From positions 704,001 through 768,000 of the forward strand of contig CBDBOV010000005.1 of the NCBI GenBank assembly GCA_965208575.1: DNA of 64,000 nucleotides, given 5' to 3'. Under the pieces are notes generated by a model. That model worked only from the letters and a program-made list of their open reading frames with translations. It was not told the origin of the DNA and ran no database searches. Both the position numbers and the translations under genes were made by a program. Within the stretch, counting starts at the first letter, position 1; each line of letters opens with the position of its first letter. Of this stretch, positions 1 through 64,000 are shown in pieces. The DNA comes from Spirochaetia bacterium (GTDB lineage: Bacteria > Spirochaetota > Spirochaetia > SZUA-6 > Bin103).

Positions 1-509
1 GCAGCTTCGCCACCGCCGGCAAGAAACTGGTGTCGCAGTTCCTCGCAGACCCGCAGCTTTCGCTCGCCAAGAAGGTGCGCGAGCACGCCGGCAAGGAGCG
101 CACGTGGGTGAGCGAGGGCGTATTCGATGCGCTGCTGTCCAACCTCGCGCTGCCCACCGACGAATACGGTCTGAAGCGTAACCGCCGCGCCATGGAGGGT
201 TTCGCCGCCATCCTGCGCGATCAGCGCCGGCTGCGCATCATGGGCCAGCAGCTCGAGCAGTTTTTCACCGAGTACTTCCAGGAGCGCCAGCAGCTCAAGC
301 AGAACGTCGACCGCCAATACGCGCCGCGCCTGCAACAGAAGGAAGAGGAGCTTGCCCGCCGGACCGGCAGCCGCGTGCGCATCGATCCGAACACCGATCC
401 CGAGTACGTGCAGTTGCTGCGCCAGCAGATGGCTCTGCTCGAAGACCGCTACGGCAACGTGCTGCAGCAGGTCAAGCAGGACCTCGGCAGCATGTTCGGC
501 CGCGGATAG
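1..509 (+). CDS. Conserved hypothetical alpha-helical protein, 5'-truncated by window edge
   Basis: Frame is open from the window start to TAG at 507-509; host-like codon usage; charged helical sequence with no recognisable catalytic motif. Confidence 0.6.
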   Translation, partial: SFATAGKKLVSQFLADPQLSLAKKVREHAGKERTWVSEGVFDALLSNLALPTDEYGLKRNRRAMEGFAAILRDQRRLRIMGQQLEQFFTEYFQERQQLKQNVDRQYAPRLQQKEEELARRTGSRVRIDPNTDPEYVQLLRQQMALLEDRYGNVLQQVKQDLGSMFGRG

Positions 510-632
510 CTATCGCCGATCGCTCCGGCGGCAGGCTGCGATTCGCCGCCTGCTGCGACACCGACGCCGCGCACGCCCGCGCGTGGGCCGCCACGGCGCC
601 GAGCGCACCTGTTCCGGTCGGTCACCGGGTCG

Positions 633-3600
633 TTACCAGCGCAACGAGCCCTCCAGCTTCACGTCGTGTACCGGCGCCGCGTGCGGGTCGGCGCTCTCGC
701 TCCGCTCCGCCTCCAGGGTGGCGTCGAACGCCGTACCGAGTTCCAGGCGGCCGCCAAGGCTCAGAGTGCGCGCGCCGGCGCCGGTGAGCGCAGCCTGAGC
801 GAACGGCGTAAGCACACCGGTCATGCCGAAAGCCGGCAGGCCGTAGCCGATTTCCGCCTCGACGCGGCCGCCCGGTCGGCGGCCGGGCGGCAGGTCGACG
901 GCGCCGTGCTTCCACAGCCCGTTGACGCCGCTTGCGGTCACGCCCCAGGTCGGCCGCACGCTCATCGACAGGCCGTGGCCCGCCGGGCTCGCGTCGAGCT
1001 GGAGCAGGCCGCTCAGGCCCCACTCGCCGTAGTTGTCGCGCAGCACCAATGCACGGCCGCCGGCCGCCGCCGTCAGGCCCAAGCCCGGATCGGCCCAGGT
1101 CACGCCGCCTCCCACCTCGACACCGATGCCGGTTGCACCGTCGCCGCCGTCGAAACGGCCGCCCACCTCCAGCACAGGTTTCAGCGACCCGCCGCCGGGG
1201 AAGTGCCAGGCGTGGCTGGTCTCGACCACCGCCCGCGCCTGCTGCACGCCCACGTCCAGCTTCCGAATCGTCTTCGCTTCGTTCTCCGCGACCGATCCTC
1301 CACCGAAGAACCCGTCCGCCCTCAGCTTGAGCGCCGTGGTGCCGCCGGCCATGAAGTCGTCGGTCGACAGCAGCGTCACGCTCGCCCCGGCGCCCACCGA
1401 CCACAGGCTGAGGTCCGACTCCTGCACCGCCATGCTTGCAGCGGAATCGTCGATCGACACGCCGCCGATGCCGATACCGCCGGTGGCCCACAGCCCGAAG
1501 CGGGGCGTGGTCCAGCCGACGTAGGGGTATGCGCCGATCAACCAGGTCGCGTAGGTACCCTCGCGGTCGGTAGGCGCGAGCTCATCGACGTAGTCCAGCC
1601 CGCCGCCGGTCCAGGACAGCGCGAGGCCGGTAAGCAGGTTGTCCACGAAGCGCAGGTCGGCGCCGAGCCGGGCGCTCCATACCGAGCCTTCCCAGTCCAC
1701 GTCGTCCGCGTCGCCGTCGCCGCCGTCGATTGCGCGGAAGTCGCCGCGGCCCCAGACCGCGGCCCAGACGCCGGATTCGCGGTCGTGCGCGCTGAGCGGC
1801 ACCAGGAAGGAGGAGCCTCCCAGCACGCGCGCCAAGTCGTAGCTGCCGTCCTGCAGCGCCCGTTCGTTGGCCTGCAGCGCCCGGTGGAGCCCGGTCAGTC
1901 CTGCCAGGTCCGCGCTCGCCGCCGGTGGTTCGCCCCGCGCGGCCAGCGCCATGCGGTCGCTCACCGCCTCCAGTGCGTCCGCCGCCGCAGCGCGCGTGAT
2001 GCCCGGCAGCAGCGCCTCGTTGACCCGGTTGATCGAGAGGTACACCGGATCCTGGATCGCGATCGTCGCCGACTTCGGACTGCCGACGCGCACGGACCCG
2101 TTGGCGGTCGCCGCGCCGGTGAGCGTCAAGACCAGCGTCTCGTCCGGCTCCAGCACCTGGTCGGTCCTGGTCTGAATCGCGATCGTCGCCGTCTGCCGGC
2201 CTGCCGGGATCGAGACCATGGTCGGACTCGGAGCCGTGTAGTCGGCCGGTCCCTCGGCGGTGCCGCCGAGGGAGTAGCTCACGCTCACCGGCGCGGTGCT
2301 TTCGCCGCCGCCCACCTTCACCGTGAACCGCGCCACATCGCCTTCGGCTACCGTCTTCGGCGCGGTGACGCTGACCGACAGTTCGTCGTGGCCGGTGTGC
2401 CGGTCCACGATCGTGACGCTCGCGGTAGCGTGCGATCCCACCACCGCCAGCCCGGCGCCCACCGCTTCCGCTTCGGTCAGCGTCACCGACAGGGTCTCGT
2501 CCGGCTCCGGCACGCCGTCCGCTTCGGTTGTGACGGTGATCGTGCCGCTGTCCTGATTCTCGGGAATCGTCAGCGTTCCGGAAGACGGCCCCGCGTAGTC
2601 CGCGGCCGTTGCCTCCCCGCCCAGTTCCCAGTCGACCGTGACGCCTGACCGGTTGTCTCCACCGGTCAGGCTGACGGTGAACGTTGCCGGTTGGCCCTCG
2701 ATCACCGTCGCCGGCGTCGGCGCGCTCACGCTCGCCGCGAGCGCGGGGCCGTCCGCGCCCGCTCCCTCCACCTTCGGGGCGGGGCGCTCGTGCGTGATGG
2801 TCGCCGTTGCTTCCCGGTCCCACAGCACCACCCCGGACGGCGCGCCGGCCGGCAGATCCTTCAAACTCACCGTGAAGGTCTCGTCGGCTTCCGCCAGAAG
2901 GTCGTCCCTGGTCGCCACCTTGATCGTCGCCCTCGTCTCGCCCGCCATCACGGTCAAGGACGCCCCCGCCGCGGGGGCAGTGTAGTCGTTCGTAGTCGCC
3001 CCGGTCGTACCTGCCGGGCCGGCGATTGCCGCATAACCCACGGTCACGTCAGCGGCGACCTTGCCCGTGAGGTCGACCGTGAACGTCGCGGTCTCGCCCT
3101 CCACCACCGTCGTGTCGTCGATCGAGATCGCGACTTCGGAGTAGTCGGCGATGGTGGCGCTCGCCGTCGCCGTGCCGAGCGCAACCGCACCGGCAGACGT
3201 CGCGGACAGCAGGGTAACCGACAACGTCTCGCCGCGGTCGAGCACGCGGTCCTCACGGGTCGCGATCGAAATCGTACCGGTCGATGCGCCGCGGCCGATC
3301 GTGAGCGTGCCGCTCGCAGCGGCGTAGTCGCCGTCCTCCGCCGTGGCAGTGCCGCCGACGTCGTAGCCGACCACTACCGGTGCGGTGCTCGTGGCTCCGG
3401 TCAGGGTCACGACGAACGTCGCCGCCGAACCCTCCGGCACCGTGGCCTGCCCGACCGCCACCGATGCGGTGAGCGCGTCGTCGGCCGCGTCCGTGATCGT
3501 ACCCTTCACCGTCGGAGTTGCGATCCCCACGCCCGCGGACCCCCGTACCCACGACAATCGCAGGTCGAGGGTTTCGTCCCCTTCGTTCAGGGTATCGGCA

Positions 3601-6600
3601 CGGGTAGGCACGGTGACCGTTTGCGCGCTGCTGGTCTCGGTCGTGGTGGTGCCGTCGGAGCTTCCGAACGTCAGCGTGCCGCTCTGCGCGGTGTAGTCCG
3701 CGGGTTGGCTCGCGGTGCCGCCCCCCGTTCGGTAACTCACCACGGCGTACACGTTCCCTGACGGAGTGATCGTGAAATCGAGAGCGCTGCCCTCGCCTGC
3801 CGTGGGTTCATTCGCCGAGATTGCCTCACGAACGACCGCCGTGTTCACCGATGAGGTTCCGCGGGTTACCGTTCCCCGCACCGCCGCAACGCCGGTCAGC
3901 GTCACCACCAGCGTCTCGCCCACGCTCGGGGCATTGGCGGGAGCGACGGCAAAGGAAGCGGTGCCCGTCTGGTTCGGCGCCGTAATGGTCGCGGTTCCGG
4001 TTCCGGACTGGGCGCCCACGCGGTAGGCGTAGTCCACGGTGATGTCGTTGCCGGCGTCCGTTGTGCCGCCGGTGAACTGCAACGTGTACTCCACGCTGGC
4101 GGCAGCACTCTCGGCCACCGCCCGCGGTCCGCCGAGGTTTATCCGCAACGGATCGTTCTTGCGGATGGTTCCCGTTGCCGTACTTGCACGCAACGCCACC
4201 GTTCCGTTCAGCAAGACTGTTGGTGGTGTCGATATTATCGCCAGGCTGGAGAGCGTCACCGCGAACGTTTCCTCGTCCTCGGCGAACGTGTCGTCCATGG
4301 TCTGCACCGTGACGGTTGCGCGGGTCTCCCCGGCGGCAAAGGTCAGAGTGGCTGGCACGGCGGCTCCGTAGTCACCCGTGGTTGCGGTGGCTGCGGTGGC
4401 TGCGACTGCCATCGTGACGGGGTACATCACCGGTCTGGAGAGGCTCACCGCAAACACGGCCGCTTCGCCCTCGTCCACGGGCGCCGCGTCCGCCACCGAG
4501 ACCTCCACGAAACCGCCGTGATCCCGGATATTCGTTGGCTGCGACGCGGTGGCAGAAGCCGTGACCGTTCCCGCCGCGGTAGTCGCGGCGGTCAACTCGA
4601 CCGCCAACGTCTCGCCGCCACGAGTGCCAGACATGATGAACAGTTCCAGCACGTCGTCGGTCCTGGTGCGGATGGTGATCGTGCCACTCGAGCGCCCGGC
4701 CGGGATGGTCAGCTTGCCGCTGGGGCTGGTGTAGTCATCGGGCGCCTTTGCCGTCGAAGCCGCGGTGGGGCGGTAGCTGACGATGACCGGCCGGCTGCCG
4801 CTGGCACTGGCGCCGCCAGTCCGCGTCAGCGCTACCAGGAACGTGGCGTCGGAGCCCTCCAGCATCGTCTCCCGCAATCGCGTGACCGTTGCAGTCAGGG
4901 CGTCGTCGTCGTCGATGGTGGCCGTAGCCCGGTCGGTACCGAGCACGACGCTGCCGCCCTGCGGCGACACCAGGGTCAGCGCCATCGAGAACGTCTCATC
5001 GTCCTCCGCCAGGGTGTCGTCTTCAACGTTCACCGTCACCGTTTCGCTGCCGGCGCCGGTGAACGTCAGGGTGCCACTCGCGGAATCGTAGTCGGCGCTT
5101 CCGGCGGTCCCGCTCGCGGTCGCGTAGCGCACCACTACTTCCCCGGCGTTACTGCCGGTCCTGGTCACCGTGAAGGCGATGTCATTCGCCTCCACTACGG
5201 CGGCGGCCGGTGCCGAGACGCTTACCCTATCGACGTTCGAGCCCACGATCCTGGTGCTCGCGCTGGACGTGCCGCGGCTTACGCGACCGGCGCCGGTATT
5301 CACGCCGGCGAGGCTGACCGACAGGGTGCCCGGCGCGTCCCCGCTCTGGGTGGCGACCGAAAACGTGCCGCTCGACGCCCCGGCAGTGATCGTCGCGGTG
5401 CTGGCCTTGCTGCCGGCCTGCCAGGAGGCCACGACGTCGGAACTGCCGAGACCGCCGGCGAGTTCCACCGTGTAGGTCGCCGGGGAACCCTCGGTGACCG
5501 ACTGGTCGCCGCTCAGGTTCACCCTGAGCGGGTCGTCGTCGCGGATCGTTGCCGCGGCCTTGGCGACGCCGATCGCCACGTTGTTGGCTGCAAGGCTGCC
5601 GCCGGCGTCATCCGAGATCGTCACTTCGAAGTTCTCGTCGGCCTCCGCGAGGTTGTCCAGCGTGGTTGCCACCGTGAACGTCGCGCTGAGCTTGCCGGCC
5701 TTCAGGGTAACGGCGCCCGGGGCTCCGTTATAGTCGGTGGCGTCCGCGTCCTGGGGAGTGACCGTGACCGTGATGTCCTGGTTCACGGTGCCCGACAGCT
5801 TGATCGTGAACACGGCGTCGGCACCCTCGTTCACCGTGCCCGCGCCGCTCACCGAAACACGCAGCCCGCCGTCGCTCTCCGGTATCGTGGTGCTCGCCGT
5901 GGTCGTCGCACCGAGGGCTACGCTGCCGTTCCGGGTGGTCGGCCCCGACAGCGCTACCGACAGAGTCTCCTCCGCCTCCGACAGGTCGTCGTCGACCACG
6001 GCAACGGTGATGACTCCGGTCGCAACCCCCGCGGGGATGGTCAGAACTCCGCTCGACTTCCTTACGTCGCCGGTCACCGCGCCGTCCACCCTGACCCGGT
6101 AGGGCACCATCACGTCGGCGGTGCTGGTGATCACCGGTGTGGCCGTGGGACCCGCCAGCGTCACCGTGAAGGTGGCGTTGGCGCCCTCGACCACCGTCTG
6201 CTCGTTGGCCGCCACCGTCGCCGTCAGCGTGTCGCCATCGACGATCGCGGTCGTGGCGACCGGCGTTCCCAGCTTCACGCCGGCCGGCGTTCCGGCGAGC
6301 GACACCGTCGCGGTGAGCGTCTCCTTCGCCTCCTCCAGAGTGTCATCCACCGTCGCGATCGTGAGCGACCGCGTGCGCGCTGAATTGTCCGCCGGGAACG
6401 TGAGCGACGTGGCCGCGGGTGCGGTGTAGTCGTTCGCCGCCGCCGTGCCGCCCAGGGCGTAGTTGACCACGAGCTGCTTGCTGTTGGCGCCGCCCGTCAG
6501 TTCGACGTCGAACGTTGCGTCCGTGCCTTCGGTCACCTCCCTCTGATTGGCAGCGACCGATACGGTAACCGTACCCTCGGGTGTGAACGCGGTGGTGGCC

Positions 6601-8510
6601 GCGGCGGGCGTTCCCACGGTGGCCGTTCCGTTGGCGGTCTCCGCCCTGGTCAACGTCACCACCAGCGTTTCGCCGGCACCCTCGTTGGCGACCGCCCTGG
6701 TCTGGATCGTGAAGCTTCCCGTCGCTGCAGTGCGTCGCAGCTCCGAGTAGAGTGACGGGTCTATGACAGCTATGGTGAGCTTGCCCTCGCCCGGATCGGT
6801 GTAGTCGGTGCCGGCCGTCGCGGTTCCGCCCACCGTGTAGTCGACCACCACGTCGGCGGAGCCGACGCCGCCGGCCAGTTCCACGGTGTACACCGCCGGC
6901 GAGCCCTCCGGCACCGTTCCGGGTCCCTTGACCGACGCTTTCAGAATGTTCCCATCGGTTATCCACCCTACTGGGGTGGGCCCTGTGAAGTCCACTCCGG
7001 GCGGAAGGGAGGCTGTGTTCATCCTAAGCGTGAAGCGTTCCCTCTTTTCCGCAAGATCGTCGGCGGTCAGCTCCACCGTTATACGGGCGGACGTCTGGCC
7101 GGCTGGTATGGTGAGTGGAACATTGCTTTTTAGAGTGAAGTCCCCGCCGTCGGATCTTGCCGTAACGTTCGTCGTAGAGTATGAAAACCGCGCGTCAACG
7201 GCCACCACCCTGGACAATTTGACTTCAAACACTGCGTTGCCGCCCTCGGGCCCGGTCGCACCCATCACCTCGATGCCAACGGCGCGGCCGCCGTCTTCGA
7301 CCCAGCCCGTGGTAGACGAAAATCTGTCACGAATCCTTACCGTCCCCGCCGCGGTGGTGGCACGCTTCAGCGTTATCCTGAGTCCTTCGGGGCGTTCCAG
7401 CAATTCGTCGGCGAGCGTCCTGATGGTAAAGGTGGCGCTCGTTTCCCCGGCGGGGATCGTCAGCGTTCCCGCGCCCGGGTCTTCGTAGTCTTCCGCCGTG
7501 ATGGTGCCGGGGTGGAGGCCGGTCACCTCGTATTCCACCACTACCGCGGCAGCGCTGGCGGCGTCGTAACCAGGGTCGCCTGCTTCCAGGCCCACCTCGA
7601 ACGTCGCCGCCGAACCCTCCACTATCCGTGACTCAGATGTACGTATGAAGACGGTCAGAGCATCATTGTCGGTGATGGTGCCGGTGGCCACGGAGTTCCC
7701 GAGCGCCACGTTCGCCGGAGGGCTGACCAGCCGCAACGTCAACTCGAGCTTTTCGTTACCCTCGTACAGCTTGTCGTCTTCGATGGCCACCGTAGCCACC
7801 GTAACCGATCCCGTCGTGCCGCCCGCGATGGTCAGGGTCCCGCTTTGCGCCGTGTAGTCCGCGCCCGCCGTGGCAGTCACGTCTCGCGTGGCGTAGGCAA
7901 CCTCCAGGGCGTCCGTTATTCCCGCCGGCACCGTCACGGTGAACGCGATTTCATCGTCCTCCTCGGCCGCGGAGACATCAGCCGCCGTCACGATCGCGGT
8001 GGCGGCGGGCCGGATCGTGGTCACCACCCGGTTCGGCGAACCGATGGCGACCGTGCCCGCGCTCGTGGCGGCGCCCGTCAGCGTCACGATCAGCGTCTCG
8101 CCCACTTCCTCCATGGTGTCGCCGAGCACATTGATCGTAATGGTCCCCGAGGCCGCGCCCGCGGCGATGGTCAACTTCCCGCCGCCGGCGTCCGTGTAGT
8201 CCACCTCCTTCGTTGCCGTGCCGGTCACCGAGTAATCGATCACGATGGCGGTGCTGCCCCTGAGTCCGCTGCCAAGGGTCACCGCATAGGGTACCGGTCG
8301 AGGGGTGGCCGCATCGGCGCCCTCCTTCACGTCGTGCGGGCCGGAAATCGTCGCCACCGGCACGTCGGCGAAGGCGGCCACGGAGATGAGGAGGATGGCG
8401 CAGGCGGCCAGCAGGCTCCCCCCCCCCCCCCCCCCCCCGGCGCGGTGCAGGGTGCTGCGAGAGGATCGAGCAGCGGCGCCTCCCGGAGCGCGCGCGCCAT
8501 GCCTGGTCAC
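633..8510 (-). CDS. Giant Calx-beta-repeat surface protein/adhesin with C-terminal autotransporter-like beta-barrel (~2625 aa)
   Basis: Repeated ~115-aa units (V.EG..A.F.V.L...V.Y...GTA...DY....GTLTI.AG.....I....DD...E..ETL.V.L); signal peptide LLAACAILLISVAAFA/D; Gly/aromatic beta-strand C-terminus ending VKLEGSLRW. GTG at 8510 preceded by GGGAGG is preferred to the ORF-track ATG at 8612. Confidence 0.85.
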   Translation of the reverse strand: MTRHGARAPGGAAARSSRSTLHRAGGGGGGGSLLAACAILLISVAAFADVPVATISGPHDVKEGADAATPRPVPYAVTLGSGLRGSTAIVIDYSVTGTATKEVDYTDAGGGKLTIAAGAASGTITINVLGDTMEEVGETLIVTLTGAATSAGTVAIGSPNRVVTTIRPAATAIVTAADVSAAEEDDEIAFTVTVPAGITDALEVAYATRDVTATAGADYTAQSGTLTIAGGTTGSVTVATVAIEDDKLYEGNEKLELTLRLVSPPANVALGNSVATGTITDNDALTVFIRTSESRIVEGSAATFEVGLEAGDPGYDAASAAAVVVEYEVTGLHPGTITAEDYEDPGAGTLTIPAGETSATFTIRTLADELLERPEGLRITLKRATTAAGTVRIRDRFSSTTGWVEDGGRAVGIEVMGATGPEGGNAVFEVKLSRVVAVDARFSYSTTNVTARSDGGDFTLKSNVPLTIPAGQTSARITVELTADDLAEKRERFTLRMNTASLPPGVDFTGPTPVGWITDGNILKASVKGPGTVPEGSPAVYTVELAGGVGSADVVVDYTVGGTATAGTDYTDPGEGKLTIAVIDPSLYSELRRTAATGSFTIQTRAVANEGAGETLVVTLTRAETANGTATVGTPAAATTAFTPEGTVTVSVAANQREVTEGTDATFDVELTGGANSKQLVVNYALGGTAAANDYTAPAATSLTFPADNSARTRSLTIATVDDTLEEAKETLTATVSLAGTPAGVKLGTPVATTAIVDGDTLTATVAANEQTVVEGANATFTVTLAGPTATPVITSTADVMVPYRVRVDGAVTGDVRKSSGVLTIPAGVATGVITVAVVDDDLSEAEETLSVALSGPTTRNGSVALGATTTASTTIPESDGGLRVSVSGAGTVNEGADAVFTIKLSGTVNQDITVTVTPQDADATDYNGAPGAVTLKAGKLSATFTVATTLDNLAEADENFEVTISDDAGGSLAANNVAIGVAKAAATIRDDDPLRVNLSGDQSVTEGSPATYTVELAGGLGSSDVVASWQAGSKASTATITAGASSGTFSVATQSGDAPGTLSVSLAGVNTGAGRVSRGTSSASTRIVGSNVDRVSVSAPAAAVVEANDIAFTVTRTGSNAGEVVVRYATASGTAGSADYDSASGTLTFTGAGSETVTVNVEDDTLAEDDETFSMALTLVSPQGGSVVLGTDRATATIDDDDALTATVTRLRETMLEGSDATFLVALTRTGGASASGSRPVIVSYRPTAASTAKAPDDYTSPSGKLTIPAGRSSGTITIRTRTDDVLELFIMSGTRGGETLAVELTAATTAAGTVTASATASQPTNIRDHGGFVEVSVADAAPVDEGEAAVFAVSLSRPVMYPVTMAVAATAATATTGDYGAAVPATLTFAAGETRATVTVQTMDDTFAEDEETFAVTLSSLAIISTPPTVLLNGTVALRASTATGTIRKNDPLRINLGGPRAVAESAAASVEYTLQFTGGTTDAGNDITVDYAYRVGAQSGTGTATITAPNQTGTASFAVAPANAPSVGETLVVTLTGVAAVRGTVTRGTSSVNTAVVREAISANEPTAGEGSALDFTITPSGNVYAVVSYRTGGGTASQPADYTAQSGTLTFGSSDGTTTTETSSAQTVTVPTRADTLNEGDETLDLRLSWVRGSAGVGIATPTVKGTITDAADDALTASVAVGQATVPEGSAATFVVTLTGATSTAPVVVGYDVGGTATAEDGDYAAASGTLTIGRGASTGTISIATREDRVLDRGETLSVTLLSATSAGAVALGTATASATIADYSEVAISIDDTTVVEGETATFTVDLTGKVAADVTVGYAAIAGPAGTTGATTNDYTAPAAGASLTVMAGETRATIKVATRDDLLAEADETFTVSLKDLPAGAPSGVVLWDREATATITHERPAPKVEGAGADGPALAASVSAPTPATVIEGQPATFTVSLTGGDNRSGVTVDWELGGEATAADYAGPSSGTLTIPENQDSGTITVTTEADGVPEPDETLSVTLTEAEAVGAGLAVVGSHATASVTIVDRHTGHDELSVSVTAPKTVAEGDVARFTVKVGGGESTAPVSVSYSLGGTAEGPADYTAPSPTMVSIPAGRQTATIAIQTRTDQVLEPDETLVLTLTGAATANGSVRVGSPKSATIAIQDPVYLSINRVNEALLPGITRAAAADALEAVSDRMALAARGEPPAASADLAGLTGLHRALQANERALQDGSYDLARVLGGSSFLVPLSAHDRESGVWAAVWGRGDFRAIDGGDGDADDVDWEGSVWSARLGADLRFVDNLLTGLALSWTGGGLDYVDELAPTDREGTYATWLIGAYPYVGWTTPRFGLWATGGIGIGGVSIDDSAASMAVQESDLSLWSVGAGASVTLLSTDDFMAGGTTALKLRADGFFGGGSVAENEAKTIRKLDVGVQQARAVVETSHAWHFPGGGSLKPVLEVGGRFDGGDGATGIGVEVGGGVTWADPGLGLTAAAGGRALVLRDNYGEWGLSGLLQLDASPAGHGLSMSVRPTWGVTASGVNGLWKHGAVDLPPGRRPGGRVEAEIGYGLPAFGMTGVLTPFAQAALTGAGARTLSLGGRLELGTAFDATLEAERSESADPHAAPVHDVKLEGSLRW
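8418..8438 (-). repeat. Homopolymer G21 (C21 on + strand) in the 5' coding region of the adhesin
   Basis: 21 consecutive C counted at 8418-8438; encodes Gly7 immediately before the hydrophobic signal region. Confidence 0.95.
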
Positions 8511-8610
8511 GATCCCTCCCGACCGATCCGAAACCGGTTGTCGCCTCGCAGGACACTCTCCGGGCCGACCGAAGCAGTACGAACTCTCCACTGGCCCCGC
8601 CATCGGGCCC

Positions 8611-8670
8611 AAGATATCACACTGACATATATATTACATGTCTATAATTCACATTATAATATTCTTTCCA
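8611..8670 (-). promoter_or_regulatory. AT-rich promoter/operator island upstream of the adhesin
   Basis: Very AT-rich 60 bp in a GC-rich background; TATAAT on the minus strand (8653-8658); inverted repeats TATAAT-N4-ATTATA (8643-8658) and GACAT-N9-ATGTC (8624-8642). Confidence 0.6.
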
Positions 8671-8739
8671 TGTCGTTCGGTCGTGCCGGCGATGGTCGTC
8701 GACGGATTTCGTCCAGCCGTCGGCGCCGGGAGCAGCCGC

Positions 8740-10137
8740 TTACAACAGCGCCTGCTCGGCGCGGTAGCGCGCGAATCCGTCCTCGTAGAGCGTGCGGTGC
8801 CGGGTGTCCGGCTCGATTGCGGCGCCGATCTTCACCAGCCGGGCGGCCGCCGCACCGACACTCGGGTCGAAGCCGAGCGCATGCGAGGCCACGCATGCGC
8901 AGCCGGTCAACTCCGCGTCCAGCACCTCCGGCACCAGCAGCGTACGGCCGACGATGTCGGCCTTGATCCGGTTCAGCCGGCGCTGTCCGGCGCGCGCTCC
9001 GGACAGCCGAATCGCGCCGACCGGGCCGGCCGCCTCCTCGATCACCGCCACCGAGTCGCGCAGCGCGTAGCCGATCGCTTCCAGCACCGCGCGCGCCATC
9101 TGTTCGCGTCCATGCTCCAGTCCGAGCCCGCTGAACACCGCGCGTACGTCGCTGCGCCACAGCGGCGTCCGTTCGCCGGCCAGGTAGGGCAGGAACAGCA
9201 CCCCGCCGGCACCGGGCGCGCTGCGTGCCGCCCGTTCCCACAACGAGCCGTCGTCCTGCGCGATGCGCGCGAACCACTCCAGCGCCTTGCCGGTGGTGGA
9301 GATCAGTCCCGCTACGCTGAACAGGCCGTCGACGATGTGCGGCAGGCACAGCAACCGCGGGTCGGCGACCGGGCGCCGGGAGCAGTAGTTCACCCCGTCC
9401 GAGCTGCCCGACCGGTTGCAGGTCTCCCCCTCCCGCACCGCCGCGGTGCCCAGCATCGCCATCACGTAATCCGGCGCGCCGGCGTACACCGGTACGGCGG
9501 CCGGAATGCCCACCTCGGCCGCGGCGGCCGCCGTGGTGCTGCCGAGCGCGGTGCCGGTGGCGACGAACGGGGGCAACTTGGCGGGGTCGAGAGCGAGCGC
9601 GTCGAGCAGGGCGTCGTCCCAGTAGTAGCGCTGAAACGGGGGCGCCGCCAGAGCGGTGTGCCAGCACCCGGTGAGCCGCAGCGCCACGTACTCGGGGCCG
9701 GAGACGAAACCGCGGGTCTGCCGGTACAGTTCCGGTGCATGGCGATACACCCAGTAGATCTTGGCCAGGAAGAAGCTCGCCTCGCGAGCCCTGCCGGTGC
9801 GCTCCGCAATCAGAGCCACCTCCGCGCCGCTGCGCCGGTCGAGCCAGGTGATTGCCGGGTGCAGCGGCCGGCCGTCCGCGCCGGCCGGCACCACGGTAGG
9901 CCCGTTTCCGGTTACCACGACCGCGGTCAGCGCGGACGGCGTGCCGAGGGCGCCGATGCAGGCGGCCACGGCGCGCAGCCAGTCGGCGGCGTCCACCTCG
10001 TGCACGCCGCCGGAAGCTGCCGTGGTGGCCACCGGTTGTGCGGCGGTGACCGTCGAGCCGTCGCCGTGGGCGAGGCCGCACTTGACCGCCGACGTACCCA
10101 CGTCGATGGCCAGTACCGGGGCATCCCAGCTTGTCAT
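8740..10137 (-). CDS. FGGY-family carbohydrate kinase (xylulokinase-like)
   Basis: LAIDVGTSAVK, AITWLDRR, FLPYLAGERTP, RAVLEAIG motifs. Confidence 0.9.
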   Translation of the reverse strand: MTSWDAPVLAIDVGTSAVKCGLAHGDGSTVTAAQPVATTAASGGVHEVDAADWLRAVAACIGALGTPSALTAVVVTGNGPTVVPAGADGRPLHPAITWLDRRSGAEVALIAERTGRAREASFFLAKIYWVYRHAPELYRQTRGFVSGPEYVALRLTGCWHTALAAPPFQRYYWDDALLDALALDPAKLPPFVATGTALGSTTAAAAAEVGIPAAVPVYAGAPDYVMAMLGTAAVREGETCNRSGSSDGVNYCSRRPVADPRLLCLPHIVDGLFSVAGLISTTGKALEWFARIAQDDGSLWERAARSAPGAGGVLFLPYLAGERTPLWRSDVRAVFSGLGLEHGREQMARAVLEAIGYALRDSVAVIEEAAGPVGAIRLSGARAGQRRLNRIKADIVGRTLLVPEVLDAELTGCACVASHALGFDPSVGAAAARLVKIGAAIEPDTRHRTLYEDGFARYRAEQALL

Positions 10138-10169
10138 GGCGGCGTTACCCTACCGAATCGGCGCGCCGG

Positions 10170-11435
10170 ATGAAACCTGATCGCGGCACTCGCGAGGCCC
10201 TCCCGCCGCCGCTCCATACCGGCACTCCCGGATCGTTCGCGCGCCGCACCATCGAGCAGCGCAAGCACTCGATCATCGCCGACCTGCTCGCGGCCGGCGG
10301 CCTCGCGCCGGCCGCGGTGGCCGGCCTGCGCGCGCTCGATCGCGAGATCGGCGGCGGCCGGTTCAGCGACCCGTTCGCGGCCGGCGGCGGCCCGCCGCTG
10401 GTACCGGCGGAGCGGCACGCCTGGCAGCAGGCGCTCCGCCCGCTGCTCGGCAGACCGTGGCTGGACCTGCCGTGGTACGAGGCGGAGGCCTCGTTCTACC
10501 TGCGCGTGCTCACCGCCACCGGCTACTACGAGCGCGCCGCGCCCGGCTATGGGCGCGATCCGTTTGCCCACCTCAAGCACGCCGAGTTGCAGCGCAACGC
10601 GCCGCGGCTGGCAGCCGAACTGGCGGGCGCCGAGCTGCCGGTGCTGCTGCGCTCGTCGCTGTGGGGCAACCGCGTCGACCTGTCCAACTACGAAATCGAC
10701 CGCGGCCACGCCGGCTCGGTAATCGCATCCGCATCGGCGTCGCCGGACGCCGGCGGCCAGCATGCGCCGGACCAACTGGTGATCGACCACGCCGATGCCG
10801 CGCTGCGCTGCCTGGCCCGCGCCCGGCGCGTGGACATCGCCACCGACAACGCCGGCGCCGAATTGACCTGCGACCTGGCCCTGGTCGCCCGTCTTCTGGC
10901 CTCCGGGGTGCGTCAAGTGCGACTGCACGTGAAGGACGCGCCGTTCTTCGTGTCGGATGCCACCGCTGCCGACGTGCACGGCACGCTGGCGCTGCTGAAC
11001 GCGCAGCCGCCTCCGGCACGCGCGGTCGGGCGTCGCCTTGCCGATGCGCTCGCCACCGGGTCCCTGCGCTTGCAGCCGCACTGGTTCTGGAACGGACCGC
11101 GCCACTACCCTGAACTGCCGGACTGCCTCATCGGCTCGCTGGCGCAGGCGGACCTGGTGGTCTTCAAAGGCGACGTCAACTATCGGCGGCTACTGTCCGA
11201 CCGGCAGTGGCCGGTCGATACGGAGGTCGCCGCAATTGCCGGCTACCTGCCGTCCCCGGCCCTCATACTGCGTACCTTGAAGAGCGAGATCGTGGCCGGC
11301 CTGACGCTGGGGCAGGCCGCGCAACTGGCCCGCCGCGACCGCGACTGGTTGATCAACGGGCGCCGCGGCATCATTCAACTGCTGGGGGGTGGGGAACGCC
11401 GAGGAGCGCAAGCCTCGGCGGGGGTATTCCGATAG
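10170..11435 (+). CDS. Damage-control phosphatase, ARMT1/DUF89 family
   Basis: DPFAHLK, LWGNRVDLS, DNAGAEL..DL, HVK..PFFVSDAT, FKGDVNYRRL, LRTLKSE motifs; ATG 10170 avoids overlap with the divergent kinase. Confidence 0.88.
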   Translation: MKPDRGTREALPPPLHTGTPGSFARRTIEQRKHSIIADLLAAGGLAPAAVAGLRALDREIGGGRFSDPFAAGGGPPLVPAERHAWQQALRPLLGRPWLDLPWYEAEASFYLRVLTATGYYERAAPGYGRDPFAHLKHAELQRNAPRLAAELAGAELPVLLRSSLWGNRVDLSNYEIDRGHAGSVIASASASPDAGGQHAPDQLVIDHADAALRCLARARRVDIATDNAGAELTCDLALVARLLASGVRQVRLHVKDAPFFVSDATAADVHGTLALLNAQPPPARAVGRRLADALATGSLRLQPHWFWNGPRHYPELPDCLIGSLAQADLVVFKGDVNYRRLLSDRQWPVDTEVAAIAGYLPSPALILRTLKSEIVAGLTLGQAAQLARRDRDWLINGRRGIIQLLGGGERRGAQASAGVFR

Positions 11436-11444
11436 ACTAGGGGC

Positions 11445-11729
11445 ATGCACATCTATATGATCCTGCTGCTCGATGCGCACGCAGACGTAGAAGCGCGGGT
11501 CCAAGAGGCCTACCAGGATAGCTACAAGTATAACGCCAATACGTACCTCGTCGTCGACTCAAGCTCCATTACCGAAAATGTCGCCGTGAAGGCAGGGATC
11601 AAGGGTGACGACCGCGTCGAAGATGCCTCCGGGTTCGTCGTCAAGTTGGGTTCACCGCCGTCGTACTCCGGGTTCACTGTCAGGGCACTGTGGGAGTGGC
11701 TCGTTGCCGCGGGAGAGCAAGCAAAATGA
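11445..11729 (+). CDS. Small hypothetical protein (94 aa), possibly ferredoxin-like fold
   Basis: Clean ORF, lower GC than flanks; beta-alpha-beta pattern ending FVVKL...YSG....LWEWL. Confidence 0.65.
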   Translation: MHIYMILLLDAHADVEARVQEAYQDSYKYNANTYLVVDSSSITENVAVKAGIKGDDRVEDASGFVVKLGSPPSYSGFTVRALWEWLVAAGEQAK

Positions 11730-12061
11730 TGTCACACGGATTGGAAGCAGTCCCCGAGCCACAAGGTGATGAGATAAGCGGTGGTGATGGCGGGGGGGTC
11801 GACCGCCGCCTCACCCGACTGGAAGAGCAGGTGCGCCATCTCACGGGCGATGTAGCGCGGAAGGCCGACATTGAGGCACTCAAGGCCAAGATCGAGGCAA
11901 GCAACACGCGTACCGAGACCGTTAGGACGGAAATCGAGTCGGCCAAGCGTGAACTCACGCAGCAGATTGGCGACAAGCAGGACGCTGCCACGAAGTGGAC
12001 AGTGGGTACCGGTGTGGCGGCCGCGGCCGCGATCGTCGCCTTGCTGAAGCTGATTCCATGA
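11726..12061 (+). CDS. Coiled-coil protein with C-terminal membrane anchor (DUF1640/CCDC90-like)
   Basis: ATGA overlap with the upstream ORF, GGGAGAG RBS; GGGxDRRLTRLE...ARKADI coiled coil, then KWTVGTGVAAAAAIVALLKL TM helix. Confidence 0.65.
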   Translation: MMSHGLEAVPEPQGDEISGGDGGGVDRRLTRLEEQVRHLTGDVARKADIEALKAKIEASNTRTETVRTEIESAKRELTQQIGDKQDAATKWTVGTGVAAAAAIVALLKLIP

Positions 12062-12071
12062 GTTGAACAGT

Positions 12072-14246
12072 TCACCTATCGGCCGACCCGCCTTCGAGCA
12101 GTTCCAGGAACTGCTCCTCGGTTATCACGGTCACCCCGAGCCGCTGCGCCTTGGCCAGCTTGCTGCCGGCGGCGCGTCCGGCAAGCAGGTGCGTGGTGCG
12201 CGAGGTGACGCCGCCGGTGACGCGGCCGCCGCGCGTCTTGATCTCGTCCGCGGCTTGGTCGCGCGGCCGAAACTGCGCGAAGCTTCCTGTCACGCACCAC
12301 GTCTGGCCGGCGAATCGACCCTCGCCCGCGTCATCGGCAGGGACCGGCGGCGGTGCCGTGAAGTTGAGGCCCGCCTCCCGGAGCCGCTTGATGCGGCGCA
12401 CGTTGGCCGCATCGGTGAGCTGCCGGATCACCGCCGCGGCGGTACGCTCCCCGATGCCTTCAATCGCGGTCAGCGGCTCCGGATCACCGGCCGCGGCAGC
12501 CTGCATCATCTTGTCGATGTCATGGTAGCCGGCGGCGATCAGCAGTTCAGTGGCGTTGGGTCCGATTTCCGGCATGCCGAGCGCCGGCAGCACGGTCCGG
12601 AACGGTTGCGCCCGGCTGCGCTCGATGCCCGCCTCGATCAGCGCCACCTTGCGTTCGCCGAAGCCCTCCCAGTCCAGGAGCTGGCCGGTGTCGAACCGGT
12701 AGATGTCTTCGACGTCGCGCAGTACGCCGCGCGCAATGAGCTGGTCGAGCGTCTCGCTGCCGAGATTGTCGATGTCCATCTGCCCGCGGGCGGCGAAGAA
12801 GTGGATGCGCCCGCGCACCTGGTCGCGGCACTGCTCGTTGCGGCAGAAGTGGTGCGCGCCGGCCACCTCCAGCGGCGCAGCGCACGCGGGGCAACGCTCC
12901 GGCATGCGCCAGGTGGTGTTGCCGGCGCTGTTCTTGTCGAGCACCCGCTCCACCGCGGGAATCACGTCGCCGCGCCGGGAAACCGCCACCTGGTCGCCCA
13001 CCGCCAGTTCCAGGGTGTCGATATAGTGCTGGTTGTGCAGGGTGACGTTGGCCACCGTGGTGCCGCCGATCGCCACCGGCGCCACCCGCGCTACCGGCGT
13101 GATGCGCCCCGTGCGGCCCACCTGGATGGCGATCGCCTGCACCGTGCTGTGCGCCTCCGGAGCGTCGAACTTGAACGCCCGCGCCCAGCGTGGGTGGTGG
13201 CCGGTCACGCCGAGTTGGGCGCGCACCGCGGCCTCATTTACCTTGATCACCATGCCGTCGATTTCGTAGTCGAGCCCGGCGCGCCGTCCGGTGGCCCGCT
13301 CAAGCAGCGCCGGCAGTGCCGCCAGCGGCTCTACCCGCCAATCCTCGTGGCGGGTACGCGCCGCATCGAGCTGGTCGGCCGGCACCAGCAGGGCGTTGGA
13401 GGCGTTGACCGGGAAGCCTAGCCTGCGCAGCCGGTCCAGTGAGGAAGCGTGGTCGGGCGGCCCGCCGGCGGCGAACAGCGCTTCGTAGGCGATGAACCGC
13501 AACGGGATGGCGGCCACGTCCCGGCTCTTGACCCGGCGCACGGCACCGGCCGCGAAATTGCGCGGATTGGCGTACGCCTCCTCGGCGGCCGCGTTGAGGC
13601 GCGCGAATTCCGCCAGCGGCAGGAATATCTCGCCGCGCACCGCCACTTCCAGCGGCTCCGGCAGGCGCAGCGGCACCGAGCGGATCGTCTTCACGTTGGC
13701 GGTCACGTCATTGCCCACCGCACCGTTGCCGCGGGTCACCGCCCGCTCCAATGCGCCGCCGCGGTAATACAGGACAATCGACGAGCCGTCGATCTTCTCC
13801 TCCACGGTGAAGCTCAGCGGTGTGCCGGCTGTGCCCGCCGTGCCCGCTGCGCCGGCTGCGGTCGCTGTGCCGGCTGCGGTGGCTGTGCCGGCTGTGCCGG
13901 CTGCGGTGGCTGCGGTGGCTGCGGTGGCGCACTTGTCCATCCACGCGGCCACCTCGGTGGAGCTGTACGCTTTGTCCAGGCTCAGCACCGGCACCGAGTG
14001 GCGCACCTCGGGCAGGTCCTGGCGCAGGTCCGAACCCACGCGCGCGCTCGGCGAGTCGGGCCGCCTCAGTTCGGGATGGTCGGCTTCCAGACGGCACAGC
14101 TCGTCGAACAGTCTGTCGTAGGCGGCATCGCTTGCCGTCGGCCGTGCCAGGACGTGGTACTCGTACTCGTGGCGACGCAGCAACGCGGCGAGTTCCGCAT
14201 GCCGGTCGCAGGGCGCGTGCTTCATGGCGGTTGGTATTGTACTCAC
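12072..14246 (-). CDS. ligA: NAD-dependent DNA ligase
   Basis: EEKIDG adenylation motif, TRGNG..G.DVT, VRGEIF, ANPRN.AAG, EIDGMVIKVN, Cys4 zinc finger, C-terminal BRCT; exact start uncertain. Confidence 0.96.
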   Translation of the reverse strand: MSTIPTAMKHAPCDRHAELAALLRRHEYEYHVLARPTASDAAYDRLFDELCRLEADHPELRRPDSPSARVGSDLRQDLPEVRHSVPVLSLDKAYSSTEVAAWMDKCATAATAATAAGTAGTATAAGTATAAGAAGTAGTAGTPLSFTVEEKIDGSSIVLYYRGGALERAVTRGNGAVGNDVTANVKTIRSVPLRLPEPLEVAVRGEIFLPLAEFARLNAAAEEAYANPRNFAAGAVRRVKSRDVAAIPLRFIAYEALFAAGGPPDHASSLDRLRRLGFPVNASNALLVPADQLDAARTRHEDWRVEPLAALPALLERATGRRAGLDYEIDGMVIKVNEAAVRAQLGVTGHHPRWARAFKFDAPEAHSTVQAIAIQVGRTGRITPVARVAPVAIGGTTVANVTLHNQHYIDTLELAVGDQVAVSRRGDVIPAVERVLDKNSAGNTTWRMPERCPACAAPLEVAGAHHFCRNEQCRDQVRGRIHFFAARGQMDIDNLGSETLDQLIARGVLRDVEDIYRFDTGQLLDWEGFGERKVALIEAGIERSRAQPFRTVLPALGMPEIGPNATELLIAAGYHDIDKMMQAAAAGDPEPLTAIEGIGERTAAAVIRQLTDAANVRRIKRLREAGLNFTAPPPVPADDAGEGRFAGQTWCVTGSFAQFRPRDQAADEIKTRGGRVTGGVTSRTTHLLAGRAAGSKLAKAQRLGVTVITEEQFLELLEGGSADR
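13821..13929 (-). repeat. In-frame 9-bp degenerate tandem repeat in ligA
   Basis: About 12 units of gctgcggtg / gctgtgccg encoding ATAATAATAAGTAGTATAAGTATAAGAAGTAGTAGT. Confidence 0.9.
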
Positions 14247-14308
14247 AAAACAGCCGCGCCGGGCCGCACCGTTGCCGCCATGCGGCCAGGAGTGGTAGCG
14301 TCCGGGGC

Positions 14309-15574
14309 GTGTCTGAGCGACCGCCGGATGCTGCCGAACACGACGATGCGCTTTCGCTGCTCGACCTGGTGGGAGTGCTGGTCAGGCGGCGCTGGCTGAT
14401 CGTTTCGGTCACCGTCATCGGCACGCTGCTGGTGTTCGGCTACGCGCTGCTGTCCCTGGTGCTGCCGGCGTCCAGTTCCTGGAACCTGCTGCCGAACGTG
14501 TATCGGCCGGACGCCAAGGTGCTGCTGGCAGAGGAGGACTCGTCGGGCCTGGGGTCGCTGTCACTGGGGCCCGAGGGTTCCGGCGCACTCGGCCAACTGC
14601 TCGGCGTCACCGGCGGAAACAGCAGCGCGGCGCTGGCCCAGGAGTTGCTGGCGGGACGCACGATTCACGATCGGATTATCGACGAGTTCGACTTGATCGA
14701 GCGGTTCCGCGCCGCCGAGCATCCGCGCAGCGCGGCGCGCGCTCTGGTCGCCGGGTCGCTGCAGTACGAATTCGAACCGGAGTCGGCGATCCTCAGCGTC
14801 GCCTACGAGGACCCCGACCCCGAGTTTGCCGCCGCCGTGCTGGCCCGCATCCTCGTGCTCCTGGAGCAGCGTTTTCGCGCCCTGACCATGGAGACGGTGT
14901 CGTTGCGCAAGCAGCACGTGGAAGAGCGGCTGGCGGCCGTCAGCGCCGACCGGCAGGCGGCTCAGGACCGCCTGGTCGCGTTCCATCGCGCCACGGGCAT
15001 CGTCGACATCCAGGAACAGTCGACCGAGTCGGGCCGCCTGCTCGCGGAGTACAAGCGCGAGTTGCTGACCAAGGAAGTGGAACTGCAGTCGTTGCGCGAG
15101 TTCTTTCCCGACAGCGACGCCTCGGTGGTACAACTGCAGAGCGAGATCGAGATCGTGCGCCGCGTCCTGGACGAATTGCAGAGCGGCTTCAGCTCCTTCT
15201 CGCCGCAGACCATCCCGCGCGATGACCTGCCGGCGGTGGCCGCGGAGTATCTCAACCTGAGCCGCGACCTGGAGCTGCAGGAACAGCTCTACTCGGTGCT
15301 CCGGCAACAGTACGAACTGACCCGAATCGACGAGACCGACCCGTCCCGCACCTTCCAGGTGATCGAGCCGGTCGAGGTACCGGAGGTCCGGCACTGGCCG
15401 AACCGCGCGCTGGTGTGCGTGCTCGCGGCGCTGACCGCGTTCCTGGTCGCGATTCTGGCGGCGTTCTTCCTGGAGTACCTGGTCCGGGTGCGCAACGACC
15501 CGGTGGAAGCCGCCAAGCTGGCGGACATTCGCGCTCACCTGCGCGCCGGCGGCGGGGCGCGTGGGAGTGCCTGA
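14309..15574 (+). CDS. Polysaccharide chain-length determinant (Wzz/GumC/Wzc N-terminal family)
   Basis: LSLLDLVGVLVRRRWLI N-terminal TM, long periplasmic coiled coil, QVIEPVEVPE..HWPNRAL then C-terminal TM; no kinase domain. Confidence 0.85.
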   Translation: MSERPPDAAEHDDALSLLDLVGVLVRRRWLIVSVTVIGTLLVFGYALLSLVLPASSSWNLLPNVYRPDAKVLLAEEDSSGLGSLSLGPEGSGALGQLLGVTGGNSSAALAQELLAGRTIHDRIIDEFDLIERFRAAEHPRSAARALVAGSLQYEFEPESAILSVAYEDPDPEFAAAVLARILVLLEQRFRALTMETVSLRKQHVEERLAAVSADRQAAQDRLVAFHRATGIVDIQEQSTESGRLLAEYKRELLTKEVELQSLREFFPDSDASVVQLQSEIEIVRRVLDELQSGFSSFSPQTIPRDDLPAVAAEYLNLSRDLELQEQLYSVLRQQYELTRIDETDPSRTFQVIEPVEVPEVRHWPNRALVCVLAALTAFLVAILAAFFLEYLVRVRNDPVEAAKLADIRAHLRAGGGARGSA

Positions 15575-15692
15575 GCGGCGCCGTTCGCGCCGGTTCCTGC
15601 GCCCGGCACCAGGCCGCGGCGCCGGCGCGGCGCCCGGGCGCCGGGTCACTGGACGCGGGGCCCCCGGCAGACTAAGGTGCCGCCGTTAGCGC

Positions 15693-18600
15693 ATGTCCCG
15701 ATTCGTCCACCTGCACGTGCACTCCGATTACTCGCTGCTTGACGGCGCCGCCTCGATCGACGCCCTGGTCGACAAGGCGGTGGGGTGCGGCATGAGCCAC
15801 CTGGCCCTCACCGACCACGGCGCCATGTTTGGCGCCGTCGCCTTCCACGACGCCTGCCGGGCGCGCGGCGTCATGCCGCTGGTCGGCTCCGAGTGCTACC
15901 TCAGCCGCGGCTCGCGGCACGACCGCGGCTCCGGCCACGGCAGCCACGACGGCGAACGCGCCTCGCGCAGCTTCCACATGGGCCTGCTGGCGCGCAACGA
16001 GACCGGCTACCGCAACCTGATGCAGCTCTCCACCATCGGCTACACCGAGGGGTTCTACTACCGGCCGCGCATCGACGAGGAGGTGCTCGCCGCCCACGCC
16101 GACGGTCTGGTCGGGTTTTCCGGCTGCCTGTCGGCCAAGATCCCGTGGCTGATCGGGGAGGGCCGGACCGCGGAGGCCACCGACCTGGCGGTGAACTACC
16201 GCGATCTGTTCGGGCCCGGCAACTTCTACCTGGAGTTGCAGAATCACGGGCTGGAGCAGCAGGACACGCTCAACCGGGCACTGATCGAAATGGCGCGCCG
16301 CACGGAGATTCCGCTGGTCGCCACCAACGACGTGCACTACGCCGACCGCGACGACGCGCGCGCCCAGGACGTGCTGATCTGCATCGGCACCGGCAAGCGC
16401 CTGTCCGACACCGACCGCCTGCGCTTCGACAGCCGCGAGTTCTACTTCAAGGACGAGGCCGAAATGCTGCGCCTGTTCGACGGCGTGCCGGAGGCGGTGT
16501 ACAACACCGCGCAGGTGGCCGAGCGCTGCCAGCTCGAGATTCCCCGGCCCGGTCCCCTGCTCCCGGTGTACGAGGTGCCCGACGGCCATACCCAGGAGTC
16601 GTATCTGCGCCACATCGCCGCGGTCGGCCTGGCCGAACGCTACGCCACCGTCACGCCGGAGCTGCGCGCCCGCCTCGACTACGAACTCGGCGTGATCGAA
16701 TCCATGGGCTATGCCGGCTACTTTCTGATCGTGTGGGACTTCATCGCGTTCGCGCGCCGCCGCAGGCTGCCGGTGGGGCCGGGCCGCGGTTCCGGGGCGG
16801 CTTCGCTGGTGGCCTACGCGCTGCGCATCACCGACATCGAACCGTTCGCGTACGGACTGGTGTTCGAGCGCTTCCTCAACCCGGAACGGGTGTCGATGCC
16901 CGACTTCGACATCGATTTCTGCTACGCGCGCAGAGGCGAAGTAATCGACTACGTGGCGAGGAAGTATGGCAAGGAGCGCGTGGCCCAGATCATCACCTTC
17001 GGTACCCTCAAGGCGCGCGCGGCGATCCGCGACGTGGCGCGCGTGCTGGACATCCCGTACGCGGAGGCGGATTCCGTGGCCAAGCTGGTGCCGGGCGGCC
17101 CGAAGAGTGACCTGAAGACGGCGATCGCGCAGGAACCGGGGCTGCGCGCGGTGCGCGAGCGGGGCGGCGCCTATGCCGAGCTGCTCGACATCAGCCTCAA
17201 GCTGGAGGGACTGTCGCGGCACGCCTCCACGCACGCCGCCGGCATCGTGATCGGGCGCGATGCGCTCACCAACTACGTGCCGCTGTACCGCGATACGCGC
17301 AGCGGCGCCATCTCCACGCAGTATACCGGCGAAGACATTCTGCAGGGCTGCGGCCTGGTCAAGATGGACTTTCTCGGCCTCAAGACCCTGACGGTGATCG
17401 AGAACACGGTACGGCTGATTCGTGCCTCGCAGGCGCCCGGCGACGTCCCGTTCGACCTCGCGGAGGTGCCGGAGGACGACGCCGACACCTACCGGATGCT
17501 CGGCGAGGGCAAGGCGACGTGCGTGTTCCAGTTCGAGAGTCCCGGCATGCGCAGCCTGCTGACCCGCGCCCGCCCGCAGCGCATCCAGGACCTGATGGCG
17601 CTGACTTCGCTGTACCGGCCCGGGCCGATGCAGTTCATCGACCAGTTCATCGAGGCCAAGGCGGGCCGCCGGCCGGTGCAGTACCCGCTGCCGGAACTGC
17701 GCCCGGTGCTCGAGGAGACCTACGGCGTCATCATCTACCAGGAACAGGTGATGAAGATCGCCCAGATCGTGGCCGGCTACTCGCTCGGCCAGGCGGACAT
17801 CCTGCGCCGCGCGATGGGCAAGAAGAAGCCGGCGGAGATGGCGCAGCAGCGCGAGCGGTTCATCAGCGGCGCGGCCGAACAGGGCCACCGGCAGAAGGTG
17901 GCGGCGGACCTGTTCGACATGCTCGCACCGTTCGCCGAGTATGGCTTCCCGAAGCCGCACGCCGCCGCGTATTCGATCCTGTCGTTCCAGACCGCCTACC
18001 TCAAGGCGCATCACCGCGCCGAATTCATGGCCGCCAACCTGACCAACGAGATGGCGGACACCGACAAGCTCGCCGACTACATCGGCGAGGCGCGCGACAT
18101 GGGCCTGGAAGTGCTGCCGCCCGACATCAACCGCTCCATCGGAGACTTCTCGGTCGCCGACGGCCGTATCGTGTTCGGCCTGCAGGGAATCAAGAACGTG
18201 GGCACCGGCGCGGTGGCCGAGATCGCGGCGCAGCGCGAGCAGGCGGGTCCCTACGCCAGCTTCACCGAATTCCTGGAGCGGGTGGAGCTGGGGCAGGTCA
18301 ACCGCAAGGTGGTGGAGACGCTGGTGCAGGTCGGCGCGTTCGACGGCCTGGTCGCCGGCGAGGATCGCGCCACCCTGATGGGCAACCTCGAACGGCTGCT
18401 CGACCAGGTCACCGCCGACAAGGAGAGCCGCCGCTACGGCCAGCAGTCGCTGTTCGGCGAAGACGACGGCGAGCTTCCCCGCTACGCGCTCGAGGCGCAC
18501 GCGCCGTGGCCGCAGAGCGAGCTGCTGCGGATCGAAAAGGAAGCGCTCGGCATGTTCTTCTCCGGCCATCCGCTCGACGAGTTCCGCGCGGTCGCCGAGC

Positions 18601-19172
18601 GCAAGGCGGCGGTCCCGCTCGCCGATCTCGGCGCCTGGGCGCGCGAGGGCGCCAAGGGCGAGCGCAAGGTGACGGTGATCGGCGTGGTCGGTGAAATCCG
18701 CGAGATTCAGACCCGCGGCGGCCGGCAGATGGCATTCGCCGCGCTAGAGGACCTGAGCGGCTCCGCCGAGCTGGTGATCTTCGCCGATCCGTTCAGCGCC
18801 AGCCGCGAGCTGCTCGAGGGCGGCGCGGTGGTGGCGGCCACCGGGACCGTGGACCGGAGCCGCGGCGAGCCCAAGGTGCTGGTCGACACCCTGTCCGATC
18901 CGCACCAGCTTCCCGACCGCGCCGCCCGCGCCGCCCGCGCCGCCCGCACCCTGCACCTGCGGCTCGACAGCGCGGTATCCGACGACCGGCTGATCGAGTT
19001 GCGCGAGCGCTGCATGGCGGCGCGCGGCGACCTGGAATTGTTCATCCACTGCATGGGCGGCGACCGGGAGTGGGTGATCAGGGCGAATCACATTCTGCGG
19101 GTAGACGGCGCACCCGACGTGCTGGCCAGGCTGCGCGAGGTGCCCGAGGTGAGCGAGGCATGGACGGAATGA
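15693..19172 (+). CDS. dnaE: DNA polymerase III alpha subunit
   Basis: FVHLHVHSDYSLLDG PHP domain, GPGRGSGA, FERFLNPERVSMPDFDIDF, KMDFLGL, C-terminal OB fold. Confidence 0.97.
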   Translation: MSRFVHLHVHSDYSLLDGAASIDALVDKAVGCGMSHLALTDHGAMFGAVAFHDACRARGVMPLVGSECYLSRGSRHDRGSGHGSHDGERASRSFHMGLLARNETGYRNLMQLSTIGYTEGFYYRPRIDEEVLAAHADGLVGFSGCLSAKIPWLIGEGRTAEATDLAVNYRDLFGPGNFYLELQNHGLEQQDTLNRALIEMARRTEIPLVATNDVHYADRDDARAQDVLICIGTGKRLSDTDRLRFDSREFYFKDEAEMLRLFDGVPEAVYNTAQVAERCQLEIPRPGPLLPVYEVPDGHTQESYLRHIAAVGLAERYATVTPELRARLDYELGVIESMGYAGYFLIVWDFIAFARRRRLPVGPGRGSGAASLVAYALRITDIEPFAYGLVFERFLNPERVSMPDFDIDFCYARRGEVIDYVARKYGKERVAQIITFGTLKARAAIRDVARVLDIPYAEADSVAKLVPGGPKSDLKTAIAQEPGLRAVRERGGAYAELLDISLKLEGLSRHASTHAAGIVIGRDALTNYVPLYRDTRSGAISTQYTGEDILQGCGLVKMDFLGLKTLTVIENTVRLIRASQAPGDVPFDLAEVPEDDADTYRMLGEGKATCVFQFESPGMRSLLTRARPQRIQDLMALTSLYRPGPMQFIDQFIEAKAGRRPVQYPLPELRPVLEETYGVIIYQEQVMKIAQIVAGYSLGQADILRRAMGKKKPAEMAQQRERFISGAAEQGHRQKVAADLFDMLAPFAEYGFPKPHAAAYSILSFQTAYLKAHHRAEFMAANLTNEMADTDKLADYIGEARDMGLEVLPPDINRSIGDFSVADGRIVFGLQGIKNVGTGAVAEIAAQREQAGPYASFTEFLERVELGQVNRKVVETLVQVGAFDGLVAGEDRATLMGNLERLLDQVTADKESRRYGQQSLFGEDDGELPRYALEAHAPWPQSELLRIEKEALGMFFSGHPLDEFRAVAERKAAVPLADLGAWAREGAKGERKVTVIGVVGEIREIQTRGGRQMAFAALEDLSGSAELVIFADPFSASRELLEGGAVVAATGTVDRSRGEPKVLVDTLSDPHQLPDRAARAARAARTLHLRLDSAVSDDRLIELRERCMAARGDLELFIHCMGGDREWVIRANHILRVDGAPDVLARLREVPEVSEAWTE

Positions 19173-20446
19173 GGGACCGAATCGGCATCGGACTGGTGGG
19201 GCTGGGCACCGTGGGCGGGGCGTTTGCGCGCCTCGTCGAGGACAACGGCGAACTGCTGCACCGTCGTTACGGCGTGCGCGTGGAGCTGGTCCGGGTGGGC
19301 GTCGCGCGTCTCGGCAAGCCGCGGCAGGTGGCCGCCGACCTGCTGGTGGAGGGCTACGAGAAGGTGCTCGGCGACCCCCGCGTCGACGTGGTGGTGGAAC
19401 TGATGGGCGGCGTCGAGCATCCGCGCGAGCTGATCACCAGCGCCCTGCGCGCCGGCAAGCACGTCATCACCGGCAACAAGGCGCTGATAGCCGAGCACGG
19501 CGAAGAGCTGCTGACGCTCGCGCACCGGCACGGCGTGCAGTTTCGCTTCGAGGCGTCGGTGTGCGGCGGCATCCCGGTCATCAAGGTGATTCGCGAGAGC
19601 CTCAGCGCCAACCGGATCCGCAGCCTGACCGGCATCGTCAACGGCACCACCAACTACATCCTGACCCGCATGACCGCATCGGGCGCCTCGTTCGGCGACG
19701 CGCTCGCCGAGGCCCAGGAGCGCGGCTTCGCGGAAGCGGATCCCACCCTGGACGTGGACGGCACCGACGCGGTGCAGAAGATGGCAATTCTGTGCAGCCT
19801 CGCGTTCGGCGGCTGGTGCAGCTACCGCGACGCCCTCTGGCAGGGCATCGAAAGCGTTACCGCAAAGGATGTCGAATTCGCGGCGATGTCGGGATTCGTG
19901 TTCAAGCTGGTCGCCATGGGCAGGGTGATCGACGGCATGACCTCGGTGGCGGTGTTTCCCGCCCTGGTTGCCACCGGCCACCCGCTGGCGTCGGTGCGCG
20001 ACGAATTCAATGCCGTGATGATCGACTCCGATTTCCAGGGGCCGTCGGTGCTGATCGGCCGCGGCGCGGGCGACCGGCCGTCGGCGTCGTCGGTGGCGGC
20101 CGACCTCGCAGACCTGCTCGCCGGCAGCGCGCCCGCCGGACCGGCGCCGCCGCGCAGCAATCTGTACCCCGCGGAGCAGTTGACGTTCCGCTACTACTTT
20201 CACTTCGTGACCGAGAATCGTCCCGGCATCTGGGCGCAGGTAACCGGCCTGCTCGCCGAACACGAAATCAACATCGAGTCGGTGCACCAGAAGTGGGAGG
20301 ATCCCGATCAACCTTCCGATCTGTACGTGCTCGTGGATCCGGTTGCCGAGCACCGCGCCCGCGCCGCGCTGGCCGCCATCAGCGCCGCGCCGGGGATCTT
20401 CCCGGAGTCGCGATTCTATCGCATACTTCCGGATGAACAGGGGTAG
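19169..20446 (+). CDS. hom: Homoserine dehydrogenase with C-terminal ACT domain
   Basis: GLGTVG, FEASVCGGIP, GIVNGTTNYIL, AEADPTLDVDG.D, GRGAG; ATGA overlap with dnaE (alternative ATG at 19160). Confidence 0.94.
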   Translation: MRDRIGIGLVGLGTVGGAFARLVEDNGELLHRRYGVRVELVRVGVARLGKPRQVAADLLVEGYEKVLGDPRVDVVVELMGGVEHPRELITSALRAGKHVITGNKALIAEHGEELLTLAHRHGVQFRFEASVCGGIPVIKVIRESLSANRIRSLTGIVNGTTNYILTRMTASGASFGDALAEAQERGFAEADPTLDVDGTDAVQKMAILCSLAFGGWCSYRDALWQGIESVTAKDVEFAAMSGFVFKLVAMGRVIDGMTSVAVFPALVATGHPLASVRDEFNAVMIDSDFQGPSVLIGRGAGDRPSASSVAADLADLLAGSAPAGPAPPRSNLYPAEQLTFRYYFHFVTENRPGIWAQVTGLLAEHEINIESVHQKWEDPDQPSDLYVLVDPVAEHRARAALAAISAAPGIFPESRFYRILPDEQG

Positions 20447-20469
20447 AGGCCCGTTCTGGTACGGTCGTA

Positions 20470-21096
20470 ATGCAGGATTTTTTTCGAGTCATCAATATCG
20501 CGTTGCTCGCATACATGCTGGTTATCGTGTTGCGCATCATGTCGACCTGGGTGCGGGGACCCGCGGGCGAGGGCGCGTTCGGTACCATCAGCCACTATCT
20601 CCGGCAGCTCACCGACCCGTACCTGCAGATGTTCTCGCGCTTTACCTTTCTGCGCGCCGGCGGCATGGACTTCACGCCGCTTGCCGGCATATTCGTGCTG
20701 GTGGTGGCCTCCGAGATGACCCGCCAGCTGGCCAATCAGCAACAGGTCACCATCGGGTACTTTCTCGGCGTCTCGTTGTTCGCGGCCTGGCGCATGGCCT
20801 CGATCATCGTGCTGGTGTTCCTGGTGGCGTGCGTCGCCCGCTTCGTCACGCTGCGGTTCCTGGGGCGCACCGATACGCCGATCGCGCGCGCGGTGTATGC
20901 CCTGTCGCAAGCTCCGGTTCGTGCCGTGTCGCGCTACATCTCCATGCGCGACAGCGGCAGCGAGGCCAACTACCTGCTGGTTACCATCGTGATCCTGTTT
21001 GCGGTCTGGATCGGGGGCCGCGTGGCGACCGAGCTCCTGGTTCGCTATTTCTTTTCTCTCAATCAGGTTTTCGGCGGATTGCCGGTCCTCGGCTGA
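20470..21096 (+). CDS. yggT: YggT family membrane protein
   Basis: Duplicated YGGT repeat: LRQLTDPYL...GGMDFTPL; multiple TM segments. Confidence 0.85.
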   Translation: MQDFFRVINIALLAYMLVIVLRIMSTWVRGPAGEGAFGTISHYLRQLTDPYLQMFSRFTFLRAGGMDFTPLAGIFVLVVASEMTRQLANQQQVTIGYFLGVSLFAAWRMASIIVLVFLVACVARFVTLRFLGRTDTPIARAVYALSQAPVRAVSRYISMRDSGSEANYLLVTIVILFAVWIGGRVATELLVRYFFSLNQVFGGLPVLG

Positions 21097-21133
21097 GTCT
21101 CCGCCGGCGCCGCCGCAGGCCGCGCGGCCGGCG

Positions 21134-23377
21134 ATGACGGCGGTGTTGCTGCAGCAGCTCGCGCAGCCGGTCACCAGTCTGCCCGGCGTGGGTCCGGCCG
21201 GGGGGCGCCGCCTCGCCGAGTTGGGAGCCGCGACCGTGGGTGAGTTGCTGGAGCACTTCCCGCGCGCCTGGGAGGACCGCCGCCGGATCGCACCGCTGCA
21301 GGCGCTCGCGGAAGGCCGCCCGGTGGTGGTGCGCGCCCGGGTCGCGGCGCATCGGCGATTCGGCCCGCGCGCCCGGCACCTGCGCATCGACCTCACCGAC
21401 CAGGCGCCGGCCGCCCGCGCCCCGGATGGCGCCGGGCAGCGGCGCGGGCGCGCCCCCGAACCGGGACCGCGCGCGGTGCCCGCAGCGGCGCTGCTCTGCT
21501 TCGGGCGCAACTACCTGGCACGTTCGCTGCCGGTCGGGGCGGCGGTGACCGTGGCCGCCACGTTTCATCGCCGCGGCGGGACATGGGAGGCCGGCAGCTT
21601 CGAGTTGCTGCGCGACGATGACACCGCGAATGCCGGGCGCATCGTCCCGATCTACCCGCTGAGCGAGGGAGTGCGCGCAGCCATGCTGCGCCGCGCCATG
21701 CTCGCCGCGTGCGCCCGCCTTGCCGGCATGGCCACGCCGTGGGACGGCTACTGCCGCCGCCGCGGATTGCCGCCGGTGGCCGCGGCGGTGCGCGCACTCC
21801 ACTTCCCGCAGCGCGCCGGCGACATCGAACCTGCCCGCACCGCCGTCGCATACGCGGAGCTGCTGCAACTGCAGCACGCGCTGCGGCGCCGCCGCGCGCC
21901 GCGGCGCGCGGCGCGGCGCGCGTGCGGTGCGCTGCCGGCGCGCATCGCCGGGCGGCTGCCGTTTGCGCTGACCGGCGACCAGGACGCGGCGCTGCACGCG
22001 ATCGGCGCCGGACTGCGCGGTGCGCTGCCGAGTGCCCGGCTGCTGCAGGGCGACGTGGGCTGCGGCAAGACGCTGGTCGCCCTGCTCGCCGCGGCCTGGG
22101 TGGTGGAAGCGGGCGAGCAGGTCGCGTTCGTGGTGCCCACCGAACTGCTGGCGCGTCAGCACCTGAACAGCGCGCGCCGTATTCTCGCACCGGCGGGGAT
22201 CACGGTGGCGCTGCTGACCGGCGCCGGTGCGGTACGCGGCGCGCAGGCGGTGCCGGGCGGCGTGCAGGCGGTGCCGGGCGGCGTGCAGGCGGTGCCGGGC
22301 GGCGTGCAGGCACTGCCGCGCGCGGCGCTGCTGGCCGACCTGCGCCGCGGCGCCATCGACGTGCTGTTCGGCACGCACGCGCTGCTGCAGGAAGGGGTGG
22401 CGTTCGCCGCCCTCGGCCTGGTGGTCATCGACGAGCAGCATCGCTTCGGGGTCTTGCAGCGGCGCCACCTGCTGCAACGCGCACCGCGCGCCGATCTGCT
22501 GCTGATGACCGCCACGCCGATTCCACGATCGCTCGCGATGACCGTGTATGGCGACCTTGAGCGCACGGTGATCCGCGCCCTGCCGCCGGGCCGGCTGCCG
22601 GTGCGCACCCACCTCGTGCGGCTGGCCAACATAGGCAAGGTGTACGACCGGGTGCGCGGCGAGCTCGCGACCGGAGGCCAGGTGTACGTGGTCGCGCCGC
22701 GCATCGGCGCTCCCGCGCCATCGGCACGGGACGCGCCGCCGGCACGGGACGCGCTGCCGGCACGGGACGCGCTGCCGGCACGGGACGCGCTGCCGGCCGC
22801 GCCGGCGGCCGGCGGCCGGTCCGCTCCGCTGCCCGATGTCGGCGCCGCCGAGTCCCTGTTCGCCGCGCTGCGGGACGAGGTGTTCCCGGAGTTCGCGTCC
22901 GGCCTGATCCACGGCGCCATGAACGAGCTCGACAAGCACGCGGTAATGGAGCAGTTCCGGCGTGGCGCGCTGTCGATCCTGGTGGCGACCACGGTAGTGG
23001 AGGTGGGGGTGGACGTGGAGGGTGCCACCGGCATCGTGGTGTTCGGCGCCGAGCGCTTCGGCCTCGCGACGCTGCACCAGCTTCGCGGCCGCGTCGGCCG
23101 TGGGCCGCGGCAGGGGTATGCCTACCTGGTGTACGGCGAACCGTTGAGCGACTCGGGCAGCGAACGCCTGCGGGCCATGCGGGAGAGCGGCGACGGATTC
23201 GCGATCGCCGAGCGCGACCTCGCCCTGCGCGGGCCGGGAACGCTTCTCGGGCTGCGCCAGGCGGGCCTGCCGGAGCTGCGGGTGGCCGAGCTGCCGCGCG
23301 ACCTGCAGCTCGCTTTGCAAGCAAGGGCTGACATAGGCCCGGTGGAACAGGCACAGGACTGTGCGCCATGTCCGTAA
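21134..23377 (+). CDS. recG: ATP-dependent DNA helicase RecG
   Basis: LLQGDVGCGKT, PTELLARQH, GTHAL, DEQHRFG, MTATPIPRSL, ATTVVEVGVDV, QLRGRVGRG, DLALRGPG. Confidence 0.95.
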   Translation: MTAVLLQQLAQPVTSLPGVGPAGGRRLAELGAATVGELLEHFPRAWEDRRRIAPLQALAEGRPVVVRARVAAHRRFGPRARHLRIDLTDQAPAARAPDGAGQRRGRAPEPGPRAVPAAALLCFGRNYLARSLPVGAAVTVAATFHRRGGTWEAGSFELLRDDDTANAGRIVPIYPLSEGVRAAMLRRAMLAACARLAGMATPWDGYCRRRGLPPVAAAVRALHFPQRAGDIEPARTAVAYAELLQLQHALRRRRAPRRAARRACGALPARIAGRLPFALTGDQDAALHAIGAGLRGALPSARLLQGDVGCGKTLVALLAAAWVVEAGEQVAFVVPTELLARQHLNSARRILAPAGITVALLTGAGAVRGAQAVPGGVQAVPGGVQAVPGGVQALPRAALLADLRRGAIDVLFGTHALLQEGVAFAALGLVVIDEQHRFGVLQRRHLLQRAPRADLLLMTATPIPRSLAMTVYGDLERTVIRALPPGRLPVRTHLVRLANIGKVYDRVRGELATGGQVYVVAPRIGAPAPSARDAPPARDALPARDALPARDALPAAPAAGGRSAPLPDVGAAESLFAALRDEVFPEFASGLIHGAMNELDKHAVMEQFRRGALSILVATTVVEVGVDVEGATGIVVFGAERFGLATLHQLRGRVGRGPRQGYAYLVYGEPLSDSGSERLRAMRESGDGFAIAERDLALRGPGTLLGLRQAGLPELRVAELPRDLQLALQARADIGPVEQAQDCAPCP
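22243..22318 (+). repeat. In-frame 21-bp tandem repeat in recG
   Basis: gcaggcggtgccgggcggcgt x3 exact plus a partial fourth copy (QAVPGGV). Confidence 0.95.
22722..22793 (+). repeat. In-frame 18-bp tandem repeat in recG
   Basis: cggcacgggacgcgctgc x4, first copy with one mismatch (ARDALP). Confidence 0.95.
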
Positions 23378-23649
23378 CCGGTACCCACTACCGCGGCCAT
23401 CAAGCACGCGCCGACATTGGCCCGGCGGAACAGGCACACGACTCTGCTCCATGTCCGTAACCGGTACCCACTACCGCGGCCATCAAGCACGCGCCGACAT
23501 AGGCCCGGCGGAACAGGCACAGGACTGTGCTCCATGTCCATGACCGGCATCCAATACCGCGGCCATCACGCCCGCGCTGACATCGGCCGGGCGCAGCGCT
23601 CATCCGAGGTGGCGCCGTGCGCGTGACCGGCGGGCGCTACCGCGGCCGC
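23318..23649 (+). repeat. Four tandem 83-bp copies of the recG-3'/rsmD-5' junction
   Basis: Units start at 23318, 23401, 23484 and 23567; copies 1 and 2 differ at 8 of 83 positions; copy 4 is the most divergent and carries the real rsmD start. Confidence 0.92.
23368..23626 (+). other. Three overlapping 30-aa mini-ORFs (23368-23460, 23451-23543, 23534-23626) linking recG to rsmD
   Basis: Each start codon overlaps the previous ORF's end by 10 nt; peptides MSVTGTHYRGHQARADIGPAEQAHDSAPCP, MSVTGTHYRGHQARADIGPAEQAQDCAPCP, MSMTGIQYRGHHARADIGRAQRSSEVAPCA; translation not demonstrated. Confidence 0.55.
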
Positions 23650-24192
23650 CGGCTGCAGGTGCCGCCCCGCGACATCCGTCCGGCGACCGACCGCATGCGC
23701 GAGGCGCTGTTCAACGTGCTCGCGGCGCGTGGCGTGGTGCTCGAAGGGTGCCGTTTCCTGGACCTGTTCAGCGGCACCGGGATCATGGCGGTGGAGGCTG
23801 CGTCGCGCGGCGCGGCGGTGGTCGACCTGGTGGAGCGCGATCCGCGCAAGCGCCCCTACCTGCAGCGCAACACCAGCTTCGTCGCCGCGCGCGTGGCCAT
23901 TCACGTGACGCCGTGCGAGCGGTATCTGGCGCGCGCCCGGCGCGACGCAGCCGCCGGCTGGGACCTGGTGTTTGCTGATCCGCCCTATGCCTACCGCCGG
24001 AAGGCGGACCTGCTGGCGTCCGTGGCCGCCTGCGCGGGCCTGCGCGCCGGTGCCCTGGTGGTCGTGCACACGCCGGCCGGCGAGGTGCTGCCGGTGCCGC
24101 CGCGGCTGGCCTGTGTCGACCGGCGCCGGTATGGCGGCGCCGCGCTGGCCTTGTTCTCGGTGGCGGATGAGGCGGAATGCGGCGGCCCCTGA
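23617..24192 (+). CDS. rsmD: 16S rRNA m2G966 methyltransferase
   Basis: MRVTGGRYRGRRL, RPATDRMREALFN, LDLFSGTG, EAASRGA, FADPPY. Confidence 0.94.
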   Translation: MRVTGGRYRGRRLQVPPRDIRPATDRMREALFNVLAARGVVLEGCRFLDLFSGTGIMAVEAASRGAAVVDLVERDPRKRPYLQRNTSFVAARVAIHVTPCERYLARARRDAAAGWDLVFADPPYAYRRKADLLASVAACAGLRAGALVVVHTPAGEVLPVPPRLACVDRRRYGGAALALFSVADEAECGGP

Positions 24193-24235
24193 GCGGCGTC
24201 CGTGCCGCCGGTGGTGGAAATTTGCCCCCGCGGCG

Positions 24236-24265
24236 TTGACACGCGGCGGCGTGCATCGTTAGTTT
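24236..24265 (+). promoter_or_regulatory. Sigma70-type promoter for the tRNA-Thr/rpmG operon
   Basis: TTGACA (24236-24241) - 18 nt - TAGTTT (24260-24265). Confidence 0.6.
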
Positions 24266-24318
24266 GCCAGCCTTGACGGCCTCGCGCAGCGGCCCTTCCC
24301 GGCGGGAAGCCGTTGTTC

Positions 24319-24391
24319 GCCTCTGTAGCTCAGTTGGTAGAGCACCACCATGGTAAGGTGGGGGTCACCGGTTCAAGTCCGGTCGGGGGCT
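24319..24391 (+). tRNA. tRNA-Thr(GGT)
   Basis: Cloverleaf: acceptor gcctctg/cgggggc, D-arm gctc/gagc, anticodon stem ccacc/ggtgg with loop atGGTaa, T-loop ttcaagt; CCA not encoded. Confidence 0.95.
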
Positions 24392-24454
24392 TGTCACTTC
24401 CGTGTCGGGGGACTATATTTCCGGTCCGATACGAGGTGAAGAGATCTCCAAGAA

Positions 24455-24646
24455 ATGGCCAAGGCTAAGGTAGTCGAACTGGTGGCCCTGGAGTGCGTGG
24501 CGTGCTCTGAGGGGTCGAACGGCGTGCACCTGCGCAACTACACGACGACCAAGAATCGTCGTAACGTGCAGGGCAAGCTGGAGTTGAAGAAGTACTGTCC
24601 GCGGTGCCGGGTCCACACCCGGCACCGGGAGACCCGGGTAAAGTAG
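24455..24646 (+). CDS. rpmG: 50S ribosomal protein L33 (zinc-binding form)
   Basis: LECVAC...[11 protein letters not shown]...[14 protein letters not shown]. Confidence 0.95.
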
Positions 24647-24758
24647 GGGCGTTCCGGGTTCCGGATCCGGGCCGCCCGTATCATCGGCTGGAGTGGGGTC
24701 GCCGTCTGCGTTCAGTTCGCGGACGGTTGCCGGGCGGCGGAGATCGTTGCATCAGCGA

Positions 24759-24832
24759 AGGCCAGTAGCTCGAATTGGCAGAGCGCCGGTCTCCAAAACC
24801 GGATGTTGCAGGTTCGAATCCTGCCTGGCCTG
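24759..24832 (+). tRNA. tRNA-Trp(CCA)
   Basis: Acceptor aggccag/ctggcct, anticodon arm ccggt-ctCCAaa-accgg, T-loop ttcgaat; typical rpmG-trpT-secE position; CCA end not encoded. Confidence 0.95.
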
Positions 24833-24953
24833 GAGAGGAAGCCGTCCTGACGCGGCCGTCGAACCGGTAGGCGCGCGTAGGCCGCGGCGTGTGGGGGCCG
24901 CCGGGCCCTGCCGTTTGCATGCGGCGAGGGCTGCATCTGGCGAGTGAGGAGCT

Positions 24954-25133
24954 GTGAAGCGAATCGTTCAGTTTTTTCGCGAGAGTTACGCTGAGCTGCG
25001 CAAGGTGTCGTGGCCGAGCCGTGAGGAGGTTGGCAACTCAACCAGGATCGTTCTGATTTCGGTGGCGCTCATTGCCTTGGCGCTGGGATTGGTGGACTTC
25101 GTCTTCTTTCAGGCGATCGACCTGATCTTTTAG
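24954..25133 (+). CDS. secE: Preprotein translocase subunit SecE (59 aa; absent from ORF track)
   Basis: Translated by hand: MKRIVQFFRESYAELRKVSWPSREEVGNSTRIVLISVALIALALGLVDFVFFQAIDLIF; EL.KV.WP motif; GAGGAG RBS. Confidence 0.93.
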   Translation: MKRIVQFFRESYAELRKVSWPSREEVGNSTRIVLISVALIALALGLVDFVFFQAIDLIF

Positions 25134-25203
25134 CGGCAGGCAGAAGCGGGATGGAGCGGCGCCGCCGCGCGCGGGTCGCGTCGGGCCGGTGCCACCGGTC
25201 CGG

Positions 25204-25269
25204 GCGGTGCTGGTCAGAGCAGTGCTGGTCCCGGCGGTGCCGGTCAGAGCAGTGCCGGTCAGTGCAGTG
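25204..25269 (+). repeat. Intergenic 15-bp degenerate tandem repeat (secE-nusG)
   Basis: gcggtgctggtcaga/gcagtgctggtcccg/gcggtgccggtcaga/gcagtgccggtcagt/gcagtg. Confidence 0.85.
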
Positions 25270-25299
25270 GGTGGAGTGAGGAGCCGAACGAACGCGAAC

Positions 25300-25854
25300 A
25301 TGGCAAAAAGCTGGTACGTAGTGCATACCTATTCGGGTTATGAGAACAAGGTGCAGAAACACTTGACGCGGCTCATGGAGAGCCAGGAGTTCACCGATCA
25401 GCTCTTCGACGTCAAGGTGCCGCAGGAAGAGGTGGTCGAGGTCAAGGACGGCAAGAAGAGGGTGATCTCGAAGAAATTCCTGCCCGGTTACATTCTCCTG
25501 GAGATGGAACTCGGCGATGCGCGATGGAAGGAGCTGACCTCCGCCATCCGCCGCATCGACGGGGTGACCGGTTTCGTCGGCATGCAGACCGGACGCAGGC
25601 CGCAACCGATTTCGGGCGACGAAGTGCGTTCCATCCTGCAGAAGTCGGGCGCCATCAAGACCGACCGCATGATCCGCCCGATGCAGACCTTCTCCATCGG
25701 CGAGTCGGTGCGGATCGTGGATGGCCCGTTCGAGTCGTTCACCGGCACCGTCGAAGAGGTGAACCTGGAGAAGGCCAAGCTGCGTGTCTCGGTGGGTATT
25801 TTCGGTCGCTCGACGCCGGTGGAACTGGAATTCCTGCAGGTGGAGAAAGTCTGA
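25300..25854 (+). CDS. nusG: Transcription termination/antitermination factor NusG
   Basis: WYVVHTYSGYENKV, KKFLPGYIL, KOW motif DGPF..FTG.VEEV, IFGRSTPVELEF. Confidence 0.97.
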   Translation: MAKSWYVVHTYSGYENKVQKHLTRLMESQEFTDQLFDVKVPQEEVVEVKDGKKRVISKKFLPGYILLEMELGDARWKELTSAIRRIDGVTGFVGMQTGRRPQPISGDEVRSILQKSGAIKTDRMIRPMQTFSIGESVRIVDGPFESFTGTVEEVNLEKAKLRVSVGIFGRSTPVELEFLQVEKV

Positions 25855-25883
25855 CGGTGGCGACGGGATAACGGGGGCAACAG

Positions 25884-26315
25884 GTGGCGAAGAAACGAGT
25901 CAACGCGGTCATAAAGCTGCAGGTTCCGGCCGGGCAGGCGACGCCCGCGCCGCCGGTGGGGCCGGCACTCGGCCCGCACGGCGTGAGCGCGCCGCAGTTC
26001 GTTCAGCAGTTCAACGACCGCACCAGGAACGAAGAGCAGGGCCTTACCATTCCGGTGGTAATCACGGTGTACGCCGACCGCACCTTCAGCTTCGAGACCA
26101 AGACGCCGCCGGCGGCGGTGCTGATCAAGAAGGCGATCGGCCTGGACAAGGGGTCGCCGGAATCGAACCGCGAGAAGGTCGGTTCCATCAGTCGCGCCGC
26201 CCTGGAGGAGATCGCGGCGCGCAAGATGCAGGACCTGAACGCCAACGACCTGCAGGCCGCGGCCAAGGTCATTGCCGGAACCGCCCGCAGCATGGGCGTG
26301 ACAGTGGAGGGCTGA
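25884..26315 (+). CDS. rplK: 50S ribosomal protein L11
   Basis: [29 protein letters not shown]. Confidence 0.97.
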
Positions 26316-26323
26316 ATCAGACG

Positions 26324-27019
26324 ATGGCACGCAGCAAACGATACCGGGCAGCCGAGCAGCGCCGCGACGGCGCACGCAGCTACGCGCTGGCCGAGGCGGT
26401 CGAGCTGGTGAAGAGCAGCGCGTCGGCCAGGTTCGACGAGACCGTGGAGTGTCACATCAAGCTGAACATTCGCGGCAACCAGACCGTACGCGATACCACG
26501 GTACTGCCGCACGGCTTTCAGGCCGAGAAGCGGATCCTGGTGTTCGCGCGCGGCGAGAAGGCGGACGAAGCACGGGCGGCCGGGGCCGCCCATGTCGGCG
26601 CCGAGGAACTGGTCGAGAAGATTCGCGGCGGCTGGCTGGACTTCGACGTGGCGGTCGCGACCCCGGACATGATGCGCGAGGTGGGCAAGCTTGGACCGGT
26701 GCTCGGGCGCCGCGGCCTGATGCCCAATCCGAAGACGCGCACCGTGACCAACGACCTTACCGCCGCCATTGCCGAGTTGCAGCGCGGCAGGGTAGAGTTC
26801 CGCGCCGACCGCACCGGAGTGGTTCACATGGCGGTCGGCAAGGTGTCGATGGACGCCGGCCCGGTGAGCGAGAATGTCAGCGCGCTGCTCGACGAGGTCG
26901 GCAAACGGCGTCCGGCGGATCTGAAGGGCGTTTTCATCAGTTCGGTGGCGGTGAGTTCCACCATGGGGCCGGGAGTGAAGGTGACTCCGGCCGACGCCGC
27001 GGGCGCGGCAGCCGGGTAG
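26324..27019 (+). CDS. rplA: 50S ribosomal protein L1
   Basis: [34 protein letters not shown]. Confidence 0.97.
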
Positions 27020-27025
27020 GGGACG

Positions 27026-27568
27026 ATGGCCAAGGGTGTGCAGCAATACAAGATCGACCGGGTAGCGGCTCTCAAGGAAGCGTTCGAAGAGGCGCCGTCC
27101 CTGTTCTTCTCCGATTACCGCGGCCTGACCGTGAACCAGATCACCGAGTTGCGCGGTCAGCTTCGCCAGAACGACACCCGCTACGCGGTGGTCAAGAACC
27201 GCTACACCAAGATCGCCCTGCGCGAGCTCGGCCGCGACGGCGCCGACGAGTTTCTGGTCGGGCCGACGGCGGTGGCGCTGGTGCGCGGCGACGCCGTTGC
27301 GGTGTCGAAGGCGCTGCTCGACTTCGGGCGCGGCGCCCCGGTACAGGTGAAGGGCGGTTACGTCGAGGGCAGGATGATCGGCCTGCAGGAGGTGGTCGCA
27401 CTGTCGCGGCTGCCGGGCCGCGAGCAACTGCTCGCCATGCTGCTGTCGGCAATGAACGGTCCGGTACGCGGTCTGGCTATCGTGCTGCGCGCTTCGGTGG
27501 AGCGCGTCGCACGGGTGCTGCAGGCGGTGGCGGACCAGAAGGCTCAAGGAACGACCACCGAATCGTGA
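27026..27568 (+). CDS. rplJ: 50S ribosomal protein L10
   Basis: DYRGLTV..ITELR, VVKN, LSRLPGREQLLA; synteny. Confidence 0.96.
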   Translation: MAKGVQQYKIDRVAALKEAFEEAPSLFFSDYRGLTVNQITELRGQLRQNDTRYAVVKNRYTKIALRELGRDGADEFLVGPTAVALVRGDAVAVSKALLDFGRGAPVQVKGGYVEGRMIGLQEVVALSRLPGREQLLAMLLSAMNGPVRGLAIVLRASVERVARVLQAVADQKAQGTTTES

Positions 27569-27619
27569 AGATACGGGACAATCACGGATCAAATCACTTA
27601 GCAAAGGGAGAGTGAACAG

Positions 27620-28009
27620 ATGGCTGTACTTTCAACCGAGCAGATCATAGATGCGGTCTCGAGCATGAGCGTGCTCGAGGTGTCGGAACTGGTAAAGGCG
27701 TTCGAGGACAAGTTCGGCGTCAGCGCGGCGGCCCCGGTAGCGGTAGCCGCGGCCCCGGCCGGCGGCGCCGAGGCGGCCGAGGAAGAGGAGGAGCAGGTCG
27801 AATTCACCGTGCTGCTCAAGGGCTTCGACGCCGGCAAGAAGATTCCGATCATCAAGGAGGTGCGCGCCATCACCGGGCTCGGCCTCAAGGAGGCGAAGCA
27901 GCTCGTGGAAGAGCAGGATCGCCCGATCAAGGAAGCGGTGTCCAAGGAGGAGGCGCAGAAGCTGAAAGAGCAGTTGGAGACTGCCGGCGGAACCGTGGAG
28001 GTGCAGTAA
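27620..28009 (+). CDS. rplL: 50S ribosomal protein L7/L12
   Basis: [30 protein letters not shown]. Confidence 0.97.
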
Positions 28010-28038
28010 ACGCCTCCGCTCCGCACCAGTTGCCTGTA

Positions 28039-28101
28039 CCGGCGGCGATGCGCCGCCGGATCCGCGTCCCTGCCGCGTGCGCACCGCGTGCGCGGCTTGT
28101 T
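28039..28101 (+). terminator. Tandem hairpins between rplL and rpoB (possible attenuator)
   Basis: ccggcggcg-atg-cgccgccgg (28039-28059) and gccgcgtgcgc-acc-gcgtgcgcggc (28072-28096) followed by ttgtt; weak U-tract. Confidence 0.35.
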
Positions 28102-28155
28102 GCGGTATCGGTGCGTCCGGCGGGGCGTCACCGGTCACCGGTCTCCAGGAGTCAT

Positions 28156-31100
28156 ATGAGCACCACGATTGCTCCCCGAGCGTCCGATGCGCTGCACCTC
28201 GCGCGTACTTTTCTTGGTCGAGGGCGGGACGATGTCATTGCCATGCCCAACCTGGTCGACATCCAGTTGTCTTCCTATGAGCGTTTTCTCCAGCGTGAAA
28301 CGCTCGCCGCCGGCAACGCGCCGGACCGGCAGGGACTGGAGGAGGTGTTCCAGGAGATCTTCCCCATAGAGAGCCCCAATGGGGACATGGTGCTGGAATA
28401 CGTCGGCTACTCGCTCGACGAGTCCGGCATCAAGCTCACCGAGCAGGAGTGCAAGCACAAGGGGCTGTCGTTCGTCATCCCGATCAAGGCGAAGATCAAC
28501 CTGGTGTTCTGGGGCACCGGCGAGATCCGCCAGAAAGAGATCTACATGGGCGACATCCCGCTCATGACCGGGCGCGGCACGTTCATCATCAACGGCGCCG
28601 AGCGGGTGGTGGTCAGCCAGATCCACCGCTCGCCGGGCGTGATCTTCTCGCACGAGAAGGGGGCGTATACGTCCCGCATCATTCCCTACCGCGGCTCCTG
28701 GCTGGAATTCGAGATCGATCAGAAGAAGGAACTGATCTACGCCAAGATCGACCGCAAGAAGCGCCTCCTGGCGACCGTTTTCCTGCGCGCGCTCGGCTTC
28801 GACACGCGCGAGAAGATCATCGAGCTGTTCTACCGCACCAAGGGCATCGAGATCGACGACAGCACGGCCACCAAGGACGCCCTCATCGGTACGGTGTTCG
28901 CCAAGGCGGTGTACCGCGGCAAGGGGGAGACGCGCAAGAAGCTGTACGGCGCCGGCGAGAAGATCCACCCGCACGACGTGGAGGAGCTGCTGCACTCCGG
29001 CATCGAGACGGTGCAGATCATCGACCTCGATCATCCCGAGTCCCTGCACAGCCAGATCATCCTCAACTGCTTCGAGCGCGAGGAAGTGCAGACCACCAGG
29101 GATGACGGCGACAGCGACGAGCCGTCCAAGGAAGAAGCGATCGGACGGGTGTACGCGGTCATCAAGCCGGGCGAACCGATCACCGTCGACAGCGCCGAGA
29201 AGGATCTGCACAGCATGTTCTTCTCGCCGCGCCGCTACGACCTCGGCCGCGTGGGTCGCTACAAGCTGAACAAGAAGTTCGATTACGCCGCACCCAAGGA
29301 GAGCCACACGCTGACCCCGGACGACGTGATCGCCACCATGACCTTTCTGGTGAAGGTGTATATCGGCGAGGGCAACATCGACGACATCGACCACCTCGGC
29401 AACCGCCGCGTGCGCTCGGTCGGCGAGCTGCTCACCAACCACCTGAAGGTGGCGTTCACGCGCATGGAGCGGATCGCCAAGGAGCGCATGTCGCTGAAGG
29501 AGGCGGACACCATCCGCCCGCAGGACCTGATCTCCATCAAGCCGGTGGTGGCCACGATCAAGGAGTTCTTCGGCTCCAGCCAGCTCTCGCAGTTCATGGA
29601 CCAGGTCAACCCGCTCGCCGAGCTCACCCACAAGCGGCGCCTCAACGCGCTCGGTCCCGGCGGACTGTCGCGCGACCGCGCCGGTTTCGAGGTGCGCGAC
29701 GTGCATTACACCCACTACGGGAGAATGTGCCCGATCGAGACCCCCGAGGGTCCCAACATCGGGCTCATCGTGTCGCTCGCCAACTACACTACCGTCAACG
29801 AGTACGGCTTTCTGGAGACGCCCTACCGGAAGGTCGAGAACGGCAAGGTCACGCGCAATATCGAATACCTGTCGGCGATCGAGGAGGAGAAGTTCTTCAT
29901 CGCGCAGTCCGGGGCGGCGGTGGATGCCGGCGGCAAGCTGCCCGACCGCCTGATGGCGGTGCGCAAGGGCGGCGACTACATCTCCGCCGGACCCGATTCC
30001 ATCCAGTACATGGACGTGTCCCCGAAGCAGATCATCTCGGTGTCGGCGTCGCTGATTCCGTTTCTGGAGCACGACGACGCCAACCGCGCCCTGATGGGAT
30101 CCAACATGCAGCGCCAGGCGGTGCCGCTGGTGCAGCCGGAACCGCCGCGCGTGGGCACCGGCATGGAGGGCAAGACCGCGTACGACTCCGGCGTGCTGGT
30201 GCTGGCCGAGCGCGCCGGCACCGTGGTGTACGTGAGCAGCGAGGCGGTCCACGTGAAGCCCTCCCGCGGCGGCGCCAACGGCGCCGCCGGATCCACCGGC
30301 ACCTCCCGCTACGAGTCGGGCGTGGACATCTACGACCTGATCAAGTATCAGCGCACCAATCAGGACACCTGCTTTTCGCAGAAGCCGATCGTCCGCATTG
30401 GGCAGAAGGTCGCGGGCGGCGATGTTCTGGCCGACGGTCCGGCCACCTACCAGGGTGAGTTGGCGCTCGGCCGCAACGTGCTGGTCGCGTTCATGCCCTG
30501 GAACGGCTACAACTACGAGGACGCCATCCTGATTTCGTCGAAGGTGATCAAGGAGGACATCTTCACCTCGATCCACATCAAGGAGTTCTCCATCGACGTA
30601 CGGGAAACCAAGCTGGGCCCGGAGAAGATCACCCGCGACATCCCCAATACCTCGGAGCATGCGTTCGATCAGCTCGACGAGGAAGGAATCGTGCACATCG
30701 GCGCGTTCGTGCCGGAGTCCTCGATCCTGGTCGGCAAGGTGACGCCCAAGAGCGAGACCGACTCGACCCCGGAGTTCAAGTTGCTGAACTCCATTTTCGG
30801 TGAAAAGGCGAAGGAGGTGCGCGATACCTCCCTGCGCGTGCCGCACGGCGTGGAAGGCACGGTCATCGACGTGCAGCGTCTGCGCCGCGCCGACGGCGAC
30901 GAGCTGAACCCCGGCGTGGAAGAGGTGGTGAAGGTGCTCGTCGCCACCAAGCGCAAGCTGCAGGAGGGCGACAAGATGGCCGGGCGGCACGGCAACAAGG
31001 GGGTGATCGCCCGCATCCTGCCGGAAGAGGACATGCCGTTCATGGCCGACGGGACGCCGATCGATATCGTGCTGAATCCGCTCGGCGTGCCGTCGCGCAT

Positions 31101-31713
31101 GAACCTGGGCCAGATCATGGAGACCGAGTTGGGCTGGGCGGCGGAGCGCCTGCACGAGTGGTACGCGACCCCGGTGTTCCAGTCCGCGACCAACGAAATG
31201 ATCGCCGACAAGCTGCGCGAGGCGGGCCTGCCGGAGACCTCCAAGATCGAACTGTTCGACGGATTGTCGGGGCAGCCGTTCGAAAACCCGGTGACCGTCG
31301 GCGTAATCTACATGATGAAGCTGCTGCACCTGGTCGACGACAAGATGCACGCGCGCTCGACCGGCCCCTACTCGCTGGTGACGCAGCAGCCGCTCGGCGG
31401 CAAGGCGCAGTCCGGCGGTCAGCGCCTCGGCGAGATGGAGGTGTGGGCGCTGGAAGCGTACGGCGCCGCCAACACGCTCCAGGAGCTGCTTACGGTCAAG
31501 TCGGACGACATGACCGGACGCGCCAAGATCTACGAGAGCATCGTGAAGGGCGAGGCCTTTCAGCCGTCCGGCGTGCCGGAGTCGTTCAACGTGCTGGTGC
31601 AGGAGTTGCGCGGGTTGACCCTGGACATTTCGATCTACGACTCGAGCGGCAAGCTGATTCCGTTGACCGAGCGCGACGAAGAACTGATCAGCCGCCAGTC
31701 GTCGCGGTTCTAA
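28156..31713 (+). CDS. rpoB: RNA polymerase beta subunit
   Basis: [63 protein letters not shown]; AGGAG RBS. Confidence 0.98.
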
Positions 31714-31728
31714 CGAGGAGGCAAACAT

Positions 31729-36090
<4,362 letters not shown>

Positions 36091-36143
36091 CACCGGTCGA
36101 GACGGGGGACTCCGGCGGCGCGGTTGAATCCTCGCGGCCGGGG

Positions 36144-36172
36144 TTGACCTTTTGGTGTCGCTCATCTACCTT
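36144..36172 (+). promoter_or_regulatory. Sigma70-type promoter of the str operon
   Basis: TTGACC (36144-36149) - 17 nt - TACCTT (36167-36172), leaving a ~200-nt leader before rpsL. Confidence 0.6.
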
Positions 36173-36377
36173 AGGTGCCGCACTTTCGTTGCCGGCTTCT
36201 GCCGCGCGGCAGTGCCCCGTCGCCACACCTGTTCGCCTTCAACCAGGCAGGTATCCCGGTCACGAACTCCGGTCACGGGCGCGGTCCCGTGGCGGGAGTG
36301 AGGCGGTCCGCTGCGAGGGGGCGGCGGACGCCGCGGATGGTGTGTGTCGCCGAGCAACAGGAAGGGAGAGAAACGAT

Positions 36378-36752
36378 ATGCCGACGATCAACCAGCTCAT
36401 TCGCAAGGGGCGCAAGCGCCCGCTCAACAAGTCGAAGTCGCCGGCACTGCAGGCGTGTCCGCAGAAGCGGGGCGTGTGCACCCAGGTGCGCACCATCACG
36501 CCGCGCAAGCCCAACTCCGCGCTGCGCAAGGTGGCCCGCGTGCGCCTGTCCAACAACGTCGAGGTGAACGCCTACATTCCCGGAATCGGGCACACGCTGC
36601 AGGAGCACTCGGTGGTGCTGATTCGCGGTGGCCGGGTGAAGGACCTGGCCGGCGTGCGCTATCACGTGGTGCGCGGCACCAAGGACACGCTCGGCGTCGA
36701 GGATCGCCGCAGGGCGCGGTCCAAGTACGGCACCAAGCGGCCGAAGGTATAG
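36378..36752 (+). CDS. rpsL: 30S ribosomal protein S12
   Basis: [36 protein letters not shown]. Confidence 0.98.
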
Positions 36753-36765
36753 CGAGGGTACGGAA

Positions 36766-37236
36766 ATGCCACGCCGCGGCAACACCAGAAAACGGCCCGA
36801 TCCGGTCGATCCGAAGTATCGCAACGTCACCGCCGGCAGGTTCATCAATGCGATGATGTCGCGCGGCAAGCGGTCGACCGCGACGCGCACGCTGTACGAT
36901 GCGTTCGACATCATCGAACGGCGCCTGAAGCGCGATCCGCTCGAGGTGTTCCTGAAGGCGGTGGAGAATGCCAAGCCGCTCCTGGAAGTGAAGTCGCGGC
37001 GCGTCGGCGGCTCGACCTACCAGGTGCCGGTGGAGGTGCGCGAGTCGCGCCGCGATGCGCTCGCCATCCGCTGGCTGATTCAGTATGCGCAGCAGCGGCG
37101 CGGGCGGGCGATGACCGCCGGCCTGAGCGCGGAGTTGATGGACGCCTTCAACGAGACCGGCGCCGCGGTGAAGAAGAAAGAGGACACGCACCGGATGGCG
37201 GAGGCGAACAAGGCGTTCGCCCACTACCGCTGGTAG
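36766..37236 (+). CDS. rpsG: 30S ribosomal protein S7
   Basis: [28 protein letters not shown]. Confidence 0.98.
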
Positions 37237-37297
37237 CGGCACGGCACGGCACGGAAGGGCACGGAACGGGATCGGGCACGGGAACGAGAGCAGAGCA

Positions 37298-39391
37298 ATG
37301 GAACCTCATGGCCGGCTGAGCCAGACCCGCAACATCGGGATCATGGCTCACATCGACGCCGGCAAGACCACTACCACCGAGCGGATCCTGTACTACACGG
37401 GACGCAAGCACAAGCTCGGTGAAGTCCACGACGGCCAGGCCGAAATGGACTGGATGGACCTCGAAAAGGAGCGCGGCATCACGATCACGGCGGCTGCGAC
37501 CTACTGCAGTTGGCGCGAACACGCCGTGAACATCATCGACACCCCGGGCCACGTCGACTTCACCGTGGAGGTGGAGCGCTCGCTGCGCGTGCTCGACGGC
37601 GCGGTGGCGGTGTTCTGCGCGGTCGCGGGCGTGGAGCCGCAGAGCGAAACGGTGTGGAAACAGGCCAACACCTACGCTGTCCCGCGGCTGGTCTTCGTCA
37701 ACAAGATGGACCGCGTGGGCGCCGACTTCGCGGCGTGCGTCGACGACCTGCACGCCAAGCTCGGCGCCAACGCCGTCGCCGTGCAGTTGCCCACCGGCGC
37801 CGGCGCCGACTTCAACAGCGTGATCGACCTGGTGGCGATGCGCCGGATCACCTGGGAAGAGGTGGACCTCGGGACCACCTATCGCGCCGACGAGATTCCC
37901 GCCGAACTGCGCGAGCGCGCCGGCGAGGCGCGCACCGAGCTGGTCGAACGGCTTGCCGACCTCGATGACGAGCTGATGGAACGCTACCTGACCGGCGACG
38001 AGATCGACAACGACCAGGTGCGCGCGGCGCTGCGCCGGCACACCGTTGCCGGGGAGCTGTTTCCGGTGTTGTGCGGCAGTGCGTTCAAGAACAAGGGCAT
38101 CCAACTGCTGCTCGACGGCGTCGTGGACTACCTGCCGTCGCCGGCGGAAAAACCGGCGGTGACGGGAATCGTGCCGAGCACCGGCGATTACATCGAACGC
38201 GCGCCGCGCGACGACGAGGGCCTGTCGGCGCTGGCCTTCAAGGTGGTGACCGATCCTTACGTCGGACGGTTGACCTACTTTCGCATCTACTCCGGCGTGC
38301 TGGAGGCCGGCTCCTACCTGTACAACTCGTCGGCCGACGGGCGCGAACGGGTGACCCGGCTGCTGCGCATGCACGCCAACCGGCGCGAGGAGATCCCGGC
38401 CGCCCGCACCGGCGAGATCGTGGCCGCCGTCGGACTGCGCAGGACCACCACCGGCGACACGCTGTGCGGCCAGAACGATCCGATCATCCTGGAGTCGATG
38501 GTGTTCCCCGAGCCGGTGGTGTCGATCGCCATCGAGCCGAAGTCGAAGCAGGACTCCGACCGCCTCGGCGCGGCGCTCGGCAAGCTGTCCGACGAGGATC
38601 CGACCTTCAAGGTGCGGGTCGACCACGAGACCGGGCAGACGATCATGGCCGGCATGGGCGAGCTTCACCTGGAGGTTCTGACCGCGCGGCTGTTCCGCGA
38701 GTGGGGTGTCGAGGCCAACATCGGCATGCCCGAGGTGGCCTACCGGGAGACGATCGGCCGCAGCGCCGAGGTGGTAACCCGGTTCGTGCGCCAGACCGGC
38801 GGGCACGGACAGTACGCGCACATAGAGATGCAGTTCGAACCGCTGCCCGCGGGCGCCGGTTTCCTGTTCGACAGCAAGGTTACTGGCGGACGGGTGCCGA
38901 AAGAGTATATTCCGGCGGTGCAGCGCGGAATCGAGGAAGCGATGGAGGTCGGGGTGCTGGCCGGGTACCCGATGGTAGACTTCCGCGCCATTCTCCTTGA
39001 CGGCAGCTACCACGAGGTGGATTCGAGCGATCAGTCGTTTCGGATCGCCGGCAGCATCGCCTACCGGCAAGGGATTGCAAAGGCGGGGCCGCGGCTGCTG
39101 GAGCCGATCATGGAGGTGGAGGTGCACTGTCCCGAGGAGTATCTCGGCGACGTCATTTCCAATCTCAGTGCCCGCACCGGCCACATACAGGGAATCGAGG
39201 ACGTGTTTGGCGGGCGTACCGTGAAGGCGCGGGTGCCGTTGCGCAAGATGTTCGGTTACGTGACCGATCTGCGCTCCATGACCCGCGGCCGCGCCACGCA
39301 CACCATGCAGTTTGGAGCCTACGAGGCGGCTCCCAAGGCAGTACAGACCGAAATGGTGGCGAGGACCTCCGGGCGCCTGGCTACCGCGTGA
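37298..39391 (+). CDS. fusA: Elongation factor G
   Basis: [47 protein letters not shown]. Confidence 0.97.
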
Positions 39392-39396
39392 CAACG

Positions 39397-39426
39397 ACAA
39401 TGCAACTACAGACAATGCAACTACAC
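39397..39426 (+). repeat. Exact 15-bp tandem duplication between fusA and tuf
   Basis: gacaatgcaactaca x2. Confidence 0.9.
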
Positions 39427-39447
39427 GGAGAGTAGGAGGAACAGCAC

Positions 39448-40638
<1,191 letters not shown>

Positions 40639-40664
40639 CGCGGCGAGGGTCTGGGGGCACCGTC

Positions 40665-40973
40665 ATGGCAGTTGACCGTATCCGGGTGCGTTTGCGCGGC
40701 TTCGACGTGGAGCTGATAGACCAGAGTTCCAAGGCGATTGTGCAGACGGTGCAGAAGGCGGGTTCACAGGTTTCCGGTCCGATACCGTTGCCTACCCGCA
40801 CCAACCGATATACCGTGTTGCGTTCGCCGCACGTGAACAAGAAGTCTCGCGAGCAGTTCGAAATGCGCACCCACAAGCGTCTTATCGACATCATCGAGCC
40901 CACGTCGGCGGTCATGGATGCGCTGATGAAACTGGAGCTTCCGGCCGGCGTGGACGTGGAGATCAAGCAGTGA
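40665..40973 (+). CDS. rpsJ: 30S ribosomal protein S10
   Basis: [21 protein letters not shown]. Confidence 0.98.
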
Positions 40974-41656
40974 AGGCGTTGATCGGGCGCAAGGTGGGCA
41001 TGACGCAACTGTTCGCGGACGACGGCTCGCTGCTGCCGGCCACCGTGATCGAGGTCGAGCCCAACGTGGTGGTGGGCGTGCGCACTCCCGAGCGCGACGG
41101 TTACGCGGCCGTGGTGCTCGGCGCCGACCCGCTGCGTCCCAAGCGCGTCACCCGGCCGTACGCCGGCCAGTTCACCGCTGGGGTGGCGCCGGTACGGCAC
41201 CTGGTGGAGGTACGCGACTTCGACGGGGCGCCTTCGGTGGGCGACCAGTTCGGCGTGGAGTTGTTTTCCGGCGACACCGCGGTGGACGTGCAGGGCTCGT
41301 CGAAGGGCAAGGGGTTCCAGGGCGTGATGAAGCGCCACGGATTCCACGGCGGGCGCAAGTCGCACGGGTCCAAGTTTCACCGCGCGCCCGGCTCGATCGG
41401 TCAGTCGGCGTCTCCGTCGCGGGTCGTCAAGGGCAAGAAGATGGCCGGGCGCATGGGCGGCAGAAGTGCGACCGTGCACAATCTGCGCCTGTACGGCATC
41501 GACGCCGAGCGCCGCCTGCTGCTCGTGGGCGGACCGTGTCCGGGGCCGCGCGGCGGTACCCTGGTGGTGACCAACGCCAAGAAGCGCGGCGCCCGCGGTG
41601 CGCCGGTCAGTCTGGCGGCCGGGGTGGCCGGCGCGCCCGGCGGAGAGGCGTCGTGA
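40970..41656 (+). CDS. rplC: 50S ribosomal protein L3
   Basis: [28 protein letters not shown]. Confidence 0.96.
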
Positions 41657-42324
41657 CGGTACCGGTGATCGGCGCCGGCGGCGGCGCCCGCGGCGAGGCG
41701 GAACTGGCCGACGGCGTGTTTGGCGTCGAGGTCAGTGAAGGCGCCATCTACCACGCCATCCGCAACGAGCTTGCCAACCGCCGGGTAGGTACGGCGTCCA
41801 CCAAGAGCCGCAGCCAGGTGCGCGGCACCAGCCGCAAGCCGTGGCGGCAGAAGGGCACCGGGCGCGCGCGGGCGGGCGACGTGAAGTCGCCGCTGTGGAC
41901 CGGCGGCGGGGTGATCTTCGGCCCGCAGCCGCGCAGCTACCGCTATCGGCTGCCGCGCAAGGCGAAGCGCACGGCGATGCGCTCGATACTGACCCGGAAG
42001 GCGCGCGAGCGGCGCATCACGATCGTCGACGGGGTGGCCGCGGACAGCGGCAAGACCCGGGAGCTGGTGCGCCAGCTCGAGCCGATTGCCGGCGGCGCAC
42101 GCTGCCTCTGGCTGCTGGACAAGCCTGCACCGATGCTGGTGCGCGCGGCGCGCAACATTCCCTGGCTGCGGATGGGCGCCTGCGACACCGTGACGGCGCA
42201 CGACCTGTACTACTCGGAGCGCGTGCTGCTGACGCCGGCGGCGGCCGAGCGGCTCGCGCAGTTGCTCGGCGAGCAGCCGGGATCGGCGGACGGGCAGGCC
42301 GGCGCCGCCGGGGAGGAAGCATGA
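41653..42324 (+). CDS. rplD: 50S ribosomal protein L4
   Basis: [22 protein letters not shown]; GTGA overlap with rplC. Confidence 0.96.
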
Positions 42325-42602
42325 GATCGGACATCCTCATAGCACCGGTCGTGACCGAGAAGAGCAACGAGCAGCGCGGCGCGAGAAAGTACGCATTCCG
42401 GGTAGACGCGCGCGCCAACAAGTTGCAGGTCGTGGACGCGGTGCGGACCACGTTCGGCGTGCACCCGGTGAAGTGCAACATCATTTCGGTGCCGCGCAAG
42501 CCGAAGCGGCTGCGGTTCCGGCCCGGCCACCGTTCCGGCTGGAAGAAGGCGATCGTCACGCTCGCGCCGGGCGAGAGTATCCAGATATTCGAAGGAGCTT
42601 GA
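42321..42602 (+). CDS. rplW: 50S ribosomal protein L23
   Basis: [19 protein letters not shown]. Confidence 0.95.
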
Positions 42603-42607
42603 GCGCG

Positions 42608-43441
42608 GTGCCTCTGAAGAAAAACAAGCCGATCACCCCGGGCAGCCGGTACGCGACCGGGCTCGACTTCGGCGATCTGCAGGATGAGGGGCCGGTCAAG
42701 TCGCTGCTCGCGCCGATGGGCAACCGCGCCGGGCGCGGCGCCGGCGGCCGCATCAGCGTCCGGCGGCGCGGCGGGCGTCACAAGCGGCGCTACCGGGTGG
42801 TGGATTTCCGGCGCGACAAGGCCGGCGTGCCCGGCAAGGTGGTGGCGGTGAGCTACGACCCGAACCGGTCCGCCAATCTCGCATTGATCTCCTACGCCGA
42901 CGGCGACAAGCGCTACATTCTCGCGCCGCGCGGGCTGGCCGTCGGGCACCCGGTGGTGAGCGGGCCCGACGCCCCCATCGAGGTAGGCAACGCGCTGCCG
43001 CTGAAGCGCATCCCGCTCGGCATGGCGGTGCACAACGTGGAGCTGACGCTCGGCCGGGGCGGACAGATGGCCCGCTCCGCGGGCGGCCGCGCGACGCTGG
43101 TGGCGCGCGAAGGGGACTACGTCACGCTGCGCCTGCCCTCCGGCGAGGTGCGCATGGTGTTCCACGAGTGCTACGCGTCGATCGGCGAGGTGGGCAACCA
43201 GGACCACATGAACGTCTCGCTCGGCAAGGCCGGGCGGGCGCGCTGGCTCGGGCACCGCCCCAAGGTGCGCGGCGTGGCGATGAACCCGCACGATCACCCG
43301 CACGGCGGCGGCGAGGGCAAGAGTTCCGGCGGCCGGCATCCGGTGTCCGCGTGGGGCAGGCCGACCAAGGGTGCGAAGACACGGCGCAAGCGCAAGGCCT
43401 CGGATGCGTTCATCGTGACGCGCCGCAAAGGAAGGAAGTAG
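42608..43441 (+). CDS. rplB: 50S ribosomal protein L2
   Basis: [25 protein letters not shown]. Confidence 0.97.
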
Positions 43442-43447
43442 GCGGCT

Positions 43448-43729
43448 ATGGCACGATCGGTAAAGAAGGGACCGTTCATCGCGGGCAAGCTGTACCAGCG
43501 CATTCTCGATGCCAACCGGTCCGGCGAGAAGCGGATGATCCGCACCTATTCGCGCACGTCGACGATCATTCCCGAGATGGTCGGGCTGACCATCTCGGTA
43601 TACAACGGCAAGACCTGGATTCCGGTGTACGTCACCGAGAACCTGGTAGGCCACAAGCTCGGCGAGTTTGCGCCGACCCGGGTATTCCGCGGTCACGCCG
43701 GCTCGGACCGCAAGGCGGTGCGGCGGTGA
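43448..43729 (+). CDS. rpsS: 30S ribosomal protein S19
   Basis: [20 protein letters not shown]. Confidence 0.97.
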
Positions 43730-44088
43730 TAGCCGCGGCAAAGGGCCACACCGCGCGCGCACGCTACATCAGGATGTCGCCGCGCAAGGTGCGTCCGATC
43801 GCCGACTCGGTGCGGCGCAAGCCATACGTGGAAGCGCTCGCGTTGTTGGATGCGCTGCCCAACAAGGGCGCCAAGATCCTGCGCAAGGTGGTAAAATCAG
43901 CGGCCGACAACGCCCTCGTACAGAACGAGAACCTGGACGAAGAGGCGCTCTATGTCAGCCACGTCGAGGTGAACGAGGCGCCGCGCATGAAGCGGATCTG
44001 GATTCGTGGGCGGGGGCGGGCCGACCGGCTGCTCAAGCGCATGTGCCATATCGACGTTGCCGTTGCGACGGTGGACGACGAGGATTAA
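43726..44088 (+). CDS. rplV: 50S ribosomal protein L22
   Basis: [20 protein letters not shown]...KR.CHI; start at the GTGA overlap is inferred. Confidence 0.95.
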
Positions 44089-44101
44089 ACGGGAGAGTCG
44101 A

Positions 44102-44803
44102 ATGGGCCAAAAGATCAACCCAATCGGGATGCGGCTGGGAATCAATCGTACCTGGAAGTCGAAGTGGTACGTCGACCCGCGGGAGTACTCCAAGACGCTG
44201 CACGAGGATCTGGCGCTGCGCAACGTAATCGAGAATTCGCCCGACACGCGCGGCGCCGACATCTCGGACGTGGAGATCATTCGTCACCCGCAGCGCATCA
44301 CCATCATCATCCACACCGGCCGGCCGGGAGTGGTGATCGGGGCCAAGGGTGCCAACATCGAGCGCCTCGGCGGCAAGCTGCAGCGGCTGGTGGGCAAGAA
44401 GATCCAGATCAAGATCAAGGAGATTCACCGCCCGGAGGTGAACGCGCAGCTCATCGCCATGAACGTGGCGCGCCAACTGCGTACCAAGGCGTCGTTCCGG
44501 CGGTCGCTCAACATGGCGGTGCAGAACGCCATGCGCGCCGGCGTGCAGGGCATCAAGATCAAGATCGGCGGCCGTCTCGGCGGGTCGGAGATGTCGCGCA
44601 GCGAGCAGCGCAAGGAGGGACGCATACCGTTGCACACGTTCCGGGCCGACATCGACTACGGGTTCGCCGAATCGCTCACCGCCATGGGCGCCATCGGCGT
44701 GAAGGTGTGGGTGTTCAACGGCGAGCTGTACGGCCGCGACACCAAGGATGACGCCGGCCAGATGCTGCGTCGCCAGCGCGGCCGGGCGCCGGGGCGGTTG
44801 TAG
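44102..44803 (+). CDS. rpsC: 30S ribosomal protein S3
   Basis: [23 protein letters not shown] domain, PLHT.RADIDYG. Confidence 0.97.
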
Positions 44804-44805
44804 CG

Positions 44806-45225
44806 ATGCTGAATCCCAAGCGAGAGAAATATCGCAAGCGGCAGCGTGGCCGCCTGCGCGGCAATGCCACCCGCAAGAACGAAGTCGCGTTCGGCGACTA
44901 CGGCCTGATGGCGCTGGAACCGAAGCTCATCACCAACCGCCAGATCGAGGCGGCGCGTGTCGCGATGACCCGCCACATCAGGCGCGGCGGCAAGGTGTGG
45001 ATCCGCATCTTCCCGGACAAGCCGTACACCAAGAAGCCCGCCGAGACCAGGATGGGGAAGGGCAAGGGCGCGCCGGAATACTGGGTAGCGCCGGTGAAGC
45101 CGGGTACGGTGCTGTTCGAGCTGGCCGGGGTGCCGCGGCAAGCCGCCAGCGAAGCGATCGCGCTCGCGGGGAGCAAGCTGCCGGTGAAGACGAAGCTGCT
45201 GGTACGGCGCAATCTGGAAGCGTGA
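44806..45225 (+). CDS. rplP: 50S ribosomal protein L16
   Basis: [23 protein letters not shown]. Confidence 0.97.
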
Positions 45226-45241
45226 AGCTGGAAGCATGAAG
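45214..45241 (+). repeat. 14-bp tandem duplication of the rplP/rpmC stop-start junction
   Basis: ctggaagcGTGAag / ctggaagcATGAag; creates mini-ORF GTG AAG CTG GAA GCA TGA (45222-45239). Confidence 0.85.
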
Positions 45242-45505
45242 GATTCATTCAACGACCTTTCGTATGGCGAGCTGGTGACCCGCCGGGACGAGATTCGAAA
45301 GCAGTATCGCGACGTGCGATTCAACGTGGTGGTGGGGCACGTCGACAATCCGTTGCTGCTGCGCACGCTGAAACGCAAGCTCGCCCGCCTGAATACGATC
45401 GTGCACGAGTACGACCTGGGAATCCGGCAAACCCGGGCCGGCGACCCCGGTGGCGATCAGGCGGCGGAGCGGGAGCCGGCCGGTGAGGCGGCGGCGAAGG
45501 AGTAA
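45236..45505 (+). CDS. rpmC: 50S ribosomal protein L29 with C-terminal extension
   Basis: RF...GHVDNP..LR.LKR.LARLNT; synteny. Confidence 0.93.
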   Translation: MKDSFNDLSYGELVTRRDEIRKQYRDVRFNVVVGHVDNPLLLRTLKRKLARLNTIVHEYDLGIRQTRAGDPGGDQAAEREPAGEAAAKE

Positions 45506-45523
45506 CATGCGCCGAGGAGAACT

Positions 45524-46168
45524 ATGGACAAGGCGGTAGACAACCCCGAACAGCAGCCCGGCGCGGCGCCGGAAGAGGCGCACGGCGCCGCGGCCGGCAT
45601 GGCCGCCCCGGATGGGGCCGGCGCCGACCAACCGGCGGCGGCCGCGTCCGCGGAGGCGGCCACGGACTCGGCACAGGACGAGCGCGCGGCCGAGCAACGA
45701 GCCGGCAGCGAACCGGAGGTCGGTGCCGAACCGGCGGCGGCCGCTGTCGGCGGGCCGGTGGAGGCAGCTTCCGACCCGGCGGAGGCGTCCGCCAACGCCG
45801 AGCCGCAGACCGCCGCGGCGGCGGCGGTGCCTGCCGAACCGGTGGCCGCCGAACCGGTGGCCCCGGAACCGGTGTTTGACGTGGCGGCGCCCGCGGAAGC
45901 CGGGCCGGCGACGTCCGGCAAGCCGCACAAGCGCGTGCTGACCGGTACCGTGGTCAGCAACGGCAGCGAGCAGAGCGTGGTGATACGCATCGCCCACCGC
46001 AAGAAGCACCGGCTGTACAAGAAGTACCGGACCCTCACCAAGAAGGTGATGGCGCACGATCCGGCGAACGACTGCCGGATCGGCGACCTGGTGCGCGTCA
46101 TCGAGAGTCGCCCGCTGAGCAGGATGAAGCGCTGGCGGCTGGTCGAGATCGTGAAACGGGGCAGTTAG
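45524..46168 (+). CDS. rpsQ: 30S ribosomal protein S17 with ~130-aa Ala/Pro/Glu-rich N-terminal extension
   Basis: C-terminal LTGTVVS...H.LYKK...AHD...[14 protein letters not shown]; GAGGAG RBS before ATG 45524. Confidence 0.93.
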
Positions 46169-46194
46169 GACCGGCGGTTGGGGGACGCACAGCC

Positions 46195-46563
46195 ATGGTT
46201 CAGATGATGAGCTACCTGAACGTAGCCGATAACAGCGGCGCCAAGCGCGTGCAGTGTATCAAGATCCTCGGCGGTTCGAAGCGCCGCAGCGCGTCGGTGG
46301 GAGACACCGTCGTGGTCGCGGTCAAGGTGGCGCTGCCGGGCGGCGCCATCCGCAAGGGATCGATGACCCGCGCCGTGGTGGTGCGCACCAGGAAGGAACT
46401 GAAGCGCGACGACGGCACCTACATCCGCTTTGACGACAATGCCTGCGTGCTGGTGGACACCGCCGGCAACCCGGCCGGCAAGCGCGTGTTCGGGCCGGTG
46501 GCCCGTGAGTTGCGCGAACGCGACTACATGAAGATCGTGTCGCTGGCCCCGGAGGTGTTGTAG
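46195..46563 (+). CDS. rplN: 50S ribosomal protein L14
   Basis: [25 protein letters not shown]. Confidence 0.98.
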
Positions 46564-46884
46564 ATGGCGGCCGGCAACAAGCTGAAAACCGGAGACCTGG
46601 TGCGCATCGTGAGCGGACGCTCACGCGGGCGCGAGGGCAGAATACTGCGCCTCGACCGGACCCGTGGACGGGTGTGGATCGAGGGCGCCAACATGGTCAA
46701 GAAGGCGGTGCGGTCGAAGAACCCCAATCAGCCCCAGCAAGGCGGCCTGACCGACGTCGAGGCGAGCGTGAGCTGGGCCAACGTGATGATCGTGTGCCGC
46801 AAGTGCGGCATCGCCCGCGTCGGTTACGATACGAGCGGCGCGGACAAGGTTCGCGTCTGCCGCAAGTGTGGAGAATCGCTGTGA
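46564..46884 (+). CDS. rplX: 50S ribosomal protein L24
   Basis: KOW motif GD.V.IVSG..RG..G, IEG.N..KK. Confidence 0.95.
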
Positions 46885-47477
46885 GTAAGCGCAAGGCTCC
46901 GAAACAAGCGGCGCCCGCCGGCTACGTGCCGCGCCTGAAGGCGCGCTATCGGGCCCAGGTCGCGGGCGCCCTGAACGAGGAATTCGGCTACGACTCGGTC
47001 ATGCAGACCCCCAGGCTGGCGAAGATCGTGGTCAGCGCGGGCGTCGGCGAGGCGGTCAACAACAAGAGACTGCTCGATACCGCCGTCGCTGAACTCACCC
47101 AGATCTCCGGGCTGCGCGCGGTCCGCACCACGGCCCGAAAGTCGATAGCGGCATTCAAGATACGCCAGGGCATGGAGATCGGCGTGATGGTCACGCTGCG
47201 CGGCGACCGCATGTACGAATTCCTCGACCGCCTGGTGAGCGTGGCGATCCCGCGCATCAAGGACTTCCGCGGCTGCAGTACGCGCGCCTTCGACGGCCAC
47301 GGCAACTACTCCATGGGGGTCGACGACCAGACCATCTTTCCGGAGATCGACTATGACAAGGTGGAGCGCGTTACCGGGCTCAACATCGCGATCGTGACAA
47401 CCGCGGATACCGACCGCGAGGCGCGCAGCCTGCTCGCTGCGCTTGGCATGCCATTCCAACGGCCGGAGGCGAATTAA
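46881..47477 (+). CDS. rplE: 50S ribosomal protein L5
   Basis: [38 protein letters not shown]. Confidence 0.96.
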
Positions 47478-47478
47478 C

Positions 47479-47664
47479 GTGGCCCGCAAGAGTCTTATCG
47501 TGAAAGCAGGGCGCAAGCCCAAGTACCGGGTCCGGGCGGTAAATCGCTGCCGGCTGTGTGGCCGGGCACGCGGTTATATGCGTAAATTCGAACTCTGTCG
47601 GATTTGCTTCCGCAACCTTGCGAGTGCCGGCAAGATACCCGGAGTGACCAAATCAAGTTGGTAG
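47479..47664 (+). CDS. rpsN: 30S ribosomal protein S14 (type Z)
   Basis: [28 protein letters not shown]. Confidence 0.96.
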
Positions 47665-47677
47665 AGGACAGGATACG

Positions 47678-48076
47678 ATGGCGGTAACCGACCCGATAGC
47701 CGACATGCTCGCGAAGATCAAGAACGCGAGCAGCGCCGGCCACGAGAGCGTCAACATCCGGCCTTCTCGAATGAAGCTCGAGATCATCAAGATTCTCAAG
47801 ATCGAGGGGTATATCAGGAACTTCAAGAAGGTCAACGCAGACGGCCACACCAGCATCTGCGTGTTCCTGAAGTACGACGGCAAGCAGGAGCCGATCATCC
47901 AGGGTATTCAGCGGGTGTCCAAGCCGGGGCGGCGCATCTACTCCGGTTATCGCGACATGCCGCGCGTATTCAACGGCTACGGCACGCTGGTGGTTTCCAC
48001 CTCGTCCGGCGTCACCACCGGGCGCCGCGCGCGCGAGCGGAAGGCCGGCGGCGAGCTGCTCTGTACGGTCTGGTAG
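47678..48076 (+). CDS. rpsH: 30S ribosomal protein S8
   Basis: [26 protein letters not shown]. Confidence 0.97.
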
Positions 48077-48078
48077 CG

Positions 48079-48624
48079 ATGTCACGCGTTGGGGTAGTGC
48101 CGGTCGCCGTGCCGTCCGGCGTGAAGGTGGAAGTAAAGGGCAACCGGTTCGCGGCCACCGGTCCGAAGGGGTCGCTGCAGCTTCAGACCACCGGCAACAT
48201 CAGCGTCACGGTGGAGGACAGCCAGGTTACCGTGACACGCGGCGACAACGCACAGCGCAACAGGGCACTGCACGGACTGTACCGCAAGCTGATCGCCAAC
48301 ATGGTAACCGGCGTTTCGACCGGTTTCAGCAAGGTGCTGGTGATCAATGGGGTCGGTTACCGGGCCGAGGTCAAGGGCAGTACGCTGGTGCTCAACCTCG
48401 GATACTCGAATCCGATCGAATACCCGATTCGCGACGGTGTGACCGTCGATGCCGCCGGCGGCACCCGCATTACCGTGTCCGGCGCCGACCGGCAGGTGGT
48501 GGGCCAGGTGGCCGCCGAGATCCGCGGGTTCCGGCCTCCCGAACCCTACAAGGGCAAGGGCGTGCGGTACGAGAACGAGTTCGTTCGCCGCAAGGCGGGC
48601 AAGGCGATGGGAGGTACGGCATGA
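48079..48624 (+). CDS. rplF: 50S ribosomal protein L6
   Basis: GVGYRA, RPPEPYKGKGVRY. Confidence 0.97.
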   Translation: MSRVGVVPVAVPSGVKVEVKGNRFAATGPKGSLQLQTTGNISVTVEDSQVTVTRGDNAQRNRALHGLYRKLIANMVTGVSTGFSKVLVINGVGYRAEVKGSTLVLNLGYSNPIEYPIRDGVTVDAAGGTRITVSGADRQVVGQVAAEIRGFRPPEPYKGKGVRYENEFVRRKAGKAMGGTA

Positions 48625-49004
48625 GTGGCAGCCGCAGGGCTTCGCATGGCGGCGCGCATCCGAAGCGGCGCCGCTGGCTGCGCCGTAAACAGAGCATTCG
48701 CAAGCGGATTCGCGGCACCGCCGAGCGGCCGCGGCTGACCGTGTACAAGAGCAACTGCTACACCTACGCGCAGGCGATCGACGACCAGCGCGGTCACACG
48801 CTGGTGTCGGCATCGAGCCGTGACGCCGAGTTGCGCGACGCCGGCAGCCGGGTCGCCGGCGCCGGCAAGCTGGGCCTGCTGGTCGGCGAGCGCTTGCGCC
48901 GGCACGGCGTCTCCGAGGTGGTGTTCGATCGCAACGGATATCCGTATCACGGCCGGGTTCGCTCGCTCGCGGAAGGCGTGCGCGAGGCCGGGATAAACCT
49001 TTAG
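48621..49004 (+). CDS. rplR: 50S ribosomal protein L18
   Basis: [26 protein letters not shown]. Confidence 0.97.
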
Positions 49005-49026
49005 GTTAGGTGCGGGGAAAAAGAGA

Positions 49027-49590
49027 ATGAGTAGCCGATCAACAGGTGGTCGATCCATGGGTGGCCGGCCGGCGGGAGGCCGATCGGGCGGCCGCGGCTT
49101 CGGCGACCGTCGCGACGACATGTTCGAGAAGCTGGTGCGCCTGAACCGCATCGCCAAGGTGGTGAAGGGGGGACGCCGGTTCTCCTTCTCGGCGCTGGTG
49201 GTGGTCGGCGACCGCAAGGGCCGCGTCGGTTACGGATTCGGCAAGGCCAACTACGTCGCTGACGCCATCCGCAAGAGCAGCGAGCGGGCGCGCCGCAACA
49301 TGGTTGCCGTGCCGCGCCGCAAGACCACCCTGCCGCATGCCGTGAACGGGCGGTTCAAGGGCTCCAACGTGCTGCTTCGTCCGGCGGCGCCCGGCACCGG
49401 CATCATCGCCGGCGGACCGGTGCGTGCGGTGATGGAGGCGGCCGGGATCACCGACATCCTGAGCAAGTCGTTGGGGTCGCAGAATTCGATGAACATCGTG
49501 AAGGCGGTGTTCGCCGGATTCGACCACCTGATGGACGCGCGTACGCTCGCCGCCAATCGCGGCAAGCCCGTGCGCGAGCTGTGGGGATGA
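49027..49590 (+). CDS. rpsE: 30S ribosomal protein S5
   Basis: [31 protein letters not shown]. Confidence 0.97.
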
Positions 49591-49805
49591 GCATGGCGCA
49601 GCCGGGCACCTCCGCAGACACCATTCGCGTGCGCCTGACACGCAGTCCGCTCGGCAGCAAGCCGCGCCACCGCCGCACGCTTGCCGCCCTCGGATTGCGT
49701 CGCGTGGGCAGCAGCGTACGCCATGCCGCGACGCCGGACATCCTCGGCATGGTCAAGCAGGTGTCGTACCTGCTGACCGTGGAGCCGGCGGGAGAGGATA
49801 CGTGA
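49587..49805 (+). CDS. rpmD: 50S ribosomal protein L30
   Basis: L.RS..G......TL.ALGLRR, GMVKQV..L. Confidence 0.93.
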
Positions 49806-50341
49806 CGGGGACGCAGCGGGACGCTTCGAGGGTGTACGCCTCGATCGACGGTCCGCGCCGGCCGGCCGGCGCCACGCGCGCGCGGCGCGTGGTCGGGCGC
49901 GGTGCCGGCAGCGGCCGCGGCGGTACCGCGGGACGCGGCACCAAGGGGCAGAACTCGCGCTCCGGCGGCGGCGTTCGCCCCGGCTTCGAGGGCGGCCAGA
50001 TGCCGCTCTACCGGCGCGTGGCACGGCGCGGATTCTCCAACAAGCGATTTCGCGTCGAGTACCAGGTACTCAATGTCGCGGCGCTTGCCGGCTTCGAGGA
50101 CGGCGCGGTGGTGACCCCGCGGTCGCTCGCCGAGCGCGGCCTGATCAAGTCCGCGGCGGCGGCCGTGAAGCTGCTCGGCGACGGCGCCGTCGATCGCCGG
50201 CTCGAGGTGCAGGTGACGCGCGTATCCGAAAGCGCACGCCGCAAGATCGAGGCGGCCGGCGGCCGCGTAACCCTGGTCGCGGCGCCGGCAACCGAGGTGT
50301 CGTCCGGCAGCGCACCGGCGGGCGCGGGCTCAGCGGAGTAG
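49802..50341 (+). CDS. rplO: 50S ribosomal protein L15
   Basis: GRG.GSG.G.TAGRG.KGQ.SR, GFEGGQMPLYRR. Confidence 0.96.
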   Translation: MTGTQRDASRVYASIDGPRRPAGATRARRVVGRGAGSGRGGTAGRGTKGQNSRSGGGVRPGFEGGQMPLYRRVARRGFSNKRFRVEYQVLNVAALAGFEDGAVVTPRSLAERGLIKSAAAAVKLLGDGAVDRRLEVQVTRVSESARRKIEAAGGRVTLVAAPATEVSSGSAPAGAGSAE

Positions 50342-50343
50342 GC

Positions 50344-51666
50344 GTGGCATCGAATCCAATCGTCGACATCTTCCGGATCAAGGACCTGCGCGACCGAATC
50401 CTGTTCACGGTGGCGATGCTGCTGGTGTTCCGGCTCGGCGCGGTGCTTCCCATCCCGGGCGTCAACGTGACCGCGCTCAACGCCTTCTTCACCGCCCAGC
50501 AGAGTTCGGGGACGGTCGGCATCACCGACTACTTCGACTTCTTCTCGGGGGGCGCGTTTACCAACTTCTCGATCTTCATGCTCGGCATCGTGCCCTACAT
50601 CACCACCTCGATCATCATGCAGCTCCTGCTGATGGTGTTTCCGAAGCTGAAGAAGATCTCCGAGGAGGAGGGCGGACGGAAGCGCATCCAGCGCTATACC
50701 CGCTACGGCACCGTGTTCGTGTGCCTGGTGCAGTCGTTCACCGTTACCGAGTTTGCCAACTCCATTCCCGACGCCATCACCATGGCACGGGTGCCGTACA
50801 CGATCATTGCCATGATCACGGTGACGGCGGGGACCGTTTTCCTGATGTGGGTGGGTGAGCAGATTACCCAGCGCGGCATCGGCAACGGCATTTCGCTGCT
50901 CATCTTCGCCGGCATCGTGGCACGCATCCCGAATGCCATCTGGATCATCATCACGCAGATCCAGCGGCAGGACCTCAACCCGGTATACGCCATCGTGGTG
51001 TTCGGCGTGTTCGTCGGCGTGATCGCACTGATCGTCTATGAGCAGCAAGGGCAGCGGCGCATTCCGGTCAATTACGCCAAGCGGGTAGTCGGACGGCGCG
51101 TGTACGGCGCGCAAAACGCGTACCTGCCGTTCAAGATCAACCCGTCCGGTGTCATTCCGGTGATCTTCGCCTCCTCGGTGCTGATCTTCCCGCTGCAGAT
51201 TGCGCAGAATCTCGGCAGCAGCCAGCCATGGCTGTCCCGGTTCGCCTCCTGGCTGCGTCCGGACGGGCTGCCGCATGTCATCGTGTATGCGGTGCTGATC
51301 GTGTTCTTCGCCTACTTCTACACCCAGGTCACGCTCAACCCGGTGGAGATTGCCCGCCAGATTCGGGAGAACGGTGGCTCCATCCGCGGCATCAGCTCGG
51401 ACAACATGCGCGCCTATTTGACGCGCATACTGAATCGCATCATCTTACCGGGAGCGTTGTTCCTGGCGTTCATCGCGATCATTCCCTCGATCATCCAGGC
51501 GCTGTTCTCGTTTCCGTCGTCGGTGGCCTTCCTCATGGGCGGTACTTCGCTGCTCATCATGGTGGGCGTCGACCTCGACACCATGAGTCAGATCGAGGGG
51601 CACCTGCGCATGCACCACCACGAGGGACTGACCAAGAAGGGACGCATCCGGTCGCGGAATCTGTGA
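50344..51666 (+). CDS. secY: Preprotein translocase subunit SecY
   Basis: [50 protein letters not shown]. Confidence 0.97.
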
Positions 51667-51680
51667 GGTGGGGAGTTGAA

Positions 51681-51797
51681 ATGAAGGTACGCGTGAGCGT
51701 GAAGAAAATGTGCAACCGGTGCAAAGTGATCCGGCGGCGCGGGGTGGTGCGGGTAATCTGCACCAACCCCAAGCATAAACAGCGGCAACGCGGCTGA
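51681..51797 (+). CDS. rpmJ: 50S ribosomal protein L36
   Basis: [38 protein letters not shown]. Confidence 0.96.
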
Positions 51798-51822
51798 TCC
51801 GCGGGCGCACAAGGGGGCTTTC

Positions 51823-52203
51823 GTGGCACGTATAGCGGGAATCGACCTGCCCAACAAACACGTGGATATCGCGCTGACCTACATCTTCGGGATCGGGCGT
51901 TCGGCGGCGACTGCGATCTGCGCTACGGTCGGCATCGATCCGGGCACGCGCATGAACGACCTGACCGCGGACGAGATTACCCGGCTGCGGCAGGTCATCG
52001 AGAACGACTACCAGGTGGAGGGCCGGCTCCGCACCGAGGTGTCGATGAACATCAAGCGATTGATGGACATCGGCTGCTACCGCGGAATTCGCCATCGCCG
52101 CGGCCTGCCGGTGCGCGGCCAGCGGACACGTACCAACGCAAGGATTCGAAAGGGCAAGCGGAAGACGGTCGCCGGCAAGCGCAAGGCGCCGGCCGCGAAG
52201 TAA
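51823..52203 (+). CDS. rpsM: 30S ribosomal protein S13
   Basis: [30 protein letters not shown]. Confidence 0.97.
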
Positions 52204-52248
52204 CGCGCGGCGGAGCGTGGCCGGCGAACCGGACAAAACGGAGAGAGA

Positions 52249-52620
52249 GTGGCAAAACGATCAGCAAGAAGACAGGTCAGCAGGGGCAACGTCTATATCC
52301 AGGCTACCTTCAACAACACCATCATCACGATTACCGACCTGACCGGCGATGCCGTGTCGTGGGCGTCGGCCGGATCTCTGGGGTTTCGAGGGGCAAAGAA
52401 ATCGACGCCTTTTGCCGCTCAGACCACCGCGGAGACGGCGGCGCGAAAGGCGATGGAGTACGGTCTGCAGGAAGTGAGTGTGTACGTGAAGGGCCCCGGC
52501 GGCGGCGGCGAGTCCGCCATCCGCTCGCTCGGCGCCCTCGGACTGCGGGTTCGGGCAATACGCAACGTTACCCCGATCCCCCACAACGGTTGCCGTCCGC
52601 AGAAGAAGCGGCGCGTGTGA
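52249..52620 (+). CDS. rpsK: 30S ribosomal protein S11
   Basis: [26 protein letters not shown]. Confidence 0.97.
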
Positions 52621-52632
52621 GGAGGCCAAATC

Positions 52633-53268
52633 ATGGGTAGGTACCTGGGACCGGCCTGCCGGTTGTGTCGCGTCGAGGGCGTCAAGTTGTTTCTCAAGGG
52701 AGATCGGTGTCACGGCCCCAAGTGCCAGATCACCAAGCGCAAGGGCAAGCCCGGCAAGGCTCCGCGCGCGCGCATGCAGAAGGTATCCGACTTCGGCGTG
52801 CAGATGCGTGAGAAGCAGAAGGTGAAGCGGATGTACGGGATGTTCGAGCGGCAATTCCGGGGCTTTTTCCAGAAGGCCTCCCGCGAACGCGGCGTGACCG
52901 GCGAGAATCTGATCCGGCTGCTGGAAAAGCGGCTCGACAACATTGTCTACCGGCTGCACTTTGCGGCGTCTCGCAAGCAGGCCCGGCAACTGGTATCGCA
53001 CGGGCACATCCTCGTGAACGGCAAGCGGGTCACCATCCCGTCCTACCTGGTGCGCGAAAACGACACCATCTCGGTGCATGAACGCGCGAAGCGAATGACG
53101 GTGATCAAGGATGGTCTCAAGGAGTATTCGCGCGCCGGAGTGGTGCCCTGGCTGGCGGTGGACCCGGACGCTCTGACCGGGTCGGTGCGGGGGATACCGC
53201 AGCGCGGCGATATCGCGGACCTTGCCGGGGTCAACGAGCAGCTCATTGTCGAGCTGTATTCGAAGTAG
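52633..53268 (+). CDS. rpsD: 30S ribosomal protein S4
   Basis: EKQKVKR.YG, LEKRLDNIVYR, ARQLVSHGH, IVELYSK. Confidence 0.97.
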   Translation: MGRYLGPACRLCRVEGVKLFLKGDRCHGPKCQITKRKGKPGKAPRARMQKVSDFGVQMREKQKVKRMYGMFERQFRGFFQKASRERGVTGENLIRLLEKRLDNIVYRLHFAASRKQARQLVSHGHILVNGKRVTIPSYLVRENDTISVHERAKRMTVIKDGLKEYSRAGVVPWLAVDPDALTGSVRGIPQRGDIADLAGVNEQLIVELYSK

Positions 53269-53274
53269 GTAGGT

Positions 53275-54453
53275 ATGGGACGACGGAGTCTGTTGAAAGG
53301 GCTCAAACGACCCAAGGGCATCACGTTCGAGCACGGCGAGGTAGGTCGCAACTTCGGGCGCTTCATCGCGTACCCGTTCGAGCGCGGCTACGGAGTCACG
53401 GTCGGCAACACGTTGCGCCGGATCTTGCTGTCGTCGATTCAGGGCTACGCGGTTACCGCCATTCACGTAACGAGCTACGATGCGGATCAGGTGCCGCACG
53501 TCCTGTCGAGCGAATTCGACTCGATTCCCGACGTGGTCGAGGACACCCCCGACTTCATCAACCAGCTCAAGCACCTGAAGCTGTCCCTGGCCGACGATCT
53601 CGAAGAGAAGACCATCCTCATGGAGGTTCAGGGACCCGGTGAGATCACCGGCGTGAACCTTGCCAACGACCAGCAGGTAAGGGTGCTCAACCCGGAACTG
53701 AAGCTGGCGACGCTGATGGAGGGCGCCAACCTCGCCATCGAGGTTCAAATCGAGCTCGGCCGCGGATACGTCCCCGCGGAGCGCCAGGAGCGCTATATCC
53801 AGGTGGTTGGGACGATCGCGGTGGACGCCATGTACTCGCCGATCCTGAAGGCGCGGTATTCGGTGGAGAACACGAGGGTCGGCCAGCGCACCGACTACGA
53901 CAAGCTGATTCTGGAGATTACCACCGATGGATCGGTGGCGCCCGAGGATGCGCTCGCCGAGGCCGCCAAGATCGCCAAGGATCAGTTCACCATCTTCATC
54001 AACTTCGACGAGGACGACGGCAGCGACGAGGACGCGTACGATGAGCATGACGAACTCGTCCGCTCACTGATGGAGACGCCGGTGGAGGAGCTCGAGCTCT
54101 CGGTGCGCTCCAGCAATTGCCTTCGGAACGCGAACATCCGGACCATCGGCGATCTGGTCGCCAGAACCGAAGAGGAGATCGCGAAGACCCGGAACTTCGG
54201 CAAGAAGTCGCTCGACGAGATCAAGTCGAAGCTCGCCGAGCGCAACCTGCGCCTCGGGATCGGCAACGTCGAGGAAGTCAAGACCGAATTCGACGGCGAG
54301 GATGTCGGCGATCCGTCCGCGCCCGACGATGCGCCCGACGATGCGCCGGACAGTGTTGCGCCGGACAGTGTTGCGCCGGATGGTGCACCGGAGATGGACG
54401 CGGCGCCGGACGAAGCGGCGGCCGCTGCCGACAGCGGGACCAATGAAGCATAG
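53275..54453 (+). CDS. rpoA: RNA polymerase alpha subunit with repetitive acidic C-terminal tail
   Basis: PFERGYGVTVGNTLRRILLSS, TRVGQRTDYDKL, LELSVRSSNCL, NFGKKSL. Confidence 0.97.
   Translation: MGRRSLLKGLKRPKGITFEHGEVGRNFGRFIAYPFERGYGVTVGNTLRRILLSSIQGYAVTAIHVTSYDADQVPHVLSSEFDSIPDVVEDTPDFINQLKHLKLSLADDLEEKTILMEVQGPGEITGVNLANDQQVRVLNPELKLATLMEGANLAIEVQIELGRGYVPAERQERYIQVVGTIAVDAMYSPILKARYSVENTRVGQRTDYDKLILEITTDGSVAPEDALAEAAKIAKDQFTIFINFDEDDGSDEDAYDEHDELVRSLMETPVEELELSVRSSNCLRNANIRTIGDLVARTEEEIAKTRNFGKKSLDEIKSKLAERNLRLGIGNVEEVKTEFDGEDVGDPSAPDDAPDDAPDSVAPDSVAPDGAPEMDAAPDEAAAAADSGTNEA
54319..54414 (+). repeat. In-frame 12/15-bp tandem repeats in the rpoA tail
   Basis: gcgcccgacgat x2, gcgccggacagtgtt x2 and degenerate units (APDD APDD APDSV APDSV APDG APEMD AAPDE). 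Confidence 0.9.
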
Positions 54454-54823
54454 AAACGACATCAACCGCCTCGATCGCAAGGCGAGTCACCGGCGCGCCC
54501 TGCATCGCAGCATGGTGACCGCGCTGTTTCGCTACGAGCGCATTCGTACCACCAGGGCCAAGGCGAGGGAAATCGCGCGCACGGCGGAACGGTTGATCAC
54601 CCGTGCCCGGGTGGACAGCGTGCACAACCGGCGCCAGGTGGCGCGCAGCGTGCCCGACAAGGAGATCCTGGCCAAGTTGTTCGACGAGATAGCCGGCCGC
54701 TTCCGCGATCGCCCGGGCGGCTATACCAGGCGAGTGAAGCTGGGCCAGCGCTATGGAGACGCCACCGAGATGGTGCTCCTGGAACTGGTCGAGCGGAGTG
54801 AGGACTCCGACACGGGGGAGTGA
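54443..54823 (+). CDS. rplQ: 50S ribosomal protein L17
   Basis: MKHR...L.R..SHRRAL, I.TT..KA.E, RPGGYTR, GDA.EM..LEL. Confidence 0.96.
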   Translation: MKHRNDINRLDRKASHRRALHRSMVTALFRYERIRTTRAKAREIARTAERLITRARVDSVHNRRQVARSVPDKEILAKLFDEIAGRFRDRPGGYTRRVKLGQRYGDATEMVLLELVERSEDSDTGE

Positions 54824-54887
54824 CCGCAGGCGCGCGGTCGCGTAACCTGCCGGCGGCTCGGGGCGGCGGCTCTCGTGCGGCGCCCCC

Positions 54888-55478
54888 TTGACCGACTGGC
54901 TCGACCGGCGGGTTTCGGCGCGGGCGTTGCTGGCGTGGGTGTGTCTGACGGCGCCGTCCATGCTGGTTGCGAGCACTCCGGCGGTGCGCGCGGCGCAGTT
55001 GGCGCTGCTGGTCATCGTCGCACTCAGCACGGGGCGCAGCATTCGCACTGCGCGGACCGTGCTGTTTTTCGCCGCGGTGGTGGCGTTCAACCTGGTGACA
55101 CCGGGCGGGCGTGTGCTGGCTGCGCCGGCCGGCATTCCGATCACTGCCGGCGCGCTGGAGGTCGGACTCGCCAAGGCGTTCGGGCTGACCGGTCTGCTGC
55201 TGCTCTCCAAGATAGGAATACGGCGCGATCTGCGCCTGCCGGGGCGCGCGGGACACCTGCTCGACCTCACGCTGGCCTACGTGCGCGCGTTTCTCGCGGC
55301 CGACGTGAAGCTGCTCGCGCGCGACCCGGTCGGACGCCTCGACAACCTGCTGTGCGAGGTGCAGCGCGAAGTGGATGCCGCCCCGGACACCACTCCAACG
55401 CCGCCGACGCCGCTGGGCGTCGCCGTCCTGACCGCTCTGCTGGCGGCGAGCTGGGCAGCCGTGCTGGTGGGGAATTAG
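54888..55478 (+). CDS. Hypothetical integral membrane protein (ECF T-component-like)
   Basis: About 5 hydrophobic segments; FNL..P.GRVL....IT.GAL..GL pattern; family call tentative. Confidence 0.55.
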   Translation: MTDWLDRRVSARALLAWVCLTAPSMLVASTPAVRAAQLALLVIVALSTGRSIRTARTVLFFAAVVAFNLVTPGGRVLAAPAGIPITAGALEVGLAKAFGLTGLLLLSKIGIRRDLRLPGRAGHLLDLTLAYVRAFLAADVKLLARDPVGRLDNLLCEVQREVDAAPDTTPTPPTPLGVAVLTALLAASWAAVLVGN

Positions 55479-55479
55479 C

Positions 55480-56463
55480 ATGAAGGCGGAGCGCCGCAAC
55501 CCGCTGTGGATGGTCGTCGGGTTGCTGGTTGCGGCGGCGGTGGCGACGGCGCCCCTGTGGTGGGAGGCGGCGGGCAGGCTGGTGCGGTCGGGACCGCTCG
55601 CGCCGGCCTGGCCCTGGCTGGTGCCGGCGCTGCTCGGTGCGCTGGTGGCGGCACTGACGCTGGCCCCGCTGCGCGCGCCTCGCCGGCGGCGCGCAGCCGC
55701 CGCAACGCCGCCGGCGCCGTCCTCGCCGGCGCCGCGGCGGCCGGAAGCGGTCGAAGAGCGCCGGCCGGAGCCGGCCGCCGAGCGCGAGCGCGCGGCGGTC
55801 GAGGTGTGGGAGACGGCGGCGTTTGCCGAAGCGGTGCAGCGGTTCCGCGACAGCGTGGCGCTCGAGGGCGGCGTGTACCGTGTGCGCGAGCAGGTCTACG
55901 GCGTGCCCGCGGAGCCGCGCCGGTCGCTGCGCCGGGTCGCCGAGACCGTGATAACGGACGACAAGATCGCGCGCCTGGCGACCGCCGGTCAGCGCCGGCA
56001 GGTGCGCACGCGGGTGACCGGCGCGGGCGTGGACTACGATCAACTGCTGGCGCAGTTCCGCGGTACGGGCGCCGGCGACACGCGCCGGCGGGTGTTGGAA
56101 GAACAACGCGCGGCGTTGGCGGCGCACGCCGCGGTGGTGCTGGTGGAACAGGCCGCCGGCTACACGGCCAGCATCGCCGCCGGGGCGCCGCGCGTGGTCC
56201 TGAGTGCGATGGCCGTGAGCGCCGGCGACCAGCTCTACGACGAGCACCTGCGGGCGCGACGCTACGTGCTGGCCGGGCCGGGCAGCGACGTGTGTACCCG
56301 GCTGCCGTTCGCGGCCGACCGCGTGGCGCTGTTGCCGGCGACGCTTGACGGCGGGCACGCCTACCTGCTGTTCGCCGCCTCGGCGCGGGGCGACGCAGCG
56401 GCCGAGGCGAGCGGGCCGTGGTCACGGGAGAGCCTCGTGGACCGGCTCAATCTGCATCCCTGA
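55480..56463 (+). CDS. Hypothetical membrane-anchored protein
   Basis: Two N-terminal TM helices, Pro/Arg linker, globular C-terminal region; starts 1 nt after the upstream stop. Confidence 0.55.
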   Translation: MKAERRNPLWMVVGLLVAAAVATAPLWWEAAGRLVRSGPLAPAWPWLVPALLGALVAALTLAPLRAPRRRRAAAATPPAPSSPAPRRPEAVEERRPEPAAERERAAVEVWETAAFAEAVQRFRDSVALEGGVYRVREQVYGVPAEPRRSLRRVAETVITDDKIARLATAGQRRQVRTRVTGAGVDYDQLLAQFRGTGAGDTRRRVLEEQRAALAAHAAVVLVEQAAGYTASIAAGAPRVVLSAMAVSAGDQLYDEHLRARRYVLAGPGSDVCTRLPFAADRVALLPATLDGGHAYLLFAASARGDAAAEASGPWSRESLVDRLNLHP

Positions 56464-56534
56464 CCGGCGCTGCGCCCGCGCCCGCCGCGCCGCACGGCGC
56501 CGCAAGCGGCGAAGCGGCGTGCGTGGCGCTCATC

Positions 56535-56564
56535 TTGACACCGGTCGGGACCGGACAGTAGGTT
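56535..56564 (+). promoter_or_regulatory. Sigma70-type promoter of the rny operon
   Basis: TTGACA (56535-56540) - 18 nt - TAGGTT (56559-56564); GGAGGA RBS downstream. Confidence 0.55.
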
Positions 56565-56598
56565 GGCAAGTACACAACAATCATGGGGGAGGAAGTAC

Positions 56599-58134
56599 AT
56601 GCCCACCCAGTTGCCCTGGATTGTACTTTCTCTTGCCGCTGGAATTGGACTAGGTTGGCTTGTACGCTGGCTATACGCCAGACTGGAGTTGGCGTCTTCG
56701 GAACAGAAGGCGCAAAGGATCGTTAGGGACGCGAGACAGGACGCTGAAGCACGCAAGCGTGAAGCGGTCCTGGAGACGAAAGATGAGTTGTTACGAGAGC
56801 GTAACCAGTTGGAGCGGGAGACTCGGGCGCGACGAGGCGAAGTTCAGCGCCATGAGCAGCGACTGCTCCAGAAGGAAGAGAACCTAGAGAAGCGGCGAGA
56901 GGCGTTTGATCGCCAGGAGAAGCAGTTGGTCGTCCGGGAAGGGGCGATCGTAGAACGCGAGGAGGAGGTGTCGCGCGCGTCCAGGCAATGGACCGCGGAG
57001 TTGGAGCAGGTTGCAAAGCTCACCGCCGATCAGGCCAGGGAGCTGCTGGTAGGCAGCATCGAGGACGACGCCCGCCACGAAGCGCAGGCGCTGATTCACA
57101 ACATCGAAGCGGAGGCCAAGCAGACTGCCGAGCGCAAGGCGCGGGCGGTGGTGGTCAACGCGATGCAGCGCCTGGCGTCGGAGACCACTTCGGAGGTCAG
57201 CGTCACGTCGGTGAGCTTGCCGAACGACGACATGAAGGGTCGCATCATTGGCCGCGAAGGGCGCAATATCCGCACCCTCGAGAACCTGACCGGGGTCGAC
57301 ATCATTATCGACGACACCCCGGAGGCGGTGGTGCTCTCCTGTTTCGACCCGCTGCGCAAGGAGACGGCGCGTCTTGCGCTCGAACGGCTGATTTCGGATG
57401 GCCGCATCCATCCCGCTCGCATCGAGGAGATCGTGCGCAAGGTGCATCGCGATCTGGAGAAGACGATCGAGGAGGACGCCGAGCGCGTGCTGTTCGACCT
57501 CGAAATCCCGAGTATGCACCGCGACCTGGTGATGACGCTCGGACGCCTCAAGTACCGCACGAGTTACGGCCAGAACCAGCTCGCCCATGCCAAGGAGACC
57601 GCGCAGCTCGGGGCGATGATCGCGGCCGAGACCGGCGGCAACATCCAGATGAGCAAGCGTGCTTCGTTGCTGCACGACATCGGCAAGGCTATCGATACGG
57701 ACGAGAACCTCGGCCACGCGGTGACCGGCATGGAGTTGGCGCGCCGCTGCGGCGAGGACGAGGTGGTGTGCAACGCCATCGGCGCACACCACTACGATGT
57801 CGAGCCGTCGGGGGTCGAAGCGATCATCGTCCAGATCGCGGACACCATCTCGGCATCGCGGCCGGGAGCGCGGCGCGAATCCCTGGACAACTACCTGAAG
57901 CGGCTGGAGAACCTGGAGCGCATCGCAACCGGCTACGCCGGCGTCGAACGCGCCTACGCGATTCAGGCGGGCCGGGAGCTGCGCGTGATGGTCAGTACCG
58001 AGCGCGTGTCCGACGACGGCGCGCGCGAACTCGGCAGACAGGTCGCCAAGCAGATCGAAGCCGAGCTCAAGTACCCGGGGAGGATCAAGGTAACGGTGAT
58101 TCGCGAGACGCGGGTCGTAGAGTATGCACGCTGA
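56599..58134 (+). CDS. rny: Ribonuclease Y
   Basis: N-terminal TM and coiled coil, KGRIIGREGRNIR KH domain, RTSYGQN, LLHDIGK HD domain, SASRPGAR, IQAGRELRV. Confidence 0.97.
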   Translation: MPTQLPWIVLSLAAGIGLGWLVRWLYARLELASSEQKAQRIVRDARQDAEARKREAVLETKDELLRERNQLERETRARRGEVQRHEQRLLQKEENLEKRREAFDRQEKQLVVREGAIVEREEEVSRASRQWTAELEQVAKLTADQARELLVGSIEDDARHEAQALIHNIEAEAKQTAERKARAVVVNAMQRLASETTSEVSVTSVSLPNDDMKGRIIGREGRNIRTLENLTGVDIIIDDTPEAVVLSCFDPLRKETARLALERLISDGRIHPARIEEIVRKVHRDLEKTIEEDAERVLFDLEIPSMHRDLVMTLGRLKYRTSYGQNQLAHAKETAQLGAMIAAETGGNIQMSKRASLLHDIGKAIDTDENLGHAVTGMELARRCGEDEVVCNAIGAHHYDVEPSGVEAIIVQIADTISASRPGARRESLDNYLKRLENLERIATGYAGVERAYAIQAGRELRVMVSTERVSDDGARELGRQVAKQIEAELKYPGRIKVTVIRETRVVEYAR

Positions 58135-58166
58135 GGAGCCGATCGTGGCCGGTGCGGGAGCGGGAC

Positions 58167-59012
58167 GTGACTGACGGGTTGCAGGAGTTGATCGGCGCAG
58201 CGACCGCGCCGCGCCGCGCGCCCGAGCCGCTGCGGGTGTTGCTGATTGGTGACGTGGTCGGGCCATCCGGGTCGCGCGCCCTGTTCATGCACCTTGCGCG
58301 ACTCAAGAAGCGCAGTCGTTGTGACCTGGTCATTGCCAACGTCGAGAACTCCGCCGCCGGGTTCGGCCTTACCCTTGCGCAGGCGGACGAGTACGCCGGT
58401 TACGGCGTCGACGTGATGACCACCGGCAATCACATCTGGCAACAGAGGGAGATCTGGCCGCGCCTGGAGAGCGACGATCGGCTGCTCAGGCCGCACAATT
58501 ATCCCCCCACGGTGCCCGGAAAGGGCACGTGTATCGTGGAAGCCGGCGGGGTCAAGGTCGGCGTACTGAACCTGGAGGGGAGAGTTGCCATGTCGCACCT
58601 CGATTGTCCGTTCCGCGTGGCGCGCACCGAGGTCGCCAAGCTGCGCAAGGAGACGCCGCTGGTGGTGGTGGACATGCACGCGGAGAGCGTCGAGGAGAAG
58701 GAAGCGCTGGCGCTGCATCTCGACGGATCGGTGTCCGCCGTGGTCGGTACGCACACGCACGTACAGACCGCCGACGAGCGGATTCTGCCGGGCGGAACCG
58801 CCTACCTGACCGACCTGGGGATGACCGGCCCGCGCGACAGCGTGCTCGGCATGAAGTCGGATGTCGTGTTGCGCCGCGCATTGAGCCAGATGCCGTTGCG
58901 CATGGAGGTCGACGAGGGGCCGGCCGACATCTGTGGCGCGTTGCTGAGCGTGGACCGCGTCACCGGCAAGGCGATCGCCCTGGAACGAATAGTCGAGCGC
59001 GCCCGCTTGTGA
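58167..59012 (+). CDS. ymdB: YmdB/TIGR00282 family metallophosphoesterase
   Basis: IGDVVG, ENSAAG.G, TTGNH, D.HAE..EK, GTHTHVQTADE, TDLGMTGP; follows rny. Confidence 0.92.
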   Translation: MTDGLQELIGAATAPRRAPEPLRVLLIGDVVGPSGSRALFMHLARLKKRSRCDLVIANVENSAAGFGLTLAQADEYAGYGVDVMTTGNHIWQQREIWPRLESDDRLLRPHNYPPTVPGKGTCIVEAGGVKVGVLNLEGRVAMSHLDCPFRVARTEVAKLRKETPLVVVDMHAESVEEKEALALHLDGSVSAVVGTHTHVQTADERILPGGTAYLTDLGMTGPRDSVLGMKSDVVLRRALSQMPLRMEVDEGPADICGALLSVDRVTGKAIALERIVERARL

Positions 59013-59869
59013 ACAGGTCCGGCGGCGGCCGCCGGGCGAACGGCGCCCGCGAGCGGACACTGCTGGCCCGGCTATGTGAACTGCACCCGGAGCCGGGGCG
59101 CGAGCATTGGTACGCGGCGGTGTTGTGCGGGGAGGTGCGCGTCGACGGCGAACGGGTACGGGATCCGCGGCGCATGGTGACCGACGCATCCGCCGTGGCG
59201 GTGCAGCCCGAGCCGCCGCTGGCCTCGCGCGCGGGCTACAAGCTGCTCCATGCGCTCGAGCGGTTCCGCGTGCCGGTGGCCGGCAAGGTGGTGCTCGATG
59301 CCGGTTCCGCGACCGGCGGGTTCACCGACTGCCTGCTGCGGCGCGGCGCGCGCCACGTGCATTGTGTCGACGTCGCATACGGGGCGCTTGCCTATCGTCT
59401 GCGCAGCGATTCCCGCACCAGCGTTCACGAGCGCACCAACGTGATGCATCTGCACTCCGGCAGTCTGCGGCCGCAGCCGGACGGCGCCGTGTGCGACCTG
59501 TCGTTCCGGTCCCTGCGCGGCGCGGCTGCCCGGCTGCTCGATCTCACCCGCGAGGGCTGGCTGGTTGCGCTCGTCAAGCCGCAATTCGAGTGGCGTGCCG
59601 CGACCGGGCGGGCACACGGCGGTGGGGCGCGGCGGTTCGACGGACTGGTACGGGGAGCCGATGCGATCGCGGCCGTGTTCCGCGCACTGCAGGCCGACCT
59701 GGCGGTGGAAGGAGTCGAGATCAGGCGCTGCACGCCGGCCCCGCTGCCCGGCCGGCGCGGCAACCGGGAGGTGCTGGCGCTGCTCACCGCCGCGCGCTCG
59801 GTACCGGCCGGGGTGTCCGACCTGGCGGACACGGTCGATACCCTGCGCAAGGAGCTGGAGCGCTACTGA
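59009..59869 (+). CDS. tlyA: TlyA family rRNA 2'-O-methyltransferase
   Basis: S4 domain, SRAGYKL..AL, LDAGSATGGFTDCLL, ERTN, DLSFRSL, LVKPQFE, G..GN.E. Confidence 0.92.
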   Translation: MNRSGGGRRANGARERTLLARLCELHPEPGREHWYAAVLCGEVRVDGERVRDPRRMVTDASAVAVQPEPPLASRAGYKLLHALERFRVPVAGKVVLDAGSATGGFTDCLLRRGARHVHCVDVAYGALAYRLRSDSRTSVHERTNVMHLHSGSLRPQPDGAVCDLSFRSLRGAAARLLDLTREGWLVALVKPQFEWRAATGRAHGGGARRFDGLVRGADAIAAVFRALQADLAVEGVEIRRCTPAPLPGRRGNREVLALLTAARSVPAGVSDLADTVDTLRKELERY

Positions 59870-60939
59870 AACGCCTCGCGGCCGATTGGCTCGCCGACGA
59901 AGGCGCCCTCGGAGCCGAGATAGTCTATGCGTCGGCCGTCGATCAGGATCTGGACCTGCTCGACGTTGGGAAACTGCGTGGCGGAGTACACCACCTGCTG
60001 AAGCTGAATGTCGAGTCCTTCGCGGCCGAGCCGGTTGAAGCGAAAGCTCTCGCTGACGTCGACGTAAGCGATGCGTTCGCGGATGTAGACCCGGTTCAGG
60101 GTGACCGCCGGCGGAATGAGCGTGATCAGGCCGCGGCCTGATTCGCCCGCGTCCGGGCCGGCGAGCAGCGTGGCCAGCGTCTCGGTCAGGGGGGCGGCCG
60201 AGTCAGCCGCCGAGCGGGTGACGCCGGTGAGGGCGATGCCGCCGGCCGAGTCCACCGACGCAAAGTAGACGCGATGCTGCCGTGCGGCCGGCCGCGCGGC
60301 CGGGTTGGCCGCCGGCGCCCGCGGCGCTGCTTGACGGGGGGCTTCCTGACGAACGGCGGCGGCGGGAGCGGGTGGCGCCGGCTGCGGCGCCGCGGTCTCC
60401 GGCGCCTCAACCGGCGCCTCGGCAGGGGCGGGCGCGGCTGCGGGCGCGGGCGCGGTGTCGATGGCTGGCGGTGCGGCATCCGGTGCCGCCTCGACGCGCG
60501 GCGCGACCGGCGCCGGCTGCCGGTCCGCGCCTGCTTCCGGGGCGGTCGGCGGCGCATCCGGCGAGGTGCGCGGCGCCGGGCCGGCGACCGGGGCCGGGTA
60601 GACCGGCGGCAGCGGCGAGGGCTGTTCCCGGCCGGCGGCGCTGTCCATCCGGCGCTGCAGTACCTCGACCAGCTCGGTGCGTTCCATCACGTCGCGAATC
60701 GCGACCCGGTTGATCAGGAATACGGTCAGCACCAGCAGCACGACCGCCGTCCCGAACAGGTATCCCACCGACACGCGCGGCGCGGCGGTGCGCGTGCGCC
60801 CGCGCCCGCTCCGGCGGGAGCCGGCGCGGGCGGCACGGCGCCGTGGTGCGCCGCGGCGCCGCCCACGCGAACGGTATCGCTTGGCGCTGCGCGGCGCAGT
60901 GCGCGCCGCGGTGCGCGAGCCGGTGCGCTTCGTTGCCAT
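59863..60939 (-). CDS. GerMN domain membrane protein
   Basis: Basic N-terminus, TM helix, Pro/Ala linker, LLAGP...E..GL.TLIP....L, QVVYSATQFPNV..VQILIDG. Confidence 0.85.
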   Translation of the reverse strand: MATKRTGSRTAARTAPRSAKRYRSRGRRRGAPRRRAARAGSRRSGRGRTRTAAPRVSVGYLFGTAVVLLVLTVFLINRVAIRDVMERTELVEVLQRRMDSAAGREQPSPLPPVYPAPVAGPAPRTSPDAPPTAPEAGADRQPAPVAPRVEAAPDAAPPAIDTAPAPAAAPAPAEAPVEAPETAAPQPAPPAPAAAVRQEAPRQAAPRAPAANPAARPAARQHRVYFASVDSAGGIALTGVTRSAADSAAPLTETLATLLAGPDAGESGRGLITLIPPAVTLNRVYIRERIAYVDVSESFRFNRLGREGLDIQLQQVVYSATQFPNVEQVQILIDGRRIDYLGSEGAFVGEPIGREAFQ

Positions 60940-61074
60940 AGGCGTTCATTGTTAGCATCGGCAGCGGGTGGGGATACGTTGATCGGGGCGCCGCTTCGAA
61001 TCGCACCCGGCACCGACGCGGGCCGGCTCCATTGACCAGGAGCGGCGGTCCGTGGTGGGCTGGCATGCAACGCC

Positions 61075-62418
61075 ATGGCAGCGACCGTACCCCTCCTCAC
61101 CATCGTCGGCCGGCCGAACGTGGGCAAGTCCACGTTGTTCAATCGCCTGCTCGCGCGCCGTCGCGCCATCACCGCGGCCACGCCGGGCGTCACGCGCGAC
61201 GTGGTGGAGGAGGACTTCACGCTTGCCGGCATGCGTCTGCGCCTGCTGGACACCGGCGGTATAGGCGACGATGCGGGCGAATTCGGCGCGGCCGTGGCCG
61301 AGCGCGCCATGGCTGCCACCGACGGCGCCGCGGCAATCATGCTGGTGGTGGAAGCGGGCGCCGTCACGGCGGAAGACGAGCGGCTGGCCGACAGCCTGCG
61401 CGCCGCGAGCGACCGCGTGGTGGTGGTGGTGAACAAGGTGGATCATCCGGGGCGGGAGGCGGAAACTTGGGACTTTCATCGGCTCGGGTACGAGACGGTG
61501 ATCGGGGTGTCGGCCGCCCATGGCCGCAATGTCGCCGCCCTGCAGGAAGAGCTGGCGCGCCGCGTGCGGCGCGGGCGAGCGCGGCAGACCGTCGCCGAGC
61601 AGGCGCAGGACGCGACACCGGTGATCCGCCTGGTGATCGGCGGCAAACCCAACACCGGCAAGTCCACGCTGCTCAACCGGCTGCTCGGCGAGCAGCGCGC
61701 GCTGGTCAGCGCCACGCCGGGCACCACGCGCGACCCGCTGTCCGGGCGCCTCGCGCACGCCGGCGCTCAAATCGAGTTGATCGACACGGCGGGGATGCGC
61801 CGCCGCACCAAGGTACAGGACGCGGTGGAGTACTACGCCGTGAACCGCGGGGCGGCGGCGCTGGCGGATGCCGACGTGGCCGTGCTGCTGGTGGACGCGC
61901 GTGAGGGACTGGCGGAGCAGGACAAGCGAATCGCGGCCATCGCGATACGGCGCGGCGTTGCCGTGCTGATCGGGCTGAGCAAGTGGGACCTGCTTGCCGA
62001 CCGGCCGAACCTGCTGGCCGCGATGGTGGATCGCATCCGGTTTCAGTTCCCGCTGCTCCACTTCGCGCCGGTGGTACCGCTGTCGGGCCACACCGGCTTC
62101 GGGGTGGACGGCATGCTCTCCAAGGCAGTCGAGCTGCACCGGCAGCTCAGCCTCACCATCCCCACCGGGAAGCTCAACCAGGCGATCGCACGGTGGGCAC
62201 GCGAGTACGTCCCGACCTCCCGCGGGCGCGAGATCCGCGTACGGTACGCCACCCAGACCGGGACCAACCCGGTTCGATTCGTGTGCTTTCTCAACCGTGC
62301 GCGCGGCGCCGGCGCCGCCTATCGCCGGTTCCTGGAAAACCGCATCCGGCGCGAACTGGGTTTCTCCGAGGTGCCGCTGACCGTGGAGTTCCGCACCGAC
62401 GCGCCGCGGTCCCGTTGA
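61075..62418 (+). CDS. der: Ribosome biogenesis GTPase Der (EngA)
   Basis: Two GTPase domains: GRPNVGKS/DTGG/NKVD and GKPNTGKS/DTAG/SKWD; C-terminal KH-like domain. Confidence 0.96.
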   Translation: MAATVPLLTIVGRPNVGKSTLFNRLLARRRAITAATPGVTRDVVEEDFTLAGMRLRLLDTGGIGDDAGEFGAAVAERAMAATDGAAAIMLVVEAGAVTAEDERLADSLRAASDRVVVVVNKVDHPGREAETWDFHRLGYETVIGVSAAHGRNVAALQEELARRVRRGRARQTVAEQAQDATPVIRLVIGGKPNTGKSTLLNRLLGEQRALVSATPGTTRDPLSGRLAHAGAQIELIDTAGMRRRTKVQDAVEYYAVNRGAAALADADVAVLLVDAREGLAEQDKRIAAIAIRRGVAVLIGLSKWDLLADRPNLLAAMVDRIRFQFPLLHFAPVVPLSGHTGFGVDGMLSKAVELHRQLSLTIPTGKLNQAIARWAREYVPTSRGREIRVRYATQTGTNPVRFVCFLNRARGAGAAYRRFLENRIRRELGFSEVPLTVEFRTDAPRSR

Positions 62419-62643
62419 GTTGCGCCGCCGGCCGCGCCGCCCTACAGCATCGACTCCCACCTGCCGTTACTAGGATCGACGACCACACGCTGTCTGACTG
62501 AAGGATCGGCCGGCCCGCCGGGCGGTCCTACGGCGGTGGCCGCGGCGCCGTAGCGCGTCGCGCCGCCGGCGCGGTTCGTTGCAGCGCTGGCGACTGGGAG
62601 GAGAGGGTTGTGTTGCCGATCGGGCGGCACGGCTGTAAAGATC

Positions 62644-64000
62644 GTGCGGTTCACTGAAAATCGGTCCGCGTATTGTCGCTCCGGCGTGCCGCTGCGGCTG
62701 GCCCGGCGGCTCTGGCTTGCCGCGCTGGTGGCGGCGGTTGCCCTGCCTGTCACCGCCGCGAGCGCCGAGCGAGACCTGTTCAACGAAGCGGAACGCCGGT
62801 TCCGCGGCGGCAACTACGAGTTCGCGCTGGAAGCCTACGAGGAGTTCCTGGAGCGCTTTCCGCTGTCGGAGCTGAGCGCCGACGCCGCCTACCGTGCCGG
62901 CGTCGCGCAGACCCAGCTTGGGCGTTACCGCGATGCGGTAGACACGTTCGAACAGGTGCAACTGCGCCATCGCAGCACCCGGTTCCTCCCGTTCGTCAAC
63001 TTCTGGGCAGGAGTGGCGCTCTACGAGATGGAGCGCTACGACCGTGCGTCGGCGAGTCTGAGGGCGTTCGTGAACGAGAATCCCGATGCCGGCATCGTGC
63101 CGCGGGCGCTGCTCTACCTGGGCCTTGCCAATGTGTCGCTCGACGACCTGACCGGCGCCGCCGATGCGCTTGAGCAACTGCGCACGGTTCCGGAAGACTC
63201 CGAGTCGACCGCGTTCGGCGTTGTCCTGCTCGGTTACGTCTACGCCTTGCAGGGGCGCTACGTGCAGATGTTGCTGCTGACCGAGGACTATCCGCCGGAG
63301 TCGATGGACGACCGCTGGCGCGCCGAATACCTCGCTTACCGCGCCGAGGCGTACTGGCAGCTTGAGCAGTATCCGGAGGCGCAGGCCGACTACGCCGCGA
63401 TCGTCGATTCGCCGACGGTAGACGACAGCATCGCCTCGGTGGCCCTGCGGCGGCTGTTCATCGCTGCCGAGCGCAACGGCGACTTCGACCTGATGGACTC
63501 GGTTACCCTGCGCGCCGAGCTGCGCTTTCGCGAATCCCCCGAACAGCTGGCCAATTTCTGGTTGCGCCTGGGGATAGAGAATTACCGGCGGGGCAGCATC
63601 GACCTGGCGCGTTTCTTTCTGAAGCGGTCTGCCGAGCTGGGCGCCGAGAGCGAAGTGGGCAACGCGGCGGTTCTCTACCTGGCCGAGACCTACCTGAGCG
63701 GCTCCGATCCGGACGGGATACGGGAAGCAACGAGGGTGTTGACCAGCCAACAGGAGCTCTCCACCGGCAATCCGTGGCAGGTTTCCCTGCGCCTCGGCGA
63801 CGTGATGGTGCGGCAGGGCGACTTCGCCGGCGCCATCGCCCAGTACGAAAGCTTCATCCGCGCCATGAGCGAAGATCCGGATGCCAACCCGGCAGAGATC
63901 GAGCAGGCGCGTTACCTGCTCGCGTACGCGATGTACCGCGAAGGCCGTTACGACGAAGCGCTGCGGCAGGTGCGGCAGATAGACTCCGAGCCGGCGAGCG
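62644..64000 (+). CDS. Secreted tetratricopeptide-repeat protein, 3'-truncated (true frame absent from ORF track)
   Basis: Open frame to the window end: signal RRLWLAALVAAVALPVTAASA/ERDLFNEAERRFRGGNYEFALEAYEEFLERFPLS..., repeated TPR helices; start could be 62608, 62644 or 62686. Confidence 0.85.
   Translation, partial: MRFTENRSAYCRSGVPLRLARRLWLAALVAAVALPVTAASAERDLFNEAERRFRGGNYEFALEAYEEFLERFPLSELSADAAYRAGVAQTQLGRYRDAVDTFEQVQLRHRSTRFLPFVNFWAGVALYEMERYDRASASLRAFVNENPDAGIVPRALLYLGLANVSLDDLTGAADALEQLRTVPEDSESTAFGVVLLGYVYALQGRYVQMLLLTEDYPPESMDDRWRAEYLAYRAEAYWQLEQYPEAQADYAAIVDSPTVDDSIASVALRRLFIAAERNGDFDLMDSVTLRAELRFRESPEQLANFWLRLGIENYRRGSIDLARFFLKRSAELGAESEVGNAAVLYLAETYLSGSDPDGIREATRVLTSQQELSTGNPWQVSLRLGDVMVRQGDFAGAIAQYESFIRAMSEDPDANPAEIEQARYLLAYAMYREGRYDEALRQVRQIDSEPAS

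Follow-up and report, generated by a model that had tools for sequence, protein, structure and literature searches.

A tandem array of four 83-bp units (23318-23649), each with a stop/start overlap inside, occupies the recG/rsmD junction of a Spirochaetia bacterium and is probably a tolerated, copy-number-variable minisatellite scar, in which the chain of small open reading frames arises as a by-product of geometry and which belongs to a genome-wide class of arrays with units of 79-86 bp in the clade. Positions are those of the window, the whole stretch of 64,000 nucleotides that was analysed. In the list of open reading frames the order is recG, three ORFs of 30 aa and rsmD, with a 10-nt stop/start overlap at all four joints. 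The first-pass annotation had described this four-copy junction with three 30-aa mini-ORFs and equal overlap at four joints, and the ORF list and Tandem Repeats Finder agree with it.

The array at the recG/rsmD junction

The features of the junction are the following.

21134..23377, + strand: recG; stop TAA; Pfam RecG_wedge, DEAD, Helicase_C and RecG_dom3_C; NCBIfam RecG models with E 9e-184
23318..23400, + strand: repeat unit 1, 83 bp; RecG tail, ATG at 23368, TAA at 23375-23377 and 11 RsmD-like codons
23368..23460, + strand: mini-ORF 1, 30 aa, MSVTGTHYRGHQARADIGPAEQAHDSAPCP; ATG start, TAA stop; 10-nt overlaps with the recG stop and the mini-ORF 2 start
23401..23483, + strand: repeat unit 2, 83 bp; 90% identity to unit 1; absent from the three-unit allele (run X2)
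23451..23543, + strand: mini-ORF 2, 30 aa; ATG start, TGA stop; the last 30 codons of a 60-aa ORF from GTG 23361
23484..23566, + strand: repeat unit 3, 83 bp; stop TAA changed to TGA
23534..23626, + strand: mini-ORF 3, 30 aa; ATG start, TGA stop; the TGA overlaps the rsmD GTG region
23567..23649, + strand: repeat unit 4, 83 bp; native-type junction GTGCGCGTGA, matching single-copy relatives
23606..23611, + strand: GAGGTG, candidate Shine-Dalgarno-like motif, 5 nt upstream of the rsmD GTG
23617..24192, + strand: rsmD (16S rRNA m2G966 methyltransferase); GTG start; Pfam PF03602 with E 2.9e-36; NCBIfam TIGR00095

The recG start at 21134 is the pick of a codon-usage caller within a frame that is open from 20999, and the last 20 recG codons (from 23318) are contained in repeat unit 1. 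The downstream gene reaches 121.9 bits with the RsmD equivalog model TIGR00095, above the cut-off of 117.5. Ahead of its start codon stands GAGGTG, which would be Shine-Dalgarno-like in view of the general anti-Shine-Dalgarno sequence, and units 1-3 offer AGGA only, 9 nt upstream of each ATG (for example 23355-23358). With a candidate motif of its own, rsmD may be independent of the relay.

Tandem Repeats Finder reports 23318-23593 with a period of 83, 3.3 copies, 89% matches and a score of 426, and a second row with a period of 166 extends to 23647, which takes in the diverged unit 4. Pairwise identity is 88-90% among units 1-3 and 64-66% between unit 4 and units 1-3. As BLAST with the 332-bp array as the query hits a single place in the genome, the array itself, the sequence is local and not a dispersed element; with head-to-tail units of 83 bp that are gained and lost as whole units it is classed as a minisatellite (VNTR). 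None of the mini-ORFs 1, 2 and 3 matched a Pfam family. Equally, Rfam gave no family in the array (one tRNA lies downstream), the promoter scan of the array found 0 promoter-like sites, the terminator scan found none in the array and one terminator-like site inside rsmD that does not rise above shuffles, and the RNA fold of the array is unexceptional (z -0.81); on these results an RNA element in the array was rejected.

The array is real and no assembly artefact. Five contigs of run X1 tile 22900-24200 with four units and 0 mismatches, a 575-nt contig of run X2 with 0 mismatches skips exactly 83 bases and has three units, and a 930-nt contig of run X3 with 10 mismatches skips 166 bases and has two units; unit number differs among strains accordingly. 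The 21 runs listed include no RNA run that contains the stretch. That the assembler inflated or invented the copy number can practically be dismissed: no single contig crosses the whole array and repeats can be mis-joined in k-mer contigs, but every unit-specific stretch is covered by 0-mismatch contigs in run X1, the units differ among themselves, so that they are neither collapsed nor expanded copies, and a homologous array is present in the sister species G006, which was assembled independently.

Junction arrays in relatives and across the genome

A single-copy recG/rsmD junction is present in eight of the nine genus relatives with a readable junction, three of which (G001, G007 and G008) share the 10-nt overlap in the form GTGCGCGTAA or GTGCGCGTGA. 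The single-copy relatives carry a unit-4-like junction, which identifies unit 4 as the ancestral type. No obvious ribosome-binding motif precedes rsmD in the single-copy genome G001. The sole relative with an array at this place among the nine readable junctions is G006, with units of 84 and 82 bp and a further one shortened in frame by 39 nt; its chain is still closed, running from recG over 30 aa and 17 aa to rsmD. Its indels of +1 and -1 both fall in one mini-ORF and cancel, half of the first mini-ORF being in another frame; that these two cancel and that the third change is in-frame is compatible with selection and sits less easily with a merely tolerated scar. Between the genome analysed here (G000) and G006 the units are about 20% different at an rsmD dS of 0.13. 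The rate at which the units change is neutral or higher, and since their divergence exceeds the rsmD dS the mini-ORF peptides are not conserved. A scan of the genome collection gave no further carriers of the recG/rsmD array, and a metagenome scan with RsmD gave 69 loci with one close relative only (82% identity, like G007) and no further alleles.

The junction array has many counterparts in the same genome, where 15 non-CRISPR arrays, all of them outside genes, have a period of 79-86 bp that cannot be divided by 3. Of the 20 arrays of 70-90 bp with a non-triplet period, 12 sit on a gene boundary, 0 are within genes and the other 8 are intergenic; a CRISPR array accounts for four of these 8. 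Ten further arrays in the genome form mini-ORF chains of this type, at these places.

Four ABC permease pairs: 4, 2, 1 and 1 mini-ORFs
Two ABC ATPase pairs: 2 and 1 mini-ORFs
pheS/pheT: 2 mini-ORFs
MFS gene: 2 mini-ORFs
NUDIX gene: 1 mini-ORF
DppB-like permease: 1 upstream ORF

The other junction arrays have overlaps of 8 and 4 nt and units copied from their own flanking genes, and the offset of the unit boundary from the start codon varies by locus at a constant unit length. Six of the eight arrays checked are also found in G006, some with other copy numbers (for example 4.4 versus 2.4 units), and permease-junction arrays occur furthermore in G001 (four loci) and in G007 (two loci, one with nine mini-ORFs). 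These permease arrays persist across species at an rsmD dS of 0.39-0.56, which is long for neutral bacterial DNA and speaks against a tolerated scar. In the period histogram of 643 arrays a second peak is seen at 72-86 bp, with 58 arrays at 72-89, 30 at 42-71 and 3 at 90-125 bp, and 15 of the 23 non-CRISPR arrays of 36-125 bp with a period that is not a multiple of 3 are within 79-86 bp; so sharp a preference exceeds what tolerance alone explains. The genome-wide search for tandem duplications that had been proposed from the sequence alone has, in summary, led to about a dozen junction arrays that form mini-ORF chains, and this number of similar loci argues for a general mutational process with tolerance and not for an rsmD-specific device.

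Geometry, selection and competing explanations

Since 83 is 2 mod 3 and every unit has one start and one stop, each extra start opens a frame of 30 codons that ends at the stop of the next unit, and the frames confirm the earlier observation that an RsmD-like start reads in this way into the next RecG-like tail and stop. For the same reason the relay arises as a geometric by-product, for which selection is not required. Whole-unit gain or loss always preserves the chain, and with one stop per 83-bp unit any frame closes at a junction stop within three units, so that single indels, as in G006, leave it closed. The compensating indels of G006 were considered as proof of selection and rejected, as with one indel alone the frame would pass in frame through the next ATG and still finish at the stop that overlaps rsmD.

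Traces of selection can be sought in the changes among the units. In the derived units GTG has become ATG and TGA has become TAA, and in unit 3 TAA has become TGA, with all start and stop signals kept; the claim that starts and stops survive divergence holds, also with respect to the intact chain of G006, and this retention is an observation that does not favour a tolerated scar. In the tail part 6 of 10 changes are at third codon positions (binomial P ~0.08), and of the 13 changes 5 belong to the genuine recG tail, the part of unit 1 that precedes its ATG. A recount reproduces that 5 of the 8 differences between copies 1 and 2 are synonymous, but the excess of silent changes does not bear out selection on the relay, given this P value and units that diverge faster than synonymous sites. 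In a phase test the frame-closing class was found in all three informative arrays (recG/rsmD, pheS/pheT and MFS; P 0.125), a result that by itself also points away from mere tolerance; in these arrays the extra frame closes within 5-11 nt of the real start and in the other class of periods that are not a multiple of 3 it would close 247-379 nt later. Eight of the 11 arrays close near the start in both classes, which leaves three as informative, and a 63-bp array at an M50 peptidase was left out as its anchor motif was not found. Evidence for selection on the chain is weak.

The array would have originated by a tandem duplication of 83 bp across the overlapping recG stop and rsmD start, probably in the ancestor that the two sister species share; their genus within the Spirochaetia is uncultured and probably lives in association with sponges. 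With the junction inside the duplicated stretch, the upstream gene would stay complete in the first unit and the downstream gene in the last unit, and such duplications can survive because the extra frames close at the next start without an out-of-frame run into the downstream gene. Along the chain ribosomes probably terminate and re-initiate, or start afresh at the weak AGGA sites, and expression of rsmD would be little disturbed. Unequal recombination or slippage may then change the number of whole units with the chain preserved.

An adaptive relay, in which selection keeps the coupled chain for ribosome hand-over from recG to rsmD and unit number tunes rsmD heritably, appears unlikely. It would account for a chain that is unbroken in two species despite indels, for the retained start and stop codons, for strains with 4, 3 and 2 units and for the frame-closing length class of all three informative arrays, and coupling may matter in G001, which has no obvious motif before rsmD. 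However, the chain restores itself by geometry and whole-unit changes are unable to break it, rsmD of G000 has its own candidate GAGGTG motif, the statistics are weak (P ~0.08 and 0.125), and about a dozen unrelated junctions with the same structure fit a general process better than tuning of rsmD. From the rheostat that the first-pass annotation had considered there remain the variable copy number and a conceivable dosage effect on rsmD, and its dedication to rsmD is what the similar loci argue against. Equally proposed had been new chimeric peptides, yet that the mini-ORFs encode functional His/Cys-containing peptides is highly improbable: a C-x-x-C in mini-ORF 2 and the RecG tail, two His in the mini-ORFs and open frames with start codons and weak AGGA motifs would be in line with it, but mini-ORF 1 (the tail of copy 2) and G006 have Ser in place of the first Cys, the first mini-ORF of G006 is half out of frame and the second is shortened to 17 aa, no Pfam family is matched and divergence between the species is higher than dS.

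A further explanation concerns the origin of the arrays and is compatible with a tolerated scar, namely that a length-specific process in the clade, such as a template switch over about eight helical turns with a protein or a structure as its guide, makes duplications of about 82 bp, with selection filtering the sites. The second histogram peak, the concentration of arrays at 79-86 bp and the constant unit length at variable boundary offsets are what such a process would produce, but the four permease arrays share one origin and do not count independently, many of the 72- and 84-bp arrays are part of one multi-copy element, no clear microhomology was seen by eye at the unit boundaries, and we know of no mechanism for a length-specific duplication of about 82 bp; altogether this origin is quite doubtful. 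Ku as the marker of a duplication-making repair route was rejected, as it occurs in 10 of the 11 genomes of the genus whether or not they carry arrays, and a helical-repeat fit with multiples of about 10.4 bp was abandoned, as the periods 79, 80, 85 and 86 do not fit. As a long shot, a duplication process of about 82 bp at translation starts and gene junctions might keep generating copy-number-variable chains of coupled mini-ORFs that tune rsmD, pheT and many subunits of peptide transporters heritably, self-templated and convergent with the mycobacterial interspersed elements (MIRUs) discussed below; if true, the junction minisatellites would together make up a system that extends across the genome.

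Known analogues and significance

The closest described analogue of the recG/rsmD array appears to be the MIRU-VNTR, for which the summary in the review PMC12548453 gives tandem units of tens of bp between co-oriented genes, with a small ORF that overlaps the neighbouring stops and starts (Supply et al. 1997). The same summary has MIRUs as a dispersed, sequence-related family that is thought to be mobile, with an overlap of -4 and strain-variable copy number (PMC12548453). The first-pass annotation knew of no described example, and with the MIRU, as far as it is summarised there, one had already been described. Both kinds of unit ORF lie between co-oriented genes and overlap neighbouring stop and start codons (here by 10 nt at four joints), both vary in copy number among strains (here 4, 3 and 2 units, and 2 full and 1 truncated in G006), and in both the overlap lets translation be coupled and the insertion be tolerated, which is putative here. 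In contrast to a dispersed related family, the recG/rsmD unit is confined to one place in the genome and the units copy the last and first codons of the flanking genes, each at its own locus; the overlaps are 10, 8 or 4 nt as compared with the -4 given in that summary, and the host is a spirochaete. In the literature searched, no paper was found in which duplications of local junction sequence give rise to ORF chains.

Translational coupling by termination-reinitiation at overlapping stop and start codons is covered in the same review (PMC12548453). Judged from the sequence, recG and rsmD as co-oriented genes with a stop/start overlap would be candidates for such coupling, each joint of the array repeating the 10-nt geometry of the single-copy junction. 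Whereas coupling normally joins two full genes, here up to three, and elsewhere up to nine, non-conserved mini-ORFs stand between them.

Collins et al. are said to have described, in 2005, long-period tandem repeats of Ehrlichia ruminantium with a preferred period of about 140-150 bp. These would reportedly resemble the present arrays as numerous locally generated non-coding tandem repeats with a preferred long period and variable copy number, and would differ in that period, which is about 82 bp here. A Tandem Repeats Finder table gives 138.7 bp as the mean period for Ehrlichia ruminantium (PMC3287509).

The recG/rsmD array shows how a compact bacterial genome may tolerate tandem duplications that are not a multiple of three, namely where two genes meet and only if the frame of the extra start closes at the next start. 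The idea that coupling makes repeats harmless can be carried beyond the mobile element of mycobacteria to repeats that are self-templated and occur in a different phylum. For annotation, such junction arrays produce spurious small genes and alternative starts. Furthermore, the number of interposed mini-ORFs ranges from one to nine among unrelated junctions, a natural series that provides test material for the reach of a termination-reinitiation relay.

Structure and reality of the recG/rsmD array

Between recG and rsmD, four head-to-tail 83-bp units occupy positions 23318-23649 (units 1-4: 23318-23400, 23401-23483, 23484-23566 and 23567-23649), which Tandem Repeats Finder reports with a period of 83, 3.3 copies, 89% matches and a score of 426, while a period-166 row reaches 23647 and takes in the diverged unit 4. 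Units 1-3 are mutually 88-90% identical; the identity of unit 4 to units 1-3 is 64-66%. The ORF list and the frame translations give a chain of reading frames in which start and stop overlap by 10 nt at all four joints:

Reading frames of the recG/rsmD chain, forward strand
recG: stop codon TAA, gene end at 23377
mini-ORF 1: 23368-23460, 30 codons
mini-ORF 2: 23451-23543, 30 codons
mini-ORF 3: 23534-23626, 30 codons
rsmD: GTG at 23617, to 24192

The arrangement of units, mini-ORFs and overlaps described by the first-pass annotation is thus confirmed, as are the names of the flanking genes: the upstream product has the RecG wedge, helicase and domain-3 C-terminal domains (Pfam), and the downstream product matches PF03602 and exceeds the model cut-off of TIGR00095 (RsmD). 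A GAGGTG motif is retained 5 nt upstream of the rsmD GTG; units 1-3 have just AGGA, 9 nt upstream of their ATG. The array contains no Rfam family, promoter or terminator, and the fold of its RNA does not stand out (z -0.81). Downstream of rsmD lie a tRNA (24319-24391; Rfam, 64.9 bits), a short ribosomal protein L33-like ORF (24455-24646) and a secE-like ORF (24954-25133), the latter two named from translations only. Two in-frame tandem repeats are present within recG, inside or between its helicase domains (22236-22322, 21 bp x 4.1, AVPGGVQ; 22714-22797, 18 bp x 4.7, PARDAL), and may be the cause of the RecG protein scoring under the RecG equivalog cut-offs.

The array is genuine. The assembly (G000, 6.5 Mb in 6 contigs, with the window at C5:704001-768000) is matched in the public sequencing run X1 by five contigs without mismatch, which tile 22900-24200 including every unit-specific stretch, none of them covering the array end to end; a homologous array is present in the independent 180-contig assembly of the sister species G006, the closest relative in the genome collection (RsmD 92% identical, rsmD dS 0.13). 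The runs holding the stretch are mostly labelled sponge metagenomes. In two further runs the unit number differs: a 575-nt contig of X2 with 0 mismatches skips exactly 83 nt, leaving three units, in a run with almost no cover of the sequence specific to unit 2; a 930-nt contig of X3 with 10 mismatches skips 166 nt, leaving two units, with 23340-23471 devoid of cover. A more distant relative in X1 and X2 (87% identity) skips 206 nt interrupted by a single base, so that one complete and one truncated unit would remain. These alleles were read from k-mer contigs, where mis-joins are possible; the absence of unit-specific cover argues against a mis-join. Such whole-unit alleles are ordinary minisatellite behaviour.

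Origin and geometry of the chain

The junction was read in nine of the ten other genomes of the genus (G002, with the gene at a contig end, was left out) and is single in eight of them. Five (G003, G004, G005, G009 and G010) have the recG stop, a few bases and then the rsmD start; G001, G007 and G008 show the same 10-nt overlap as the array, GTGCGCGTAA or GTGCGCGTGA. Since single-copy relatives share this overlap, unit 4 is the ancestral junction and units 1-3, with ATGTCCGTAA, are derived copies. With a two-unit query, the unit was found among the ten genomes in G006 alone, beyond a chance-level 37-nt match elsewhere in G007, and it occurs at one place in its own genome; a local duplication in the common ancestor of G000 (the genome of the window) and G006 therefore accounts for the array, and the same two observations rule out an inserted element as its source. 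Between units 1-3 and the native unit 4 the divergence is about 35%, clustered mid-unit, which exceeds the expectation from the apparent age of the array (rsmD dS 0.13 to G006; array absent in G001, dS 0.39).

When a tandem duplication spans a gene junction, the upstream gene stays complete in unit one and the downstream gene in the final unit. Every unit holds a single start, in frame p, and a single stop, in frame p+1, and because 83 is 2 mod 3, the start of each unit is in frame with the stop of the next, so that the chain is automatic and whole-unit gain or loss always preserves it. As the frame shifts by 2 per unit, any frame reaches a junction stop within three units, which makes the chain robust to indels as well. 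In G006, where the units measure 84 and 82 bp and the third lacks 39 nt, recG > 30 aa > 17 aa > rsmD still forms a closed chain. With just one of the two 1-nt indels, the first mini-ORF of G006 would, judged by the frames, fuse in frame with the second and end on the stop overlapping rsmD; closure in either case makes the cancelling indels weak evidence of selection.

A genome-wide class of junction arrays

The first-pass annotation had proposed a genome-wide scan for junction duplications and their length mod 3. Tandem Repeats Finder identified 643 non-overlapping arrays in the whole genome, with bimodal periods of 18-24 bp (21 bp: 112 arrays; 18 bp: 59; 24 bp: 56) and 72-86 bp and few between; 15 of the 23 non-CRISPR arrays of 36-125 bp with periods not divisible by three (non-3n) have a period of 79-86 bp. 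By a simple codon-usage gene caller built for the analysis and checked on the window, the 20 non-3n arrays of 70-90 bp include none within a gene, 12 on a gene boundary and 8 in intergenic sequence (4 of these being one CRISPR array). With the flanks named by Pfam and the arrays translated, the same chain appears at ten other loci, and the recG/rsmD junction is accordingly not unique:

Chains at other junctions of the genome
Four ABC permease pairs (BPD_transp_1 > OppC_N/BPD_transp_1): 4, 2, 1 and 1 mini-ORFs of 28-29 aa, joints ATGACTGA
Two ABC ATPase pairs: 2 and 1 mini-ORFs, joints ATGA
pheS/pheT: 2 mini-ORFs, 14-nt overlap with the next start
MFS gene: 2 mini-ORFs, joints ATGCGTAG
NUDIX gene: 1 mini-ORF
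DppB-like permease: one 31-aa upstream ORF overlapping the true start

Three more arrays (82, 80 and 73 bp) are intergenic with no clear chain. Boundary arrays with 3n periods are mostly copies of gene 3' ends plus stop, such as those of 81, 81 and 36 bp at G000:C2:245563-245911, C4:474277-474441 and C6:418787-418889, where unread tail copies lie downstream. Half-length arrays (41 and 40 bp; C6:907750-907843, its mini-ORF chain only partial, and C6:894153-894226) occupy two additional permease junctions, of a different subfamily whose upstream genes end in ...DPRVRYE*. Of a different kind are a CRISPR-like array at C4:1137672-1141859 (period 74, a 37-nt repeat starting GCTTCAATGAGGCC, roughly 37-nt spacers) and paired 72-bp and 84-bp arrays about 1.3-1.5 kb apart at seven or more loci (e.g. 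C1:363258/364566, C2:503171/504654, C3:127045/128628), where the codon-usage caller found no gene; these pairs may represent an element present in multiple copies or a family of repeat-protein genes with atypical composition.

G006 has six of the eight arrays checked, the MFS and NUDIX arrays not being shared:

Arrays shared by G006
recG/rsmD: shared
pheS/pheT: 2 units versus 3
First ATPase pair: 83 bp, 4.4 units versus 2.4, four mini-ORFs all intact
Second ATPase pair: 86 bp, 1.9 units
DppB: 80 bp, 2.0 units
Permease pairs: at least one array shared

At recG/rsmD, pheS/pheT and the DppB-like gene, the junction is single in both G001 and G007, and in G007 that of the second ATPase pair is single too; 82-bp permease arrays whose unit boundary matches that in G000 occur at four loci in G001 and two in G007, one of the latter with nine mini-ORFs, three of which are 83-bp units closed via an alternative ATGA stop. 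By exact motif, the permease pattern was seen in 4 of 61 genomes, all of this genus, an absence elsewhere that means little as the motif may differ there. From this patchy sharing it follows that arrays arose at various times (rsmD dS from 0.13 up to at least 0.56) and then persist. At one permease-junction array of G001 (L236, G001:C1:4646630-4649721) the downstream OppC-like frame, possibly a disrupted gene, stops after 103 codons, its end consisting of unrelated sequence. A Ku homologue (PF02735, 151.8 bits; G000:C5:579317-579862), suggestive of non-homologous end joining in this group, occurs in 10 of the 11 genus genomes and does not track the arrays.

Selected relay or tolerated by-product

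The array had been read as a re-initiation relay maintained by selection, possibly serving as a copy-number rheostat for rsmD or as a source of chimeric His/Cys-containing peptides. The relay is real as geometry; most likely, though, it is a tolerated by-product of a minisatellite spanning the junction. Among units 1-3 there are 13 substitutions, five of them upstream of the ATG of unit 1, where the sequence is the genuine end of recG. Of the 10 changes in the RecG-tail part, 6 fall on third codon positions (binomial P about 0.08 against one third), and of five bases that changed within the read frame of the RsmD-like head, one is synonymous (counted codon-wise, two in the 10-nt overlap included). 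The units of G000 and G006 differ by about 20%, against an rsmD dS of 0.13 and dN of 0.04, and neither copy 2 nor G006 retains the C-x-x-C of the RecG tail. Together, the unit divergence, the lost motif and the substitution pattern make functional mini-ORF peptides unlikely. On the other hand, start and stop codons have been hit and yet kept (GTG to ATG, TGA to TAA, TAA to TGA), a suggestive sign of selection that involves few events. The variation in unit number among runs makes a dosage effect on rsmD no more than possible. An adaptive expression dial appears improbable.

The length phase was analysed in 11 start-bearing non-3n arrays by computing, for each length class, where the extra frame closes. 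In eight of them the extra frame ends no more than 35 nt from the real start under either non-3n class, which makes these arrays uninformative; the junction ATGACTGA, for example, holds stops in both frames. At recG/rsmD, pheS/pheT and the MFS gene the frame closes at +5 to +11 in one class but not before +247 to +379 in the other, and the closing class is present in all three, the direction expected under a tolerance filter, though at no better than P = 0.125. With a 3n length, 10 of the 11 would be read through in frame into the gene, a class unusable as a test as the arrays were chosen as non-3n.

The first-pass annotation knew of no described example, a view that has to be revised for the working principle. 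According to a 2025 review of translational coupling, mycobacterial interspersed repetitive units (MIRUs) insert at start codons with an internal ORF coupled to the gene at -4 nt, a coupling suggested to render the insertion harmless (PMC12548453, citing Supply et al. 1997). The recG/rsmD array likewise lies between co-oriented genes, has overlapping unit ORFs and behaves as a VNTR; MIRUs, however, are a dispersed sequence-related family, whereas the arrays described here are self-templated. In its way of working the array thus resembles a MIRU, without being one. The preference for a long period is reminiscent of Ehrlichia ruminantium, for which a table row gives a mean period of 138.7 bp (PMC3287509). 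In the literature library searched, no relevant description of locally derived junction duplications forming ORF chains turned up.

The recG/rsmD locus is neither unique nor without precedent; the class to which it belongs, with a preference for about 82 bp, is genome-wide and persistent across species.
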